Origin: Heterodontus francisci
Lineage: Eukaryota
Direction of reading: 5' to 3'
Assembly: GCF_036365525.1 (NCBI RefSeq)
Contig: NC_090380.1
Location: 72,343,757-72,407,756 of the forward strand
DNA: 64,000 bases
Shown: piece after piece, positions 1 through 64,000 of the stretch
Numbering within the stretch: the stretch's first letter is position 1
How the letters are laid out: every line of letters starts with the position of its first letter
Made by a program: the position numbers and the translations under genes
The notes under the pieces: model-generated
Seen by the model: the letters and a program-made list of their open reading frames with translations, nothing else
Told to the model about the DNA's origin: nothing
Database searches by the model: none

Positions 1-289
1 CAATTTTGGTAAGAAGTTCTTTTCGGGTGTCAAGTGATTGACTTTTTCAGTTTCTATAGCCTCAATTTTTCTGATCTAGGAACAGTTTAGACCTGAATGG
101 CTAAAGGGAGGATCTAAACAGACTCAAGTGGAAGCGTGCTGTTTACACACAGATTTCAATGAGTGTCGAGAACAGATAAGCAATGAAAGCAGAAAATTGC
201 AAGCAAATAAAATTTAAAGGGAAAAGGACAATTAAAAGGGAGTGTCAGTTTAGGGGGGGCAAACATTTTGAAGGCCTCTGGAAAGGTCC

Positions 290-492
290 ATTGGCATACA
301 TTACAACAGTGACTACACTTCAACAACAACTTGCATTTATATAGTGCCTTTAACATAGTAATGTCCCAAGACACTTCACAGGAGTGTTATTGAACAAAGA
401 TCAAAAACAAAAAGTACTTTATTGACTGTAAAGCACTTTGGGGCGTTCTGAGGTTGTGAAAGGCGCTATATCGATGCACGTCTTTCTTTCTT
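290..492 (+). mobile_element. 3' part of a DeuSINE/SacSINE1-like SINE (L2-type tail), interrupted by a short inverted tail fragment at ~322-395
   Basis: 'ttacaacagtgactacacttcaa...tgtgaaaggcgctatatcgatgcacgtctttc' matches the tail of the copy at 2278-2657. Confidence 0.55.
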
Positions 493-2277
493 AATTGCCT
501 CTGCTAAGGGAAGGAGGAAAGAGGAACCACATGCAAGCAAATGATGGAGCAGTCCTGTATCTAACCCCCTGCTTGATGATACTGAAGTGGAGGTGGTGCT
601 GCATGAAGTGTTTGTGACAAGAGTAGCCCTTCATGCCACTCCATAGCACCATTGCCATGGATTGGCATTGCAGTATCTCTGCAAGGAGGTGGAACCAGGT
701 TTTAGGCCACTGCTGACTGTTACTGTCACTGGGCGTGCCAGTTCTATGCTTCATGGTAGTAGCAGCAGATGGCACAGCTCTACATCTGAGATAAGTTGCC
801 CATGGTCATGCCAACTAGGTGCAACAATACTTTCAGATATTGATGGCATCCTGGCAAGAGAAGCCAATCAGGGTAAGCTGGCTGTTAATTACCATGGCAA
901 ACTTCTCGTACAATGCCACTGAAAGTGTGGCATACTTAACTGGAGCCTTTCCAATGGAAGCATCTAACATTACAATTACTCTGGAATTCACATATCAATG
1001 CTGAGACTCCAGAGGAATGGAACTTCCACCCATTTTCTGATGGCTGATTTACATTGGTGGTACAGGTGGTCTGGGGTGGAAAATCCAGGCTTGTGTCTGG
1101 TTTATTTTTTAAAATTATATTTGTATCTTTATTGGAACAAAGAACAAACATAGAAACCTGCACCCATTCTGATAATGATATTTGAGTAGATGGGAAGGAG
1201 AACCTGTTCATTTGGAAAAACGTCTTGAGTTAAAAATTCATTTCAGGCGGTGGCGCAAAACGGGCAGTATTGGATTGGTCACCCATTTTAAGGAGCTCCT
1301 GATATTCAGTTCCATTGCAGTCAATGGGATTAACAAGGAGAGTCGCACAGACACAATGGGCCAAGTGGCCTCCTGTGCTGCAACCATTCCATGATTCAAT
1401 GAATTCAAGTTTCTTCCAGTACTTTACTCATATTCACAGGAACATGGCAGATATTCTACACATGCCCACACCTTCAGTGATCTGCTAAGACCTCAGCACA
1501 TTGTCCTTTAACATCCTGCAACATGCAAATACCAGTGGGGCCCAGATTCTTAGCCACTTTCCCTCCTGTTTGCCCTGCTTATCGATGTTCCAGGAGATTA
1601 TCAGGTGAAGCCAAATGGTCGGCTGTGCATTGTGCCCAGCAGGCCCTGGACTTTGAGAATGGAGGTGGTGGAGAGAGGCTTTGTAGTGGGCTCTTTTCCC
1701 TCCAATTTTCCCACTTATCTTGGTAGGCCTCGGTTAACTGCTTCTTGGGGAGGGAATCTGCCTTTTTAAATGCCCTCTCATTTCTTTGGGTCCAGAAGCG
1801 GCAGTTGTGCTGCAGCACCGTCTAGACCTTCTTGGGTGACAGTAGTGGGCTCTGACATGCTGGTGGCAACCTCATCAAGAGCCCATGCTACAAAATGATT
1901 CCTGACCCAGGAAAATGGCCTGGGCTCATGGCGGGATTAGACTGGCGGGTAGAAGTCCCACCTAACTCTGTAAGGCAGAAAAAGGAAAATCTAGCCCTGT
2001 ATATTTCAGGATAATTTGTAAGATGTATATTCACTGAGAAAGAAAATAAATCAACAGAAAAAAGCAATACAGTTATCTAATTTTCATGATACTTAAAACA
2101 GTTTTATGAAGCCAAAATAACAAAGTGCTTCAGAATTCTTAGTTCTTTTTCAGAGCCTTTAACTGGCTATTGGATTGATGCTACATCTGCACTTCAGTTA
2201 CATAGAATTCTGTTTTGTTATCATGACATAACTCAGTTCCAGTAAATGAGCTAAAAATATTCTTAACAGCTACAAGT

Positions 2278-2657
2278 GTCAGCATTGGCTCAGTGGTAGC
2301 ACTCTGACCTCTAAGTCAGAATGTTGTAGGTTTAAGCCCACAACCCTCAGTCTACAACCCCGGCTTATACTTCAGTGTAGCCTGAGGGAGTGCTGTCTTT
2401 TGGTGGATGTAATAAATCCAATGGCACTATTTGAAAAAGAGCAGGGGAGTTCTGTCTGGTGTCCCTCAACCAACATCACTAAAACTGGTTATTTTATCTC
2501 ATTGCTGTTGCTTGCATCTTGCTATGCGCAAGTTGGCTGCAACGTTTCTCCACGTTACAACAGTGACTACACTTCAAAAATACTTCATTGGCTATAAAGT
2601 GGTTTGGGATGTCCTGCAGTTGTGAAAGGTGCTATATAAGTGCAAGTTCTTTCTTTT
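2278..2657 (+). mobile_element. tRNA-derived DeuSINE (SacSINE1-like) SINE
   Basis: tRNA-like head (tggctcagtggtagcact, A-box), central 'gcactatttgaaaaagagcaggggagttct' core, L2-like tail 'tgtgaaaggtgctatataagtgcaagttctttc'; related fragments at ~4780-4915 (+) and ~39395-39525 (-). Confidence 0.65.
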
Positions 2658-2780
2658 TGTTTATCCGTGGACCATCCATAGCTGCTGACGCCTCAAAAAA
2701 TCAAAGGAAATTTGTCACAATAAGCTAGTGCCTTTGAAGTAAATCCAAACTCTTTCTCAACAGGCAGGTGATCAATACTT

Positions 2781-2880
2781 CTGATGGAAGGTCACAGACC
2801 TGAAATGTTAACTCTGCTTCTCTCTCACAGATGCTGCCTGACATGTTGTGTGTTTCCAGCAATTTCTGTTTTTATTATTG
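2781..2880 (+). repeat. Penelope-like element terminal repeat fragment with degenerate hammerhead-like core
   Basis: ctgatggaaGGTCacaGACCtgaaatgttaactctgcttctctc...gatgctgcc; the same repeat occurs at 37436-37760 and ~28378-28470. Confidence 0.4.
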
Positions 2881-4074
2881 GTAATCAATACTAATTATTT
2901 CTATCACTGAGAATTGAAAAGGAAGTCTACTGGCTGGCTAATAAGTTATTTATTACATCAGATTCCAGACAAAGCCAATTGGAATTTTTTGTTTGGGCAG
3001 GCCACTCACTCCCTTTCCCATTGCGAAACATTATGATCAACATGCTATCAAATATTACATGTACAGGAGAGAATTTCTGTGCTACGAATGCATTATGCTT
3101 CCAGACAGAATTATAGATTTTGCAGCGTGTACACAGAGTCTCGAACTCCTTAGCAGAAAGAGCAGCTATGGCTTTCATTGTTAAAAATCCCAGTGCCCTG
3201 GCCTAGTCCAATTTAATGAAAATATATGATGTAGAGATAGTAACATGATGCAGAATGGAGCATGAGTTCATTTGTGAACTGTTTGTTTTCTTCAGTTTAA
3301 TACACAGCATCCAATAGGCATTCACACCAATACGGTATGAGGTGAGCTGTTGATAAATATTTTGAAAGCTGTCCAACAGTTTTCATCTTAATGCTTCATG
3401 TTTGCATTACTTTTGTTTCCAGATTAGATATATTCATTGTTAATCAGAACTCCCATGAAATTGCTCTTAGGAGAGCTCCGTGCCATTTGGGTTGGCTGCA
3501 TGCTTTTAACTGTCCTCTCCTTTTCACTAATGAGAAAGCCTAATTATAAATTTGATGTTGGATGGTTGTCAGCTATGGTTTACTGTATAGTGCAGTGTTA
3601 GGAAGATAGAGTCATTTTCAGGCAGCAGCTGTCATACAGCTGTTCGAAGCAATATCAAAGGCTCTTTTATCTGTTTCATTTGGAACTTGCACACTTCATT
3701 AAACAAGACAACTGCCATCAAACTGCTGCCTTTTTTAGTTATATGATGTGAAAGACCTACGGCTCGTGACCTGTCTTTTGTTAATAAAGGTGTTGTTTTG
3801 AGGGGTCATCACACAGCAGATGGGCAAGTTCATCATTGGTGCTGTTGACTTACAGCTGCCTTACTCAAGATGATCGCGTTTGTTTATACTTTCTACCATG
3901 ATAGTGTAACAGCACATAAAAAGGGTTTCTGAGGATCAGAAGTAAATGATAAGCATGTTGTGAAGTGAAACATCTCTTTATCTTTAAGTTAGAATGGCTT
4001 CTGAGTTAAGGTGTCATGAATAGTGTTGATGGTACTGCTCTAAATTACCAGTATTTCAAGTGAATATGGGTAAC

Positions 4075-4250
4075 TGGGCCAACTGTGTAACAGCCCCGAC
4101 AACCAATCTTATCTGTAGCACCTGTGGAAGAGTCTGTCACTCTAAAATTGGCCTTTATAGCCACTCCAGGCGCTGCTTTACAAACCACTCTCCACCTCCA
4201 GGCGCTTACCCATTGTCTCTCGAGACAAGGAGGCCAAAGAAAGAAGAAGA
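4075..4250 (+). mobile_element. RTE LINE 3' end fragment
   Basis: Encodes ANCVTAPTTNLICSTCGRVCHSKIGLYSHSRRCFTNH, matching the C-terminus of the RTE ORFs at 35723 and 57246; ends in a (gaa)n tail. Confidence 0.85.
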
Positions 4251-5664
4251 TGGGTCACTGGGTGACACTAATTCAAGCCCTGATTTTAACTCAGGCTGAG
4301 AATCAAGTGTGCAGCGGCTGAAGTGGGTGGTGATCTTTCCATTTCCCTTGGAGTGTAAGGCCCGGGCAATTTGAGCACCCAGACCCCTTACTGAATCCCA
4401 CCTGAAGCTGGCAGGGGTGATGAAAATGGTCCCCTGCCAACTAGGTCCTAGTCAGGGTTATCATCCTTACTTTGAGTTTTTATTTTCATCATGTAATCAA
4501 ATATGCTGCTGATTCAGTCCGAGGGTTTTGGAAAGAAGCACTTTGTAGGGATTATATCACAGATTGATCTTATTAAATGTTTTAGTATCAATATCAGCAT
4601 GCAATTGAAGAACAGAACCTGCACATCTATTACTTTCATCCCCCCCCCCTCTTCCTGAAATGCCAGCCTGTTCTACTGTAGCAAATGATTGCATTGATGG
4701 CAAGGAAGATGAAAGATGAGGTAGGCTCTGAACTCATCAATTTTTGGGTTTGGAGTGCAACAACTTTTTTTGAAGCTATTGGTAACCCTCTTGCCTCTGA
4801 GTCAGAAGGTTGTATGTAATCTAGGTTGACACTTGAGTGCAGTACTGAGGGAGTTCTGCACTGTCAAACGTGCTATCTTTTGGGTGGGATATTAGACCAA
4901 GGTTTCATCTGCCCTCTGCACACCAAGCTTAAATGATCAGTGGGATCCAGATTTCATGAGCTTCTGATACAATTTTCTGTGCAGACACTCCTTTTTAATA
5001 TGACATTTAAAGATTATCAAGCAGAATGTGCTTTTATATATTAGATTAAAAAGCAATGGTAACAGATTATTTCTATACCTAAAAGTTATTGATCTAGGTT
5101 TCAATTTTGTTTGTCAAAAATTGCAGATGTAAGTTATAATGTAATCAAATGTAAGTTACAATGAAAAGCCTAAAGTGAGTGAGTAATAATATCAGAATGT
5201 GATCAGTGTCCTGTTTTTGGCTGAGTATGGATATGTGATAGCCTGGAGCTCTGTCGACCAGCCACCCAGTTAAAGCATGTAAATGTGGCTCACTTATCCA
5301 CAGTGCTAAATTGATGAAACCTATAGGGAGACAAGAGCACTTGAGGGCGAGGCTTTGCGTTTAACACATTACGGGCATGAAATTCGGATGTGTAACACTG
5401 CTGGAGACAGCACATGGAATCTGATTGTCCTCCTGGGGGAGCACACTATGCCACTAGCCGCTTCGCGTCTGGCGCACCATCCTGATAAGGGTACTCGTGT
5501 AGGCGTCCCCCATGGTGCTGGAAGCTTCTGAACTGATCCTGTCATGGCATCACACAGCCCTACTGGCTGGTGTGACACCCAAATGTCAAATTTGGATCAG
5601 GCAAGTCCATTGAAGAAATTTATTTGTCACTGTGCAAAGATCAAGTATTCAGCTGCAAGTATTC

Positions 5665-5998
5665 GGCGGCACAGTGGCGCAGTGGTTAGCACCGCAGCCT
5701 CACAGCTCCAGGGACCCGGGTTCGATTCTGGGTACTGCCTGTGCGGAGTTTGCAAGTTCTCCCTGTATCTGCGTGGGTTTTCGCCGGGTGCTCTGGTTTC
5801 CTCCCACATCCAAAAGACTTGCAGGTGATAGGTAAATTGGCCATTGTAAATTGCCCCTAGTGTAGGGAGGTGATAGGGAATATGGGATTACTATAGGGTT
5901 AGTATAAATGGGTGGTTGTTGGTCGGCACAGACTTGGTGGGCCGAACGGCCTGTTTCAGTGCTGTATCTCTAAATAAAAATAAAATAAAAAAATAAAA
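5665..5998 (+). mobile_element. HE1-like V-SINE (elasmobranch tRNA-derived SINE)
   Basis: A-box (tggcgcagtgg) and B-box (ggttcgattc), V-domain 'ttctccctg...gggtgctc.ggtttcctcccac', CR1-type 3' tail and A-rich end; three copies in the window. Confidence 0.85.
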
Positions 5999-6099
5999 GA
6001 TGAGCCCAGCACTAGTGTTACAAAAAGGGTCGGGCACCCAGCTTACAAATAAGGTAATTTTGAATAACCTCTGCTGTTGCAAGTTGTCTGGAAGTACTC

Positions 6100-7586
6100 T
6101 AGAGTGTTTCTGGAGGCGATGTGGTGGGTTCCTGGATTTGGCAGGGAGTGTTCCTGCATTCTCACAGGGAGGGAAGACTATTTGGTGACCTGTCCATACA
6201 AAGGCTGCAAAAGGCATGGGAGCAGCAGTTGCAGTGTCTCTGGGTCTACTGCACAATTGAGAGAGAGCAGAAGCAATGGTGAGGGCAAACTCTACGTCAT
6301 GCCCTCTGCCTCTGGAACCAGACTCCTTCGTGCTCCTAAACAGTGACAGGAGGCTGTCTGGCAGGCCAGCCAGTGAACCCAGCATCTCTGTGTGCATGCC
6401 CATCAGCATTCTCCAATGTGCCACCACATTGAGGTTTTCACCTGAGACCCCTGTAGCAGAACTCGTCTGTGACCTCGCCCTCTGGTGAGCTGGCACATGA
6501 ACTTACTTGCCCCCTGGCCTGGCTGCAGCCCATTCGTGCCTGATGACTCATCATGCACTAATCCCAATTCAATACTAGCTTTTAAAGTATGTGCAGTGCC
6601 TGTATCTGAGCTGGTGGCTGTGAGTGTCAGATCAAGTGATGGGGCTTCCTCATCAGTGCTGTGCTGTTGCTCTCATCCTTCCCCCTGAGGCTGCAGCTGG
6701 GCAGTTGGCATTTCTTTGGTATCTGAAAGCAGAAAATCAGAAAGGAGAAGATTGGGGTGAGGGATGGGTGGTAGGGTAGAAAGCAAGAGGTCCATGGTCA
6801 CACCATCTGCAGCTTGCTCATCATGCTAGATGGCAGGATGAGGGTGAGCTGGGAGTTTGGAAGGGGCAAAAGGCTGGAACATACCGTAATCCTGAATGCT
6901 CTCAGTGATATCAATGCCCTGTCACAGGTGCAGAGGCTCTGTCACAGCTATAGAGAACCATCTCCTCTGTAGAGCTCAGGAGATGTAGGCATCCTTGTCC
7001 ACCACTGGCTCTACTCTTCTCCCTTCTGTTGTGTGCCACTTTGTCCTGCAATAGTGAGAGAATAATGTCAGGTACTTTGTTGCACTGTGTTTGCGTGACG
7101 TGCCTGCCATAGCTGAATAGCTGAAGTTATGTGGAATCAGCAAGAGGTGGTGTGAGGCTGGCAGCATTGGTAGGTGTGTGAGGGTGAAGTGGAGTAAATG
7201 GATGTTATGCGTGAGTCCTGAGTGCCAGGGATTGGTGCTGGGTGAGTGATGTGGGTGTGGTGCATTGAGTAGCATGAGAGACTGGAAGAGCAGTGGGTAG
7301 GAGATGTCATGTGAAGATACATTCACTTACCTTGGCCAGCCACGAGAGGTCATTAGGCTTCCTGTGGCACTGCTGCCACGTCGTCAGGTCCAGACTCCGG
7401 GAATTGATCTCCCTGGCCATCTGTTCCCAAGCCCTTCTGACCTTCTGAGGGTTGTTGCTCAGGAACTCCTGGCCCCTCAGGAATCCAGCAACATCTCTCC
7501 TCCTGTCCACCTCCACTACTAAGGCCTCCAGTGGCAATCCGTGACCCTGATGCCCTTTCTCCGCCCTGGTGTTCTATTTCCCTCAT
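6100..7586 (-). mobile_element. Degenerate PIF/Harbinger transposon Myb/SANT-like (NAIF1-type) DNA-binding gene relic
   Basis: Exon to 7331 reads ALVVEVDRRRD...RRAWEQMAREINSRS...TWQQCHRKPNDL..LAK followed by a GTAAGT donor; next exon from 7045 (after TGCAG) reads DKVAHNRREKSRASGG..LLSSTEE; frameshifted; left boundary approximate. Confidence 0.65.
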
Positions 7587-9719
7587 TTAGAATTGCAGCA
7601 ATAGTATTCAGCAGTAGCCTCCTGTCATTCAGTGCAGCTTCCCTTTAAGAAGGACAGACTGTCTTTAAGAACAGAAGATTAGCTGCGCCACATCCTATTA
7701 GCACACACTGCTCTGCTCCCTATTGAGTACAGAGGCAGCCAGCAGCACAGCAGATGCTACAATCAGTTATGTGATGGCAGCACCAAATTTGCATGCTGCC
7801 TACCACCACTGGAACCACCGCAGACAGTCACACATCATCACCCCCACACCCAAGAGATAACATATACTCATGTTTTCTGCAGATCCAGCATGCAAAGTGT
7901 GTAGTCCCCCAGGTAGTTTAGTTACTGCATTCAAACAATGTGTTTCATGGTTATTATTTCTCCATGAGGACATTTGTCATCATCACAAAGGCCTCATTGG
8001 CGAATATTTGAGGCACACTTCCCTGGCTAGTTCCAAAGTGGTTGAGAAGTGCCCAACTACAACATGGCTAGTTGAATCTTGACCTGTAGGGCTGGAGGCA
8101 ACATGATGATTTATAGGAGCATCTGTCGTCCTCTCTTCATGCCAATGAGTTGATGAGGAAAAATCAAAGGAATAAGGAAAGATTTGACCCTACTGAGTGT
8201 TTGAAAGAGAGCCCACACTGTTGGTGAACAGAATGATATGAAGCATGGTAGAGTTATATGATATTGATGTAGTGACCCATCACTGTCTTATTGCTTATTC
8301 CTATAATTGTCATCTCATTCTGTATAGGCTATTACTCATTTTTTATTATATTTTTCCCCTCTGAAAGACCTCAGAGTAGAAACTCTAATGCATTGCACCC
8401 ATTTTTTAAGGACCCCATAAAGAAACTTCTCAGAAAAGAGCAGGGCAAGTGTTGGGGTAGCGTCCCTGCCTTCTGTAGCACATTCCAAGCACCCTCCTGG
8501 GGCTTACCTGAGGGCCACTGCTGATGAGGCAGGTGGCCTGACATTGATATCTTTGCTTGAGCAAGCTGCCTGTGGTGGCAGCTCGGGCTGAGTATGCCAT
8601 TGAGGACCCTTTCCCACTGATCCAGGGTTCAGGCACACACATGAATGTACAGTGCCAAGTCTGGGCACTGGAACAGAGCTAATCAAAATCTACCTCCTTG
8701 AATGTATCTGTGACAAAACCCATTTTTTGCCATTCGCTCTACCCCTAAATAATTTTCCCTTCCAAAAAGAGCTCTGATTTAATGTCAGTTGATTCACAAA
8801 ACTAGGGTGGACTTTAATTGTTCCCCTTTAGCTTCTCACCTAAGTTTTTTTGAGAGTCATATTCACAATGTGTCTCAGTGTTGTGTCTCAGTGTTGATAT
8901 TTTCCATTTGCCATTGCCTGATGAGCCATCTGTTTCATTCTGATTAACGCTTGCTTGTCATGCTGAAAATATATAGCACCGTTCAAGCTCTGCACTTGGA
9001 AGCACTGTTCAAATTTCAACTTTCAAAATATATGAGTGCACTAGTGGACTTCACGTGGTGTAATTCGTAGTGAGTCCATATATATATTGTTTTGTAACTG
9101 GGCCAGTCAAGCTCCATTTCCAGTAGAGGTACAGATGAATGAGTGGATTGCTATTAATGGAAAACTGCTCATCTCTGGAAACATAGCATCAAAACAGCTG
9201 ATATGCCAGTGGGGAATGAAAGAAATAGAGAGCACTGTTTCCAGTCTCTATAGGCAGTGTTTTAAGTGTATCGTTTTCTCAGGGACTGTACACCTTCACT
9301 GTCAGTTAAATTTTTTATTTAGATTGCTACTAAGATGGATCTTCAAGCTGTGGCCATTGTCGAAGATTGGCATTAAGGCTTAGTTAAGCAGGGTGGTGTG
9401 ATGCAAGTGTATGAGGGAGAATTTTGTATTGTAAAATGTTACTCTGTTTTTCTTTTGTAGAGCGTGACTGCTTAAGTGTTAACCAATGAAAGAGAAGAAA
9501 AATTATGCTATTAGCTTTAGAGACATAAAATGTTATATAGATTTAACCCACGCAGAGTGTCTTTCTGTACATGTCCAATGTTGCAAATCATAATTATTCT
9601 TTGAAAAAGCTTTAATTTTTAAAAATTATGCCTGTTACTTCAATCCTCCAAGGATCAGTTTTAGGATTTCACCACATATTTTCCACCTATATTTGGTAAT
9701 GAATATTCCATGATAGGAA

Positions 9720-11110
9720 TGGAATATTCTCATATCCTCCCTTAATCTATCCCTCCATGTGAACTCCCCAACCCATATACACAGCCATCCCCTTGACTTT
9801 GCCATCTCATGTGGCCTCGCTACTCCTAAATTATCTATCACAGGTAAGGCCATCTCTGATCACTTCCTTGTATTGCTCCCCACCAACATCCCCTTTCCAT
9901 GTCCCAACCCTACTTCCTTCTATGTCCACCCTGGAAAGATTTCTCTCCCAGTTCACTTACAACTGCACTTTCAAAATCCCAACTGTCCAGATTTTGTACA
10001 CCATTCACCACAACATTTCTACAGTTACTGATCTGCTCAAGCTTACCCACACCCCGACATTCAATGCCCTCGTTCTCATTAAAGCCATTATGGTCTTTCA
10101 CCCTAGCAGTTCCCCGGTATGGCCCTCATCTCTGCTCCCGTAAGTCCAAGGTTTAGCCATTCACTACCAGAACTAATTGGACCATATGAAGCATTATTGG
10201 GTCCTGTTCTCCTCTGCCAAAACTGCTTATTATTCCAGGATCATCCTGAAATGCAAAGATAATCCCAGGCTCCTTTTCTCCACTGTAAGCCATCTCCTTA
10301 AACCTTACCTTCTGCACCCTCACCTCCAACAATGTGCGAAGATCTCATGGATTGATTTGATGGACTCGATCTCAGTGATAGTTGCTTCTGCACTTCCCTC
10401 CCTCCCCTAACCCACTGGGCAAACTTCCTCTAAGGTTTCCCCCACCCCGGTCCTAGCCCTGAACATGCATCTTTCTGTAGTTTCTCTCCTATCGCCCCTC
10501 AGGCCTCTCCAAGTTCATCTTATCCATGAGACCCATTTCTTTCTCCACCCTATTTCCATGAAACTGCTAACAACACCCACTCGACCTCACCCGCACCTCT
10601 TTCAACCCCTCCACTGTCTGTCAATTGTTAGACATCCAGTACTGGATGAGCAGAACTTTCCTCCAGTTAATTATTGTGAAGACTGAAGCCATTGTCTTCA
10701 GTCCCCATCACAAACTTTGCTCCCTAGCCACGGTCTTCATCCCTCTCCCTGGAAACTGACTGAGGCTGAACCAGAATGTTCGCAACATTGGTGTTATATT
10801 TGACCCTGAGATGAGCTTTCAACCACATATCCGTGCCATCACCAAGATTGTTTCATTCCACCTCTGTAACATTGCCCTACTCAGTCCCTGCCTCAGCTCA
10901 TTTGCTGCTAAAATCTTCATTCATGCCTTTGTTACCTCTAGACTTGACAATTGTAATGCACTCCTGGCTGAGCCCAATATTGTACCTTCCGTAAACTAGA
11001 CGTCATCCAAAACTCTGCTGCCTATGTCCTAACTTGCACCAAGTCCTGTTCACCCATCACTCCCGTGCTCACTGGCGTACACTGGCTCCTGGTTAGGCAA
11101 CACCTCCATT
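9720..11110 (+). mobile_element. Old L2 LINE fragment (endonuclease C-terminal part, internal deletion, RT C-terminus)
   Basis: PTHIHSHPLDFAI...ISDHFLV; DNPRLLFSTV; IHAFVTSRLDNCNALLA motifs; heavily degenerate. Confidence 0.75.
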
Positions 11111-12895
11111 ACTTTCAGATGGCAATTAATTTTTGTGAAGTAGTTGTCATAACATTAATTTTCTTCCAACATAGTTACTTATTTGGATGAATATTAGTTC
11201 TTTCTGCCAGACACATTGCAGAGGAGGTGTGATGGAACTAGGTTTCCTTCCCATTTCCAGAAAAGGTTTGGTAGCAGAATGGGAGAGCTCAGAAGAAGTT
11301 CTGGGTCTGGTCTTTTTTTAAATTATTTTTTCCCTCCAGTTCTCTTCCTGTTGCCCTACTTCTCCTGAAAGTGCTAGCTTTTCATGGACACTTGTGGTCC
11401 TCTGATCCCTCACCCAGGGGACCAGGCATAAGCCTGGGTCAGTAGGGTGTGGAAAGAAAAGCTTTTCCAATGGCTGTTAGTGTATATGGGTGGATGATCT
11501 ATTGCAATGTATACCAAACTGATGGAAGTATCTCCTGAAATAGCCCTCCTCTCGACAGTGTAGAACCTCACCTGTCTCACGATCCATTTCAAACATTCTT
11601 GTTAGCTTTATTTATTCTGTTCAAATGTGCACTGAATAGATGATGATTTCCAGGAAAACAGTAGAGCAAGCAATGGCAGACATTTAAGAGATATTTCGTA
11701 ACTCGACATAGATATATTCCATTGAGAAGGAAGACTCTATGAGAAGGATGCACCATCTGTGGTTAACTAAGGAAGTGAAAGATGGTATCAGATTGAAAGA
11801 AAGACGTACAATGCTGCAAAGATTAATGGTAGGCCAGAAAATTGGGAAAATTTTAGAAACCAATAGAGGATGACTAAAAAAAAAGTCAAAAATACAGTAT
11901 GAGAGTAAACTAACAAGAAGTATAAAGACAGACAGTAAAAGCTCCTACAAATATATAAAAAAGAAGAGAGTAGCTAAAGTAAGTGTTGGTCCCTTAAAGG
12001 ATGAGACTGGGGAATTAATAATGGGGAACAAGGAAATGGCAGAGACTTGAACAAATATTTTCTATCTATCTTTCCAGTAGAAGACACAGACCGGCACAGA
12101 CACGATGGGCCAAGTGACCTCTTTCTGTGCCTTAAACTTTCTATGATTCTAAGACACAAAAAAGCCTCCCAAGAATTGAAGAAAATCAAGAGGCAAAAGG
12201 GAGGGAGGAACTTAAAACAATCACAATCACTAGAGGAAAAAGGCCCCTGGACCTGATGGCCTGCATCCTACAACCTTAAAAGAAGTGGCTACATTGGTTC
12301 TATTCCTCCAAAATTCCCTGGATTCTGGAAGGGTCCCAGAGGATTGGAAAACTGCAAATGTAACGCCTCTATTCAAGAAAGGAGGGAGAGAAAGCAAGAA
12401 ACTATACACGAGTTAGCAAAACATCTCATTGGGAAAATGCTAGAATCCATTATTAAGGAAGTAGTAACAGGACATTTAGAAAATCATAATGCAAGCAAGT
12501 GGTGTCAACATGGTTTTATGAAAGGGAAATTGTGTTTGACAAATTTATTAGAGTTCTTTGAGGATTTAACAAGCAAGATGGACAAAGGGAAGCACTGCAT
12601 GTGTATTTGGATTTCCAAAAGGCATTCAACAAGGTGCCACATAAAAGGTTACTACATAAGATAAGAGCGCATGCATAGAGGACTGGCTAACTGAAAGGAA
12701 ACAGAGAGTCGGGATAAATGGGGCATTTTCAGGTTGGCAAACTATAACTAGTGGAGTGCCACAGGGATCAGTGCTGGAGCCTCAACGACTTACAACCTAT
12801 ATTAATGCCTTGGATGAAGGGACCGAGTGTACCGTAGCCAAATTTGCAGTTAATACAAAGATAGGTAGGAAAGCATGTTTTGAGGAAGACGCAAA

Positions 12896-15732
12896 GGGGC
12901 AACTTTATTCTGGTGGCGGGGGTCTTGACATCCGGAAAAAGCGACGCCGATATCTCCGATCTCCGGAAGATCCTTTGCATCTATCAATCATGCACTTAAG
13001 TGGAGAGTGGTGGGCCTTCCACAGGATCAAGGACCCCGTTGCTGGAAGTCCCGCCTTTGGAGTGCTGACCTCCGTGGTGGCGCTTGCAGCTGCCAGCCCA
13101 CCTACCAGAGGCCTAGGAGTGTTGCTGGACCCAGGCCACAGGTAGGTCAGGGTGGGAGGGGTCCATGGGGTTGGGGTGCGGGGCAGGGGGGGTCAGCAGC
13201 AAGGGCGGAGGATGACTGTCATCGGGTCCCCCCCTTCCCAGTGCTGGGGCCCTTGTTCAGGCACTGTGCCTTTTAACGAGGGACCCACCCCACCAAACCC
13301 CCAACACCCAGAACTGGGAAGCATCCCGCACGGTTTTCTGTGCCGTGCTTTCCATGCAGCAACAGGGCTGCATGAGTAACTGCAGCTACGGCGGGAAGAG
13401 GCCCTTATTTGGGGGTTGATTGTCCAGTTAAGGGCCTCAATTGGCAGTGGGGCAGTAAGACAGATCTGGCCAAAGTGGACTAGGAGCAGCTATTTGTAGG
13501 AAAGTCTACATCAGACCAGGGGGAGTCATTCAAAAAGGAAATAGTGGGGGTTCAGGGCCAACATGTTCCCATAAAAGTGAATGGTAAGACCAAAAAGTCC
13601 AGGGAACCCTGGATATGAAGGGACATAGAGAATTGGATAAGGAAAAAAGGAGACTTATGGTAGATGTAGAGGGCTGAAAACAGTGGAGGCCCTAGAGGAA
13701 TTTAGAAAGTGTAGGGGGGTACTTAAAAAAGTAATTAGGAGATCGAAGAGGGGACATAAGAAAACACTGGCAGACCAGATAAAGGAAAATCCTAAGGCAT
13801 TTTATAAGTATATTAAGGGCAAGAGGATAACCAGGAAAAGGGTAGGGTCCATTAAGGACCAAAGTGGCAATCTGTGTGTGGAGCCAGATGTAGGTGAGGT
13901 TTTAAATGATTATTTTTCATCTGTGTTCACTACGGAGAAGGATGATTTAGGTGTCAAGATCAGGGAGGGGGATTGTGATATACTTGAACACAATAGCATT
14001 GAAAAGGGAGGAGGTATTGGCAGTTTTAGCAGGCTTAAAAGCAGATAAATCCCCAGGCCCAGATGAGATGTATCCCAGGCTGTTATGTGAGGCAAGGGAA
14101 GAGATTGCAGGGGCTCTGACACAAATTTTCAAATCCTGTCTGGCCACAGGAGAAGTGCCAGAGGACTGAAGGACAGCGAATGTGGTACCATTATTCAGGA
14201 AGGGTAGTAGGGATAAACCAGGCCAGTGAATCTAACATCAGTGGTAGGGAAGCTATTGGAAAAAATTCTGAGGGACAGGATTAATCTCCACTTGGAGAGG
14301 CAGGGATTAATCAAGGATAGTCAGCATGGCTTTGTCAAGCAGAGATCATGTCTAACAAATTTGATTGAATTTTCCAAGGAGGTGACTGGATGTGTAGATG
14401 AGGGTAAAGCAGTTGATGTAGTCTACATGTACTTCAGTAAGGCTTTTGATAAGGTCCCACATGGGAAATTGGTCAAGAAGGTAAGAGCCCATGGGATCCA
14501 GGACAATTTGGCAGATTGGATCCAAAGTTGGCTTAGTGGCAGGAGGCAGAGGGTGATGGTCGAGGGTTGATTTTGTGATTGGAAGCCTGTGACCAGTGGT
14601 GTACCGCAGCAATCGATGCTGGGACCCTTGCTGTTTGTAGTGTGCATTAATGATTTGAATATAGGAGATATGATCAATAATGTCGCAGATGTCACGAAGA
14701 TTGGTGGTGTCATAAATTGTGAGGAGGAAAGTCTTAGATTACAGGATGATATAGATGGACTGGTAAGATGGGCAAAGCAGTGGCAAATGGAATTTAATCC
14801 TGACAAGTGTGAGGTGATGCATTTTGGGAGGACTAACAAGGCAAGGGGATATACAATGGATGGTAGGACCCTAGGAAGTGCAGACGGTCAGAGACTGAAG
14901 CCAGCAGCACAGGTAGATAAGGTGGTTAGGAAGGCATATGGGATACTTGCCTTTATTAGCTGAGGCATAGAATAGAAGAGCAGGGAGGTTATGCTGGAGC
15001 TGTATAAAATGCTAATTAGGCCACAGCTGGAGTACTGTGTACAGTTCTGGTTGCCACACTATAAGAAGGATGTGATTGCACCGGAGAGGGTGCAGAGGAT
15101 ATTCACCAGGATGTTACCTGAGCTGGAGCATTTCAGCTATGAAGAGAGACTGGATAGGCTAGTGTTGTTTTCCTTAGAGCAGAGAAGGCTGAGGGTGGAC
15201 CTGATTGAGGTATACAAAATTATGAGGGGCATAGATAGGGTAGATAGGAAGAAACGTTTTCCCTTAGCAGAGGTGTCAATAACCAGGGGGCATAGATTTA
15301 AGGTAAGGGGCAGGAGGTTTAGAGGGGATTTGAGGAAAAATCTTTTCACCCATAGGGTGGTTGGAATCTGGAACACACTGCCTGAGGGGTGGTAGAGGCA
15401 GGAACTCTCACAACATTTAAGAAGTATTTAGATGAGCACTTGAAACGCCATAGCATACAAGGCTACGGGCCAAGTGCTGGAAAATGGGATTCGAATAGAT
15501 AGGCTTGATGGCGGGCGGGAACATGGTGGGCCGAAGGGCCTGTTTCTGTGCTGTATAACTCTATAACTCTATAAGACCATTCACAGGCCTTCCCACCCCA
15601 GACTAAATTTTGGCAGAGGCGGAATGGTAGCAGGAACCCCCCCACCCGCCCCCACTCCCTGTCACCATCCAACCCAATTTTATGATCTCCCCGCCTCCAA
15701 ACCCACTGTGGTGGAGAGCATAAAATTCCCCC
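12896..15732 (+). mobile_element. PIF/Harbinger-like MITE (segments 12896-13460 and 15574-15732) interrupted by a CR1
   Basis: Imperfect TIRs GGGGCAACTTTA / TAAAATTCCCCC, 3-bp TSD AAA inside CR1-A; homologous to the intact copy at 55893-56602. Confidence 0.7.
13461..15573 (+). mobile_element. CR1 LINE 'B', 5'-truncated
   Basis: ORF fragments 13683-15395 with KSPGPD, QHGF, SKAFDKV and LEYCVQFW motifs; (ctataact)n tail. Confidence 0.9.
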
Positions 15733-15887
15733 AAAGTGTCTCCAAAGAGATGTAGATAGGTTACATGAGTGGGCAAAAATTTGCCAGATGGAGTATAATG
15801 TGGCAAAATGTGAGGTTGTCCATTTTGGCAGGAAGAATAGAAAAGCACAATATTATTTACAAAGAGAGAGACTGCAGAATGCTGCAG

Positions 15888-17379
15888 GCCTCGGGAGCCA
15901 AAGTTAGCCACGACAAGAGTGAGGCCATGTTCTTTATTAACTGGGCCGACCGATCCTTTGTCCCCTTCACTGTCAGGTCAGACTAACTGAAGGTGCTGGG
16001 GATATGGTTCGGAAGGGCTGGGGCATGCACCAGAACCAGGAAGGAGCGCGTAGCAAGGGTACACCATAAACTGAGCATGTGGGAGCAGTGATCTCTCTCC
16101 ATTGTGGGTAAGAACCTGGTCATCAGTTGCGAGGCGCTCACGTTGTTGCTGTTTGTGGCGCAAATCTGGCCCATACCCCACTCCTGCGCTGTGGCGGTCA
16201 CCTGAGCCATTTTCCGCTTTATCTGGAGATCCAAAATGGACCGGGTCAAGATGTTCAAACCTCTGGATAAGGGCGGGAAAATGTACCCAACGCCACCCGC
16301 ATCCTGATGACCACTTTCGTGTGCGGCTGCATCAAGCTGTGCGTAGATCCCCAGTATGCAAACTCCAAGTGTCACTACGTGCTGCGGTTCTATCTGTCCC
16401 CGGTGTTACGAAAGATGGGTCTGGTCACATTGCCGCGGAACACTCCAACCAGTTGGACCATGCCGTATCACCTATCCTTCATGGGATAGTTTCTGTGGGA
16501 GAACACCTTTGACCACCAATCCATCAGGCAGTGGTCCACACAGAATGTCCTCAAGGCCCTACGGAAAAAGATGGTGGATCTGGTTGGATGGTTCCCCGAG
16601 CTGACTGCCAAAGTCATTTGGCAGAATGCCTCATCACCAGAACTTTCAAACAAACACCAAGATGTAGCTTGGCTGGTGGTGAGAAGAGCCCTCCCTGTCA
16701 GATCCTTCCTGCATGCCCGGAGTCTTGTCCCCTCCACACTGCCCTCAAGGTGGCTGCGGTGGGGAAGAGACAGTTGCCCACCTCCTTCTGGAATGTGACT
16801 TTGTGAAGTAGGTGTGTAAAGAGATTCAGTGTTTTTTTTCGATGTTCATCCCAAGCAGCTCTGTAACACAGGAATCTGTGCTGTACGGGTTGTTCCCAGG
16901 GAAGCACACCGAGATAAACATCAACTGCAGCTGGAGGACCATCAATTCGGTGAAAGCGGCTCTTTGGTCTGCCCGAAACTCGTTGGTCTTCTAGCGCAAA
17001 GAGTTGTCCACAACCGAGTGTTGCAGACTGGCACATTCCAAGGTCCAGGACTACGTGCTGAGGGACACACGAAAGCTCAGGGCAGCCAATGCAAAGGCTC
17101 AATGGGGAAAGACTGCTGTGTAAGGTCCTCCCACCAAAGTGAACTGAGGGGCTGGACCCATGGGAAACCCCTTGGGCTGTATACACCAAATATGGTTTTG
17201 CTGTAAATTGTACATGGCAGGTAAAATGGAATGGAAGGGTTGTGAGGCAACTCACTCCTGTATTGAAGAAAACTGCTTTCCTTTGCACTTTTTGGAATGC
17301 CAACTTGGTGCTGTTTTGAACTCTTTTGTAATGTATTTTTTACAGATCTTTGTGAATAAAGTATATTTTGGGAAAAAAA
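15888..17379 (+). mobile_element. Tx1-like L1-clade LINE, 5'-truncated
   Basis: ASGAKV..KSEAMF, YLKVLGIWF-like and zf-RVT-like C-terminal motifs; AATAAA plus polyA; TSD GCTGCAG (15881-15887) / GCTGTAG (17380-17386). Confidence 0.85.
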
Positions 17380-19744
17380 GCTGTAGTACAGAGGGATCTG
17401 GGTGTCCTTGTACTAAAAGTCAATATGCAGATACAGCAAGTAATTAGGAAGGCAAATGGAATGTTGGCATTTATTGCAAGGGGGATGGAGTGTAAAAGTA
17501 GGGAGGTCTTGCTACAGCTGTACAGGGCATTGGTGAGAACGCACCTAGAGAACTTCATACAGCTTTGGTCTCCTTACTTAAGGAGTGACATACTTGCATT
17601 AGAAGCAGTTCAGAGACTGTTCACTAGGCTGATTCCTGGGATGAAGGGGTTGTCCTCTAAGGAAAGGTTGAGCAGGTTGGGCCTGTACCCATTGGAGTTT
17701 TGAAGAATGAGTGGTGATCTTATTGAAACATATAAAATTTTGAGGGGGCTTGACAGGACTGATACTGAGAGGATGTTTCCCTTCATGGGGGAATCTAGAA
17801 CTGGGGGCACAGTTTTAAAATAAGGGGTCTCCCTTTTAAGATGGAAATGAGGAGGAATTTCTTCTCTCAGAGGGTCGTTAATTTTCAGAATTCTGTACCC
17901 CAGAGAGCTGTGGAGGCTGGAGCATTGAATATATTCGCTGAGTTTTTGACCTACAAGGGAGTCAAGGGTTATGGGGGGGGAGGGTGGGGGGGCAAGCAGG
18001 AAAATGAAGTTAAGACCATAATCAGATCAGCTACGATCGTATTAAATGGCGGAACAGGCTTGAGGGGCTGAATGGCCAACTCTGGCTCCTATTTCTTATG
18101 TTCTTTTGCCCCATTTCTAGCTGTTTTTTTTCCCAGATGGGTTTCACTGATTTGTACCGATTGCAACAGAACACTGTTTTCCACTAAATACTGTTTGCCA
18201 GTAATTTGCTATTCTATTTTCCATTTCATTAACACAACTTTTTTATAGCTCCATCTACTCCTTGGTAATCTCTATCATGACACCCTGCCAAGAGAGTTGT
18301 TTTAGTAAAGAGCATTTTTGATCGACTATCTCATTGTTGATAGAGAAAAAATGTTCAAACAAATCCCACTCGTACTACTTTCATAGAAAATAGTTCTATT
18401 TTATTTTGTGTTGAAATCGGCAGAGTAACAGACTGTTCACCTCCTGCTTATCCTTGTAGGTTATTTGCTAATTGATAATTATTAAAGATACATTCTATTA
18501 AATCCCCAGGGCAGCTGAATAAATGAGTATTAGATGATATGAAAACGATGTTGCAATTAATTGTGATGAGTAATTTTAGTTTCTGAGTTAACACATTTTG
18601 TGTACACGGAGAGATCCATTACTGATGTTGGTTTTAAGTACGTGTAGCACAGCAGGAGAAGATTTTCTATTAGTCTGTCTGGCTGTTCCATGCACATCCT
18701 TGTCTGTAAACTAAATATTCTGCCTTTGTGTTCATAGAACGCTTGTTCCAGTTTCCAACCTAGCAGCAGGCCACCCTCTTCAGCATGCAGTGACTGTGTT
18801 GTTAGCACTGTGAAAGATTAGTTAGTGGGGGAGGGGTGGGATTTTTGTAACGTCCTAAGCAAAATGATTACATCTCAACAATCTCTGTTATTGTAGATGA
18901 ATTAATCACGCAAATAGATGTAAATGGGTATGATATAGTCGGGATTATGTAGACATGGCTGCAAGGTGACCATGGATGGGAAATGAACATCCAGGGCTAT
19001 TTAGTATTTAGAAAGGACAGACAAAAAGCAAAAGGCAGTGGAGTTGCATTGCTGGTTAAAGAGGAAATTAACGCAATAGTGAAGAAGGATATTAGCTCTG
19101 ACGATGTGGAATCTGTCTGGGTAGAGCTGAGAAACACTAAGGGGCAAAAAACGCGAGTGGGGGTTGTATATAGACCCCCAAACTGTAGTGGTGTTGTTGG
19201 GAATGGTATTAAACAGGAAATTAGAGACGCATGCGATAAAGGAACACCTATAATTATGGCTGACTTTAATCTGCATATAGATTGGGAAAATCAAATTAGT
19301 CACAATACCGTAGAGGAGGAATTCTTGGAGTGTATACGGGATGGTTTTCTGGGCCAAAACGTTGAGGAACCAACAAGAGAACAGGCCATCCTAGACTGGG
19401 TATTGTGTAATGAGAGAGGAATAATTGACAATCTAGTTGTGCGAGACCCCTTGGGGATGAGCAACCATAATATGATAGAATTCTTTATCAAGATGGAGAG
19501 TGATGTAGTTGATTCTGAGACGAGGGTCCTGAATCTTAGTAAAGGAAACTACGAAGGTATGAGGCGCGAGTTGGCTATGACGAATTGGGAAACGTTACTG
19601 AAAGGGATGACGGTGGAAATGCAATGGCAAACATTCAAAGAGCGCATGGATAAACTGCAACAATTGTTTATCCCTGTCTGGTGCAAAAGTGAAACGGGAA
19701 AGGTAGCCAAACCATGACTTACAAGTGAAATTAGAGATAGCATT

Positions 19745-22550
19745 GGAATTGTGATATAGTAGCCATCACAGAGACATGGTTGATGGAGGGACAGGATTGG
19801 CAGCTCAATATCCCGGGATATAGAATCTTCCGGCGAGACAGAGGAGGGCGTAAAAGAGGAGGGGGCATTGCAATATTAGTTAAGAAGTCAGTTACTGCAG
19901 AAAGGAGAGATGATATCTTGGAGGGGGCATCAAATGAAGCTTTATGGGTAGAGTTTAGGAATAAAAAAGGGACAGCCATATTGCTAGTTGTTTATTATAG
20001 ACCCTCAGATAGTCAGCGGGAAATTGACGAGCAAATATGTGCGCAATTTGCAGAGGTGTATAAAAATAATAGGATAATTATATTAGGTGATTTCAACTTT
20101 CCCAATATTAATTGGGATAGTCATCGTGTTAAGGGCTTAGATGGAGTGGAGTTCTTAAAATGTATACAGGAGAACTTTTTAGCTCAATATGTAGAGGATT
20201 CAACAAGGGAGGGTGCAGTGCTGGACCTAATTCTGGAGAATGAAGCCGGACAGGTGGTTGATGTGTTGGTGGGGGTGCTCTTAGGTGATAGCGACCTCAA
20301 CATGGTACAATTTAAGCTTGTTATGGAGAAAGAAATAGACATGTTGCAAAAAAAGGTTTTGGATTGGGGGAGAGCGAACTTCAGTAAAATAAGGCAGGAT
20401 CTGGCCAAGGTAGACTGGAAAGAGTTACTTGTCGGGAAATCTACAGAAGAGCAGTGGGGGGCATTCAAAAAGGAAATGGGGAGGGTACAGGCCCAATATG
20501 TTCCCTCTCGGGTAATAGGTAGGAGTAACAAGCCCAGATAACCATGGATGACCAGAAACATTCAGGGTATGATAAGAAGGAAAAGAGAGGCTTTTAGCAA
20601 ATACAAGGAGATTAAATCAATGGAAGCATTAGTGGAGTACAGAAAGTGTAGGATGGAGCTTAAGAAAGCAATTAGGAGAGCAAAGAGGGGATATGAGAAA
20701 GCTCTGGCTGGTAAAAGTAGGGAAAATCCCAAGATATTCTTTAAGTATATCAATGGGAAGAGGATAACCGGGGAAAGAGTCGGACCCATTAGGGACCAAG
20801 GGGGAAATCTGTGGGTGGAGCCAGAGGACATTGGTAGGGTGTTGAACGAATACTTCACATCTGTCTTCACCCAAGAGAATGAGGATGTAGATATGGAACT
20901 TAGAGAGAGACTGTGAGGTTCTTGAGCAAATTGTCATAGGGAGTGACAAGGTATTGGAGGTTTTGGAAGGCTTAAAAGTGGACAAATCACCAGGTCCCGA
21001 CAATTTGTGTCCCAGGATGCTGTGGGAGGCAAGGGTGGAGATTGCAGGGGCTCTGACCCTAATTTTTAATTCCTCTCTGGCCACGGGAGAGGTGTCAGAA
21101 GACTGGAGAACAGCTAATGTGATCCCACTATTTAACAAAGGTTGTAGAGATAAGCCAGGGAACTACAGACCAGCGAGTCTCACGTCAGTGGTAGGGAAAC
21201 TATTGGAGAAAGTTCTGAAGGAGAGAATCTATCACCACTTGGAGAGACAAAATTTGATTAGTAATATTCAGCATGGCTTTGTCAGAGGCAGGTCATGCCT
21301 AACAAATTTGATTGAATTTTTTGAGCATGTGACCAGGTGTGTAGATGAGGGTAGTGCAGTTGATGTAGTTTACATGGATTTCAGCAAAGCCTTTGACAAG
21401 GTCCCACATGGGAGATTTATCAAGAAAGCAAATGCACATGGGATACAAGGTAACTTGATAAGGTGGATTCAAAATTGGCTTAGCTGTAGGAGACAGAGAG
21501 TGATGACAGACGGCTGTTTTAGTGACTGAAAGCCAGTGTCCAGTGGCGTACCACAGGGATCTGTGCTGGGTCCCCTATTGTTTGTCATTTATATAAACGA
21601 CATAGATGACTATGTGGGCGGTAGGATCAGTAAGTTTGCGGATGACTCAAAGATTCGCCGAGTGTTTAACAGTGAGGTGGAGTGTCTTAGGTTATAGGAA
21701 GATATAGGATGGTTAGATGGGCAGAAAAGTGGCAGATGGAATTTAACGCTGAAAAGTGTGAGGTGATACACTTTGGAAGGAGTAATGTGACACGGAAGTA
21801 TTCAATGAATGGCCTGACACTGGGAAGTTCCGAGGAACAAAGGGACCTTGGCGTGTTTGTCCATATATTTCTGAAGGCAGAAGGGCAGGTTAATAGGGTG
21901 GTGAAAAAGGCATATGGGACACTTGCCTTTATCAATCGAGGCATAGATTACAAAAGCAGGGAGGTCATGTTGGAGTTGTACAGAACTTTGGTAAGGCCAC
22001 AGCTGGAGTACTGTGTGCAATTCTGGTCGCCACATTATAGGAAGGATGTGATTGCATTGGAGGGGGTGCAGAGGCGATTCACCAGGTTGTTGCCTGGGAT
22101 GGAACATTTAAGCTATGAAGAGAGGTTGGATAGGCTTGGGTTGTTATCGCTGGAGCAGAGAAGACTGAGGGGTGGCCTGATCGAGGTGTACAAGATTATG
22201 AGGGGCATGGACAGGGTGGATAGGGAGCAGCTGTTCCCCTCAGTTGAAGGGTCAATTACGAGGGGTCACAAGTTTAAAGTGAGGGGCGGGAGGTTTAAGG
22301 GGGATTTGAGGAAGAACTTTTTTACCCAGAGGGTGGTGACGGTCTGGAATGCACTGCCTGGGAGGGTGGTAGAGGCGGGTTGCCTCACATCCTTTAAAAA
22401 GTACCGGGATGAGCACTTGGCACGTCATAACATTCAAGGCTATGGGCCAAGTGCTGGCAAATGGGATTAGGTAGACAGGTCAGGTGTCTCTAATGCATTG
22501 GTGCAGACTCGATGGAACGAAGGACCTCTCCTGCACTGTATTATTCTGTG
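19745..22550 (+). mobile_element. CR1 LINE 'D', near-complete ORF2 (APE endonuclease + RT) with few lesions
   Basis: ORFs 19780-20541, 20548-20916, 20954-21529 and 21709-22470; short ATT duplication at the junctions. Confidence 0.9.
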
Positions 22551-22918
22551 ATTAGATCCAAGGAAGAGGCATATAAATTTGCCAGGAAAAACAACAGACC
22601 TGAGGATTGGGAGCAGTTTAGAATTCAACAAAGGAGGACCAAGGGATTGATTAAGAAGGGGAAAATAGAGTACGAGAGCAAGCTTGCAGGGAACATAAAA
22701 ACTGACTGTAAATGTTTCTATAGGTATGTGAAGAGAAAAAGATTGGTGAAGACAATTGGTGTAGGCCCCTACAGTCAGAAACAGGGGATTTTATTATGGG
22801 GAACAAAGAAATAGTTGACCAACTAAATGCATACTTTGGTTCTGTCTTCACAAAGGAGGACACAAATATCATACCAGAAATTGGGCTTAGTGAGAGAGAG
22901 GAACTGAAGGAAATCAGT

Positions 22919-23228
22919 TGGGGTGGCACAGTGGTGCAGTTAGCACCACAGCTCCAGCGACCCGGGTTCAATTCTGGGTACTGCTTGTGCGGCGTTTGCA
23001 AGTTCTCCCTGTGACCGCGTGGGTTTCGGCTGGGTGCTCCGGTTTCCTCCCACAGCCAAAGACTTGCAGGTTGATGGGTAAATTGGCCATTATAAATTGC
23101 TCCGAGTGTAGGTAGGTGGTAGGATAATTGGGGGAAGGTGGGGATGTGGTAGGGAATTAATGTAGGATTAGTATAAATCGGTGGGCCAAAGGGCCTGTTT
23201 CAGTGCTGTATCACTCTATGATCTATGA
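22919..23228 (+). mobile_element. HE1-like V-SINE
   Basis: Homologous to 5665-5998; interrupts CR1-C. Confidence 0.85.
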
Positions 23229-23370
23229 TATTAGTAGAGAAATTGATGGGATTAAAGGCTGATAGATCTCCAGGGCCTGATGGTATGCATCCCAGAGTAC
23301 TTAAGGAAGTGGCCTTAGAAATAGTGGATGCATCGGTGGTCATCTTCCAAGATTCTATCGACTCTGGAAC

Positions 23371-26300
23371 AAAGAACAAGAACAAAGAACAGTACAGCAC
23401 AGGAACAGGCCATTCGGCCCTCCAAGCCTGCGCCGATCTTGATGCCTGCCTAAACTAAAACCTTCTGCACTTCCGGGACCGTATCCCTCTATTCCCATCC
23501 TATTCATGTATTTGTCAAGATGCCTCTGAAACGTCATTATCGTACCTGCTTCCACCACCTCCCTCGGCAGCAAGTTCCAGGCATTCACCACCCTCTGTGT
23601 AAAGAACTTGCCTCGCACATCCCCTCTAAACTTTGCCACTCTCACCTTAAACCTATGTCCCCTAGTAACTGACTCTTCCACCCTGGGAAAAAGCTTCTGA
23701 CTATCCACTTTGTCCATGCCGCTCATAACTTTGTAAAACTCTATCATGTCACCCCTCCACCTCCGTCGTTCCAGTGAAAACAATCTGAGTTTATCCAACC
23801 TCTCCTCATAGCTAATGCCCTCCAGACCAGGCAACATCCTGGTAAACCTCTTCTGTACCCTCTCCAAAGCCTCCACGTCCTTTTGGTAGGGTGGCGACCA
23901 GAATTGCACGCAATATTCTAAGTGTGGCCGAACTAAGGTTCTGTGCAGCTGCAACATGACTTGCCTACTTGTATACTCTATGCCCTGACCGATGAAGGCA
24001 AGCATGCCGTATGCCTTCTTGACTACCTTATCCGCCTGCGTTGCCACTTTCAGTGACCTGTGGACCTGTACGTCCAGATCTCTCTGCCTGTCAATACTCC
24101 AAAGTGTTCTGCCATTTACTGTATACTTCCCACCTGTATTAGATGTATTAGATCAATGTTCAGCACCATTCGCGACTCCTCAGATACTGAAGCAGTCTGT
24201 GTAGAAATGTAGCAAGACCCGGCAAGTAACATTCGCGCCACACAAGTGCCAGGCAATGACCATCTCCAACAAGAGAGAATGTAACCATTTCCCCTTGACA
24301 TTCAACGGCATTACCATCGCTGAATCCCCCACTATCAACATCCTAGGGGCTACCATTGACCGAAAACTGAACTGGAGTAGCCATATAAATACCGTGGCTA
24401 CAAGAGGTCAGAGGCTAGGAATCCTGAAGCGAGTAGCTCACCTCCTGACTCCCCAAAGCCTGTCCACAATCTACAAGGCACAAGTCAGGAGTGTGATGGA
24501 ATACTCTCCACTTGCCTGGATGGGTGCAGCTCCAACAACACTCAAGAAGCTCGACACCATCCAGGACAAAGCAGCCCGCTTGATTGGCACCCCATCCATA
24601 AACATTCACTCTCTCCACCACCGACAGTGGCAGCAGTGTGTACCATCTACAAGATGTACTGCAGCAATGCACCAAGGCTCCTTAGACAGCACCTTCCAAA
24701 CCCGCGACCTCTGCCAACTAGAAGGACAAGGGCAGCAAATACATGGGAACACCACCATCTGCAAGTTCCCCTCCAAGTCACACACCATCCTGACTTGGAA
24801 CTACATCGCCGTTCCTTCACTGTTGCTGGGTCAAAATCCTGGAACTCCCTTCCTAACAGCACTGTGGGTGTCCCTACCCCACATGGACTGCAGCGGTTCA
24901 AGAAGGCAGCTCACCACCACCCTCTCAAGGGTAATTAGGGATGGGCAATAAATGCTGGCCTGGCCAGCGACGCCCACATCCCGTGAATAAATAAAAAAAA
25001 AAGATCTTCCAAAATGTATTACCTCACATTTGTCTGGATTAAACTCCATCTGCCATTTCTCCACCCAAGTCTCCAACCGATCTATATCCTGCTGTATCCT
25101 CTGACAATCCTCATCACTATCCGCAACTCCACCAACCTTTGTGTCATCCGCAAACTTACTAATCAGACCAGCTACATTTTCCTCCAAGTCATTTATATAT
25201 ACTACAAAGAGCAAAGGTCCCAGCACTGATCCTTGCGGAACACCACTAGTCACATCCCTCCATTCAGAAAAGCACCCTTCCACTGCTACCCTCTGTCTTC
25301 TGTGACAGAGCCAGTTCTGTATCCATCTTGCCAGCTCACCTCTGATCCCGTGTGACTTCACCTTTTGTACCAGTCTGCCATGAAGGACCTTGTCAAAGAC
25401 TTTACTGAAGTCCATATAGATAACATCCACTGCCCTTCCTTCATCAATCATCTTCGTTAGTTCCTCAAAAAACTCAATCAAATTAGTGAGACACGACCTC
25501 CCTTCACAAAACCATGCTGCCTCTCGCTAATCAGTTTGTTTGTTTCCAAATGGGAGTAAATCCTGTCCCGAATAATCCTCTCTAATAATTTCCCTACCAC
25601 TGATGTAAGGCTCAACGGCCTATAATTTCCTGGATTATCCTTGCTACTCTTCTTAAACAAAGGAACAACATTGGCCATTCTCCAGTCCTCTGGGACCTCA
25701 CCTGTAGCCAATGAGGATGCAAAGATTTCTGTCAAGGCCCCAGCAATTTCTTCCCTTGCCTCCCTTAGTATTCTGGGGTGGATCCCATCAGGCCCTGGGG
25801 ACTTATCTACCTTAATGCTTTGCAAGACACCCAACACCTCCTCCTTTTTGATAATGAGATGACTGAGACTATCTACACTCCCTTCCCTCGGCTCATCATC
25901 CACCAAGTCCTCTTTGGTGAATACTGATGCAAAGTACTCATTTAGTACCTCACCCATTTCCTCTGGCTCCACATGTAGATTCCCTTCTCTGTCCTTGAGC
26001 GGGCCAACCCTTTCCCTGGTTACCCTCTTGCTCTTTATATATGTATAAAAAGCCTTGGGATTATCCTTAATCCTGTTTGCCAATGACTTTTCATGACCCC
26101 TTTTAGCCCTCTTGACTCCTTGCTTAAGTTCCTTTCTACTGTCTTTATATTCCTCAAGGGATTCGTCTGTTCCGAGCCTTCCAGCCCTTATGAATGCTTC
26201 CTTTTTCTTTTTGACTGGGCTCACAATATCCCGCGTTATCCAAGCTTCCTGAAACTTGCCAAACTTATCCTTCTGCCTCACAGGAACATGCTGGTCCTGG

Positions 26301-26793
26301 ATTCTAATCAACTGACATTTGAAAGACTCCCACATGTCAGATGTTGATTTACCCTCAAACAGCCGCCCCCAATCTAAATTCTTCAGTTCCTGCCTAATAT
26401 TGTTATAATTAGCCTTCCCCCAATTTAGCACCTTCACCCGAGGACTACTCTTATCCTTATCCACAAGTACCTTAAAACTTATGGAATTATGGTCACTGCT
26501 CCAGAAATGCTCCCCTACTGAAACTTTGACCACCTGGCCGGGCTCATTCCCCAATACCAGGTCCAGTACGGCCCCATCCCTAGTTGGACTATCTACATAT
26601 TGTTTCAAGAAGCCCTCCTGGATGCTCCTTACAAATTCTGCCCCATCTAAGCCCCTAGCACTAAGTGAGTCCCAGTCAATATAGGGGAAGTTAAAATCAC
26701 CCCCCACGACAACCCTGTTACCGTTACATCTTTCCAAAATCTGTCTACATATCTGCTCCTCTACCTCCCACTGGCTGTTGGGAGGCCTGTTGA
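23371..26793 (-). mobile_element. CR1 LINE 'E' (antisense, 5'-truncated)
   Basis: ORFs 25478-26737, 24831-25481 (FADDTK) and 23355-24047; (ttcttg)n tail at the left end; AACA duplication. Confidence 0.9.
24150..25001 (+). mobile_element. Second CR1/L2-group LINE family, 3' fragment
   Basis: INILG.TID.KLNW.SHI, IYKAQVRSVMEYSPLAW; polyA tail; AGATC duplication within CR1-E; same family as 38065-39130. Confidence 0.75.
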
Positions 26794-29700
26794 AAACAGT
26801 TCCGACAGATTTGAGGGCAGCTAATGAAACCCCACTATTTAAAAAGGGAGGTAGAGAGAAAGCAGGAAATTATAGACCAGTCAGCCTGACGTCATTAGTG
26901 GGGAAAATTTTAGAGTCCATTATCAAAGATTTTATAGTAGAGCACTTAGAGAACAGTGGTAGAATCGGGCAGAGTCAGCATGGATTTACGAAAGGGAAGT
27001 CAGGCTTGACAAATCTACCAGAATTCTTCGAGGATGTAACCAGTAGAGTTGATGAGGGACAGCCAGTGGATGTGGTTTATTTGGACTTTCAGAAGGCTTT
27101 CGACAAAGTCCCACATGAGAGATTAGCGTGTAAAATTAAAGCACATGGGATTGGGGGTAGTGTATTGCGATGGATAGAAAATTGGTTGGCAGGCAGGAAA
27201 CAAAGAGTAGGGATAAATGGGTCTTTTTCTGAATGGCAGGCAGTTGGGTACTGCAGGGATCGGTGCTAGGACCCCAGCTATTCACAATATATATTAATGA
27301 TTTAGATGAGGGAACTAAACGTAATATCTCCAAATTTGCAGATGACACAAAACTGGGTGGGAGGGTGAGTTGTGAGGAGGATGCAGAGAGGCTTCAGGGT
27401 GATTTGGACAAATTGAGTGAGTGGGCTAATGCATGGCAGATGCAGTAGAATGTGGATAAATGTGAGGTTATCCACTTTGGTAGTAAAAACAGGAAGGCAG
27501 ATTATTATCTGAACGGCTATAAACTGAGAGAGGGGAATATGCAGCGAGACCTGGGTGTTCCCGTACACCAGTTGCTGAAGGTAAGCATGCAGGTGCAACA
27601 GGCGGTAAAAAAGGCAAATGGTATGTTGGCCTTCACAGCCAGAGGATTCGAGTACAGGAGCAGGGATGCCTTGCTGCAATTATACAGGGCCTTGGTGAGG
27701 CCACACTGGGAATATTGTGTGCAGTTTTGGTCTCCTTGTCTGAGGAAGGATGCTCTTGCTATAGAGGGAGTGCAGCGAAGGTTTACCAGACTGATTCCTA
27801 GGATGGTGGGACTGACGTATGAGGAGAGATTGAGTTGGTTAGGATTATATTCGCTGGAGTTCAGAAGAGTGAGGGGGGAATCTCATAGAAACCGATAAAA
27901 TTCTAACAGGACTTGACAGCGTAGATGCAGGAAGGATGTTCCTGATGGTGGGAGAGTCCAGAACCAGGGGTCATAGTCTAAGGATACGGGGTAAACCTTT
28001 CAGGACTGAGATGAGGAGAAATGTCTTCACCCAGAGAGTGGTGAGCCTGTGGAATTTGCTACCACAGAAAGCAGTTGAGGCCAGAACATTGTATGTTTTC
28101 AAAAAGGAGTTATATATAGCTCTTGGGTCTAAAGGGATCAAAGGGTATGGGGCGAAAGCGGGAACAGGTTACTGAGTTGGATGATCAGCCATGATCATAA
28201 TGAATGGCGGAGCAGTCTCAAAGAGCTGAATGGCCTACTCCTGCTCCTGTTTTCTATGTTTCTATGTTTCTATTTTAAATAATTTTTAAAGGAACAGGCC
28301 TCCCTTGGTGAACCTTATAAGAACATATTATCTTTTGTAAGTGTGGATTGTTGTAGAGATTTTAAAAAGTGAGATCACCAATACTGGAAATCCGAAATAA
28401 AAACATTACAGGAAATATGCACCAGTTCTCTTACCATCTGAAAGAGAATTGGATTAATGTTTCAGATGATGCAGGGGGGATTCTGGTTGGCATTGTGTGG
28501 CATGGCTCATATAGATCAGGAAAATCCAAATAATATCCTGTGATTCATTACATCCCCCTGAAATTGGTTGGCTATGATCCTGTTTGCATATTTAAAGGGC
28601 CTACTGCCTGACTCAGGTGGGCAGTCTGGCCGCCCAGTGGTTGGCCCTTGGAAAGTTAGTATCTCCAGCATCATCAGCAGAAACACTAATCTGACCCTCC
28701 CAAAACCAGCCTCTAGCACCTCTTTCGGCAGTGCATTCCAGATTCCAACCACCCTCTGAGAGAAAAAAAAAATTCCTCAAATCCCCTGTAAACTTCCAGC
28801 CCCTTACCTTAAATCTGTGCCCTTGGTTATTGACCCCTCCGCTAAGGGAAAAAGTTTCTTCCTATCTAACCTATCAATGCCCCTCATAATTTTGTATACT
28901 TCAATCATGTCCTTCTCTGCTCTAAGGAAAACAACCCTAGCCTTTTCAGTCTCTCTTCATAGCTGAATTGCTCCAGCCCAGGTAACATCCTGGTGAATCT
29001 CCTCTGCACCCTCTCCAGTGCAATCGCATCCTTCCAATAGTGTGGTGCCCAGAACCGTACACAGTACTCCAGCTGTGGCCTAACTAGCGTTTTATACAGC
29101 TCCATCATAATCTTCCTGCTCTTATATTCTGTGCCTCGGCTGATAAAGGGAAGTAACCCATATGCCTTCCTAACCACCTTATCTACCTGTGCTGCTGCCT
29201 TCAGTGATCTATGGACAAGTACACCAAGATCCCTCTCACCTTCTGTACTTCCTGGGGTCCTACCATCCATTGTATATTCCCTTGCCTTGTTAGTCCTCCC
29301 AAAATGCGTAACCTCACAGTTCTCAGGATTAAATTCCATTTGCCACTGCTCTGCCCATCTTACCAGCCCATCTATATTGTCCTGTAATCTAAGGCTTTCC
29401 TCCTCACTATTTATGACACCACCAATTTTTGTGTCATCTGCGAACTTACTGATCATACCTCCTATATTCACGTATAAATCATTAATGTACACTCCAAATA
29501 GCAAGGGTCCCAGCACCGATCCCTGCGGTATACCATTGGTCAAAAACAACCCTGGACCATTACCCTCTGCCTCCTGCCACTAAGCCAAATTTGGATCCAC
29601 TTTGCCAAATTGCCCTGGATCCCATGGGCTCTTACCTACTGAACCAATCTCCCATGCGGGACCTTATCAAAAGCCTTGCTGAAGTCTATGTAGACGACAT

Positions 29701-30943
29701 CAAATGCTTTACCTTCATCTACACATCTAGTCACTTCCTCGGAAAATTCAATCGTTAGTTCGACATGATCTCCCCCTGACAAAGCCATGCAGACTATACC
29801 TGATTAATCCCTGCCTCTCCAAGCGGAGATTAATCCTGCCCCTCAGAATTTTTTCTCATATTTTCCCAACCACTGATGTTAGATTCACCGGCCTGTAATT
29901 ACCTGGTTTATCCCTACTACCCTTCTTGAATATTGGTACCACATTCGCTGTCCTCCAATCCTCTGTTACCTCTCCTTTGGCCAGAGAGGATTTGAAAATT
30001 TGTGTCAGAGCCCCTGCTATCTCCTCCCTTGCCTCACATAACAGCCTGGGATACATCTCATCTGGGCCTGGGGATTTATCCACTTTTAAGCCTGCCAAAA
30101 CAGCTAATACTTCCTCCCTTTCAATGCTAATATGTTCAAGTACATCATAATCCCCCTCCCTGATCTCTACACCTACATTGTACTTCTCCATAGTGAACAC
30201 AGATGCAAAGTAATCATTTAAAACCTCACCTATGTCCTCTGGCTCCACACACAGATTGCCACTTTGGTCCCTAATGGGCCACACTCTTTCCCTGGTTATC
30301 CTCTTGCCCTTAATATACTTATAAAATGCCTTAGGATTTTCCTTTATCTTGCTCGCCAGTGTTTTTTTATGTCCCCTCTTTGCTCTTCTAATTACTTTTT
30401 TTAGTACCCCCTACACTTTCTATACTCCTCTAGGGCCTCCACTGTTTTCAGCGCTCCGAATCTGCCATAAGCCTCCTTTTTTTCCTGATCCAATCGTCTA
30501 TATCCCCTGACATCCAAGGTTACCTGGACCTGTTGGTCCTACCCTTCACCTTAACAGGTACATGTTGGCTCTGAACTCTCACTATTTCCTCTTTGAATGA
30601 CTCCCACTGGTCTGATGTAGACTTTCCTAGAAGTAGCTGCTCCCAGTCCACTCTGGCCAGATCCTGTTTTATCATATTGAAATCAGCCTTCCCCCAATTC
30701 AGTACCTTTATTTCCGGCCCGTCTTTGTCCTTTTCCATAACTACCTTGAATCTTACAAAGTTATGGTCTCTATCCCTGAAATGCTCCCCCACTGACACTT
30801 CTACCACTTGTCCAGCTTCATTCGCTAGGATTAGGTCTAGTACTGCCCCTTCTCTTGTAGGCCTTTCTACGTCCTGGCTCAAAAAGCTCTCCTTTATGCA
30901 TTTTAAGAATTCCGCCCACTTTTAGCCTTTTACACTTAAGACT

Positions 30944-32297
30944 TCTTTGACCTCCTTGTCTTGAGAGACAATGGGTAAGTGCCTAGAGGTGGTCAATGGT
31001 TTGTGAAGCAGCGCCTGGAGTGGCTATAAAGGCCAATTCGAGAGTGACAGACTCTTCCACAGGTGCTGCAGATAAAATTGGTTGTCGGGGCTGTTACACG
31101 GTTGGCTCTCTCCTTGCGCTTCTGTCTTTTTTCCTGCCAACAGCTAAGTCTCTTCGACTCGCCACTCTTTAGCCCCGCCTTTATGGCTGTCCACCAGCTC
31201 TGGCGATCATTGGCAACTGACTCCCACGACTTGTGGCCAGTCTCATAGGACTTCATGTCACGTTTGCAGACGTCTTTAAAGCGGAGACATGGGTGGCTGA
31301 TGGGACTGATACCAGTGATGAGCTCGCTGTACAATGTTTCCTTGGGGATCCTGCCATCTTCCATGCGGTTCACATGGCCAAGCCATCTCAAGCGCCGCTG
31401 GCTCAGTAGGGTGTATATGCTGGGGATGTTGGCTGCCTCGAGGACTTCTGCGTTGGAGATACAGTCCTGCCACCTGATGCCAAGGATTCTCCGGAGGCAG
31501 CGAAGATGGAATGAATTGAGACGTCGCTCTCGGCTGACATACGTTGTCCAGGTCTCGCTGCACTTGAGCAAGATACTGAGGATACAGGCTTGATACACTC
31601 AGACTTTCGTGTTCCGTATCAGTGCGCCATTTTCCCACACTCTCTTGGCCAGTCTGGACATAGCAGCGGACGCCTTTCCCATGCGCTTGTTGATTTCTGC
31701 TTCAAGAGACAGGTTACTGGTAATAGTTGAGCCTAGGTAGGTGAACTCTTGAACCACTTCCAGAGCATGATCGCCGATCCTGATGGATGGAGCATTTCTG
31801 ACATCATGATGTTCGTTTTCTTGAGGCTGATGGTTAGGCCAAATTCGTTGCAGGCAGCCGCAATCCTGTCGATGAGTCTCTGCAGACACTCTTCTGTGTG
31901 GGATGTTAATGCAGCATTGTCAACAAAGAGGAGTTCCCTGATGAGGACCTTCCGTACTTTGGTCTTCGCTCTAAGACGGGCAAGTTTGAACAACCTGCCA
32001 TCTGATCTTGTGTGGAGGAAAATTCCTTCTTCTGAAGACTTGAATGCATGTGAAAGCAGCAGGGAGAAGAAGATCCCAAACAGTGTAGATGCGAGAACAC
32101 AGCCCTGTTTCACGCCACTCAGGATAGGAAAGGGGTCTGATGAGGCACCGCTATGCTGAATTGTGCCTTTCATATTGTCATGGAATGAAGTGATGATACT
32201 TAGTAGCTATGGTAGACATCCAATCTTTGCTAGTAGTCTGAAGAGACCATGTCTGCTGATGAGGTCAAAGGCTTTGGTGAGATTTGATGAGATTGGT
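30944..32297 (-). mobile_element. RTE LINE, 5'-truncated
   Basis: GVKQGCVLA, FTYLGS and C-terminal C2H2-like motif; flanked by an imperfect ~35-bp direct duplication of CR1-F. Confidence 0.9.
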
Positions 32298-33662
32298 GAG
32301 AATTCCGCCCCCTTTAAGCATTTTACACTAAGACTATCCCAGTTGATATTAGGTAAGTTTAAATCCCCTACTATTATTACCCTATTATTTTTATACCTGT
32401 CTGAGATTTGCCTACATATCTGCTCCTCTATCTCTCCCTGACTGTTTGGAGGTCTGTAGTACACTCCCAGCCAAGTGATTGCCCACTTTATGTTTTTAAG
32501 TTCTACCCATATGGCCTCATTTGAATAACCTTCTAAGATATTATCCCTCCTTACTGCAGTAATTGACTCCTTGATCAACAGTGCAATGCCACCTCCTCTT
32601 TTATCTCCTCCCCTGTCACGCCTGGAATAGCGAGCTGGCAGTTCTGCCCCTCCCTCAACCATGTCTCTGTGATAGCAATAATATCATAATCCCATGTGCC
32701 AATCAACGCCCTCAATTCATCTGCCTTACTCGTAAGACTCCTTGCATTAAAATAGATGCAAACCAGCCTTGCATTTTTCCCTTGTGCCTTAACAGGTCTA
32801 TATTTGCTCTGCCTTCCAGACTGACTCATTTTCTCTTCTATATTTGACCTCCACTCTGTGTCCCATTCCCCTGCCAAATTAGTTTAAACGCCCCCCACCC
32901 CCAACAGCACTAGCAAACCTCCTGGCAAGGATCTTGGTCCCATTCCGATTTAGGTGCAACCCATCCAACTTGTACAGGTCCCACCTTTGCCAGAAACAGA
33001 CCTGATGATCCAGGAAACTAAAGCCCTCCCTCCTGCACCATCTCTTCAGCCACACATTCATCTGCTCTATCCTCCTATTCCTATACTCACTAGGACGTTG
33101 CACCGGGAGTAATCCAGAGATTACAAACCTTTGATGTCCTGCTTTTTAATCTGTTACCTAGCTCCCTAAATTCTTGTTGCAGGACCTCATCCCTCTTTTT
33201 ACCGATGTCGTTGGTACCAATGTGAACCACGATCTCTGCCTGTTCACCCTCCCCCTTCAGAATTTCCTGCAGCCGCTCCGAGACATCCTTGATCCCAGCA
33301 CCAGGGAGGCAAGATACCATCCTGAAGTCACGTTTGCGGCCACAGAAACGTCTATCTGTACCCCTTACGATAGAATCCCCTATCATTATAGCATTTCCAC
33401 TCCTTTTCCTTCCCTGCTGTGCAGCAGAGCCATCCGTGGTGCCACAAACCTGGCTGTTGCTGCTTTCCCCTGGGAGACCATCCCCCCCAACAGTATCCAA
33501 AACGGTAGCTCTGTTTGAGAGGGGGATGGCCACAGGGGACTCCTGCACTATCTGCCTGCGGCTACTACTGTGCCTGGTGGTCACCCATCCCTTTTCTGCC
33601 TGTGCAGCCATTACCTGCGGTGTGACCACCTCGCTAAACGTGCTATCCACGATGTCTTCAGC

Positions 33663-35499
33663 TTTTTTTTTAATACCAAAATATACTTTATTCATAACAA
33701 TCTGTAAAAAATACATTACAAAACAGTTCAAAACAGTACCCAGTCAACAATACAAAGAGTGCAAAGGAGATCAGTTTCCTTCAATACAGGAGTGAGTTGC
33801 CTCACAACCCTTCCATTTCATTTTACATGCCATGTACATTTTGCAGCTAACCCATATTTTCTGGATACCGCCCGAGGGGTTTTCCATAGATCCAGCCCCT
33901 CAGTTCAGCTTGGTGGGAGGACCTTACACTGTGGTCTTTCCCCATTGAGCCTTTGCTGCAGCTGCCCCAAGCTTTAGTGCATCCCTCAGCACGTAGTCCT
34001 GGACCTTGGAATGTGCCAGTCTGCAACACTCGGTCGTGGACAACTCTTTGTGCTAGAAGACCAGCAAGTTTCGGGCAGACCAAAGAGCGTCTTTCACCGA
34101 ATTGATGGTCCTCCAGCAGCAGTTGATGTTTATCTCGGTGTGCTTCCCTGGGAACAGCCCATAGAGCACAGACTCCTGTGTTACAGAGCTGCTTTGGATG
34201 AACCTCGACAAAAACCACTGCATCTCTTTCCACACCTGCTTTGCAAAGACACATTCCAGAAGGAGGTGGGCAACAGTCTCTTCCTCACCACAGCCACCTT
34301 GAGGGCATTGTGCGGAGGGGGTGAGACTCCGGGCGTACAGGAAGGATCTGACAGGGAGGGCTCTTCTCACCACCAGCCAAGCTACATCTTGGTGTTTGTT
34401 TGAAAGTTCTGGTGATGAGGCATTCTGCCAAATAACTTTGGCAGTCTGCTCGGGGAACCATCCAACCGGATCCACCATCTCCTTTTCCCGTAAGGCCTTG
34501 AGAACATTCCGTGCAGACCACTGCCTGATGGATTGGTGGTCAAAGGTGTTTTTCTGCAGAAACTTTTCCACGAATGATAGGTGGTACGGCACAGTCCAAC
34601 TGGGTGGAGCATTCCGCGGCAATGTGACCAAGCCCACCGGGGACAGATAGAACCTCAGCACATAGTGACACTTGGTGTTTGTGTACTGGGGATCTAAGCA
34701 CAGCTTGATGCAGCCACGAAGGTGGTCATCAGGATGAGGGTGACATTGGGCACATTTTTCCCGCCCTAATCCAGAGGTTTGAACATCGTGTCCCTCCGGA
34801 CCCGGTCCATTTTGGATCCCCATATGAAGCGTAAAGTGGCTTGGGTGACCGCCACAGTGCAGGAGTGGGGTATGGGCCAGACCTGCGCCACATACAGCAA
34901 CAATGTGAGCGCCTCGCATCTGATGACCAGCTTCTTACCCACATCGGAGAGTGATCGCTGCTCCCATATGCTCAGCTTATGGTGTATCCTGGCTACTCGC
35001 GCCTTCCAGGTTTTGGTGCACGCCCCAGCCCTTCCGAACCATATCCCCAACACCTTCAGGTAGTCTGACCTGACGGTGAAGGGGACAAAAGATCGGTCAG
35101 CCCTGTTCCCAAAGAACATGGCCTCGCTCTTGCTGTGGTTAACTTTGGCTCCTGAGGCCGGTTCGAACTGGTCGCAGATGCTCATCGGTCTGCTAACGGA
35201 CAGCGGATCTGAACAGAAAACAGCGACGTCATCCATGTACAGGGAGGTTTTAACCTGAGTGCCTCCACTGCCTGGGATTGTCACCCCTCTTATGCTCGTA
35301 TCCTTCCTAATAGACTCAGCAAAGGGTTCAATACAGCAAACAAAACAAGACAGGGGAGAGAGGACAGCCCTGTCTGACTCCAGATTGGAGCGGGAAACTT
35401 TCTGATTCCCACCCACTGATTGAGACTGCACTACTGATGTTTGTGTAGAGCAGTTTGATCCAATTACAGATTTCCTCCCCAAATCCCATTTTGGAAAAC
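33663..35499 (-). mobile_element. Tx1-like L1-clade LINE, 5'-truncated
   Basis: GVRQGCPLSP, YMDDV and zf-RVT-like C..C....ETVAHLLLEC; polyT at the left end; 14-bp imperfect TSD acgatgtcttcagc / acaatgtcctcaac. Confidence 0.88.
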
Positions 35500-35647
35500 A
35501 CAATGTCCTCAACATCGCGAATGCTCCATGGCGAATCCACCCGCAGCTCCAGCTCCATAATGCGGGTAGCCAGTAGCTGCAGCTGGATACACTTCCTGCA
35601 CACGCTGTACTACTCTGCTTCTGTGTTTCTCAGATTCTGGTAAATTA

Positions 35648-36986
35648 TATCTCTTCAGACTACTAGAAAAGATCGGGTGTCCACCAAAGCTACTAAGTAT
35701 CATCACCTCATTCCATGACAATATGAAAGGCACAATTCAACATGGTGGCTCCTCATCAGAGCCCTTTCCTATCCTGAGTGGCGTGAAACAGGGCTGTGTT
35801 CTCGCACCCACACTTTTTGGGATTTTCTTCTCCCTGCTGCTTTCACATTCGTTCAAGTCCTCTGAAGAAGGAATTTCCCTCCACACAAGATCAGGGGACA
35901 GGTTGTTCAACCTTGCCCGTCTAAGAGCGAAGTCAAAAGTACGGAAAGTCCTCATCAGGGAACTCCTCTTTGCTGACGATGCTGCTTTAACATCTCACAC
36001 TGAAGAGTGGCTGCAGAGTCTCATCGACAGGTTTGCGGCTGCTTGCAATAAATTTGGCCTAACCATCAGCCTCAAAAAAACGAACATCATGGGGCAGGAC
36101 GTCAGAAATGCTCCATCCATCAATATTGGTGACCACGCTCTGGAAGTGGTTCAAGAGTTCACCTACCTAGGCTCAACTATCACCAGTAACCTGTCTCTTG
36201 ATGCAGAAATCAACAAGCGCATGGGTAAGGCTTCCACTGCTATGTCCAGACTGGCCAAGAGAGTGTGGAAAAATGGCACACTGACACGGAACACAAAAGT
36301 CCGAGTGTATCAGGCCTGTGTCCTCAGTACCTTGCTCTATGGCAGCGAGGCCTGGACAACGTATGTCAGCCAAGAGCGACGTCTCAATTCATTCCATCTT
36401 CGCTGCCTCCGGAGAATACTTAGCATCAGGTGGCAGGACCGTATCTCCAACACAGAAGTCCTCGCGGCGGCCAACATCCCCAGCTTGTACACACTACTGG
36501 GTCAGCGGCACTTGAGATGGCTTGGCCATGTGAGCCGCATGGAAGATGGCAGGATCCCCAAAGACACATTGTACAGCGAGCTCGCCACTGGTATCAGACC
36601 CACCGGCCGTCCACGTCTCCGCTTTAAAGACGTCTGCAAACGCGACATGAAATCCTGTGACATTGATCACAAGTCGTGGGAGTCAGTTGCCAGCGTTCGC
36701 CAGAGCTGGCGGGCAGCCATAAAGACAGGGCTAAAATGTGGCGCGTCGAAGAGACTTAGTAGTTGGCAGGAAAAAAGACAGAGGCGCAAGGGGAGAGCCA
36801 ACTGTGCAACAGCCCCGACAAACAAATTTCTCTGCAGCACCTGTGGAACAGCCTGTCACTCTAGAATTGGCCTTTATAGCCACTCCAGGCACTGCTTCAC
36901 AAACCACTGACCACCTCCATTGGTGGTCAATGCATTGAGACAATCCATTGTCTCTCGAGATAAGGAGGCCCAAAAGAAAAGAAGAA
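35648..36986 (+). mobile_element. RTE LINE, 5'-truncated, with open 395-aa RT C-terminal ORF (35723-36910)
   Basis: GVKQGCVLAP, LFADD, FTYLGS, RWLGHV and C-terminal zinc-finger-like motif; (gaa)n tail. Confidence 0.92.
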
Positions 36987-37435
36987 TATCTCACATTTTC
37001 TTTACAGCAGTGTGTGCTTGAGATGTGTTGGGCGAGGTAGGAGAAAGGAGATGGTATGCCCAGTGCATTTTGCCTACTTTTTCAGTTTTAGGTTCAGATC
37101 TGTTGCATTTCAGTTGGCCTGCTTTCTCTATCTCTCTGTCTCTCTCTTGCCCCGCCAACCCCCCCACCCTATTTTTTTGCTTTGTTTCTTTTTTGAACCA
37201 CTGGCAAGTCTTTTCAGCCTCCACTATTGACTCAGTCTTTTGTCATTTATATGTTTCTGCCTCACCTCAATGATGACCTTTTAAATCATCTAACAGGCAG
37301 CTGTTAAGCAATTTGCAGGTGATCCCACTCATCTGTTATCGACAAATCTGTTGATTCTCTTCCTTTACTGTCTTCTGTTTTCTTTTTCTCTTTTATCCCA
37401 ATTTAGTAAATTGCCTTTTTATCTTTCAGTCTTCA

Positions 37436-37760
37436 GTTCTGATGAAAGGCTACACACACAAAATATCAATAAAACAAAAGCAAAATACTGCAAATGCTGG
37501 AAATCTGAAACAAAAACAGAAAATGCTGGAAATGCTCAGCAGGTCAAGCACCAGCTGTGGAGAGAGAAACAAAATTAACATTCCAGGTCTGTGATCTTTC
37601 ATCAGAATTCAACACTAATGAGAAAAAACAAAATTAACATTTTCGGTCTGTGACCTTTCATCAGAATTCAACACTAATTAGTAACTTGTCTTTTCTCTTT
37701 GCAGATGCTGACTGATTTGTGTGTTTCCAGTATTTTTTGTTTTCTATTTCAGATTTTCCT
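37436..37760. repeat. Penelope-like terminal repeats in both orientations, including a ~59-bp tandem duplication
   Basis: Units at 37561-37619 and 37620-37678; the minus strand reads CTGATGA-aa-GGTC-aca-GACC-GAAA. Confidence 0.45.
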
Positions 37761-38064
37761 CATTTTACAGTGATTTATTTTTCGTTTTCTCCCATATATC
37801 TTCTAATTGCAGGATACTTTAAATGTTTAAAATGATCTCAGAAAAATCAAGATACATCAGAAAGTAGTCATTAAGTGTGGATGTTAAAAACCTGAAAATT
37901 GTAAGAGGGAGGAACGATTGAGGAATGCAATCAGTTCCAATTTTGGAGTCCTGGGAAAGAAAGAGTGGGCACTTATTGAAAGATAAAGGGGCAGGGCAGC
38001 ATATCATTGGAGCCCAAATGTGCTCCATCCCGACTTGTGTTTGTGCAACAGTGGGGGCTGCTGC

Positions 38065-39130
38065 TCTTTTTTTTAAAATCCGTTCATAGGATGTGGGTGT
38101 CCCTAGCTAGGCCAGCATTTATTGCCCCTCCCTAATTGCCCTTGAGAAGGTGGTGGTGAGCTGCCTTCTTGAACCACTGCAGTCCTTGCGGTGTAGGTAC
38201 ACCAAAAGTGCTGTTAGGAAGGGAGTTCCAAGATTTTGACCCAGCGACAGTGAAGGAACAGCGATATAGTTCCAAGTCAGGATGGTGTGTGGCTTGGAGG
38301 GGAACCTTCGGTGGTGGTGTTCCCATGCATCTGCTCCCCTTGTCCTTCTAGGTGGGAGAGGTCACGGGTTTGTAAGGTGCTGTCGAAGGAGCCTTGGTGA
38401 GCTGCTGCAGTGCATCTTGTAGATGGTACACACTGCTGCCATTGTGCGTTGGTGGTGCAGGGAGTGATTGTTTGTGGATGGGGTGTCAATCAAGCAGGCT
38501 GCTTTGTCCTGGATTGTGTCGAGCTTCTTGAGTGTTATTGGAACTGCACCCATCGAGGCAAGTGGAGAGTATTCCATCATAGTCCTGACTTGTGCCTTTG
38601 TAGATGGTGGACAGGCAATGGGGAGTCAGGAGGTGAGTTACTTGCTGCAGAATTCCCAGCCTCTGACCTGCTCTTGTGGCCACATTATTTATATGTCTGG
38701 TCCAGTTCATTTTCTGTTCAATGCTAACCCCCAGGATGTTGATAATGGGGAATTCAGCTATAGTAATGCTATTGAATGTCATGGGGAGATGGTTAGATTC
38801 TTTCTTGTTAGAGATGGTCATTGTCTGGTACTTGTGTGGCACGAATGTTCTTGCCACTTATCAGCTCAAGCCTGGATTTTGTCCAGGTCTTGCTGCATTT
38901 GGACAGGGGCTGCTTCAGTATCTGAGGAGTCGCAATTGGTGCTGTACATTGCAATTATCCCACTTCTGACCTTGTGTTGGAGGGAAGGTCATTGATGAAG
39001 CAGCTCAAGTTGGTTGGGCCGAGGACACTACCCTGAGGAACTCCTGCAGTGATGTCTTGGGGCTGGGATGATTGACTTCCAACAGCCACAACCATCATCC
39101 TTTATGTTAGGTATGACTCCAACCAGCAGA
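38065..39130 (-). mobile_element. CR1/L2-group LINE 3' fragment (same family as 24150-25001)
   Basis: MEYSPLA.MGA.P.TLKKLDTIQDKAA; same 3' end and polyA (polyT at ~38066). Confidence 0.8.
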
Positions 39131-39852
39131 GGGAATGTCACTGCAATTCATTCTAATGTTAATCATTCAAAGGACTGCCAAATACCCAGGCTGCAATCAT
39201 AATGCCGTCATTCTGTGGCAGTCATCAATTCCAACCATGCTAACAGATTGGCACTTGATAACAGACAGCACTGCCTTTCTCTTGTGGACTTCCTGTAGCT
39301 GCAGCTTAATATAGCAATCGCCTTGAAAACAGGGTGTCCACTTCTTCCTCAACTAATGCCAAACATAACCAGCTACTTCACCTAACAGAGAAGGAACTTA
39401 CACTTGTAAAATGTCTTTCACGATCTCAAGATGCCCCAAAGCACTTTGCGGCCAGTGAAGTATTCTTGATATGTAGTGACTTCTTATATGAAGAAATGCA
39501 GTGGCTAATTTGCACACAGCAACAACCAAAGTGGCAACTGGAACCAGACAATGCAAATTAAAAGGTCAAATGCTGCAAGACAATAAAATGAGAGATCAGA
39601 TATAGCTAGCCAGAAACAGACGTGAAGATATTGCAGCTAGCCCATCATAACAGCAGTCAGGGACAACAGCAATGTGCCTTTAATCTGCTGCCATTCTTTA
39701 AGGTCTCCTAAAGCAATTCCTGGCACTGAATTTGGTTCCTCTGGAGAATGGGCTTGTGCCCAGTAGCAAGACACCATGTGCACCAGGCACACAGCCGTTC
39801 CACTCAGCTGTGACCCTAAAGAGGAACTGCATATGCATTGAGGAATGGTCTG

Positions 39853-40101
39853 TGTGATGAGAAACTTTTTATGCAACATAAATGAGATGCGTGGAGTCCA
39901 GGTTGGTAAAGATCTCAGACAGATTTATTAAACAGCTAAACTATTATACAGTACTGAGCTCACTATTTACAGGATCTGCCTATTGGTGTTACAGTTACAG
40001 AGTGAGATTGGCATGTAGTCACATGACTGCATCCTGGCACGTAGCTCATTAGCATACTAAGATCTTAAAGGGAAATCACTCTTAAAGGTAATCACACAAC
40101 A
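39853..40101 (-). repeat. 3' LTR of myc-carrying element, copy 1
   Basis: 249-bp direct repeat of 42676-42914; AATAAA on the minus strand; abuts the PPT at 40102-40114. Confidence 0.9.
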
Positions 40102-40237
40102 TCCCCCTTCTTTCCAAAGATCAGTTTCATATGCTAAAAGCAAAAATGTATGAAATGAGATAACATCAAAATTATTTACACATGGATAAAGATTATGAAC
40201 TTTACCAATATAGAGGCTCAAAAGTTCATATATCATC

Positions 40238-40700
40238 TCAGTGATTTGACAACTCTTGCTCGGGGAATTTGTGTCTCATCCCTTGCTGTACTTTCTGAAA
40301 TTGCTTCCTCCCTGCATTTGGCTTCTGTTGCTCTGCCTTCAGGCTGCTAATATACTGTGTTGCTTTTCTGAAGATGACCACCTTTGCGGCCTTGGAAAGC
40401 TCTGGCACCTCATCTCGAAGAGCTAACCAACAGTTCTCCAACTCATTCCTCCTCTGCCTCTTCAGGGCATTGCGTGTCCTTCACCTCTCCTCATCCTCCG
40501 GGTCTGAGGGCTTGGGGCTCAAGGTCGAGGAATTGTTGGGGGAGGTGTATTTGGTCTCATGGTGGTACCTGTCTGTTCTGGCTTGTTGTGGTGGTTCTCT
40601 AGAGAGTAGAAGTGAAGGCGCAGCATAGTTGTGCTCTTGCTGGATTTCCAGACTGCACTGTTTGATGCTGGTCAGAGTCTGCGAGCGGGTTTCAGTCCTA
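40238..40700 (-). pseudogene. myc: Myc-family C-terminal fragment (Myc box IV + bHLH-LZ) inside the LTR element
   Basis: Translates IKQCSLEIQQEHNYAAPS...[65 protein letters not shown]...; compare c-Myc HQHNYAAP...[44 protein letters not shown]. Paralogue not resolved. Confidence 0.9.
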
Positions 40701-41936
40701 TTTCCCTTTGGCAATGCTCTCGTGGATGGTTATGATGTTGAGATCCTTACATACTGGTAGCCCTGCCACTGTTGGTCCGCTCGTGTCTACCAGGTAGAAC
40801 GTTTGTGGTTTCCATGCTGACTTGCCATAGCTGCATTGCATTGTTAGAGTGTCACTGCAAGGGATGGGTGAGCCATTGTATACAGATAATTTTGCAGTTG
40901 TTGGTTTTATCATTGTCTTCTAACGACTCCGATACATATATTTGAGGATTCATACTGGTAGAATATTTGCACTAGCGCCCATGTCAATCTTGACCTTGAG
41001 TGTATGTTTGCCAGCTTTCTTTAGGCCCTTGATGTTGATAGTGGCAAAAGCTTCCAGTTGTTTTGACTTCATCAACGTGATGTGTCAGGTTCACAATGTG
41101 GAATGCTTGTTCATCTTCTGTCTGAGAACGGCTTCTCTCTGGGTCTTGTCTCAGGTCTGTTTTGCCATGGATTTCATGTATTGGCTTGCGTTTACGCCAT
41201 TCTCTGGCACTTAACGTGTTACTGTTGCCCTGTTGTCTGTTTGTTTGCATCCGATCGTCTCTTCAGGCTGCATCTTTGGAGATAGAATTCCTGCATATGT
41301 GGGCCAGTGTCCTTTTGCACTGCACACCTTGCACAAGTCACGAAATGTAGGACAGCTTCACCGTGAGTGGGACAGAACGCACTTACCACACAGGTGGCTG
41401 CTCTTTTTGACCTGGTTATTGTTCTGATACCGTTGGCTGCACTTATTGCTTGCAGGTGCTGTTGTCCAGCTACAATGGCTTCGCATTTCCTGCCATCTTC
41501 CAGCAGTGCATGAATGCCGTGACCTTTCTTTTTCCCCCGAAAGGTCTTTCTGAAATGCTCCATTATTCGGTCTGACAGCTCAGCTTCTGAGAAATCACAT
41601 TCGTTGCTCTTACTACAGCATCTGCTGATGAACTGGTCAATTGATTCCCGTGGCTGTTGCCTGTAGGACATCAGTTCCAGGCGGTGAATTCTAAAATTCA
41701 GTCTCAATCGGAGCTGAACTTCCAGCACTTTCCATATCTTTGCAGGATCTTTCTGGTCCTGTTCAGATAATCCAGAGGTATTGATTCTGTGCAATCCTTC
41801 ATTTCCAATCAGCCTGTTTTTCTGGTTCTCTAATTACTTGGTCTGTAAAGCATAATTGCATTCTTTGTTTGAACAATGGGAACTCAGGTAGGATATCCAT
41901 GACCTTTCAGTTCATGCTGGGAAGTTTGGTATCCAT
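40700..41936 (-). pseudogene. Degenerate Gypsy-type gag + aspartic protease, copy 1
   Basis: MDTKLPSMN..LFKQRMQLCF; FRIHRLELMSYRQQPRESIDQFISRC..K..ECDF; knuckle CKVCSAKGHW; protease ID(M)GAS.NILP...YNGSPI...FYLVD. Confidence 0.8.
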
Positions 41937-42660
41937 TTTCCTGCTGTTCGGTTACTTTAAAACATGCTTTAAGACTTTGCTTTATGACTTGCTTTATACT
42001 GCTTTCCCTTTCAAGGAACTCTCGGCTGCTTTGATTGACAGCAGCAGGTGTTTAGCAGTGCTTGTCTGTTTATCTAGCTTCCAACCTCTAGTCTGGCTGT
42101 TTATGCAGCTGTGCAATAGGCACTTCAAGTGCTTTTTAAAAAAGGGTTTGTTTATACAGCCGTTCAAGAGGCAATTCTTTGTGCTTGAGTGGTTTTAATG
42201 TTTTTTAAACTGTGACTGCTGAATGGAAGTTCTTCACGCTAGAGTGATTTAATGGTTTGTTTTTAGCTTTAGCACCGAACTGCTTGAATGGAGGATTCCC
42301 ACGCTTTCATTGTTGGGCGCCTCCTGTAATGGTGGTGATCTGATCAGCCTGGGGGAGGAATCGGGTCTTCCCCACTTTTCTTCTCCTACTGAACCTTTGA
42401 AAAGAATTGATTTTTTTTCCCAAGCACTTCGCAGCTTGTTTTTCTTTAACTGGGGTTCCTATAATGACGGCACACTGACTCACCTGCTCACAGTGACTGA
42501 TTTGCAGCGTGTCATTTAGCTCTGTCTTCTACAGCTGGAGGTGAGTTTTCTTATCTTGTTTACACTGTTTGGGGCAGTGTTCCTTTTAACTTTCTTTTAG
42601 CTGTCGGTAGTTTTTAAAGCTATTTTCCTGTGTTCTTCAATCTTGGATTCTGTCTTCTCA

Positions 42661-42675
42661 CCACGGCTGCCACCA
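42661..42675 (-). promoter_or_regulatory. Primer-binding site complementary to tRNA-Leu
   Basis: TGGTGGCAGCCGTGG directly after the LTR, versus TGGTGGCAGCGGTGG expected from the vertebrate tRNA-Leu(AAG/TAG) 3' end; copy 2 has TGGTGGCAGCTGTGG (51515-51529). Confidence 0.8.
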
Positions 42676-42914
42676 TGTAATGAGAAGCTTTTTATGTTGT
42701 CTGATGCAACATAAATGAGATGCATGGAGTCCAGGTTGTTGAAGCTCTCAACAGGTTTATTAAACAGCTAAACTATTATACAGTGCAGAGCTCACTATTT
42801 ACAGGACCTGCATCTTGGTGTTACAGTTAGAGTGAGACTGGCATGTAGTCACATTAGCTCATTAGCATACTAAGATCTTAAAGGGACATCATCCTTAAAG
42901 GCAATTACACAACA
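42676..42914 (-). repeat. 5' LTR of myc-carrying element, copy 1
   Basis: Direct repeat of 39853-40101; about 19 substitutions plus 3 indels by manual alignment. Confidence 0.9.
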
Positions 42915-45415
42915 TTCTGATAGAACACACATTCACTGCTCTGTTTGCTATGAGCTTGGGCACACGCCACTAAAGAAAAGCAGTCCTGTAATGTTCTGAG
43001 TGGTGCATCTTTTTTTTATGGATAAATATATAAATGAGCAGCAGGCTTCCATATAAAGCTCCCTCTTCTCAAAATAATCCTTTTGGTATTTGCGCTTGGC
43101 CTGCTGACAATTGGCAGTTCTGCAGCCTCAGCGAGCTTATATAAGTTGCATACCATAAAGCGTTTATATTGAAACAATAACTTAATTTTAATGTAGAGCT
43201 TCCCTTACATTAGACTGACTAAAGAGTACACTTTTCAATATCCAAGTTGATTATCATTAACAATGCAGTGAATTTGGAAAATTAATAGTGACGTGTTGAA
43301 TTTGAGAGCATTCCTTTAGGTTCCAATTTCAGCATCCTTCATATCAGCAATGGCAAGGATGGGTTTCTCTTGATAAATGAGCTCTGTAGCACTTTGTTCA
43401 CAATGAGATTAAAGTTATTCAATTCACCCATCCAAAAATAGTGCCATCACTCCTGCTACCTGCTGCTGCCACCATTGGAGGTATCAGCAGAGCTTTTAAT
43501 TGGTTTTTGGCTCACAAGTCAGATTTTGAAATGTGCTGGACCTTATCCTCAAACTCTGTCTATTCAGCTTGAGGCTCTGACTAGGTTCTCGGGTCTACAG
43601 TCAGTTGTGCCAGTGCTCAAAATTAATTACTCTATTCACGCCAACTTTGAACAGATGGTCTGATTAAAAATAAAGTGTGCAAATGAGCCATCTTATTCTA
43701 ATGAGCTTTTACATTTCATCAATCTTTAGCAGGCTTCAGAAGTTTTACACAAATATTATTTTGTTCTCAGTTTTTGAACCTTGTCAACTGGTGAAGATTG
43801 TCAGGGGGTTGGGCTGGATCCTTTTGAAGATTCATAACATGCATATTTTCTAACCTACAACATTTTTAAAATGGATTTTCGATAATTTTTTAATGCAGAT
43901 TATTAAGTTTAAAGACTGAAGTGATATTCTTTTTGCAGCATCTCTGAATATAAAAGATACACATTATCTGAAGAATTACCACTTTGTGACTGAACGTCCT
44001 GCTCTTCCCCTCTCCCCCTTGACATATGCCTCTCACAATCTCAATGCATTATTAGTTGAGAATTTTGAGAAAGTCCCAAAATTTTCAAAGGAAAGTTATA
44101 TTCCATGAGCCCTAGAAATATTATTATTGATGCAAATCACTTGCATCTCCTCCTCTATGTATGATTTTTCAAGTAAGAATTTTGCCCCGCATATCACAGA
44201 TTACCGCCTAGCACAGTAAGGACTTGTTTAATGGAACGAGTGGCTCGCTGTGTAAATTGGATGGAATCATAGGCCCTTTGTTGTTCCATATTTTTATATT
44301 CTTTATCTGTTTCATTCATTTTGTTCTCTTGTGGCTGTAAAACACCAAGGAACATTTTATGTATTAAAGGCTCTTTATAAATGCAAATTGCTGTTCTTCT
44401 GGCTTGTATGAAAACATCATGGGGTTGCAATTGTACAATACCATGAATAATACTGACTTGCATTGGGCACAGGGAATGATTCCTGCAGCAGAATGGGTCA
44501 GCCCAAGGCTCTTAAGTTAGACTGGTGAGCGGCAGATGCCTGCTATGTCTCCCGAGGCAGCCGCTGGCAAGATGCATTTAAACAATTTTTTGGTTTTTAA
44601 TATATAATTTATTTATAAATTTTGTAAAAGTACAGAACAGTTCAAATGTGACATTACATAAAGTGGTTCACGTATTTTGCTTTCACAACAATTTGCATTT
44701 ACGCTTCATTTCAAACATTCACTGATGAATATGACTGTCAAGCAGGCCCCCACCTGCCAAGAATGAGGCATATTAATTTTGTCATATGAACATTGATTTT
44801 ACATTGTTGCTGGGAAGAGGAGAAGGCCTGTGACAAGAGCTGCCAGACACTTGGCTGAAAAACATTTGCATACTAACAGACAGTGTTTGTGGAGACAAAG
44901 GACCATTCCCTGACACATTCAACCCACAATGGATTTTGATCACCAGACCTTGGAGGTGTAAGGAAGGGCATTCCAAAGATTGCTAAGGTGATACAATCCA
45001 CAAAAGCCAGGAGTGGTTAAACCAGCTGGTCACATGACTAACTGACTGGTCCAGAACTTTTTTGAACTGGCCACAGAGTTTTTGAACTGAATAAGACTGT
45101 TAGCTGCTGGAGTGAGAAGACCTCTCCTGTCTGCTCCCATCTCTTTCTCACAAGCCTCTGAACCCACTGAGGACACATGAACTTCAAGAGAGAAGAGTCT
45201 CCTACATCGAACAAGGTTTAAGAAGAATACTGGGCCCCAACCAAAAGCAAGGCCGACCTACAATCAAGGACGTTACTGCGAACTGAAAGAACAGTAACCA
45301 AAACCATCTTCAGATATTGCCTCAAACTTTTCCACTTTATTTCGTCTGCTCTTTTCTGTCTCTTTCTGCATGTGCGTATCGCATATGCATGCTAGCGTCG
45401 GCGTGTCGCACATCC

Positions 45416-45628
45416 TCAGAGAGTTGCGGAGGCTAGATCACTAAATATATTTAAGGAAGAGGTAGATAGATTTTTGAAATCTTGGGAGTCGAGGGTTAAT
45501 GGGAGCTGGCCCGAAAGAGGAGTTGAGGCCTGGGACAGATCAGCCATGATCTTAATGAATGGTGGGGCAGGCTTGAGGGGCTGAATGGCCTACTCCTGCT
45601 CCTATTTCTTATGTTCTTATGTTCTTAA
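45416..45628 (+). mobile_element. CR1 3' end fragment inside the 5' LTR
   Basis: Absent from the 3' LTR copy; ends cctatttcttatgttcttatgttc. Confidence 0.75.
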
Positions 45629-46022
45629 CCATAGGTGTTAACTGAATTAGAGTTTAAGTTTAATAAAGTTCAACCATTTTTCTTTAAACCTAAGAAAACC
45701 TGTTTGACTAGTTTCTTTGCCTTATAATTGGAAGTTAGTGAACAAGGATTCACTAAGGGGGGAGTTAAAAAAAACAGTGTGTGTAAAATTATACCCTGTT
45801 AGGGTACGACCAGGTGAAGGCTGAGAGGGAACCCCAGACCCCTTTCTCACCAGGTCGTAACAGAAACTTGGGGCTACCGTCCTGGATTTTACCCACAGAC
45901 AAACGAGAAAAATTGGAAGTGGGAAGCCAAATTGTTCCCAATCAAAAAGAGCAATATTTCAATACAGGTTTTCTTGTGGTTGTGTGTGATTGAATACTAA
46001 CATTTCTGCAACTGACATTTCA

Positions 46023-46366
46023 GGGCGGCACAGTGGCGCAGTGGTTAGCACCACAGCCTCACAGCTCCAGCGACCCGGGTTCAATTCTGGGTACTGCCTG
46101 TGTGGAGTTTGCAAGTTCTCCCTGTGTCTGCGTGGATTTTCTCTGAGTGCTCCGGTTTCCTCCCACAAGCCAAAAGACTTGCAGGTTGGTAGGTAAATTG
46201 GCCATTATAAATTGCCCCTAGTATAGGTAGGTGATAGGGACAGGTGGGGATATGGTAGGAATATGGGATTAGTGTAGGATTAGTATAAATGGGTGGTTGA
46301 TGGTCGGCACAGACTCGGCGGGCCGAAGGGCCTGTTTCAGTGCTGTATCTCTAAACTAAACTAAAA
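46023..46366 (+). mobile_element. HE1-like V-SINE
   Basis: Homologous to 5665-5998; (ctaaa)n tail. Confidence 0.88.
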
Positions 46367-47115
46367 ACTGAAGCTAGTAGCTCCCGAAGACAGGGTGAAG
46401 TAACTTGGGATAAGTTAAAAGCACTGTCCATGGAGGAGTTGAGGAAAATGGCTGAACAGTGTGGGATCACTGTACGTGGCAAGGCTAAGAAGTCTGAATT
46501 CCTAAGGCTAGTGGCCAACCATTTTTCCCTTGAATATGAAGAAGCAGAAATAGGGTTAGAAGTAGACTCCAACAGGGTATTGCTAGCAAAGATACAATTG
46601 GAACAGAGGAAACTTGAATTAGAAGACATGGAAAGAGAAAGAGAGAGACAGGAGAGAGAGAAAAAAAGAGCCTTCCAGAAGGAACACGAAGACAAAAGAG
46701 AGGCAGGAGAAAGAGAGAGAGAGTACCTTCCAGAACGAATGAGAAGAAAGAGAGCTGAAGCGGCTTGAGTTAACTAGGGGGCGACAGAGTACCCCCAGTG
46801 AAAGCATGGCCAAGAAGGAGAAGCATAATTCAGGGTTGTGTACAGAATTGTTAAAACTATCTCAATGTTAAAACTAAAATTTAATGAGGAAGATGTGGAA
46901 GAATTTTTTTGTGTCTTTTGAGAAACTGGCAAGGCAGCTAAAATGCCAGCCTGAGACCTGGCCTCGTTGATTCTAAAGCAAGCTAACCAGAAAAACCCAT
47001 GAGGTTTATACACTGTTTTCAGGTGAGAGTTCATCATATTATGAACTGACAAAAAATGCTATCCTCGGGGCATATGAATTAGTACTTGAAGCCTATCGCC
47101 AAAAGTTTAGAACCT

Positions 47116-47822
47116 TTAGGAACATAGGAAGATAGGAACAGGAGTAGGCCATTCAGCCCCTCGAGCCTTTCCCGCCATTCAATGAGATCATGGCTGATCC
47201 GTGGCCGAACTCCATATACCTGCCTTTGGCCCATATCCCCTAATATTTTTGCTTAACAAAAATCTATCTATCTCAGATTTAAAATTAACAACTGTTCTAG
47301 CTTCAACTACTGTTTGTGGGAGAGAGTTCCAAACCTCTACCACCCTTTGCATGAAGAAGTGCTTCCTAACATCTCTCCTGAATGGTCTGGCCCTAATTTT
47401 TAGACTATGCCCCTAGTTTTAGAATCACCAACCAGTGGAAATAGTTTATCTTTATCTAGCCTGTTTTCTCCTGTTAATATCTTGAAGACTTCGATCAGAT
47501 CACCCCTTAACCTTCTAAATTCTAGCAAAAACAGGCCTAATTTGTGTAATCTCACCTTGTAACTTAACCCCTGTAGTCCAGGTATCATTCTTGTAAACCT
47601 ACATTGTACTCCCTCCAAGGCCAATATACCCTTCCTAAGGTGTGGTGCCCAGAACTGCTCACAGTACTCCAAGTGGGGTCTAACCAGGGTTTTGTACAGC
47701 TGCAGCATAACCTCTGTGTCTTTATACTCCAATCCTCTAGATATAAAGGCTAGCATTCCATTAGCCTTTTTGATTATTTTCTGCACTTGCTCATGGCATT
47801 TTAAAGATCTATGCACCTGAAC
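47116..47822 (-). mobile_element. CR1 3' fragment interrupting the Gypsy gag
   Basis: ORF 47400-47843 KKANGMLAFI..LEYC..FW; gag reading resumes afterwards (KKQANQSYLEF). Confidence 0.85.
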
Positions 47823-49112
47823 CCCAAGAAGCAAGCTAATCAAAGTTATCTGGAGTTTGAAAGAAATAAGCAGCTGGCTTTTGACCAGTGGCTGAGGGCT
47901 CTTAAATTACAGCTCAGCTATGAGAATCTCACGGAAGTAATTCTGTTAGAGGAATTTAAACACTCACCAAAAGCAAGACCTACTTACAATCAATGACTTT
48001 ACAGCGAGCATGAAGAACAGTAACTAAAACCATCTTCAGATAGAGTCTCAAATTTTCCACTTTATTTCTTCTGCTCTTTTTGTCTCTAGCTGCATGTGTG
48101 TATCGTGTATGCATGCTAGCTTGGGTGCGTCACGTATTCGTAGGCGTTAACCGAATTAGAGTTTATGTTCTTTTTTCTTTAAACTTAAGAAAACCTGTTT
48201 GGCTAGTTTCTTTGCCTTATAATTGGAAGTTAGGGGACGAGGATTTGCTAAGGGGGAGCTAAAAAAAGTGTGTTTAAAATTAAACCCTGTTACGGTAAGA
48301 TCAGGTGAAGGCTGAGAGGGAACCCTCGACCCCTTTCTCCTCTGGTCATAACAATGACCCAAGGGGTTTTACACAGGTTCTAACCCCTCACTGTGCTATG
48401 GCTGGTGAGGTGGATTTAAACAGTTAAATCTTTGATTTGATTGTGGCAAACAAGTATGTAACAGTAAGATTTCTGGTAAGGGGCACGGGCACCAGGAAAC
48501 ACCAAATTTCTTGGCCTCACAATGGCATGGATCAGCAACCGGCAAGGTCCTGTCATACTATATGAGGATATCCTTGATCTTCTTCTTGGAAGCTTCTTCT
48601 ACATATTTCTGGTGGTATGCCACCAAAGCTTTAGAAATGGATTGATGAACAGCATAGATTTGAGCTACATGAGCACTGCCCTTCACACAAACTCCAATGT
48701 CGACTCAAGGATCGGTGGATTTAAACAATCTTGCTGGAGGGGAAGGTGATTGGGAGAGCGCTAACTGTAGGCCCGCAGTGCTATGTAATGAGTTCTTTTC
48801 TGTTGTCTGATGCAATATAAATGAAATGCATGGAGCCCAGCTGAAGATCTCAAACAGGTTTATTTACAGCTAGCCTATCTTACAGTACAGAGCTAACTAT
48901 TTACAGAACCTTACTCTGGGTGTTACAGTTGCAGAGTAACTCTGGCTTGTAGTCACATGATTACTTATTAGCACACTAAAGGGACATCACTCTTAAAGGC
49001 AATCATACAACATCCTCCTTCTTTCCAAAGATAAGTCTCATATGCTAAAACTAAAAATACATAAAATTAGATAACACCAAAATTATTTACATAGGTATAG
49101 ATATTGTGAAAT

Positions 49113-49640
49113 TTACAAATATAGAGGCTCAAAAGTGCATATATCATTTTGGTGCTTTGACAACTTTTGCTCAGAGAATCTGCATCTCATCTGTTGCTGT
49201 TCTTTCTGAAGTTTCTCCCTCTCTGCATTCAGTTTCTGTTGCTCTGCCTTCAGCCTGCTAACATACCCTGTTGTTTTCTTAAGATAACTATTTTTGAGGC
49301 TTCCTCATTCTTGGAGAGTTCTGGCACCTCATCTCAAAGAGCCAACAGATAATACTTCAACACATTCCTCCTCTGTGTCTTTAGGACATTGTGTGTCCTT
49401 CGCCTTTACTCATCCGCCTGGTCTGAAGGCCTGGGGCTCAGGGTGAAGGACTTGTTGGGGGAGGAGTACTTGGTCTCATGGAGGTACCTGTCTGTTCTGG
49501 CTCGTTGTGGTGCTGGCGGTTCTCTCGAGAGCAGAAGTGAAGGCACGGCATAGTTCTGCTGTTGGTGGGTTTCCAGACTGCACTGTTTGATGTTGATCAG
49601 AGTCTGCGAGTGGGTTCTGGTCCTTGGAGATTTCCCCTTG
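49113..49640 (-). pseudogene. myc: Myc-family C-terminal fragment (Myc box IV + bHLH-LZ), copy 2
   Basis: IKQCSLETHQQQNYAVPS...[53 protein letters not shown](fs)TGYVSRLKAEQQKLNAEREKLQKEQQQM. Confidence 0.9.
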
Positions 49641-50799
49641 GCAATGCTCTCATGGATAGTTATGATGTTGAGGTCCTTACACGCTGGTAGTCCTGCCACC
49701 GCTGCTCCGCTCATGTCTACTAGGTAGAATACTTGTGGTTTCCATACTGACTTGCCATAGCTGCATTGCATTGTTAGAGTGTCACTGCAAGAGATGGGTG
49801 ACCCATTGTATGCAGATAACTTTGCATTTGTTGGTTGTATCATTGATTTCCAACAACTCTGGTACTTATCCTTCAGGATTCGGACTGGTAGGATATTTGC
49901 ACTAACGCCAGTGTCATTCTTGACCCTTACTGTACGTTTGCCAGTTTTCTTCGGGCACGTGATGTTAATGATAGCAAGCTTCCATCAGCGTGTATTAGCT
50001 TGCATTTCCGCAGGTCTCTGGCGCTTTCCTTGCTGCTGTTGCCCTCTGCTGCCCCTGCCTTCTGTTTGTCTGTGTCGTGCTGCAGCTTCAGGCCGTGTCT
50101 TTGGAGACAGATTTCTTGCATAGGCGGGCCCAGTGTCCTTTTGCACTGCATGCCTTGCACAGGTCACGAAATGCAGGGCAATTTTGCCATGAGTGGGACA
50201 GACCCAGACCACACTTAGCACACAGCTTGCTTGCTCATCTTGACCTGGTTATGGTGCAGATACTGTTGACTGCATCTAGTGTTTGCAGGTGCTGTTGTCC
50301 AGCTACAATGGCTTCATACTTCCTGCCATCTTCCAGCAGCACATCATTGCTGTGACCTTTCTTTTTCCCCCAAAAGGTTTATCAGAAACACTTCAGTGGG
50401 CGTCGATACAGTCACTAGCTCCATTATTCTATCTGACAACTCAGTTTCTGAGAAGTCACATTTGTTGCCCTTACTACTGCATTTACTGATGAACTGGTCT
50501 ATTCATTCCTGTGGCTGTTGCCTGTAGGACATCAATTCCAGGTGGTGATTTCTAAAATTCACTCGTTATCGGAGCTGATCTTCCTGCACTTTCCATATTT
50601 GGTCTTCGTCAGGTATTCCAGAGGTGCTGACTCTGTGTAATTTCACATTTTCAACTGCTATCAGAATTTTTACAGCCTGTTTTTCTGGTTCTGCAATCAC
50701 TTGGTTTGTAAAGCGTAACTGAATTCTTTATTTGAACAACTGGAACTCAGATGGGTTATCAATGACCTTCCAGTTCATGCTGGGAAATTTGGTATCCAT
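49640..50799 (-). pseudogene. Degenerate gag + aspartic protease, copy 2
   Basis: Collinear with copy 1; CX2CX4HX4C knuckle near 50118-50159; DTG catalytic motif. Confidence 0.8.
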
Positions 50800-51571
50800 C
50801 TTCCTGCTGTTCTTTTGCTTAAAACTTGCTGTAGGACTGGTTCTATGACTCTGCACTGTTTCCCCTTTAAAAGAACTCTCTGTTATTTAGACTAGCTGCT
50901 TTGATTGACAGAAGCAGGTGTTTACTAGTGCTGTGTGTTTATCTTGCTTCCAGCACTTAAGCCTGTTCTGTTTACATCACTGTTCAATAGGTAGCTTAAT
51001 GCATTTTTTTAGAGTTTTTTAAGGTCTTCACTCGAGAGTGGTTTTAATGTTTTTTTTCCTGTGGCTTCATGAATGGAAGCTCTTATTCACGCTTGAGTAG
51101 TTTCATGTTTTTTTAAACTTTGGCTGTGTAGATGAAGGCTGTGCCATGTTCTGGGTTTTCCCACCTTTTTTCTAATGGACGCTTCCTGTAATCGTGCTGA
51201 CCTCAATCAGCCTGGGAAAGGGGTTGGGTCTTCCCATGTTTTTTTCCTACATGGAACTTTTGAAAAAAAAAACAATCTTTTGAAGGTCTTCAAAGCTTTT
51301 TTTTAAAGCAGTATCCCTCGCTCATCCGCACAAAGACTCACCTGATTTATTCGCAACCTGCTGCTCTGTGCTCTGTCTTATACAGCTTGAGGTAAGTTCT
51401 TTTTTCAATATTTGAGCCAGTATTTTTCTTGAACTTTCTCCCTGCTGGCTATAGGAAAGGTAGTTTTCAGAGCTGTTTTAACTGTGGTTTTCAATCTCAG
51501 ACTGTGTCTTTTCACCACAGCTGCCACCATGTAATGAGTTCTTTTATGTTGTCTGATACAACGTAAATGAG

Positions 51572-52331
51572 GGCTGGAATTTTATGGCCCCCCAACGAAT
51601 GGGCTGGTGGTGGGGGGTGCCGAAAAATTGCGTGCAGCGCGGTAGGTGGGGGGAGCCATTCCCAACGCCTTCCCACCTCCACTGCAATTTTATACGTGGT
51701 GGGTGTGGCGAGAAACGGCCCGCCCACTCTGGACCAATGAAGGCCCTTATGTGGCCAATTAACTGCCACTTAAGGGCCTCCTCCCACCGCTGCTGGTATT
51801 TTACCCACAGCTGGATGGCAAAGGCCCCAAGAACCCCGCCTGATAAAACCAGGCGGCCTTCTTGTGGGCTGGGGATGGGCCCACCTGATCAGACCCCATG
51901 TGCCCCACGGGGGAGGGGGGGGGCCAGTCGCAAAGCCCCAACCGCCCCATCACACAACATTCCCCACCAAGTACCCCCCCCCCCTCCCCCGACTTTGCCT
52001 CACTGGGGCCCGGCCAATTATTCCCGGCAAGGCTCCAAAAACTTACCTGTCTTCCGGGGCCGTCCTTCACCTTCTGATGGCTGGGTGTAGTCCCAGCAGT
52101 GACCACAGCACCCGATGGCACTGCTGGGACAAAGATCTGCCGGCCGCTGATTGGCTGGCAGCCCCATTAGGCGGGACTTCCTGCCTCAAGGAGTTGGGTC
52201 CCACCCAAGACCAATTAAAGGCCTGGGGAGCAAAAAATCCCGGCATGGCTCCCCAGGCCCGGCAGAGGCGGGCTCACCACCGACTTTTCAGCTGGTGGGC
52301 AGGGTTTCCCGCCCAATGTAAAATTCCAGCC
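51572..52331 (-). mobile_element. PIF/Harbinger-like MITE inserted in the 5' LTR of copy 2
   Basis: Perfect 13-bp TIR GGCTGGAATTTTA / TAAAATTCCAGCC; 3-bp TSD GAG (51569-51571 / 52332-52334); LTR sequence resumes after it. Confidence 0.85.
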
Positions 52332-53382
52332 GAGTTGCCTGGAGTCCAGTTGGTTGAAGATCTCAAACAGGTTTATTTACAGCCAGACTATTATACAGTA
52401 CAGAGCTAACTATTTACAGAACCTTAGTCTGGGTATTACAGCTGCAGAGTGATGCTGGCTTGGAGTCACATGACCACGTCCTGGTACTTAGCTCATTAGC
52501 ATACTAAGATCTTAAAGGGACATCACTCTTAAAGGCAATCATATGACATGGTCTTCGAACTCCTTTTTAAAAAGTACCTTTTTTGTGATGGCGCCAGACA
52601 TTTTTTAAAGATTTCGTGTTAGGCCACTCATGACATTGTTATCATGATGCAAAATACCCATTCTGCACAGTGCAGCCCAATTTCAGGAAGTGATCCTGAA
52701 ACAGGCATTAGGCACTCTAGCTGCATATGCAAAAAACCCTAATGCTTATTTCTGCCTTTAGCCCTGAACACCGATATTTCAGTCTTTACCAGTGTGGTGG
52801 CCAGCTCACTTTCACCCGCCATATTGGACACTTAGGAACCAGTTTTACATCTGTAAAATGGGTGCACCCTCAACAGTTTCTAGGCCCATGAGTTGTCTAA
52901 CACAAGAAAACGTGAACATGAAAAATACATTTGGTCCATCAAGTTTGTTCCTCACTCAGAACATGTACAAATTCCGTATCTTGGGCATTAACCAGCCCAG
53001 CATATATCCCTCAAAAGTAAATCTCAAAACATAACACACAGCATTTGCATAGGCTGGTGGAATTATATTCTATATAACGCTGTGGGTGAAATTTTACAAC
53101 TTAGCGCCACTGGCGCGGTTTAGCGCATGCTGAAAAATGGTCCATGTTGCGATTGGATGTTGTGAATACCATGTCCACACTCCTATGAAGCCATGCATTA
53201 GACCATTGATCACTATTGGTCGAAAGCTGAATTGAATACATTCAGGGAGACTTTGAAGTGTATGATCTGATGATGCAAGGCTTGCATACAGAGAGCAAGC
53301 ATGTGCTTTGCTGATCATCCAAGCTTGACTGGATTCAGTGTGAAATCAAAGTTGCCATTAATCTGAAGGTTTATGAGGCAGT

Positions 53383-53570
53383 ATCATCCCCAGCATATAC
53401 ACCCTACTGAGCCAGCAGCGCTTGAGATGGCTTGGCCATGTGAGCTGCATGGAAGATGGCAGGATCCCCAAGGACGCATAGTACAGCGAGCTTGTCACTG
53501 GTATCAGACCCACCGGCCGTCCATGTCTCCGCTTTAAAGACGTCTGCAAACGCAACATGAAGTCCTGTGG
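53383..53570 (+). mobile_element. RTE internal fragment
   Basis: Matches the IPSIYTLLSQ..RWLGHV..EDGRIPK region of the other RTE copies. Confidence 0.8.
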
Positions 53571-54479
53571 AGATCCGGGAAGGTCCTTGATTTGACTGAT
53601 CTCAGCCGGGAAGCTGTAAAGGGGACCTCAGTGGTGGCCTCACTTTTCCCAATCTAGTAAGCAGCCAAGATTCCCACTCTTGATCACAATCCACTACTGC
53701 TGGAATGTGCAGGATAGGATCAAGCTCTGCTGTCATGTCAGTAATCTCTATCTGCTATAAGAAGAATGTTCACATGGGTGAGATACTGCAGTCCTGTGAG
53801 TCACTTTGGAACTAGACCCCCCACCCCACTCACCCAGCATGAGACAAGTGGAGACAACTGCAGGAAAAACAAAACTCAAGTTCAAGGAAAATGTTTGCTT
53901 TCATCGCTTCTATCAAGAGAGCTCAGTTGATGCAAACAGTTTTCCTTACTAACTCAACTTTTGGGGGCACGGGCCAGGAATATTTTTAATTCTTGCTGGC
54001 TGTTTTATTTGTTTATTTCAACAGTAATTTCAAATAATGAGCTTGATGTGTTTCTTAAATCAATCCTGTGATGAATTTTTCACTCTCTCTTGCTTTGGAA
54101 AATGCAGGATGAATAATGACTTCAGTGTTTATTAAAGCAATAGCAAGTCACCAAGGATTGACTGCACATTGCAATAAATGTTTACATGCAGTGAAAGGAT
54201 GCTCCATGCATTCTTTGGGTATTGTGCTTTGTATGGTCAAGCAGTTGTAATCATATTTGTAGCTTAGAAAAAGAGCGAATAAACTGAGTGCCAATATTAA
54301 CAAGCTGCACGGGCATGGAAATATATTCATGGTTTTCAGTCAGTTTTTTGATTAAGATTTCTACATATGATTCTTATAGAACATCACATCAAGTTAACTC
54401 TCTCCTTTTGAAATTCAAGTTAAGCAAATGACTAAAACTTCTAACAGAAATTTTAACTAGAAACTTGAGTGAACCACTA

Positions 54480-55220
54480 TCAGTGTCTTCTCTTCCTGCT
54501 CCTGTGCCACGACCTCTGGCAACCCCCAAGGATCTATCCTATTTCTCATCTACATGCTGACACTCAGTGACATCATCCGAAAGCACAGCGTTAGTTTACA
54601 TATGTACACTGACGACACCTAACTCTACCTAACCACTACCACTTTCAACTCCTCCACTGTTGCTAAACTATCAGACTGCATATCCAACATGTGGTACTGG
54701 ATGAGCAGAAATTTCCTCCTATTAAATATTGGGAGGATTAAAGCCATCATTTTTGGTCCCCACTCCAAACTCCCTTGCCACTGTCTCCATCCCTCTCCCT
54801 GGCAACAGTTTGAGATTACGCCAGTCTGTTCACAACCTTGGGTGTCACATTTGACCCTGAGATGACTTCCAACCTCATATTCACTAACACCGCCTATTTC
54901 CATGTGTGTAACATTGCCTCACTTCACCCCTGTCTCAGCTCATCTGCTGCTCAAACCCTCATTCATGCCTTCCTTGCCTCCAGACTTCACTATTCCAACG
55001 CACTCCTGGCTGGTCTCTCACATTCTACCTTTCGTAAACTTGAGGTCCTCCAAAACTCTGCTGCCTGTGTCTTACACCAAGTTCTGTTCACCTATCACCC
55101 CTGTGCTCACTGACCTACATTGGCTTTCAGTCAAGCAATGTCTTGATTTTAAAATTCTCATCCTTGTTTTCCAATCTCTCCATGGCCTTGCCCCTGGCTG
55201 TTATCTCCTCCAGCCCCACA
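54480..55220 (+). mobile_element. L2 LINE RT C-terminal fragment (tail remnant near 55697-55795)
   Basis: PQGSI, degenerate Y(T)DDT, LGVTFD and LIHAF..SRL.YSNALLAG motifs. Confidence 0.75.
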
Positions 55221-55892
55221 ATCAGGAGGCGGGAGCTGCATGCTGAGCACAGTTGTCAAAGGCAGACAGCAGCCATAATGGGGCCTTCCGCTGCATTGCA
55301 GAAGAGAGGAGGCAGGACATCAGAGGGCAGCAACCTCACTGCGCGGAGAAATGGCCAAATGGCCAAATAAAAGGAACTGCGACTGATCTCACACAAAAAG
55401 CCCTAGTGGCAAAAATTATTCCTCATAAAAAAAATTACTTAATTGCTCCCTGCATTGAACCTGAACCTGTGCACTAACATGCACCAGACTGTTCGGGTTT
55501 GGAGATTTGCTAATTGAAAATTGCCTCTGGTCCTCCCCAGCCAGTTAACAAGCTCCCCCTCCCCCTCAACCCTCACTTTGAAAATACCAGTGCATCCCAA
55601 AGGTTTTGGGACAAGGAAATGCCATCTGGGAGTGCTGTTTTCTAAGCGGGCCCACTCCTGTTCTTGCCCCCATGGTAATTGAAAATCCCAGCTCATATGT
55701 CCTTACGTGGTTCGGTGTCATATTTTGTTTTATAATGCTCCTGTGAAGTGCCTTGTGACATTATATTAGGTTAAAGGTGTTACATAAATATTTGTATTAG
55801 TAGGAGTATATACCTTGCTTGGGCTCACCCTGACACTTTGATTTGCATCTCCTCAGTCCCCAGACCCTGTGTGAGTTCACCCTGACTCTCTT

Positions 55893-56602
55893 GGGAGGTA
55901 TTTTATCCTGGCGGCGGGGGTCTTGACGTCCAGAGATCCCCGTGTTGCCTCTTCTCCAGAAGGCCCGCTGAATTTAGTGCCAATCAGGCACTTAAGTAGA
56001 CAGTATCGGGCCTTCCACAGGATCTAGGACCCTGTCGTCGGAAGTCCTGCCCTTGCAGAGCTGCCAGGCAATCTGCAGTGCCACCATGGAGGCGGTGGCT
56101 TACAGCAGGTGCACCTTCTGGAGGCCAAGGAGCAGGGTTGGAGCCAGGCCTCAGATAGGTCAGGACAGGAGGGGTCTCACGGAGAGGGGGTGGGCAGCAA
56201 GGGCAGGGGGTAGCCCTCAGTGGGCCCCGCTTCCCGATGCCAGGTCTCTCGTTCAGGCATTAAGTGCCTTTTAATGAGGGACCCCCCCCCACCACCCCCC
56301 AGAGCCGGGAAGCAGCCTGCACAGTTTATCGTGCAGTGCTTCCAGTGCGGTGACAGGGCTGCCCAATGCACGGCTAATTGCAGCTGCGGCTGAAAGAGGC
56401 ACTTAATTTGGGGTTAATTACCCAGTTAAGAGCCTCAATTGGCAGCAGGCGGGAAGGCCATTCACAGGTCTTCCTGCCCCAGACTAAATTTTGGCGGCTA
56501 CGGGATGGTGGCGGCAACCCCTCCCCCCCGCCACCATTCCACCTGATTTTATGCTCTCCCCGCCTCCAAACCAGCCATGGGGGAGGGCATAAAATTCCAC
56601 CC
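55893..56602 (+). mobile_element. PIF/Harbinger-like MITE
   Basis: Imperfect TIR GGGAGGTATTTTA / TAAAATTCCACCC; homologous to 12896-15732 and to the ends of 51572-52331. Confidence 0.7.
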
Positions 56603-57127
56603 CGCTGTTTCACATCGCCTCAAGCCCAGACCAGTTCAGTTTTTAAATTCAGGGTACCACTTATTTTTAATAATATTTTTTTTCATTTTTCCTTTTCCTT
56701 GTAATCACCACACCACATAGATCATCACCAAAGAATCAGTGAGCCAACATGAATTGTGAATAGCTGGAATTTCAATGTTATTTGAAAGGGGGATTAACAT
56801 TTATGTTTCCAGAATTAGAGTTTGAAGCCATTAGTTCTTTTTTCCATTCCTCTCATTTTTAGGTTTGCCTTATGAGGTTTATTTACAATACTTCACTTGA
56901 ATAAAGTTATCTTCTGATATTCTCGCTCCATGTGGAGAGCTATTTCTATTTACACTCATGCAATTGCAGCACAGCTCTCAGAATTGTTTTTGTCACGTGC
57001 AAACATGTAGTTCCTGAAATCACACTTTAATTGCTGTCTGTATAGCCCTGTTATTTTCCAGTTGTGAAGTTGATTGAGACAGAAGAGTAAGAGTCAGACA
57101 TTTGTGATGGCTATCATGCATTCAATG

Positions 57128-58485
57128 ATTCATTGATCTCACCAAAGCCTTTGACCTCGTCAGCAGACGTGGTCTCTTCAGACTACTAGAAAAGATCGGA
57201 TGTCCACCAAAGCTACTAAGTATCATCACTTCATTCCATGACAATATGAAAGGCACAATTCAACATGGTGGCTCCTCATCAGAGCCCTTTCCTATCCTGA
57301 GTGGCGTGAAACATGGCTGTGTTCTCGCACCCACACTTTTTGGGATTTTCTTCTCCCTGCTGCTTTCACATGCGTTCAAGTCCTCTGAAGAAGGAATTTC
57401 CCTCCACGCAAGATCAGGGGGCAGGTTGTTCAACCTTGCCCGTCTAAGAGCGAAGTCCAAAATACGGAAAGTCCTCATCAGGGAACTCCTCTTTGCTGAC
57501 GATGCTGCTTTAACATCTCACACTGAAGAGTGCCTGCAGGGTCTCATCGACAGGTTTGCGGCTGCCTGCAATGAATTTGGCCTAACCATCAGCCTCAAGA
57601 AAATGAACATCATGGGGCAGGACGTCAGAAATGTTCCATCCATCAATATTGGCGACCACGCTCTGGAAGTGGTTCAAGAGTTCACCTACCTAGGCTCAAC
57701 TATCACCAGTAACCTGTCTCTAGATGCAGAAATCAACAAGCGCATGGGAAAGGCTTCCACTGCTATGTCCAGACTGGCCAAGAGAGTGTGGGAAAATGGC
57801 ACACTGACACGGAACACAAAAGTCCGAGTGTATCAGGCCTGTGTCCTCAGTACCTTGCTCTATGGCAGCGAGGCCTGGACAACGTATGCCAGCCAAGAGC
57901 GACGTCTCAATTCATTCCATCTTCGCTGCCTCCGGAGAATCCTTGGCATCAGGTGGCAGGACCGTATCTCCAACACAGAAGTCCTCGAGGCGGCCAACAT
58001 CCCCAGCTTGTACACACTACTGAGTCAGCGGCACTTGAGATGGCTTGGCCATGTGAGCCGCATGGAAGATGGCAGGATCCCCAAAGACACATTGTACAGC
58101 GAGCTCGCCACTGGTATCAGACCCACCGGCCGTCCACGTCTCCGCTTTAAAGACGTCTGCAAACGCGACATGAAATCCTGTGACATTGATCACAAGTCGT
58201 GGGAGTCAGTTGCCAGCGTTCGCCAGAGCTGGCGGGCAGCCATAAAGACAGGGATAAAATGTGGCGAGTCGAAGAGACTTAGTAGTTGGCAGGAAAAAAG
58301 ACAGAGGCGCAAGGGGAGAGCCAACTGTGCAACAGCCCCGACAAACAAATTTCTCTGCAGCACCTGTGGAAGAGCCTGTCACTCTAGAATTGGCCTTTAT
58401 AGCCACTCCAGGCGCTGCTTCACAAACCACTGACCACCTCCAGGCGCGTATCCATTGTGTCTCAATATAACGAGGCCCAAAAGAA
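57128..58485 (+). mobile_element. RTE LINE, 5'-truncated, with open 395-aa ORF (57246-58433)
   Basis: Near-identical to 35648-36986; starts at the FIDLTKAFD motif. Confidence 0.92.
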
Positions 58486-60258
58486 TCATGCATTCCTCAA
58501 TAAAGCTCCTGTGATTGCTCAGTGAGTTTGACCAAGAGGAGCAGGCCAATTTGCTCTTCATCCAAACTAATTTATGATGCATTTACAACATATGTTTTCA
58601 CACTGACTCTAAACTTCTGCATTGTAAATTAGCTATCAAGGTCCAAATTGACCCAAATGCAAAATGGAATGAGACTTCCTTCTCACAGAGACTCAAATTG
58701 CTCAGTCCTGACTTTGAGTTCAAGCTGCATTTCTAATTGCAGTGTCAGTGCCAAGCGAAACCAGTCATAACTAGAATTCAGACAGTTGTGGTGTGAATGT
58801 ACCCAAGGCAGATTTCAACCAGGCATGTAGTAAGGATATCACAACTGGCCTTAACACCCCTTATTTTCAAATGGGAAGTCAGTTATGGTTTATCCAGTGA
58901 CTCTTGCTGCGAAGTGCGTGCGCATGCACATGTGTGTGTGAGAGAGAGACACACAGGTAGGTTTGGACAGGATTGAACTTGGCTGCATTGCTACCCACAG
59001 TAAAGTAGCTGTCAATATTCACAGCAAGGGTTTACACATGAAGAACAATCACTTGCTTGTGGGTGCCAGCAGCAACTGTTCTCCAGCAAGGTGTTAGGCA
59101 TCTTCAGGAGGAGAGACAAGAACATTGGCCAGAGGAAGAAAGTGTATTCCTTACTACCTTTAGGTCAACCACTTGAAGACAGAACCTTATGTTAGATTGA
59201 AGTGGTATTTACATCAGGGAGAAACCTGTGCACCACTCACAAAGTTTGATCGAGCAGAATTTGGCATCTATTTTATTTTTTAAAAAGCCAGCATCAAAAT
59301 TGCATTTATATGGGTTGAATTTCTGAAAGCATTTTTCTAATCGTCTGCTGTAACTTTGCAAAAGACCCAGGGAAACCCCAGAGAAACAGTGTAAACCCAC
59401 ACAGAAATTCAGCCACAGTGTTCTTCACATCATCACAAAGTTGATTGTCACGCAATAGGATACTTCCTCCTCTAAGCAACATAACAGCTACCCCAATCCA
59501 ATTGCCAGTGAGCTCAGATCCATGGCACGAAGTTACACAAAATGGCACATTAGTTATCAACAAATTGGAAGTCAATCTTTTATAGCAGCACTTCATATAT
59601 TTCTATTAATTTATCAACTGTTGTAATAAAATACTCTTAATTCCTCAAATAAACCCATCTTAAAAGGATTATGCTAGCTGTTTTCTAATTATGATCAATC
59701 CTTCGTACTTGTTACAAATTGTAATCCTATTCTGTCTAAAAGCTTAATGGTAAGTGCACTCTGGGTATGGTGTCAGAGCAGAAAGTCCCAGGTTCCTAGT
59801 CTGTGCAGTTAGATGACCTCAGCCAGGACTCCATACAAAGCACTAAAGATAGTATTATGCCCCTGGACAATAGAGGAAAAATTCTAATTGTTGTGTAGTG
59901 ACTGCTGGCAAGTGCAATAGTGTGGGCCTTGGGTAAGGACAGTGTCTCGCTGTCCTATAACTGCCCATTGTGTTTAAATAGTACACCAATACTTGCTGCC
60001 TAGATTGACATGTGAAGAATGCCTTGTTGGGTGAGGTCTCAGATGGTGGTTGGTGTTGATGGAATCCTATCCCAACGAGAGTTCCTACCATCAGAAGAGA
60101 AGAGAAACTTGGGGTGGGCAGGGGATGGGGGATGGGAGATTGTGGGTAGGAAAGAGGGAGGGAAGCAAAATTCAGATTTAAGTGCTTTGCATGTGTGGAT
60201 TGCATTTGGGAAATATCCTATCTTCTAACTATATACATATATAAATTCATCTTTTCAG

Positions 60259-60636
60259 GCATGTGCGCTGCTCAAAGACATGTCGAGGTACAGGAAGGTC
60301 CCCTGATCAGAGCAGCAGGATACCACATAACCATTTGGTGTAATGTGTCCGGATACTCAGGTTCCACACTGCAGAACTTTGAGTGGTCCATCTACCTGCC
60401 TTCTGCACCTGAAAGACAAATCCAGATTGTCAGCACGAATGATCCCGACTATCCCTACGCCGTTTATGGAAGCAGAGTACGGAATAAGGAGGTCTACGTT
60501 GAGAGAATTGATGGAGACTCAGCGCTGTTACACATTACCAATCTACAACTGGGAGATGCAGGGGAATATGAATGTCACACTCCTAACACAGAATCAACCT
60601 ACTGGGGATCCTACAATGCCAAGGGGAATCTGACAG
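60259..60636 (+). CDS. IGSF3: IGSF3 (EWI-3) exon encoding the end of the signal peptide and the first Ig V-set domain
   Basis: cttttcag| acceptor and |gtaagt donor, 378 nt, phase 1-1; QRHVEVQEGPLIRAAGYHITIWCNVSGY...FEWSIYLPSAPER...DAGEYECHTP...GSY.AK.NL matches recalled human IGSF3 QRQVTVQEGPLYRTEGSHITIWCNVSGY...DAGEYECHTP better than IGSF8. Confidence 0.9.
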
Positions 60637-63600
60637 GTAAGTGATACTTGCCTTTGCAGTGATTATCTTTGTTAATGTGATGCACAGCAGGTAATAACAG
60701 GGCAACATCACAAATGTGCAACATTCCCTTTGAAGAAGCAACAGGTTTTTAATAACATTGTCAGGCTGTATTTATTTCACAGAAGTTTCAGATATATATA
60801 GATGGAAGTTTCTACATTGAGGGTAGTTTAAAATTGCATTTAATAGGCTGGCAAACTTGTTTCCATTAGTTCTATGGATATAATATTGTAGTATCTCATT
60901 AATGAACCTTTCAATGACTATTAAAGTAGGTTTCTGTTTATTTACAGTGTCTGTACTCCAGCTTCAGTAAAATAGAACTTATGTGCTGGTCTCTCTTTAA
61001 AATTGATCCCAGGTGTGATACATTATTCAAAACAATTGGTTTCAGTAGTATTTCGCGTGCCAGGACTCTGAATAATGTGGTTCATCTGGGACCATTTTTA
61101 CAGGAGAAGGTGTCACTAATGTGAAAAACATGTAAAGATGCAAAAAAGATGCCACTACTTATGTTGAAGAAAATGTATTGTTTGAAAAATGCATTTCAGT
61201 ATTACACAGCTGCACACTTGAGAAACTTCAGTTTGTGTACAATTAACCATGAGTTTACTTTGGTATGAATAATGTTTGATTATGTCTAGATTGAATGAAT
61301 TTTCACTCCCATTCTATACCATTGCTTTCTTTCCCATTTGTGAGTTTGAAGCTTCACATATTTGGATAATTCTCTTCCATCTATCCTTCAGAGCTCTTAA
61401 ATTTCAGTCCAGGAGAGAAATCTGGTCTTAGAAACATAAAGATTTATGGCACAGTAGGAGGCCATTCGGCCCATTGTGTCTGTGTCTGTCTGTGATCAGG
61501 CTTCCCTAAACTACCAAGGTATCTAAGCTACAAATGACTTTGCAGTTCCAGCTAGTACAGTGGAACCAGGAGAAGAACCAACTGTAACGTGACCTTGTGG
61601 CTTGATACCTCAGCAAAGCCTCTTAAAAAAGCACTAGTTTCTGGAAGTCCAGGACTCTATATGCTTGCAGCGTGAGAGCAAACAGACTTGATTCCCAACT
61701 TTACTGTTCCCTCCCCTCCATATACACCGTAAAACAAGATTACTAATTCTATATGGTATATGTAGCGCAGACACAGCAGACCTTTGCCCGTGTGTATCTG
61801 AATTCAATATTGCTGTTGCTCAGCTGGCATTGCACCCTGATTTTTAAGGAACCTTAACACCTGTTTCAAATGGACACTCTGGATAGCTAAATGTTGCCTC
61901 AGCCAATGTGGTGTCCGGCACAATTCAAAAAATAATGGACAGGTAATGATCAACTGGCCAATCCAACCTGTCCACACAGTTGTGATGCTTTGTGTGATCT
62001 TTCATATGGGAAATTGTCAAAGACTTTGTGGAAGTTGAAATAAACTATAACATAGGAACTTCCGTTGTCGTATTTTGTTTATAATGTCTTAAATATGTCA
62101 ACATCATTTGTCAAGCAAGATGTTCCCCTCCTAAATCCATGCTTATTGTCACTTATTAAACTACTTCTATACAGGTCTTATCCTACCTGTTCCTTAGTAT
62201 ATTTTCCATTATTTAACCCAATATTGATATATGGAATATATAGCACTCTTTTTAAGTACAACTGCTTGTTTATGGGGAGATAGCTTATTAAAATGCTATT
62301 AGAAATTGTTCCCCTAAGAGTTATTTCTGCCATCGGTGGGCTTTCTTCCTTTGTGCTCCATCAGAAATGAATTCTTATGCATGTAAAAGCACCAGAAGTC
62401 ACATTGATGCTGCATTTTAATTGTTGTGCTGATGCCAGAAGCAGCCCAGACTTTACCAGTAGTGCTGCGATATAAATGAGGCAACTCTAATGTTTCCAGC
62501 AAGTAGGAGGTATTTTTTTTCCTTGTACTGCTGATGGTTTGCACAACCTGCCAACACTAACAGTGCCATGGGCTGCTATTTTCTTCTGGTTCCAGTCAAC
62601 TTCTCATGGAGGTTATTAACGTGCTTTTTTTTTTGCATTGCTGGTGTGGGGAAAGTACATGACCAGAAAGTCGGCGATCGCTCTTTGCATGCTGTGCATT
62701 GTCAGGAGTCAATCTGGAACATTAAAGTCATGAGCCTGGAGTTTCTGCCAGGTTGCACTGTTTTTCCAGCACAATTCATCCAAAATTGGCCAAACCAGCG
62801 CAAGAGATCAAATCAAAAGATTTCAGAAATGTAAGCACAAATTCCATCTAGCACTGATCAAGTCTATCTTAAAAAAAGGACTAGAAGCTGGCCCCACCCC
62901 AGACTGAATTAATCACCATTGGAAGTTTCTGCTAATTTGTGCCCTTTTGCATGCCTTTGAAGATGCTCTTAAAATTAAACTGGTTCTTTTGCAAGGACAC
63001 CAACTACTGTGCAATATAACTGGTAATTGGTTCAATGTAGTTTTTAAAATTAATTTTCAGTTATTTAAAACGCTGCCCAGCGTGATGGTTCGGCATGCAA
63101 ATGAGTTGGAGCAGAAAATTGAGGGAAAAAAACACTTCTCAAAACTGGCACAATTTTTGTATGTAGTTTTTCTATTACCTTCGGTGCTGTGAATTGTACT
63201 CCAATGTGTAATTGTGATGTAGTGCAAAATATTAGCAGGGTCAACATATTGCAGAACCACTTCTGTGGTATAAATGTAGAGGAAGGACTATCAATGCTGA
63301 CATAGTTACCTTTTATAAATGAGGTCTATAAAGTGACAGATGAACCATTTCCTGTAAATTGCACTCGGTCAGAAGCAGCTGTCCACTGCTTTTGTCTGTA
63401 CAGTTGCAGGCACTGTAGTAATGAGCTTTCTTTGAATAGATCAGTGTCTTGGCTGTCGTACTGTACATAAAAGATCACTTTTCCCACTCAATTTTGCAAA
63501 ATAAAAATTAAAAATGTAGTCACAGAAAATTCTATATAATTTAATAATTTGTCAACTGCCAAACACTGCTCGAGGCAGGCTACATTTCACACAAAATAGC

Positions 63601-64000
63601 AAGTATCAAATGTTAGCTGTAGAGCATGTTTTTGTTGTGTTTGTGCAATCAATAATGCATCTATGCCTGAGTGTGCAGCGCGAACACTGCAGTGTCCTGC
63701 CAGCCCCATTATCTGTGATGTGGGTCCTCCAACCCATACTACTACTAACTTTACTTCTTTTCTCAATTTTCTTCTCTCTTCTGTGTGATGATTCCTGCCA
63801 CTGTTTCGATGACACCATCAAGCCTCTGCTACCTTAGTCAAGTGGCAATTCTACATGAAAGGGAGTGTCAGGAGACTATTCAACTGCAGGTGGCATCACA
63901 ACTAAGCCCAGTCTTGTCCTTAGCCAATTCCACATAAAAGCACTTTCCAGTATCCAGTAGTCTTTGGCTGGAAATTGGGAGAAAAATTCCTTTGTTTAAA

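Follow-up and report, generated by a model that had tools for sequence, protein, structure and literature searches.

A mych fragment carried in frame by a Gypsy-type LTR element of the horn shark, and the early replacement of its E-box-reading glutamate

The DNA considered here (the window) is a stretch of 64,000 nucleotides from the horn shark Heterodontus francisci, whose genome comprises 6.0 Gb, and it holds two decayed Myc-like pieces on its minus strand. As had been noticed from the letters alone, both pieces read AAG (Lys) at the codon that aligns with the invariant Glu of HNVLERQRR, which is GAG in the host donor gene and is also found in human MYC (PDB 1NKP); alignment to the donor confirms that the two copies differ in their stops and frameshifts. 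The original prediction went on to propose that the Lys was ancestral to a spreading element, and that its cargo, lacking a transactivation domain, might have been a Max sponge, that is a natural dominant-negative Myc, or might have been defused. The locus raises the question of what kind of element carries a Myc fragment, whether the Lys was there from the beginning and what the change did to the fragment.

Both copies are organised as LTR elements (Table 1), with TG...CA repeats of about 240 nt, a primer-binding site, a polypurine tract, broken gag and protease regions and the Myc piece. Neither reverse transcriptase (RT) nor integrase was found in either window element, and the gag and protease pieces matched no Pfam family. 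Copy 1 is flanked by a near-perfect 5-bp target duplication (CAGAA/CAGAC); such duplications are clear in several further copies and decayed in others. The LTR pairs are separated by a K2P distance of 0.083 in copy 1 (230 nt compared) and 0.104 in copy 2 (187 nt compared). Nucleotide identity to host mych over 474 nt is 83% for the first cargo, which bears private deletions of 5, 6 and 9 nt and a CpG-type stop, and 89% for the second. The long open frame of copy 2 is direct evidence of an in-frame fusion of protease and mych.

Table 1. Positions of the two elements and of their parts in the window
Feature	Positions	Strand	Remarks
Copy 1, gag-pro-mych LTR element, short form	39853..42914	-	3.06 kb
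Copy 1 5' LTR, TG...CA	42676..42914	-	
Copy 1 primer-binding site core, just inside 5' LTR	42666..42675	-	which we take to be tRNA-Leu-like
Copy 1 broken gag with Cys/His knuckles	41050..41936, bounds approximate	-	six-frame reading; same region in RT-bearing parent family
Copy 1 broken aspartic protease, in frame with cargo	40720..41040	-	D-x-G near 40982, motif read by eye
Copy 1 mych cargo (last exon: box IV region, NLS-type motif, basic-HLH-zipper)	40266..40719	-	
Copy 1 CGC (Arg) at E-box His (host H286, MYC H359)	40472..40474	-	
Copy 1 AAG (Lys) at E-box Glu (host E290, MYC E363)	40460..40462	-	
Copy 1 polypurine tract	40102..40115	-	
Copy 1 3' LTR	39853..40101	-	holds GTCATGTGAC E-box-type site at 40018-40027
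Copy 2 of element, short form	48784..52548	-	
Copy 2 5' LTR	51530..52548	-	interrupted by 759-nt GC-rich insert 51573-52331
Copy 2 open frame, 192 codons, protease into mych cargo	49406..49984	-	best database match: host Mych
Copy 2 mych cargo	49177..49649	-	89% identical to host exon; own stops and 1-nt deletion in HLH
Copy 2 AAG (Lys) at E-box Glu	49379..49381	-	
Copy 2 CAC (His kept) at E-box His	49391-49393	-	
Copy 2 3' LTR	48784..49012	-	polypurine tract 49013-49026 before it

The insert in the 5' LTR of copy 2 is bounded by short inverted sequences (GGCTGGAATTTTA...TAAAATTCCAGCC), with the flanking GA duplicated, and looks like a small element of DNA-transposon type, its relatives among the loci compared being only 67-79% alike. 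The GTCATGTGAC site, of E-box/M-box type, is also present at 52465-52474 in the LTR, and a further such 10-mer lies outside the element at 45029-45038. Elsewhere in the window there is a 137-codon frame on the minus strand (46355-46768, with tandem repeats at 46633-46754), which we take to resemble the N-terminus of an unrelated Gypsy gag. Dense nested LINE fragments in both orientations occupy 13400-38300 and 57100-58500; judging by their motifs they are presumably CR1/L2-like and RTE-like, and two of the RTE-like copies show 97% identity over a length of 300 nt. Scans of the window with Rfam and ARAGORN gave no match.

On the basis of domain order and motifs, the element is assigned to the non-autonomous Ty3/Gypsy LTR type. 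Its order is LTR-gag-protease-cargo-LTR, the cargo standing where a parent family has RT-RNase H-integrase. This parent family is represented by 317 exact matches to a 5'-junction pattern built to exclude the mych side (two mych-type rows occur among the 100 listed of the 317). In most of the 30 parent loci read, the frame continues into RT, whose motifs come right after the shared junction; the parent has gag, protease, RT, RNase H and integrase in that order within a single frame. Towards the 3' end, three of the four parent stretches read contain RNase H and the zinc finger and core of integrase, then the shared tail and LTR, the fourth being interrupted by other repeats; the parent domain motifs were read by eye. 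No env was found, the integrase tail reaching the LTR directly in three of these four stretches.

In the long copies, 191 nt from the end of mych exon 2 run exactly into the start of exon 3 and the 1.7-kb intron is gone, from which it follows that the template was mRNA. The cargo starts at Mych residue 121 or later, i.e. downstream of boxes I-II. At the capture points, parent and donor have identical stretches of 7 nt (5' switch) and 6 nt (3' switch) that stand in the same reading frame, so that both switch points have microsimilarity, and there is no poly(A). A Gypsy retrotransposon co-packaged mych mRNA of its host, and two template switches at these short shared sequences replaced RT-RNase H-integrase by the 3' half of mych. 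The resulting element would rely on an intact parent for RT and integrase and would keep exchanging gag-pro with it. Consistent with this, parent sequences are found scattered among those of every Myc-bearing class when 114 rows are placed in a gag-pro tree, as expected for a helper recombining with its probable dependent.

The donor is mych, and the identical horn-shark protein (P0001) is named 'myelocytomatosis oncogene homolog' at NCBI. A Myc_N scan gave three intact paralogues, myc, mycn and mych, and no mycl among the 119 scored of 1624 candidates. The DNA-level match is to mych alone, which rules out c-myc, mycn and mycl as donors, and horn-shark-specific residues are common to host mych and the window copies. 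Host mych is an intact three-part gene with its intron, Myc boxes I-II and the His/Glu pair, whereas the cargo of the element is a fragment. Regarding taxonomic reach, five element-derived database proteins cluster with horn-shark Mych in the protein tree (support 64/90, not starred), and holding host Mych with four other galeomorph orthologues is rejected by the AU test (p=0.039). No element-like protein from another shark appears among the 120 listed of 1377 matches. Contigs from two other organisms span the whole element: in one of them contigs bridge the junction, and in the second all 30 bins are covered and no listed contig bridges the junction under a 31-letter rule. Taken together, the tree, the AU test, the protein matches and these contigs indicate that the capture probably took place on the horn-shark stem, before the split from those two organisms.

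At least six decayed copies (P0007-P0011, P0021) are mislabelled by NCBI as 'N-myc proto-oncogene protein-like' or 'myc proto-oncogene protein-like' genes, and the models P0008 and P0010 even include protease residues; the element accounts for such false 'N-myc-like' genes in the annotated horn-shark genome. Besides, in the Mych model of Scyliorhinus torazame (P0004) some 22 residues are repeated internally, up to the point where the basic region begins; this duplication may be an artefact of the assembly.

The DNA search returned 3349 candidate loci (40 scored), and a 34-nt pattern across the short protease-mych junction is present, with up to 2 mismatches, in at least 731 copies (control 0). 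In total 170 non-redundant copies were read (149 first and 21 added), picked by similarity, family score or codon pattern, and the sizes of the classes do not stand for genome frequencies. An older, longer form keeps the acidic EEEIDVV box; mid and short forms are derived by 5' deletions of 129 and 378 nt. All dated copies are old, with LTR pairs 0.08-0.19 apart (32 pairs kept), the long forms being older than the short ones (mean 0.145, n=11, vs 0.119, n=13; P=0.005). No substitution rate was found in the literature to turn this divergence into years. The commonest stops are three CpG-type CGA-to-TGA changes, which point to decay after insertion.

The distance from protease to cargo is in frame in 61 of the 65 short copies scored (71 examined), in 14 of 20 mid copies (25 examined) and in 22 of 42 long copies (44 examined). 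Off-frame long copies carry private indels at scattered positions; a frameshifted long sub-lineage (offset 134) was also considered and rejected, because the 1-nt gaps lie at scattered places. All four frame-setting junctions, namely both capture points and the 129- and 378-nt 5' deletions, are in frame, a result with a chance of about 1 in 80 at one third each, and copy-private indels of at least 10 nt are in frame in 37 of 132 cases. In the long form the frame stays open into the pol tail. Deletions located after the zipper (169-nt; 4+22-nt) shift the frame and alter the last residues only; tail deletions are mixed, and the first of them could not be sized. The four in-frame junctions suggest translation through the cargo, which on this reading of the frames was probably translated, and they do not give the reason for which the frame was kept. 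Constraint on gag and protease was set aside as proof of the element's translation, since parents interleave with the element.

Concerning the Glu codon, a set of 31 copies selected for their similarity at DNA level, window copy 1 among them, has no GAG, 22 AAG and 5 AGG. Genome-wide, exact 29-mers were counted 425 times with AAG, 74 times with AGG and 32 times with GAG (one of them the host gene), and backwards-read controls gave 0. Glu is thus kept in 31 of 530 exact-pattern copies (5.8%), so that most copies retaining Glu, which would have spoken against the original prediction, is not what the genome contains. These few copies are nevertheless informative about the history of the family. 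Among 29 Glu-pattern copies there are 21 with the long tail and 6 with the short one, vs 3 and 37 among 50 Lys-pattern copies (Fisher P=3e-9), and most of the Glu copies also retain the His. Of 76 copies picked blind to the codon, 24 belong to the old class, with Lys in 17 and Glu in 4, and 31 to the short class, with Lys in 22 and Glu in none. The tie between Glu and the older long-tail structure implies that the element first spread with Glu, and it is the ground on which back-mutation was rejected as the main source of the Glu copies; some short-form Glu copies are probably back-mutations, because the neighbouring A-to-G variant is also common (74). That Arg variant, AGG at the same codon, is more than twice as frequent as the Glu class and could reflect either a sub-lineage or a mutational hot spot. 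As read from these sequences, the element started out with an intact His and Glu, and an early sweep of Lys preceded its main expansion. The ancestry proposed for the Lys is correct for most copies, where it predates the insertions, and does not extend to the family, whose Glu copies have the older structure. Since G-to-A is the likeliest mutation at this Glu codon, the Lys itself carries little information.

Selection on the cargo was approached with measures that are all pairwise or per site. A comparison of 20 copies of the His/Glu class with 71 of the short class gives a net dN/dS of 0.16 (0.05-0.39) for gag, 0.35 (0.11-0.87) for protease and 0.90 (CI 0.38-2.63) for the cargo, the last value being inflated by a class defined partly by Glu. 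It comes close to the value near 1 that had been named beforehand as contrary to a selected function, and the cargo appears to be under no clear purifying selection overall. Over 156 shared codons, 12 non-CpG changes rose in the family, 10 of them amino-acid changes and 2 silent (P=0.25 vs neutral); M252, one of the 10 sites, may be a change on the host branch. Six of the 10 (host I227, P238, K248, H286, E290 and L354) fall at positions whose conservation across 114 Myc-family proteins is 90% or more, vs 28% expected (P=0.034), and 2 of the 10 are exactly the His and the Glu (P=0.009; His given Glu, P=0.06), counts that are small and tests that were made after seeing the data. The six span box IV, a motif aligned with the c-Myc NLS, both base-reading residues and a zipper leucine; the names 'Myc box IV' and 'NLS' are those that we presume to apply to these motifs.

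The E290 change rose first; the others, at 4-20% or up to 30% in the old classes, reach 71-93% in the short one. Within the P-K-R-A-R motif, aligned with the c-Myc NLS, the Lys is changed in 93% of the 71 short copies and in 9-17% of the old ones; the invariant zipper leucine is changed in 86% of the short copies and the E-box His in 80%. The most abundant form has a proline-containing tail in place of the last zipper heptad. In the HLH no amino-acid change is fixed over 39 codons, and its dN/dS in the short class, 0.69 (0.50-0.97), is the only one of 8 region-by-class intervals that excludes 1; that of the zipper, with its invariant Leu changed, is 1.01. Intermediate-frequency variants are 11 amino-acid changing to 10 silent in the cargo vs 7 to 22 in gag and protease (Fisher P=0.07). 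With respect to the domains, the absence of the transactivation domain holds, Myc boxes 0-II being missing in every form seen, and the supposed conservation of HLH and zipper holds for the HLH core only, as later changes hit the invariant zipper leucine.

Several studies describe what changes at these residues do in related proteins. According to bioRxiv 10.1101/2020.05.04.076190, H359 and E363 of MYC make base contacts, and the H359A/E363A protein (MYC-HEA) binds Max, cannot read the E-box and is dominant negative solely on over-expression. Of all substitutions at the equivalent site of E47, Glu-to-Lys (E555K) has the strongest dominant-negative effect according to PMC11286708, and in PMC7780693 repression by Omomyc, a Myc bHLH-zipper without transactivation domain, is weaker when its DNA-binding residues are mutated. 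Since the captured piece was without boxes 0-II from the start, with Glu it would already have been an Omomyc-like E-box blocker, and by analogy the loss of Glu may have weakened it as such; from the E47 result, the same change may have sharpened the fragment instead of blunting it.

Among the readings of these data, the one ranked above the rest, tentatively and with somewhat less than an even chance, is that of a translated passenger which was progressively disarmed. From a single gag-protease-Mych-tail frame, a Mych bHLH-zipper without transactivation domain would be made wherever the element is expressed; with His and Glu, the piece could pair with Max and occupy E-boxes without activating them, and such occupancy would harm dividing germ cells or pull the polyprotein into the nucleus. 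Lineages with an open frame (perhaps for RNA stability) but a blunted passenger would then leave more copies, Glu being lost first and then the His, the box IV residues, the NLS-type lysine and the zipper leucine, with the acidic box and the last zipper heptad trimmed alongside. This reading draws on the order of the changes by structural class, the 4/4 frames, the excess at conserved sites and the MYC-HEA and Omomyc results; the near-neutral 10 to 2 ratio, the HLH without fixed change and with dN/dS of 0.69, and the E47 result count against it. It is also conceivable, if rather unlikely, that the cargo was mere filler between protease and 3' LTR and that a G-to-A change in an early master copy rode the amplification, followed in the same manner by the later changes. 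Such neutral hitchhiking agrees with the net cargo dN/dS of 0.90, close to the 0.84-0.92 found within classes, and with the 10 to 2 ratio; the in-frame capture is a matter of where microhomologies happen to fall, and the purifying signal of gag and protease may be imported by recombination, given the interleaving parents. It has more difficulty with four frame-setting junctions out of four in frame, with the enrichment at conserved sites and with the 11 to 10 ratio of intermediate-frequency cargo variants, where about 70% amino-acid changes would be expected (P=0.07).

The selected dominant negative, in which the protease would free a Mych bHLH-zipper whose E-box-blind dimers sequester Max, lower germ or embryonic Myc output and favour transposition, is considered improbable. 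The early and leading position of Lys (17 vs 4 Glu in the codon-blind old class) would suit it, and so would the frame maintained through the loss of all that lay upstream of the bHLH region, the HLH without fixed change and with a within-class dN/dS of 0.69, the coincidence of both changed residues with those of MYC-HEA, which reportedly retains Max binding, and the strength reported for E47 E555K. A nuclear Max sponge would, however, need both the NLS-type lysine and the zipper leucine, which the commonest form has lost together with its last heptad; the cargo is under no overall constraint, MYC-HEA is described as dominant negative only if over-expressed, and a retrotransposon has no known benefit from low Myc. 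A bolder version, with an E-box-blind Max trap created by an E47-type Glu-to-Lys change and a germ-line Myc effect that drove the spread to thousands of copies, is equally doubtful; if true, the trap would be the anti-oncogene counterpart of v-myc. Least probable is an escape from self-repression, whereby Mych/Max with His and Glu and without transactivation domain would shut the element and its helper at an E-box-type site of the LTR, so that Glu loss would raise copy number. CATGTG is a secondary Myc/Max site; 148 of the 201 LTR matches have this core, with every class represented, and so do the 3/3 parent LTRs read. Nevertheless its flanks (TCATGTGA) are of the MITF/TFE/USF type, which we take to be disfavoured by Myc/Max, and the binding is a prediction. 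Returning to the progressive disarming of the passenger, the Lys is most likely a disarming change and not a working dominant negative. Of the alternatives originally offered for the cargo, the defused one fits better, and the natural dominant negative is disfavoured by a dN/dS of about 1 and by the NLS-type and zipper changes.

The mechanism of capture is already known, and what appears to be new from these sequences is a Myc-family cargo amplified on this scale by an LTR element without env. No report of a high-copy in-frame gag-pro-myc retrotransposon was found in the literature, and the element may be catalogued as a repeat in Repbase or Dfam. In the germ line of a vertebrate, a Gypsy element has taken up a proto-oncogene fragment in frame, after the manner of v-myc, and has multiplied it by a factor of at least 731; its datable series of intermediates is a natural experiment on whether a selfish element keeps, blunts or ignores a host transcription-factor domain. 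As far as the accessible text of Tan et al. 2016 (PMC5131818) goes, LTR-mediated retrocopies of animals arise through template-switch capture and known LTR gene capture gives few-copy retrocopies. The mych element resembles these, and maize Bs1, in having a spliced piece of host mRNA in sense orientation inside a discontinuous LTR element, and its 7 and 6 nt at the switches compare with the 5-10 nt of microsimilarity given in the same text for both switches. It departs from them in its stepwise series of forms and its in-frame fusion with gag-pro and the pol tail, and also in copy number, at least 731 vs 1-5 for Bs1 (PMC5131818). Regarding the protein, the cargo is like MYC-HEA, E47 E555K and the Omomyc-type antagonists in that the same base-reading residues are changed in a piece without transactivation domain; those are engineered or disease alleles with measured activity, whereas the mych cargo is a fossil passenger, known from sequence, with further losses of NLS-type and zipper residues. 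Acutely transforming gag-myc retroviruses such as MC29 have a defective LTR genome in which spliced myc exons, fused to gag, take the place of pol, and they depend on a helper. The horn-shark element shares with this type the Myc-family exons that replace pol in frame with gag and, probably, the dependence on a helper. Unlike MC29, it is a Gypsy element with no env seen, it is fixed in the germ line, its donor is mych, the transactivation half is missing instead of kept, and it has lost DNA reading instead of gaining oncogenicity.

Follow-up and report, generated by a model that had tools for sequence, protein, structure and literature searches.

The element at positions 48784-52548 of the window—the whole analysed stretch of 64,000 nucleotides from Heterodontus francisci—is a non-autonomous LTR retrotransposon of the Ty3/Gypsy type that carries, fused to its Gag-protease frame, a piece of the host gene mych, the fourth vertebrate Myc paralogue. 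Its structural history, i.e. an autonomous parent, the capture of spliced mych sequence, a nested shortening and a subsequent spread, can be regarded as practically certain, and the derivative has spread to about 2,000-3,000 sites. Two copies, both of the shortest form, lie in the window and are composed as follows (the element under study being copy 2):

39853-42914, minus strand: copy 1, of the same shortest form as copy 2; Myc segment at 40266-40718; TSD matching at 4/5 bases.
48784-52548, minus strand: copy 2, whole element, a separate insertion.
48779-48783, no strand: left half of the copy 2 TSD (5 bp), 3/5 bases being equal to those at 52549-52553.
52549-52553, no strand: right half of the copy 2 TSD.
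48784-49012, minus strand: 3' LTR of copy 2, with TG...CA ends.
49013-49026, minus strand: polypurine tract, adjoining the 3' LTR on its 5' side, at the same place in Myc-bearing and parent copies.
49027-49176, minus strand: remnant of the parent integrase C-terminal tail and 3' untranslated part, cut down by the "short tail" deletion.
49177-49648, minus strand: captured mych exon-3 segment (host codons ~201-358), with two stops and a 1-bp deletion.
49649-49990, minus strand: putative aspartic protease region (D-T-G motif at 49915-49907), sharing its frame with the Myc segment (open reading frame 49406-49984).
49991-50799, minus strand: decayed gag, probably a capsid-like part and Cys/His knuckles, in the reading phase of the protease family-wide.
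51513-51529, minus strand: primer-binding site, presumably of the tRNA-Leu type, adjoining the 5' LTR.
51530-52548, minus strand: 5' LTR of copy 2, interrupted, its two pieces being 51530-51571 and 52332-52548; contigs of other copies run on across the gap.
51572-52331, no strand: 760-bp GC-rich element bounded by terminal inverted repeats and flanked by a 3-bp target duplication, a later insert foreign to the retrotransposon.

The Myc segment of copy 2 covers an NLS-like motif, the basic region, the HLH and the leucine zipper, and its equivalent in copy 1 scores with PF00010. The gag and protease stretches gave no Pfam hit at E≤0.1, and the name of the protease therefore rests on the D-T-G motif and the position before the RT in parent copies; the gag domains are likewise named, tentatively, from motif and position. 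The 760-bp element with inverted ends, which splits the 5' LTR of copy 2, had escaped the sequence-only reading of this DNA.

That reading had proposed copy 2 to be a second, independent insertion with unrelated flanks, and BLAST of the 1-kb flanks on both sides gave no hit between the two copies; since the flanks do not align, a segmental duplication of the window copies is ruled out. It was equally right about the boundaries and architecture of copy 2, the protease/Myc junction common to both copies, the weak TSD, the lesions of copy 2 (two stops, at host codons 281 and 305, and the loss of 1 bp at codon 326) and the substantial divergence between the copies, their alignment identity being 81% over protease-Myc-3' LTR and dropping to 71% in gag and the 5' part. 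As to copy 1, the stop in the basic region stands (host codon 283, a CGA codon), whereas the 5-bp deletion, previously placed at the junction, lies ~25 bp inside the Myc part, at host codon 209; in-frame deletions of 6 bp and 9 bp are also present. The LTR-LTR divergence of copy 1, read as about 9%, was measured as a K2P of 0.083 (230 sites), that of copy 2 as 0.104 (187 sites).

Concerning the donor, the Myc segment of copy 2 is 89% identical over 474 bp to the host mych (G000:C16)—matching P0001 at 100% in two exons—and gives only short DNA hits to the other two Myc paralogues compared, c-Myc and N-Myc (no L-myc gene having been identified). The element proteins cluster with the host mych with a bootstrap of 97. 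The donor is thus mych; c-myc and N-myc are ruled out by both the DNA identity and the tree. In longer copies, at 22 loci, exon 2 is joined exactly to exon 3, the 1.7-kb intron being absent, and it was therefore a spliced mRNA that was captured. The captured piece corresponds to host codons ~123-359, the commonest form beginning at codon ~201; because the capture begins at codon ~123, past the N-terminal part of exon 2, the N-terminal transactivation region is missing.

The parent is an element of ~5.3 kb with a single gag-pol frame, in which the order is protease, RT and integrase; its copies carry PF00078 (RT) as well as PF17921 and PF00665 (integrase, 3' end), and 27 of 30 loci found by the integrase tail are without Myc. 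LTRs with TG...CA ends, a PBS, a PPT and a short TSD are all present, and no env was seen in the element. RNase H is annotated in all the close relatives listed. Among solved structures, the best hits of the parent RT include that of Ty3 (E 3e-21), ahead of entries whose titles we take to denote spumaviral (8e-18) and gammaretroviral (1e-6) enzymes. The named relatives are "K02A2.6-like" and "Gypsy retrotransposon integrase-like", and the family presumably belongs to the Mag/SURL clade within Ty3/Gypsy.

The mych piece replaces the parent from the RT through the integrase core, presumably with the RNase H in between, in frame at both ends, with microhomologies of 7 nt and 6 nt in the same codon phase. 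The protease/Myc junction of the two window copies does not mark the capture itself; it is a later deletion within a nested series of forms shortening from 3.8 to 3.1 kb, the 3' form of the copies having been assigned by reading the junction contexts. The frame survives at five of the six recurrent junctions (p = 0.018 against a chance of one in three), among them all three lying upstream of the bHLH; every recurrent deletion leaves untouched the 474 bp encoding NLS-bHLH-zipper, and the gag-protease-linker keeps one open phase over 56 aligned copies. The element is an LTR-mediated retrocopy, its intron removed, an internal ORF replaced, microhomology present at both ends and poly(A) absent, and it has been re-transposed.

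It had also been claimed that the element was mobile as a genome-wide family with many myc-like copies, and that capture preceded amplification with the ancestral Myc frame open; both are borne out, the latter by the matching codon phase of the junctions and the one open phase family-wide. The copy count suggested there as a check yielded 1,126 and 679 junction matches (controls 0 and 3), hence at least 1,805 Myc-bearing copies, the 679 being exon 2/exon 3 splice-junction matches, a pattern that the host mych gene does not match; 2,872 candidates had been seen at first look. The "short tail" deletion junction has 1,351 matches genome-wide. The parent family sharing the LTRs, with RT and integrase, counts at least 1,228 copies (control 0), so that the Myc-bearing family is at least as large as its autonomous parent. 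From the counts, a density of ~1 copy per 2-3 Mb follows arithmetically, and two copies 6 kb apart are unremarkable in themselves. The TSD of the family is 5 bp: 14 of 29 full-length copies match at 4-5/5 bases versus 2.2% of mismatched pairs, a conservative figure because the automatic LTR-end finder misplaced the ends in some copies, including copy 1. LTR-pair dating—another check suggested—gave a median divergence of 0.11-0.12, and every copy sampled is old and broken: an open polyprotein frame (a stop-free stretch of ≥400 codons) was found in none of 82 sampled Myc-bearing regions, and the exon-3 part is without stop or frameshift in 3 of 111 copies, these samples covering ~4-6% of copies. 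A shark mutation rate of 7e-10 per generation has been published (PMC10587355). In a DNA run from another organism, the right flank of copy 2 was barely covered and no contig ran across the site.

Selection was examined in 40 copies picked by junction alone, the Myc result of the first sample having been set aside because its copies were the best matches to copy 2; the unbiased copies comprise 1.2 kb each, the early forms being thinly sampled. Between the earliest and latest Myc forms, the net dN/dS is 0.33 for gag-protease (bootstrap 0.19-0.52) and 0.69 for the Myc segment (bootstrap 0.23-3.76), which suggests purifying selection on gag-protease but not on the Myc part. The E-box is read in MYC by His359, Glu363 and Arg367 (PMC10437117). 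Of the corresponding residues, the Glu was lost early, while the lineage was still spreading: it is gone in 0.50, 1.00, 1.00 and 0.97 of copies across the four forms, 6 of the 12 earliest-form copies still having it. The His is lost in 0.33-0.80 of copies across forms, and in the unbiased set of the commonest form the Glu is changed in 36/36, the His in 28/36 and the Arg in 2/37. In the three later forms, 97-100% of copies have the Glu changed, so that an open frame was not the same thing as a working Myc. With neither an N-terminal transactivation region nor an intact His/Glu/Arg triad, the segment does not qualify as a functional or v-Myc-like Myc. The NLS lysine is lost in 0.25-0.98 of copies across forms, and its change in 98% of the commonest form weakens a nuclear-import role for the cargo. 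The HLH-zipper, the predicted Max dimerisation region, is largely kept in sequence, with only three inherited changes (codons 331, 350 and 354); at non-CpG codons this is 3/58 versus 9/81 upstream (Fisher p = 0.36).

Based on the above results, the capture would have been a double template switch during reverse transcription of co-packaged mych mRNA, in the germ line or early embryo (in zebrafish, mych mRNA is maternal; PMC2323570), with RT and integrase supplied in trans by the parent. The derivative may have succeeded by being short and by keeping one open Gag-protease fusion frame in cis, as does the mouse IAP 1Delta1, the Myc segment being mainly an in-frame passenger whose DNA-reading and NLS residues were lost while the lineage multiplied. 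The explanation that we favour, with moderate confidence, is one in which the open Gag fusion was what propelled the spread, with Myc carried along. It has to accommodate the 474 bp spared by all recurrent deletions, the few inherited HLH-zipper changes (although the difference is not significant) and a Myc dN/dS interval wide enough to allow constraint. Moreover, recombination with autonomous helpers, and not selection in cis, may account for the gag-protease signal—in the gag tree, copies of the early form are intermingled with those of the parent, although this is modestly supported—and the in-frame joins follow partly from the microhomologies in matching codon phase.

It is possible, albeit rather unlikely, that the Myc segment was instead a working cargo: an HLH-zipper without transactivation boxes, protease-released or Gag-carried, that would bind Max in germ cells or embryos as a sponge, could not read E-boxes once the basic-region residues had gone, and would lift Max-dependent repression or shift the cell state to the benefit of the element. 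The link from Max to silencing that this draws on is a presumed one. The proportion of recurrent junctions in frame, the HLH-zipper kept in all forms, the loss concentrated on the E-box-reading His/Glu positions, the junction counts exceeding those of the parent (1,805 vs 1,228) and contigs crossing the protease/Myc junction in runs presumed to be RNA are all consistent with it; the lack of significant constraint on the Myc segment, in dN/dS as well as in the Fisher test, and the NLS lysine gone from nearly all copies of the commonest form argue against it. As for the counts, non-autonomous short elements generally often outnumber their parents without any cargo. The available part of PMC6466679 describes the same for new IAP insertions. 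A shade more doubtful is the fuller version, in which the element would have used the Myc dimerisation domain as a tool, a protease-cut HLH-zipper stripped of DNA reading and soaking up germ-line Max, so that the family outgrew its parent; if true, v-myc transduction would have a dominant-negative counterpart in the germ line.

Quite improbable is a scenario in which the earliest form, with its basic region intact, bound DNA to control its own LTR or sent a growth signal like that of v-Myc, the later forms merely coasting. Half of the earliest-form copies do keep the Glu, and at one LTR position the E-box-like CATGTG outnumbers every other hexamer in all Myc-bearing groups, but the transactivation region is missing and the biggest expansions came after the loss of the Glu. 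The hexamer predates the capture because it already ranks first in parent LTRs (16 sites), and a post-capture feedback site in the LTR is thus ruled out. Finally, that the window copies arose by segmental or tandem duplication, or are LINE-made processed pseudogenes landed in LTR elements, has next to no probability: a few copies elsewhere do appear to have been duplicated once inserted (L209 and L210 have both stops in common), but the window flanks are unalignable and the copies carry their own 5-bp TSDs, the same junctions recur at hundreds of loci on many contigs, and the captured piece stops short of the mych stop codon, lacks both 3' UTR and poly(A), and stands in place of parent sequence.

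Among known systems, avian MC29-type gag-myc retroviruses are defective, a spliced myc fused to gag replacing replication genes so that a helper is needed; they are exogenous and somatic, carry a near-complete c-myc and transform cells. The shark element differs in being a germ-line retrotransposon with only the C-terminal part of mych and its E-box-reading residue lost; lying outside the retroviruses, it parallels gag-myc transduction in the germ line. In LTR-mediated retrocopies, as far as the available text of Tan et al. 2016 (PMC5131818) goes, an mRNA piece replaces part of an internal ORF with a median microsimilarity of 6 bp; the shark element resembles them in being partial and intronless, with microsimilarity at both switch points and non-autonomous re-transposition. 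According to the same text, multiple insertion sites were found for two Drosophila retrocopies, whereas the single shark capture gave thousands of copies, kept its Gag-protease frame through the subfamilies and has a Myc-family cargo. The available part of PMC4299795 reports CrocERV29 (KIT-ligand) and CrocERV31 (nectin3) in 9 and 6 copies, common to related crocodilian species and with cargo under purifying selection. In these too, a vertebrate LTR element took up a host mRNA, became fixed in the germ line and was amplified; as described there, however, they are retroviruses in which the cargo forms an ORF of its own, next to env or in its place, whereas the shark element is Ty3/Gypsy with the cargo inside gag-pol, has hundreds of times more copies, and constraint on its cargo is not demonstrated. 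IAP 1Delta1, in the portion of PMC6466679 at hand, is likewise a non-autonomous internal-deletion form with an in-frame Gag fusion, which helps retrotransposition in cis; it fuses gag to its own pol remnant, whereas the shark fusion partner is host-derived and the cis effect is only inferred.

The capture route is thus already known, the comparison cases in the available parts of PMC5131818 and PMC4299795 reaching a handful of copies; a literature search found no description of this Myc-bearing family. Here, a Myc segment joined in frame to Gag gave rise to a family thousands strong, whose fossils line up in an ordered series—the capture, four rounds of trimming and a stepwise loss of DNA-reading residues—which allows a direct test of whether captured host genes aid the spread of retroelements or ride along. 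Contigs from sequencing runs presumed to be RNA span the protease/Myc junction, carrying neither strand nor level, and read depth over the Myc part also takes in the host mych. It should be pointed out that mych read counts and Myc family sizes will come out too high because of element copies; the expected confusion of myc annotation is real, at least six Heterodontus francisci database proteins named myc- or N-myc-like being copies of the element.

The genome of Heterodontus francisci that contains the window (G000:C10:72343757-72407756) comprises 6.01 Gb, the window itself harbouring two LTR elements with a Myc segment:

39853-42914, minus strand, copy 1, LTR element with Myc segment
48784-52548, minus strand, copy 2, LTR element with Myc segment

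In both, LTRs 230-260 bp long with TG...CA ends enclose a primer-binding site (PBS), a polypurine tract (PPT), a degraded gag-protease region and a bHLH-zipper segment of the Myc type; in copy 1 this segment matches PF00010 (E 1.7e-6). The sequence-only reading had taken their flanks to be unrelated, and the 1-kb flanks indeed do not align to each other; the target site duplication (TSD) is, as it stated, weak in copy 2 (3/5 bases agree; 4/5 in copy 1). Every lesion it named in the two copies has been found, but the 5-bp deletion of copy 1 is located ~25 bp within the Myc part and not at the junction. The basic-region glutamate is absent from both copies, and the LTR-pair K2P distances are 0.083 (copy 1) and 0.104 (copy 2). 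A later GC-rich insertion of 760 bp—presumably a Harbinger-type MITE—interrupts the 5' LTR of copy 2 at 51572-52331; it has terminal inverted repeats, a 3-bp target duplication and relatives at other loci. Another repeat, of 1.3 kb, is present three times in the window (30943-32283, 35650-36978 and 57136-58485; 90-96% identical), and two of the three copies contain an ORF (446 and 434 codons); the repeat family is much younger than the Myc element.

The Myc-bearing family is real and large. The Myc segment of copy 2, used as a genome query, retrieved 2,872 first-look candidates, all 40 of those scored matching it at 86-89% identity (the query itself excepted), and element LTR sequence adjoins the Myc part in 29 of 30 fetched loci, the exception being the host gene. 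Genome-wide pattern counts, allowing up to 3 mismatches, gave 1,126 matches to the window-type protease/Myc junction (control 0), 679 to the exon 2/exon 3 splice junction confined to the longer forms (control 3) and 1,351 to the junction of Myc with the short tail (control 0). Since the first two sets are disjoint, there are at least 1,805 Myc-bearing copies, in line with the many myc-like copies predicted earlier; the three patterns recovered 16/20, 26/29 and 17/40 known copies, and the total is thus near 2,000-3,000. A 5-bp TSD agreeing at 4-5 positions accompanies 14 of the 29 full-length copies with scorable ends (mismatched pairs 2.2%). It should be noted that some copies appear to have been multiplied by segmental duplication after insertion, as seen from two loci (C2:163.68 Mb and C2:163.83 Mb; L209 and L210) with both stops in common and from a cluster of four exact splice-junction matches at C40:1.27-2.67 Mb.

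Concerning the origin of the segment, its top protein match is P0001 from H. francisci ('myelocytomatosis oncogene homolog'), which matches contig C16 at 100% over two exons:

G000:C16:100016366-100019168, host mych gene (L051), two coding exons matched, 1.7-kb intron

This gene, mych, is the donor. The c-myc gene is on C5 (179.85 Mb) and N-myc on C3 (66.19 Mb), and L-myc did not turn up in the 118 matches of the genome search for myc genes, where element copies crowd the list. In the evolutionary tree, host mych and six element-derived proteins form a cluster (bootstrap 97) from which the mych of four other galeomorph sharks is separate, so that the capture postdates that split. In 22 loci exon 2 runs at its 3' end directly and precisely into exon 3, the 1.7-kb intron being gone, which indicates that a spliced RNA was the template; the captured segment lacks the stop codon of mych, its 3' UTR and the poly(A). 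By analogy, the maternal mych mRNA reported in zebrafish (PMC2323570) would fit a germ-line encounter between element and mych.

The tail of the longest form, used as a query, led to 30 loci, 27 of them without Myc, representing a parent element near 5.3 kb with reverse transcriptase (RT; PF00078), integrase (PF17921, PF00665) and the LTR, PBS and PPT of the Myc-bearing element; its junction pattern has 1,228 genome matches. Of the solved structures, Ty3 is the one nearest to the parent RT, which is also closest to 'K02A2.6-like'/Gypsy proteins. The 5' switch into mych lies just upstream of RT, at mych codon ~123, within 7 nt common to parent and mych, and the 3' switch in the integrase tail, at codon 358-359, within 6 common nt, the codon phases agreeing at both—an anatomy like that described for template-switch retroposition (PMC5131818). 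In one parent copy (L058), which carries no Myc, a large internal deletion extends from RT into integrase, so deletion forms without Myc exist. Among the 120 listed relatives of the parent RT (L083:1480-2400), most of them unnamed, the best named ones come from echinoderms (sea urchins and starfish, at 55-60% identity), teleost elements rank below (about 50-52%) and no shark name occurs; only as a hint, sequence similarity may possibly point to horizontal transfer of the parent from a marine invertebrate.

The junction contexts order the Myc-bearing forms into a nested series: a full integrase tail, a tail shortened in frame, a tail reduced to a short frame-shifted end, loss of the pre-RT linker by an in-frame deletion and, finally, one more in-frame deletion that brings protease directly against exon 3, giving the commonest form, that of the window. 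The protease/Myc junction noted in the sequence-only reading is therefore present in the window's copies as a secondary deletion, not as the capture junction. The frame is kept at 5/6 recurrent junctions (p = 0.018 if one in three), in part explained by in-phase microhomology, the sixth being located 3' of the zipper with a stop ~20 codons on. Across 56 aligned copies, one phase runs from the gag start through the linker without a majority stop.

The median LTR-pair K2P is almost equal for 16 short-list copies (0.113), 10 long-list copies (0.117) and 9 parent copies (0.118), parent and derivative having thus been active in the same period. Contigs under two other organism labels contain the family and its junctions—X5 (organism B) crossing the protease/Myc junction gap-free (49557-49841) and X9 (organism C) the Myc/short-tail junction (49017-49208), with ~31 letters on the Myc side—and the family is accordingly older than their split. 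The exon-3 part lacks stops and frameshifts in only 2/52 copies of a first set and 1/49 well-covered copies of a second (59/60 had a match), and no stop-free stretch of at least 400 codons occurs in 82 Myc-bearing regions. Recurrent stops on three CGA codons (283, 249, 305) are scattered across all forms, none common to all, as expected from independent CpG decay.

With regard to function, dN/dS values from pairwise counts at non-CpG codons were 0.70-0.94 within groups; net between the earliest and latest forms, gag-protease gave 0.33 (0.19-0.52) and the Myc segment 0.69 (0.23-3.76). The gag-protease signal is ambiguous, because in the gag tree early-form copies interleave with parent copies and one parent copy falls in the latest form, suggesting exchange with helpers. 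Inherited changes, scored in four groups of 12, 7, 20 and 61 copies, build up in order: with a per-codon background of about 0.10, the fractions of scored copies changed are, respectively, 0.50, 1.00, 1.00 and 0.97 for Glu 290 of the basic region, 0.33, 0.80, 0.76 and 0.74 for His 286, and 0.25, 0.43, 0.78 and 0.98 for Lys 248 of the NLS. His 286 and Glu 290 align with His359 and Glu363 of MYC, reported to read the E-box (PMC10437117). Of the 58 HLH-zipper codons, 3 show inherited changes, vs 9 of 81 in the upstream part (p = 0.36). Taken together, the frame stayed open in this lineage and the dimerisation surface nearly intact, while DNA reading was lost. We consider it rather probable that the Myc segment would be a passenger in a cis-acting Gag fusion, by analogy with that of IAP 1Delta1 (PMC6466679). 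The same combination also fits a Max sponge, which we regard as unlikely. Feedback on the element's own LTR finds little room, its E-box-like hexamer being already present in the parent LTR.

The mechanism of capture is already known. The gag-myc of MC29 offers a comparison for the shark gag-Myc element. Host genes have also been captured by crocodilian ERVs, KIT-ligand and nectin3 reportedly in 9 and 6 copies (PMC4299795), in contrast to the shark family near 2,000-3,000. New here are the cargo, its fusion in frame to Gag-protease, the scale and a series of forms that can still be read. The titles and abstract openings surveyed, with subscription papers thinly covered, do not describe the family, which the supplements of a preprint on animal TE annotation naming H. 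francisci (10.64898/2026.07.01.735963) may hold unnamed.

The anticipated confounding of myc annotation does occur: six H. francisci protein models (P0002, P0004, P0008, P0014, P0015 and P0017), named 'myc proto-oncogene protein-like' or 'N-myc proto-oncogene protein-like', hold element protease, linker or integrase-tail sequence and group with mych. Among the best 120 of 355 protein matches, no such named element copies come from other species, the other sharks and rays having one mych each.

Follow-up and report, generated by a model that had tools for sequence, protein, structure and literature searches.

The window analysed here, a stretch of 64,000 nucleotides from the shark Heterodontus francisci, contains two copies of an LTR retrotransposon in which a segment of the Myc-family gene mych is joined in phase to the retroviral-type protease. 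The reading that we favor, at a probability of roughly 0.62, is that of a germline-amplified, non-autonomous element carrying a disarmed and tolerated Myc passenger. A Mag-like Ty3/Gypsy element would have acquired the 3' two-thirds of a host mych mRNA through template switching during reverse transcription (PMC5131818), the mych segment taking the place of reverse transcriptase (RT), RNase H, and integrase. Initially the junction would have lain a few dozen residues into RT (the long form), and a later in-frame internal loss would have produced the short junction, at which protease and Myc adjoin. The parental Gag-protease-Myc (Gag-PR-Myc) product would have been translated as one chain. The element, which retains its LTRs, primer site, and purine tract, was copied through at least two successive subfamilies, presumably by the RT and integrase of a helper.

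Both copies lie on the minus strand and have the order LTR, primer-binding site (PBS), gag, PR, Myc, polypurine tract (PPT), LTR, with LTRs of 230 to 255 bp ending in TG...CA, both priming signals, and a leader of about 730 bases. Copy 2 extends from LTR to LTR over positions 48784-52548. Its 5' LTR (51530-52548; about 255 bp, TG...CA), recovered by a two-piece LTR-LTR alignment, is interrupted by an insertion at 51571-52335 and abutted at its inner end by the PBS (51520-51529), which we take to be tRNA-Leu-like and which begins with the same 10 bases as that of copy 1. The broken gag (50100-50799), with a capsid region and Cys/His knuckles, was delimited by tblastn with full-length relatives and frameshift-aware alignment, its ATG at 50799 being read directly from the sequence. 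It is set apart, by a deletion together with a frame break near 49977-49990, from a complete aspartic protease (49649-49975, with the DTG motif at 49915), which was recognized by its identity to the protein P0013 and by fold searches. There follow the mych-derived segment in phase with the protease (49155-49648; stops at 49408 and 49336, frameshift near 49272), the PPT visible in the sequence at 49013-49026, and the 3' LTR found by LTR alignment (48784-49012). The mych segment corresponds to cellular residues ~201-360 and comprises box IV, a basic motif that we assume to be a nuclear localization signal (NLS), and the bHLH-ZIP region.

Copy 1 (39853-42914, LTR to LTR) has a 5' LTR at 42676-42914, identified by LTR-LTR alignment, with the PBS running inward from 42675 down; a gag at 41300-41936 with stops at 41909 and 41360 and breaks near 41810, 41400, and 41300; a protease at 40719-41050 with DMG at 40985 and stops at 40952 and 40922; a mych-derived segment at 40253-40718 with a frame break near 40699 in the Myc part and a stop at 40483; a PPT at 40102-40115; and a 3' LTR at 39853-40101. 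No RT, RNase H, integrase, or env was found between the LTRs of either copy.

The two LTRs of an element differ at 18 of 230 aligned bases in copy 1 and at 26 of 249 in copy 2 (about 8-10%), the coding regions of the two copies differ by ~15%, and their flanks are unrelated, from which it follows that they are two old and separate insertions. Numerous stops and frameshifts, at different sites in the two, mark both as dead. The flanking 5-mers, where a target-site duplication would lie, match at four of five bases for copy 1 and at three of five for copy 2. Segmental duplication of a single insertion was ruled out by the unrelated flanks and the 15% distance between the copies.

The surroundings are rich in other repeats. 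The sequence inserted in the 5' LTR of copy 2 (51571-52335) is a GC-rich element of ~765 bp with short terminal inverted repeats. Nested LINE fragments of several families, with endonuclease and RT domains, occupy 12300-39000, 53375-53570, and 57130-58490, and those at 35650-36978 and 57173-58485 are 96% identical. A short forward-strand frame at 46355-46768, which contains a 55-bp tandem repeat and encodes a Rho_N-like helical motif, is possibly the gag start of another element, and a SINE-like repeat of ~300 bp occurs three times (46024-46366, 5665-5985, and 22922-23184). An Ig V-set exon (60270-60640, forward strand; Pfam E 3e-8) followed by a likely splice donor has look-alikes in the Atlas that include IgSF3-type clusters; both elements lie upstream of this exon in antisense orientation and may be located within an intron of the gene.

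The original prediction, made from the letters of copy 2, was that protease and Myc share one open reading frame as part of a Gag-PR-Myc polyprotein. An ORF check located the claimed stop-free frame, 192 codons long, at 49984-49406 on the minus strand, and all the peptides quoted in that prediction are contained in it; when the bases of the 3.8-kb element were shuffled 1000 times, a run this long arose in three cases. The fusion point had been placed just past a complete protease and is indeed there, between 49649 and 49648, straight behind the retropepsin fold. Residues 113-192 of the frame are 79% identical to residues 200-280 of H. francisci mych. The frame is closed by the stop at 49408, just ahead of the basic region, and lacks the bHLH-ZIP, the bHLH and zipper lying beyond the two stops and the frameshift of the Myc segment. 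At its other end, its only ATGs (residues 48, 72, and 91) are all downstream of the catalytic DTG, and gag is cut off by stops at 50730, 50568, 50505, and 50237 as well as by frame breaks near 50365, 50100, and 49977-49990. Since the frame does not reach gag and ends before the basic region, copy 2 cannot make the polyprotein; that part of the prediction very likely holds for the parent only, for which the in-phase junction and the one-ORF relatives speak. Copy 1 has the same junction as copy 2 and runs in phase from protease into Myc for six codons before its own break, so that the two reading frames agree at the junction in both window copies, as they do in the gene model P0009. There is no stop between protease and Myc in copies 1 and 2, and no stop or frameshift common to the family was found there in the copies examined.

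The protease was modeled as part of the 192-residue frame, using 66 relatives. In the predicted structure, residues 1-110 have a mean pLDDT of 91-98 per block and the tail is disordered. Residues 1-112 form a complete retropepsin fold that matches the EIAV protease (Z 12.4, rmsd 2.1, 97 aligned residues), and Foldseek matched the domain to retroviral proteases with E 7e-5. It was the fold search that settled the identity of the domain: a Pfam search of the 192-residue frame gave no match, no protease family was assigned by Pfam in the 67 aligned relatives, and a profile search of PDB sequences returned Ddi1 alone (E 0.7-0.8). The best of 363 matched cluster representatives, P0013, is 52% identical to the copy 2 protease. 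The DTG motif that the prediction described as retained is present in copy 2 and replaced by DMG in copy 1.

Full-length relatives (e.g., P0049, P0057, P0133, and P0138) carry Gag-PR-RT-RH-IN on a single ORF, and the long protease matches also align to the window gag; env was not found in the single chains of these relatives. Mag elements are described as having one ORF and LTRs of 200-300 bp (PMC11117352). The backbone is thus probably that of a Mag-like Ty3/Gypsy element, a provisional label given from ORF layout and LTR length. As the clade is outlined in PMC11117352, the window elements resemble it in their short LTRs (230-255 bp) and Cys/His knuckles, and their nearest relatives do so in the single gag-pol ORF and the PR-RT-RH-IN order; they depart from it in having no RT, RNase H, or integrase. 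With gag and pol on one ORF, an in-phase addition past the protease would be translated together with Gag, and the parent element very likely made a single Gag-PR-Myc chain. In the window copies gag and protease never stand in one unbroken frame, and their continuity is taken from relatives that are 25-52% identical. No helper with RT is present in the window: no relative's RT or integrase matched outside the two copies, and the remaining RT frames are LINE-type. Among proteins of 418-2000 residues, 0 of 632 candidates matched, so that no intact long fusion was seen, which is weak evidence; nor did mych match any of the 147 hits other than Myc in the search of cluster representatives, and fusions were seen in the H. 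francisci set only.

When the read-through copy 2 frame was used as query, 7 of 122 candidate proteins matched, every one of them from H. francisci. One is the cellular mych (P0007); the others are six truncated gene models (P0006 and P0008-P0012) that NCBI calls myc-like or N-myc-like, and these lie on contigs of five different sizes. The six models were selected for being open, may contain predicted introns that go unseen, and were compared as protein sequences. Protease or RT-start residues precede Myc in five of them (pairwise E 6e-18 to 5e-3), the pairwise comparison revealing none in P0010. P0008 has the long junction, with protease, linker, and RT start followed by mych from about residue 123, and only a short protein-level overlap at the switch point; P0009 has the short junction of the window copies. 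Two further in-phase joins, with a protease-to-Myc span shorter than that of P0008, occur in P0006 and P0011; they may reflect additional internal deletions or introns introduced by gene prediction.

A tree of 23 C-terminal regions placed the eight element-like sequences in one clade with H. francisci mych (97/90), and the eight alone made up one side of a branch (78/77). By this tree the donor is mych, a fish Myc paralogue, and the nearest sequence is H. francisci mych; MYC or MYCN, suggested as donor by the NCBI names, was rejected. The Myc piece in the window may lie within one mych exon. Among the best 120 of 1349 mych hits, extra truncated copies came from H. francisci only, the other sharks and rays having one full-length mych each. 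This confinement points to capture inside the bullhead-shark lineage, with the proviso that differences in annotation could hide copies elsewhere. Re-copying of the element is recorded in the two independent insertions, the six more gene models, and the subfamily markers. As to the latter, shared changes at cellular positions 238 and 248 are found in five of the eight copies and appear to mark a younger subfamily; as all three short-junction copies are among these five, the short form most likely arose later than the long form.

The junction also bears on the proposal that the protease could release Myc. Release is plausible in the long form, which keeps the PR/RT linker, and doubtful in the short form, where Myc begins one or two residues past the protease end and the linker is gone.

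The Myc part is heavily altered. The motifs at cellular residues 42 and 101, which we take to be boxes I and II, are absent from all eight copies, and the short form has also lost the EEIDVV box. The N-terminal part of Myc is where the transactivation domain is located (PMC8227504). All eight copies have Lys in place of Glu290, and five of them have Arg in place of His286, although all 94 named cellular Myc-family proteins compared (20 unnamed rows were left out) have Glu and His, respectively, at these positions. They align with H359 and E363 of human Myc, which bond to E-box bases and whose replacement with Ala in a double mutant leaves Max binding intact, abolishes E-box binding, and leaves proliferation unsustained (10.1101/2020.05.04.076190). 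CpG decay looks unlikely as the cause of the Glu290 change, the base before the codon not being C in either window copy. A Lys of the NLS-like motif, which all eight mych orthologues from sharks and rays possess, is Gln in five of the eight copies and Glu in one. Since every copy lacks the activation boxes and has Lys where Glu would read the E-box, the Myc tail would be unable to act like v-myc.

We then determined whether selection had acted on the coding parts, comparing the silent differences between copies 1 and 2 in eight segments against a base- and CpG-matched null. The protease had 22 silent differences against 14.0 expected (P 0.01, or about 0.08 when corrected for the eight segments), an excess which suggests that the ORF was translated as far as the junction. 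No silent excess between the two copies was found in Myc (19 seen, 19.3 expected) or gag (19 and 17.3), nor was purifying selection detected in the bHLH-ZIP (11 and 10.7). Simple dN/dS ratios (0.35 for PR, 0.49 for Myc) were discarded because off-frame controls gave 0.59-1.30. Across the Myc part of the eight copies, changes were as frequent at invariant sites (78/372) as at variable ones (162/866; p 0.39), while held-out mych orthologues had changes at 0-1 of 47-48 invariant and 20-34 of 107-111 variable sites. In the bHLH, the copies differ from the cellular sequence at 76 of 419 positions and shark orthologues at 13 of 265. Of the seven majority-shared changes, four fall at the 47 of 158 sites that do not vary among 11 orthologues (P 0.12), and four of five do so (P 0.03) after the post hoc removal of two sites possibly changed in the cellular gene. 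Most of the divergence is best read as decay after insertion, and the power to detect selection in the parent lineage is low.

These results bear on three other explanations of the fusion. Any oncogene-like activity that the original prediction might imply found no backing: the activation boxes are absent, the E-box-reading Glu is changed in every copy, and no purifying selection was found on Myc. An MC29-like element, one that makes host cells proliferate by means of an active Myc cut free by the protease and carried in particles, is highly improbable, even with a layout that parallels the defective gag-myc viruses (as outlined in PMC13431497), a complete protease fold adjoining Myc, and a linker kept in the long form. 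The short form is without that linker, env is missing from the relatives' single chains, and an E-box-blind human Myc cannot sustain proliferation (10.1101/2020.05.04.076190). At the opposite pole, Myc may have been pure cargo, never usefully translated and in phase by chance, which spread as RNA with intact cis-signals. The lack of a selection signal in Myc and gag is what this would predict, gene models are biased to open frames, and re-amplified non-autonomous LTR-mediated retrocopies are common in the account of PMC5131818. Chance, however, would bring each of the long and short junctions into phase only one time in three, and it has to be set against the silent excess in the protease and the absence of a stop at the junction of copies 1 and 2; we regard this explanation as quite unlikely.

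A selected decoy is easier to entertain and still unlikely. Here a Myc tail that was translated, and released or exposed, would have been kept for its binding to Max while neither reading the E-box nor activating genes; the element would gain from weakened Myc programmes of the host, or a weakened defence, in germ cells, and the shared changes would be the stepwise tuning of the decoy. Such changes do fall at functional sites (Glu290, His286, and the NLS-like Lys) and lean toward invariant ones, both surviving forms keep the whole HLH-ZIP and the phase, and the human His/Glu mutant retains Max binding and, when over-expressed, has an inhibitory effect on growth (10.1101/2020.05.04.076190). Against this, the bHLH-ZIP shows silent differences at the expected number and the bHLH far more changes than in shark orthologues, and loss-of-function changes are equally expected from selection against toxicity or from drift. 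That a Myc paralogue captured by a vertebrate Gypsy element became a translated accessory protein, a Max-binding, E-box-blind decoy tuned across subfamilies and held in phase through two junction rearrangements, is thus a conjecture to which we give little weight beside the disarmed and tolerated passenger.

Capture of myc is a textbook retroviral feat. What the passenger reading would add is an env-less Gypsy that, in a shark germ line, took up Myc in phase behind gag-protease and spread the fusion, leaving a natural record of the losses that Myc needed in order to be tolerated: the activation boxes, the E-box contact, and perhaps nuclear import. At least six H. francisci models named "myc-like" or "N-myc-like" would be transposon fossils, which might else be read as an expansion of shark Myc. 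If the decoy were true, gag-myc capture would have a counterpart of opposite sign among retrotransposons, and a mobile element would be manipulating the germ-line Myc/Max network of its host. Among the papers listed by literature searches, subscription journals and repeat libraries (Repbase, Dfam) aside, we found no prior description of a germline-amplified Gypsy element with an in-phase Myc paralogue; by term search, the EDTA v2 preprint uses the horn shark as a benchmark only and has "myc" 0 times.

Omomyc, a C-terminal dominant-negative Myc, keeps the HLH-ZIP, as does the shark element. Gene capture by LTR elements and avian retroviral gag-myc capture (PMC13431497) are already known. LTR-mediated retrocopies (Tan et al. 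2016, PMC5131818), such as maize Bs1 and human HERV-K/FAM8A1, resemble the shark element in that a portion of a host mRNA stands in for part of the internal ORF between the LTRs and the resulting non-autonomous chimera is copied again; the cargo of the latter differs in being a Myc-family factor, in phase with gag-protease at two junctions and amplified via subfamilies, and the words "oncogene" and "shark" have 0 occurrences in the text of PMC5131818. With the avian viruses MC29, CMII, OK10, and MH2, as outlined in PMC13431497, it shares the plan of a replication-defective, helper-dependent LTR element with a myc-family gene behind gag; it differs from them in its Gypsy backbone, its state as germline fossils, its mych donor, and its kept protease, and its Myc has no activation boxes and a changed E-box residue. 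The engineered human Myc H359A/E363A (10.1101/2020.05.04.076190) is altered at the same two base-reading positions with the HLH-ZIP kept, whereas the shark form is a natural one, known from sequence, that has basic residues at these positions, is without the N-terminus, and is fused to a protease.
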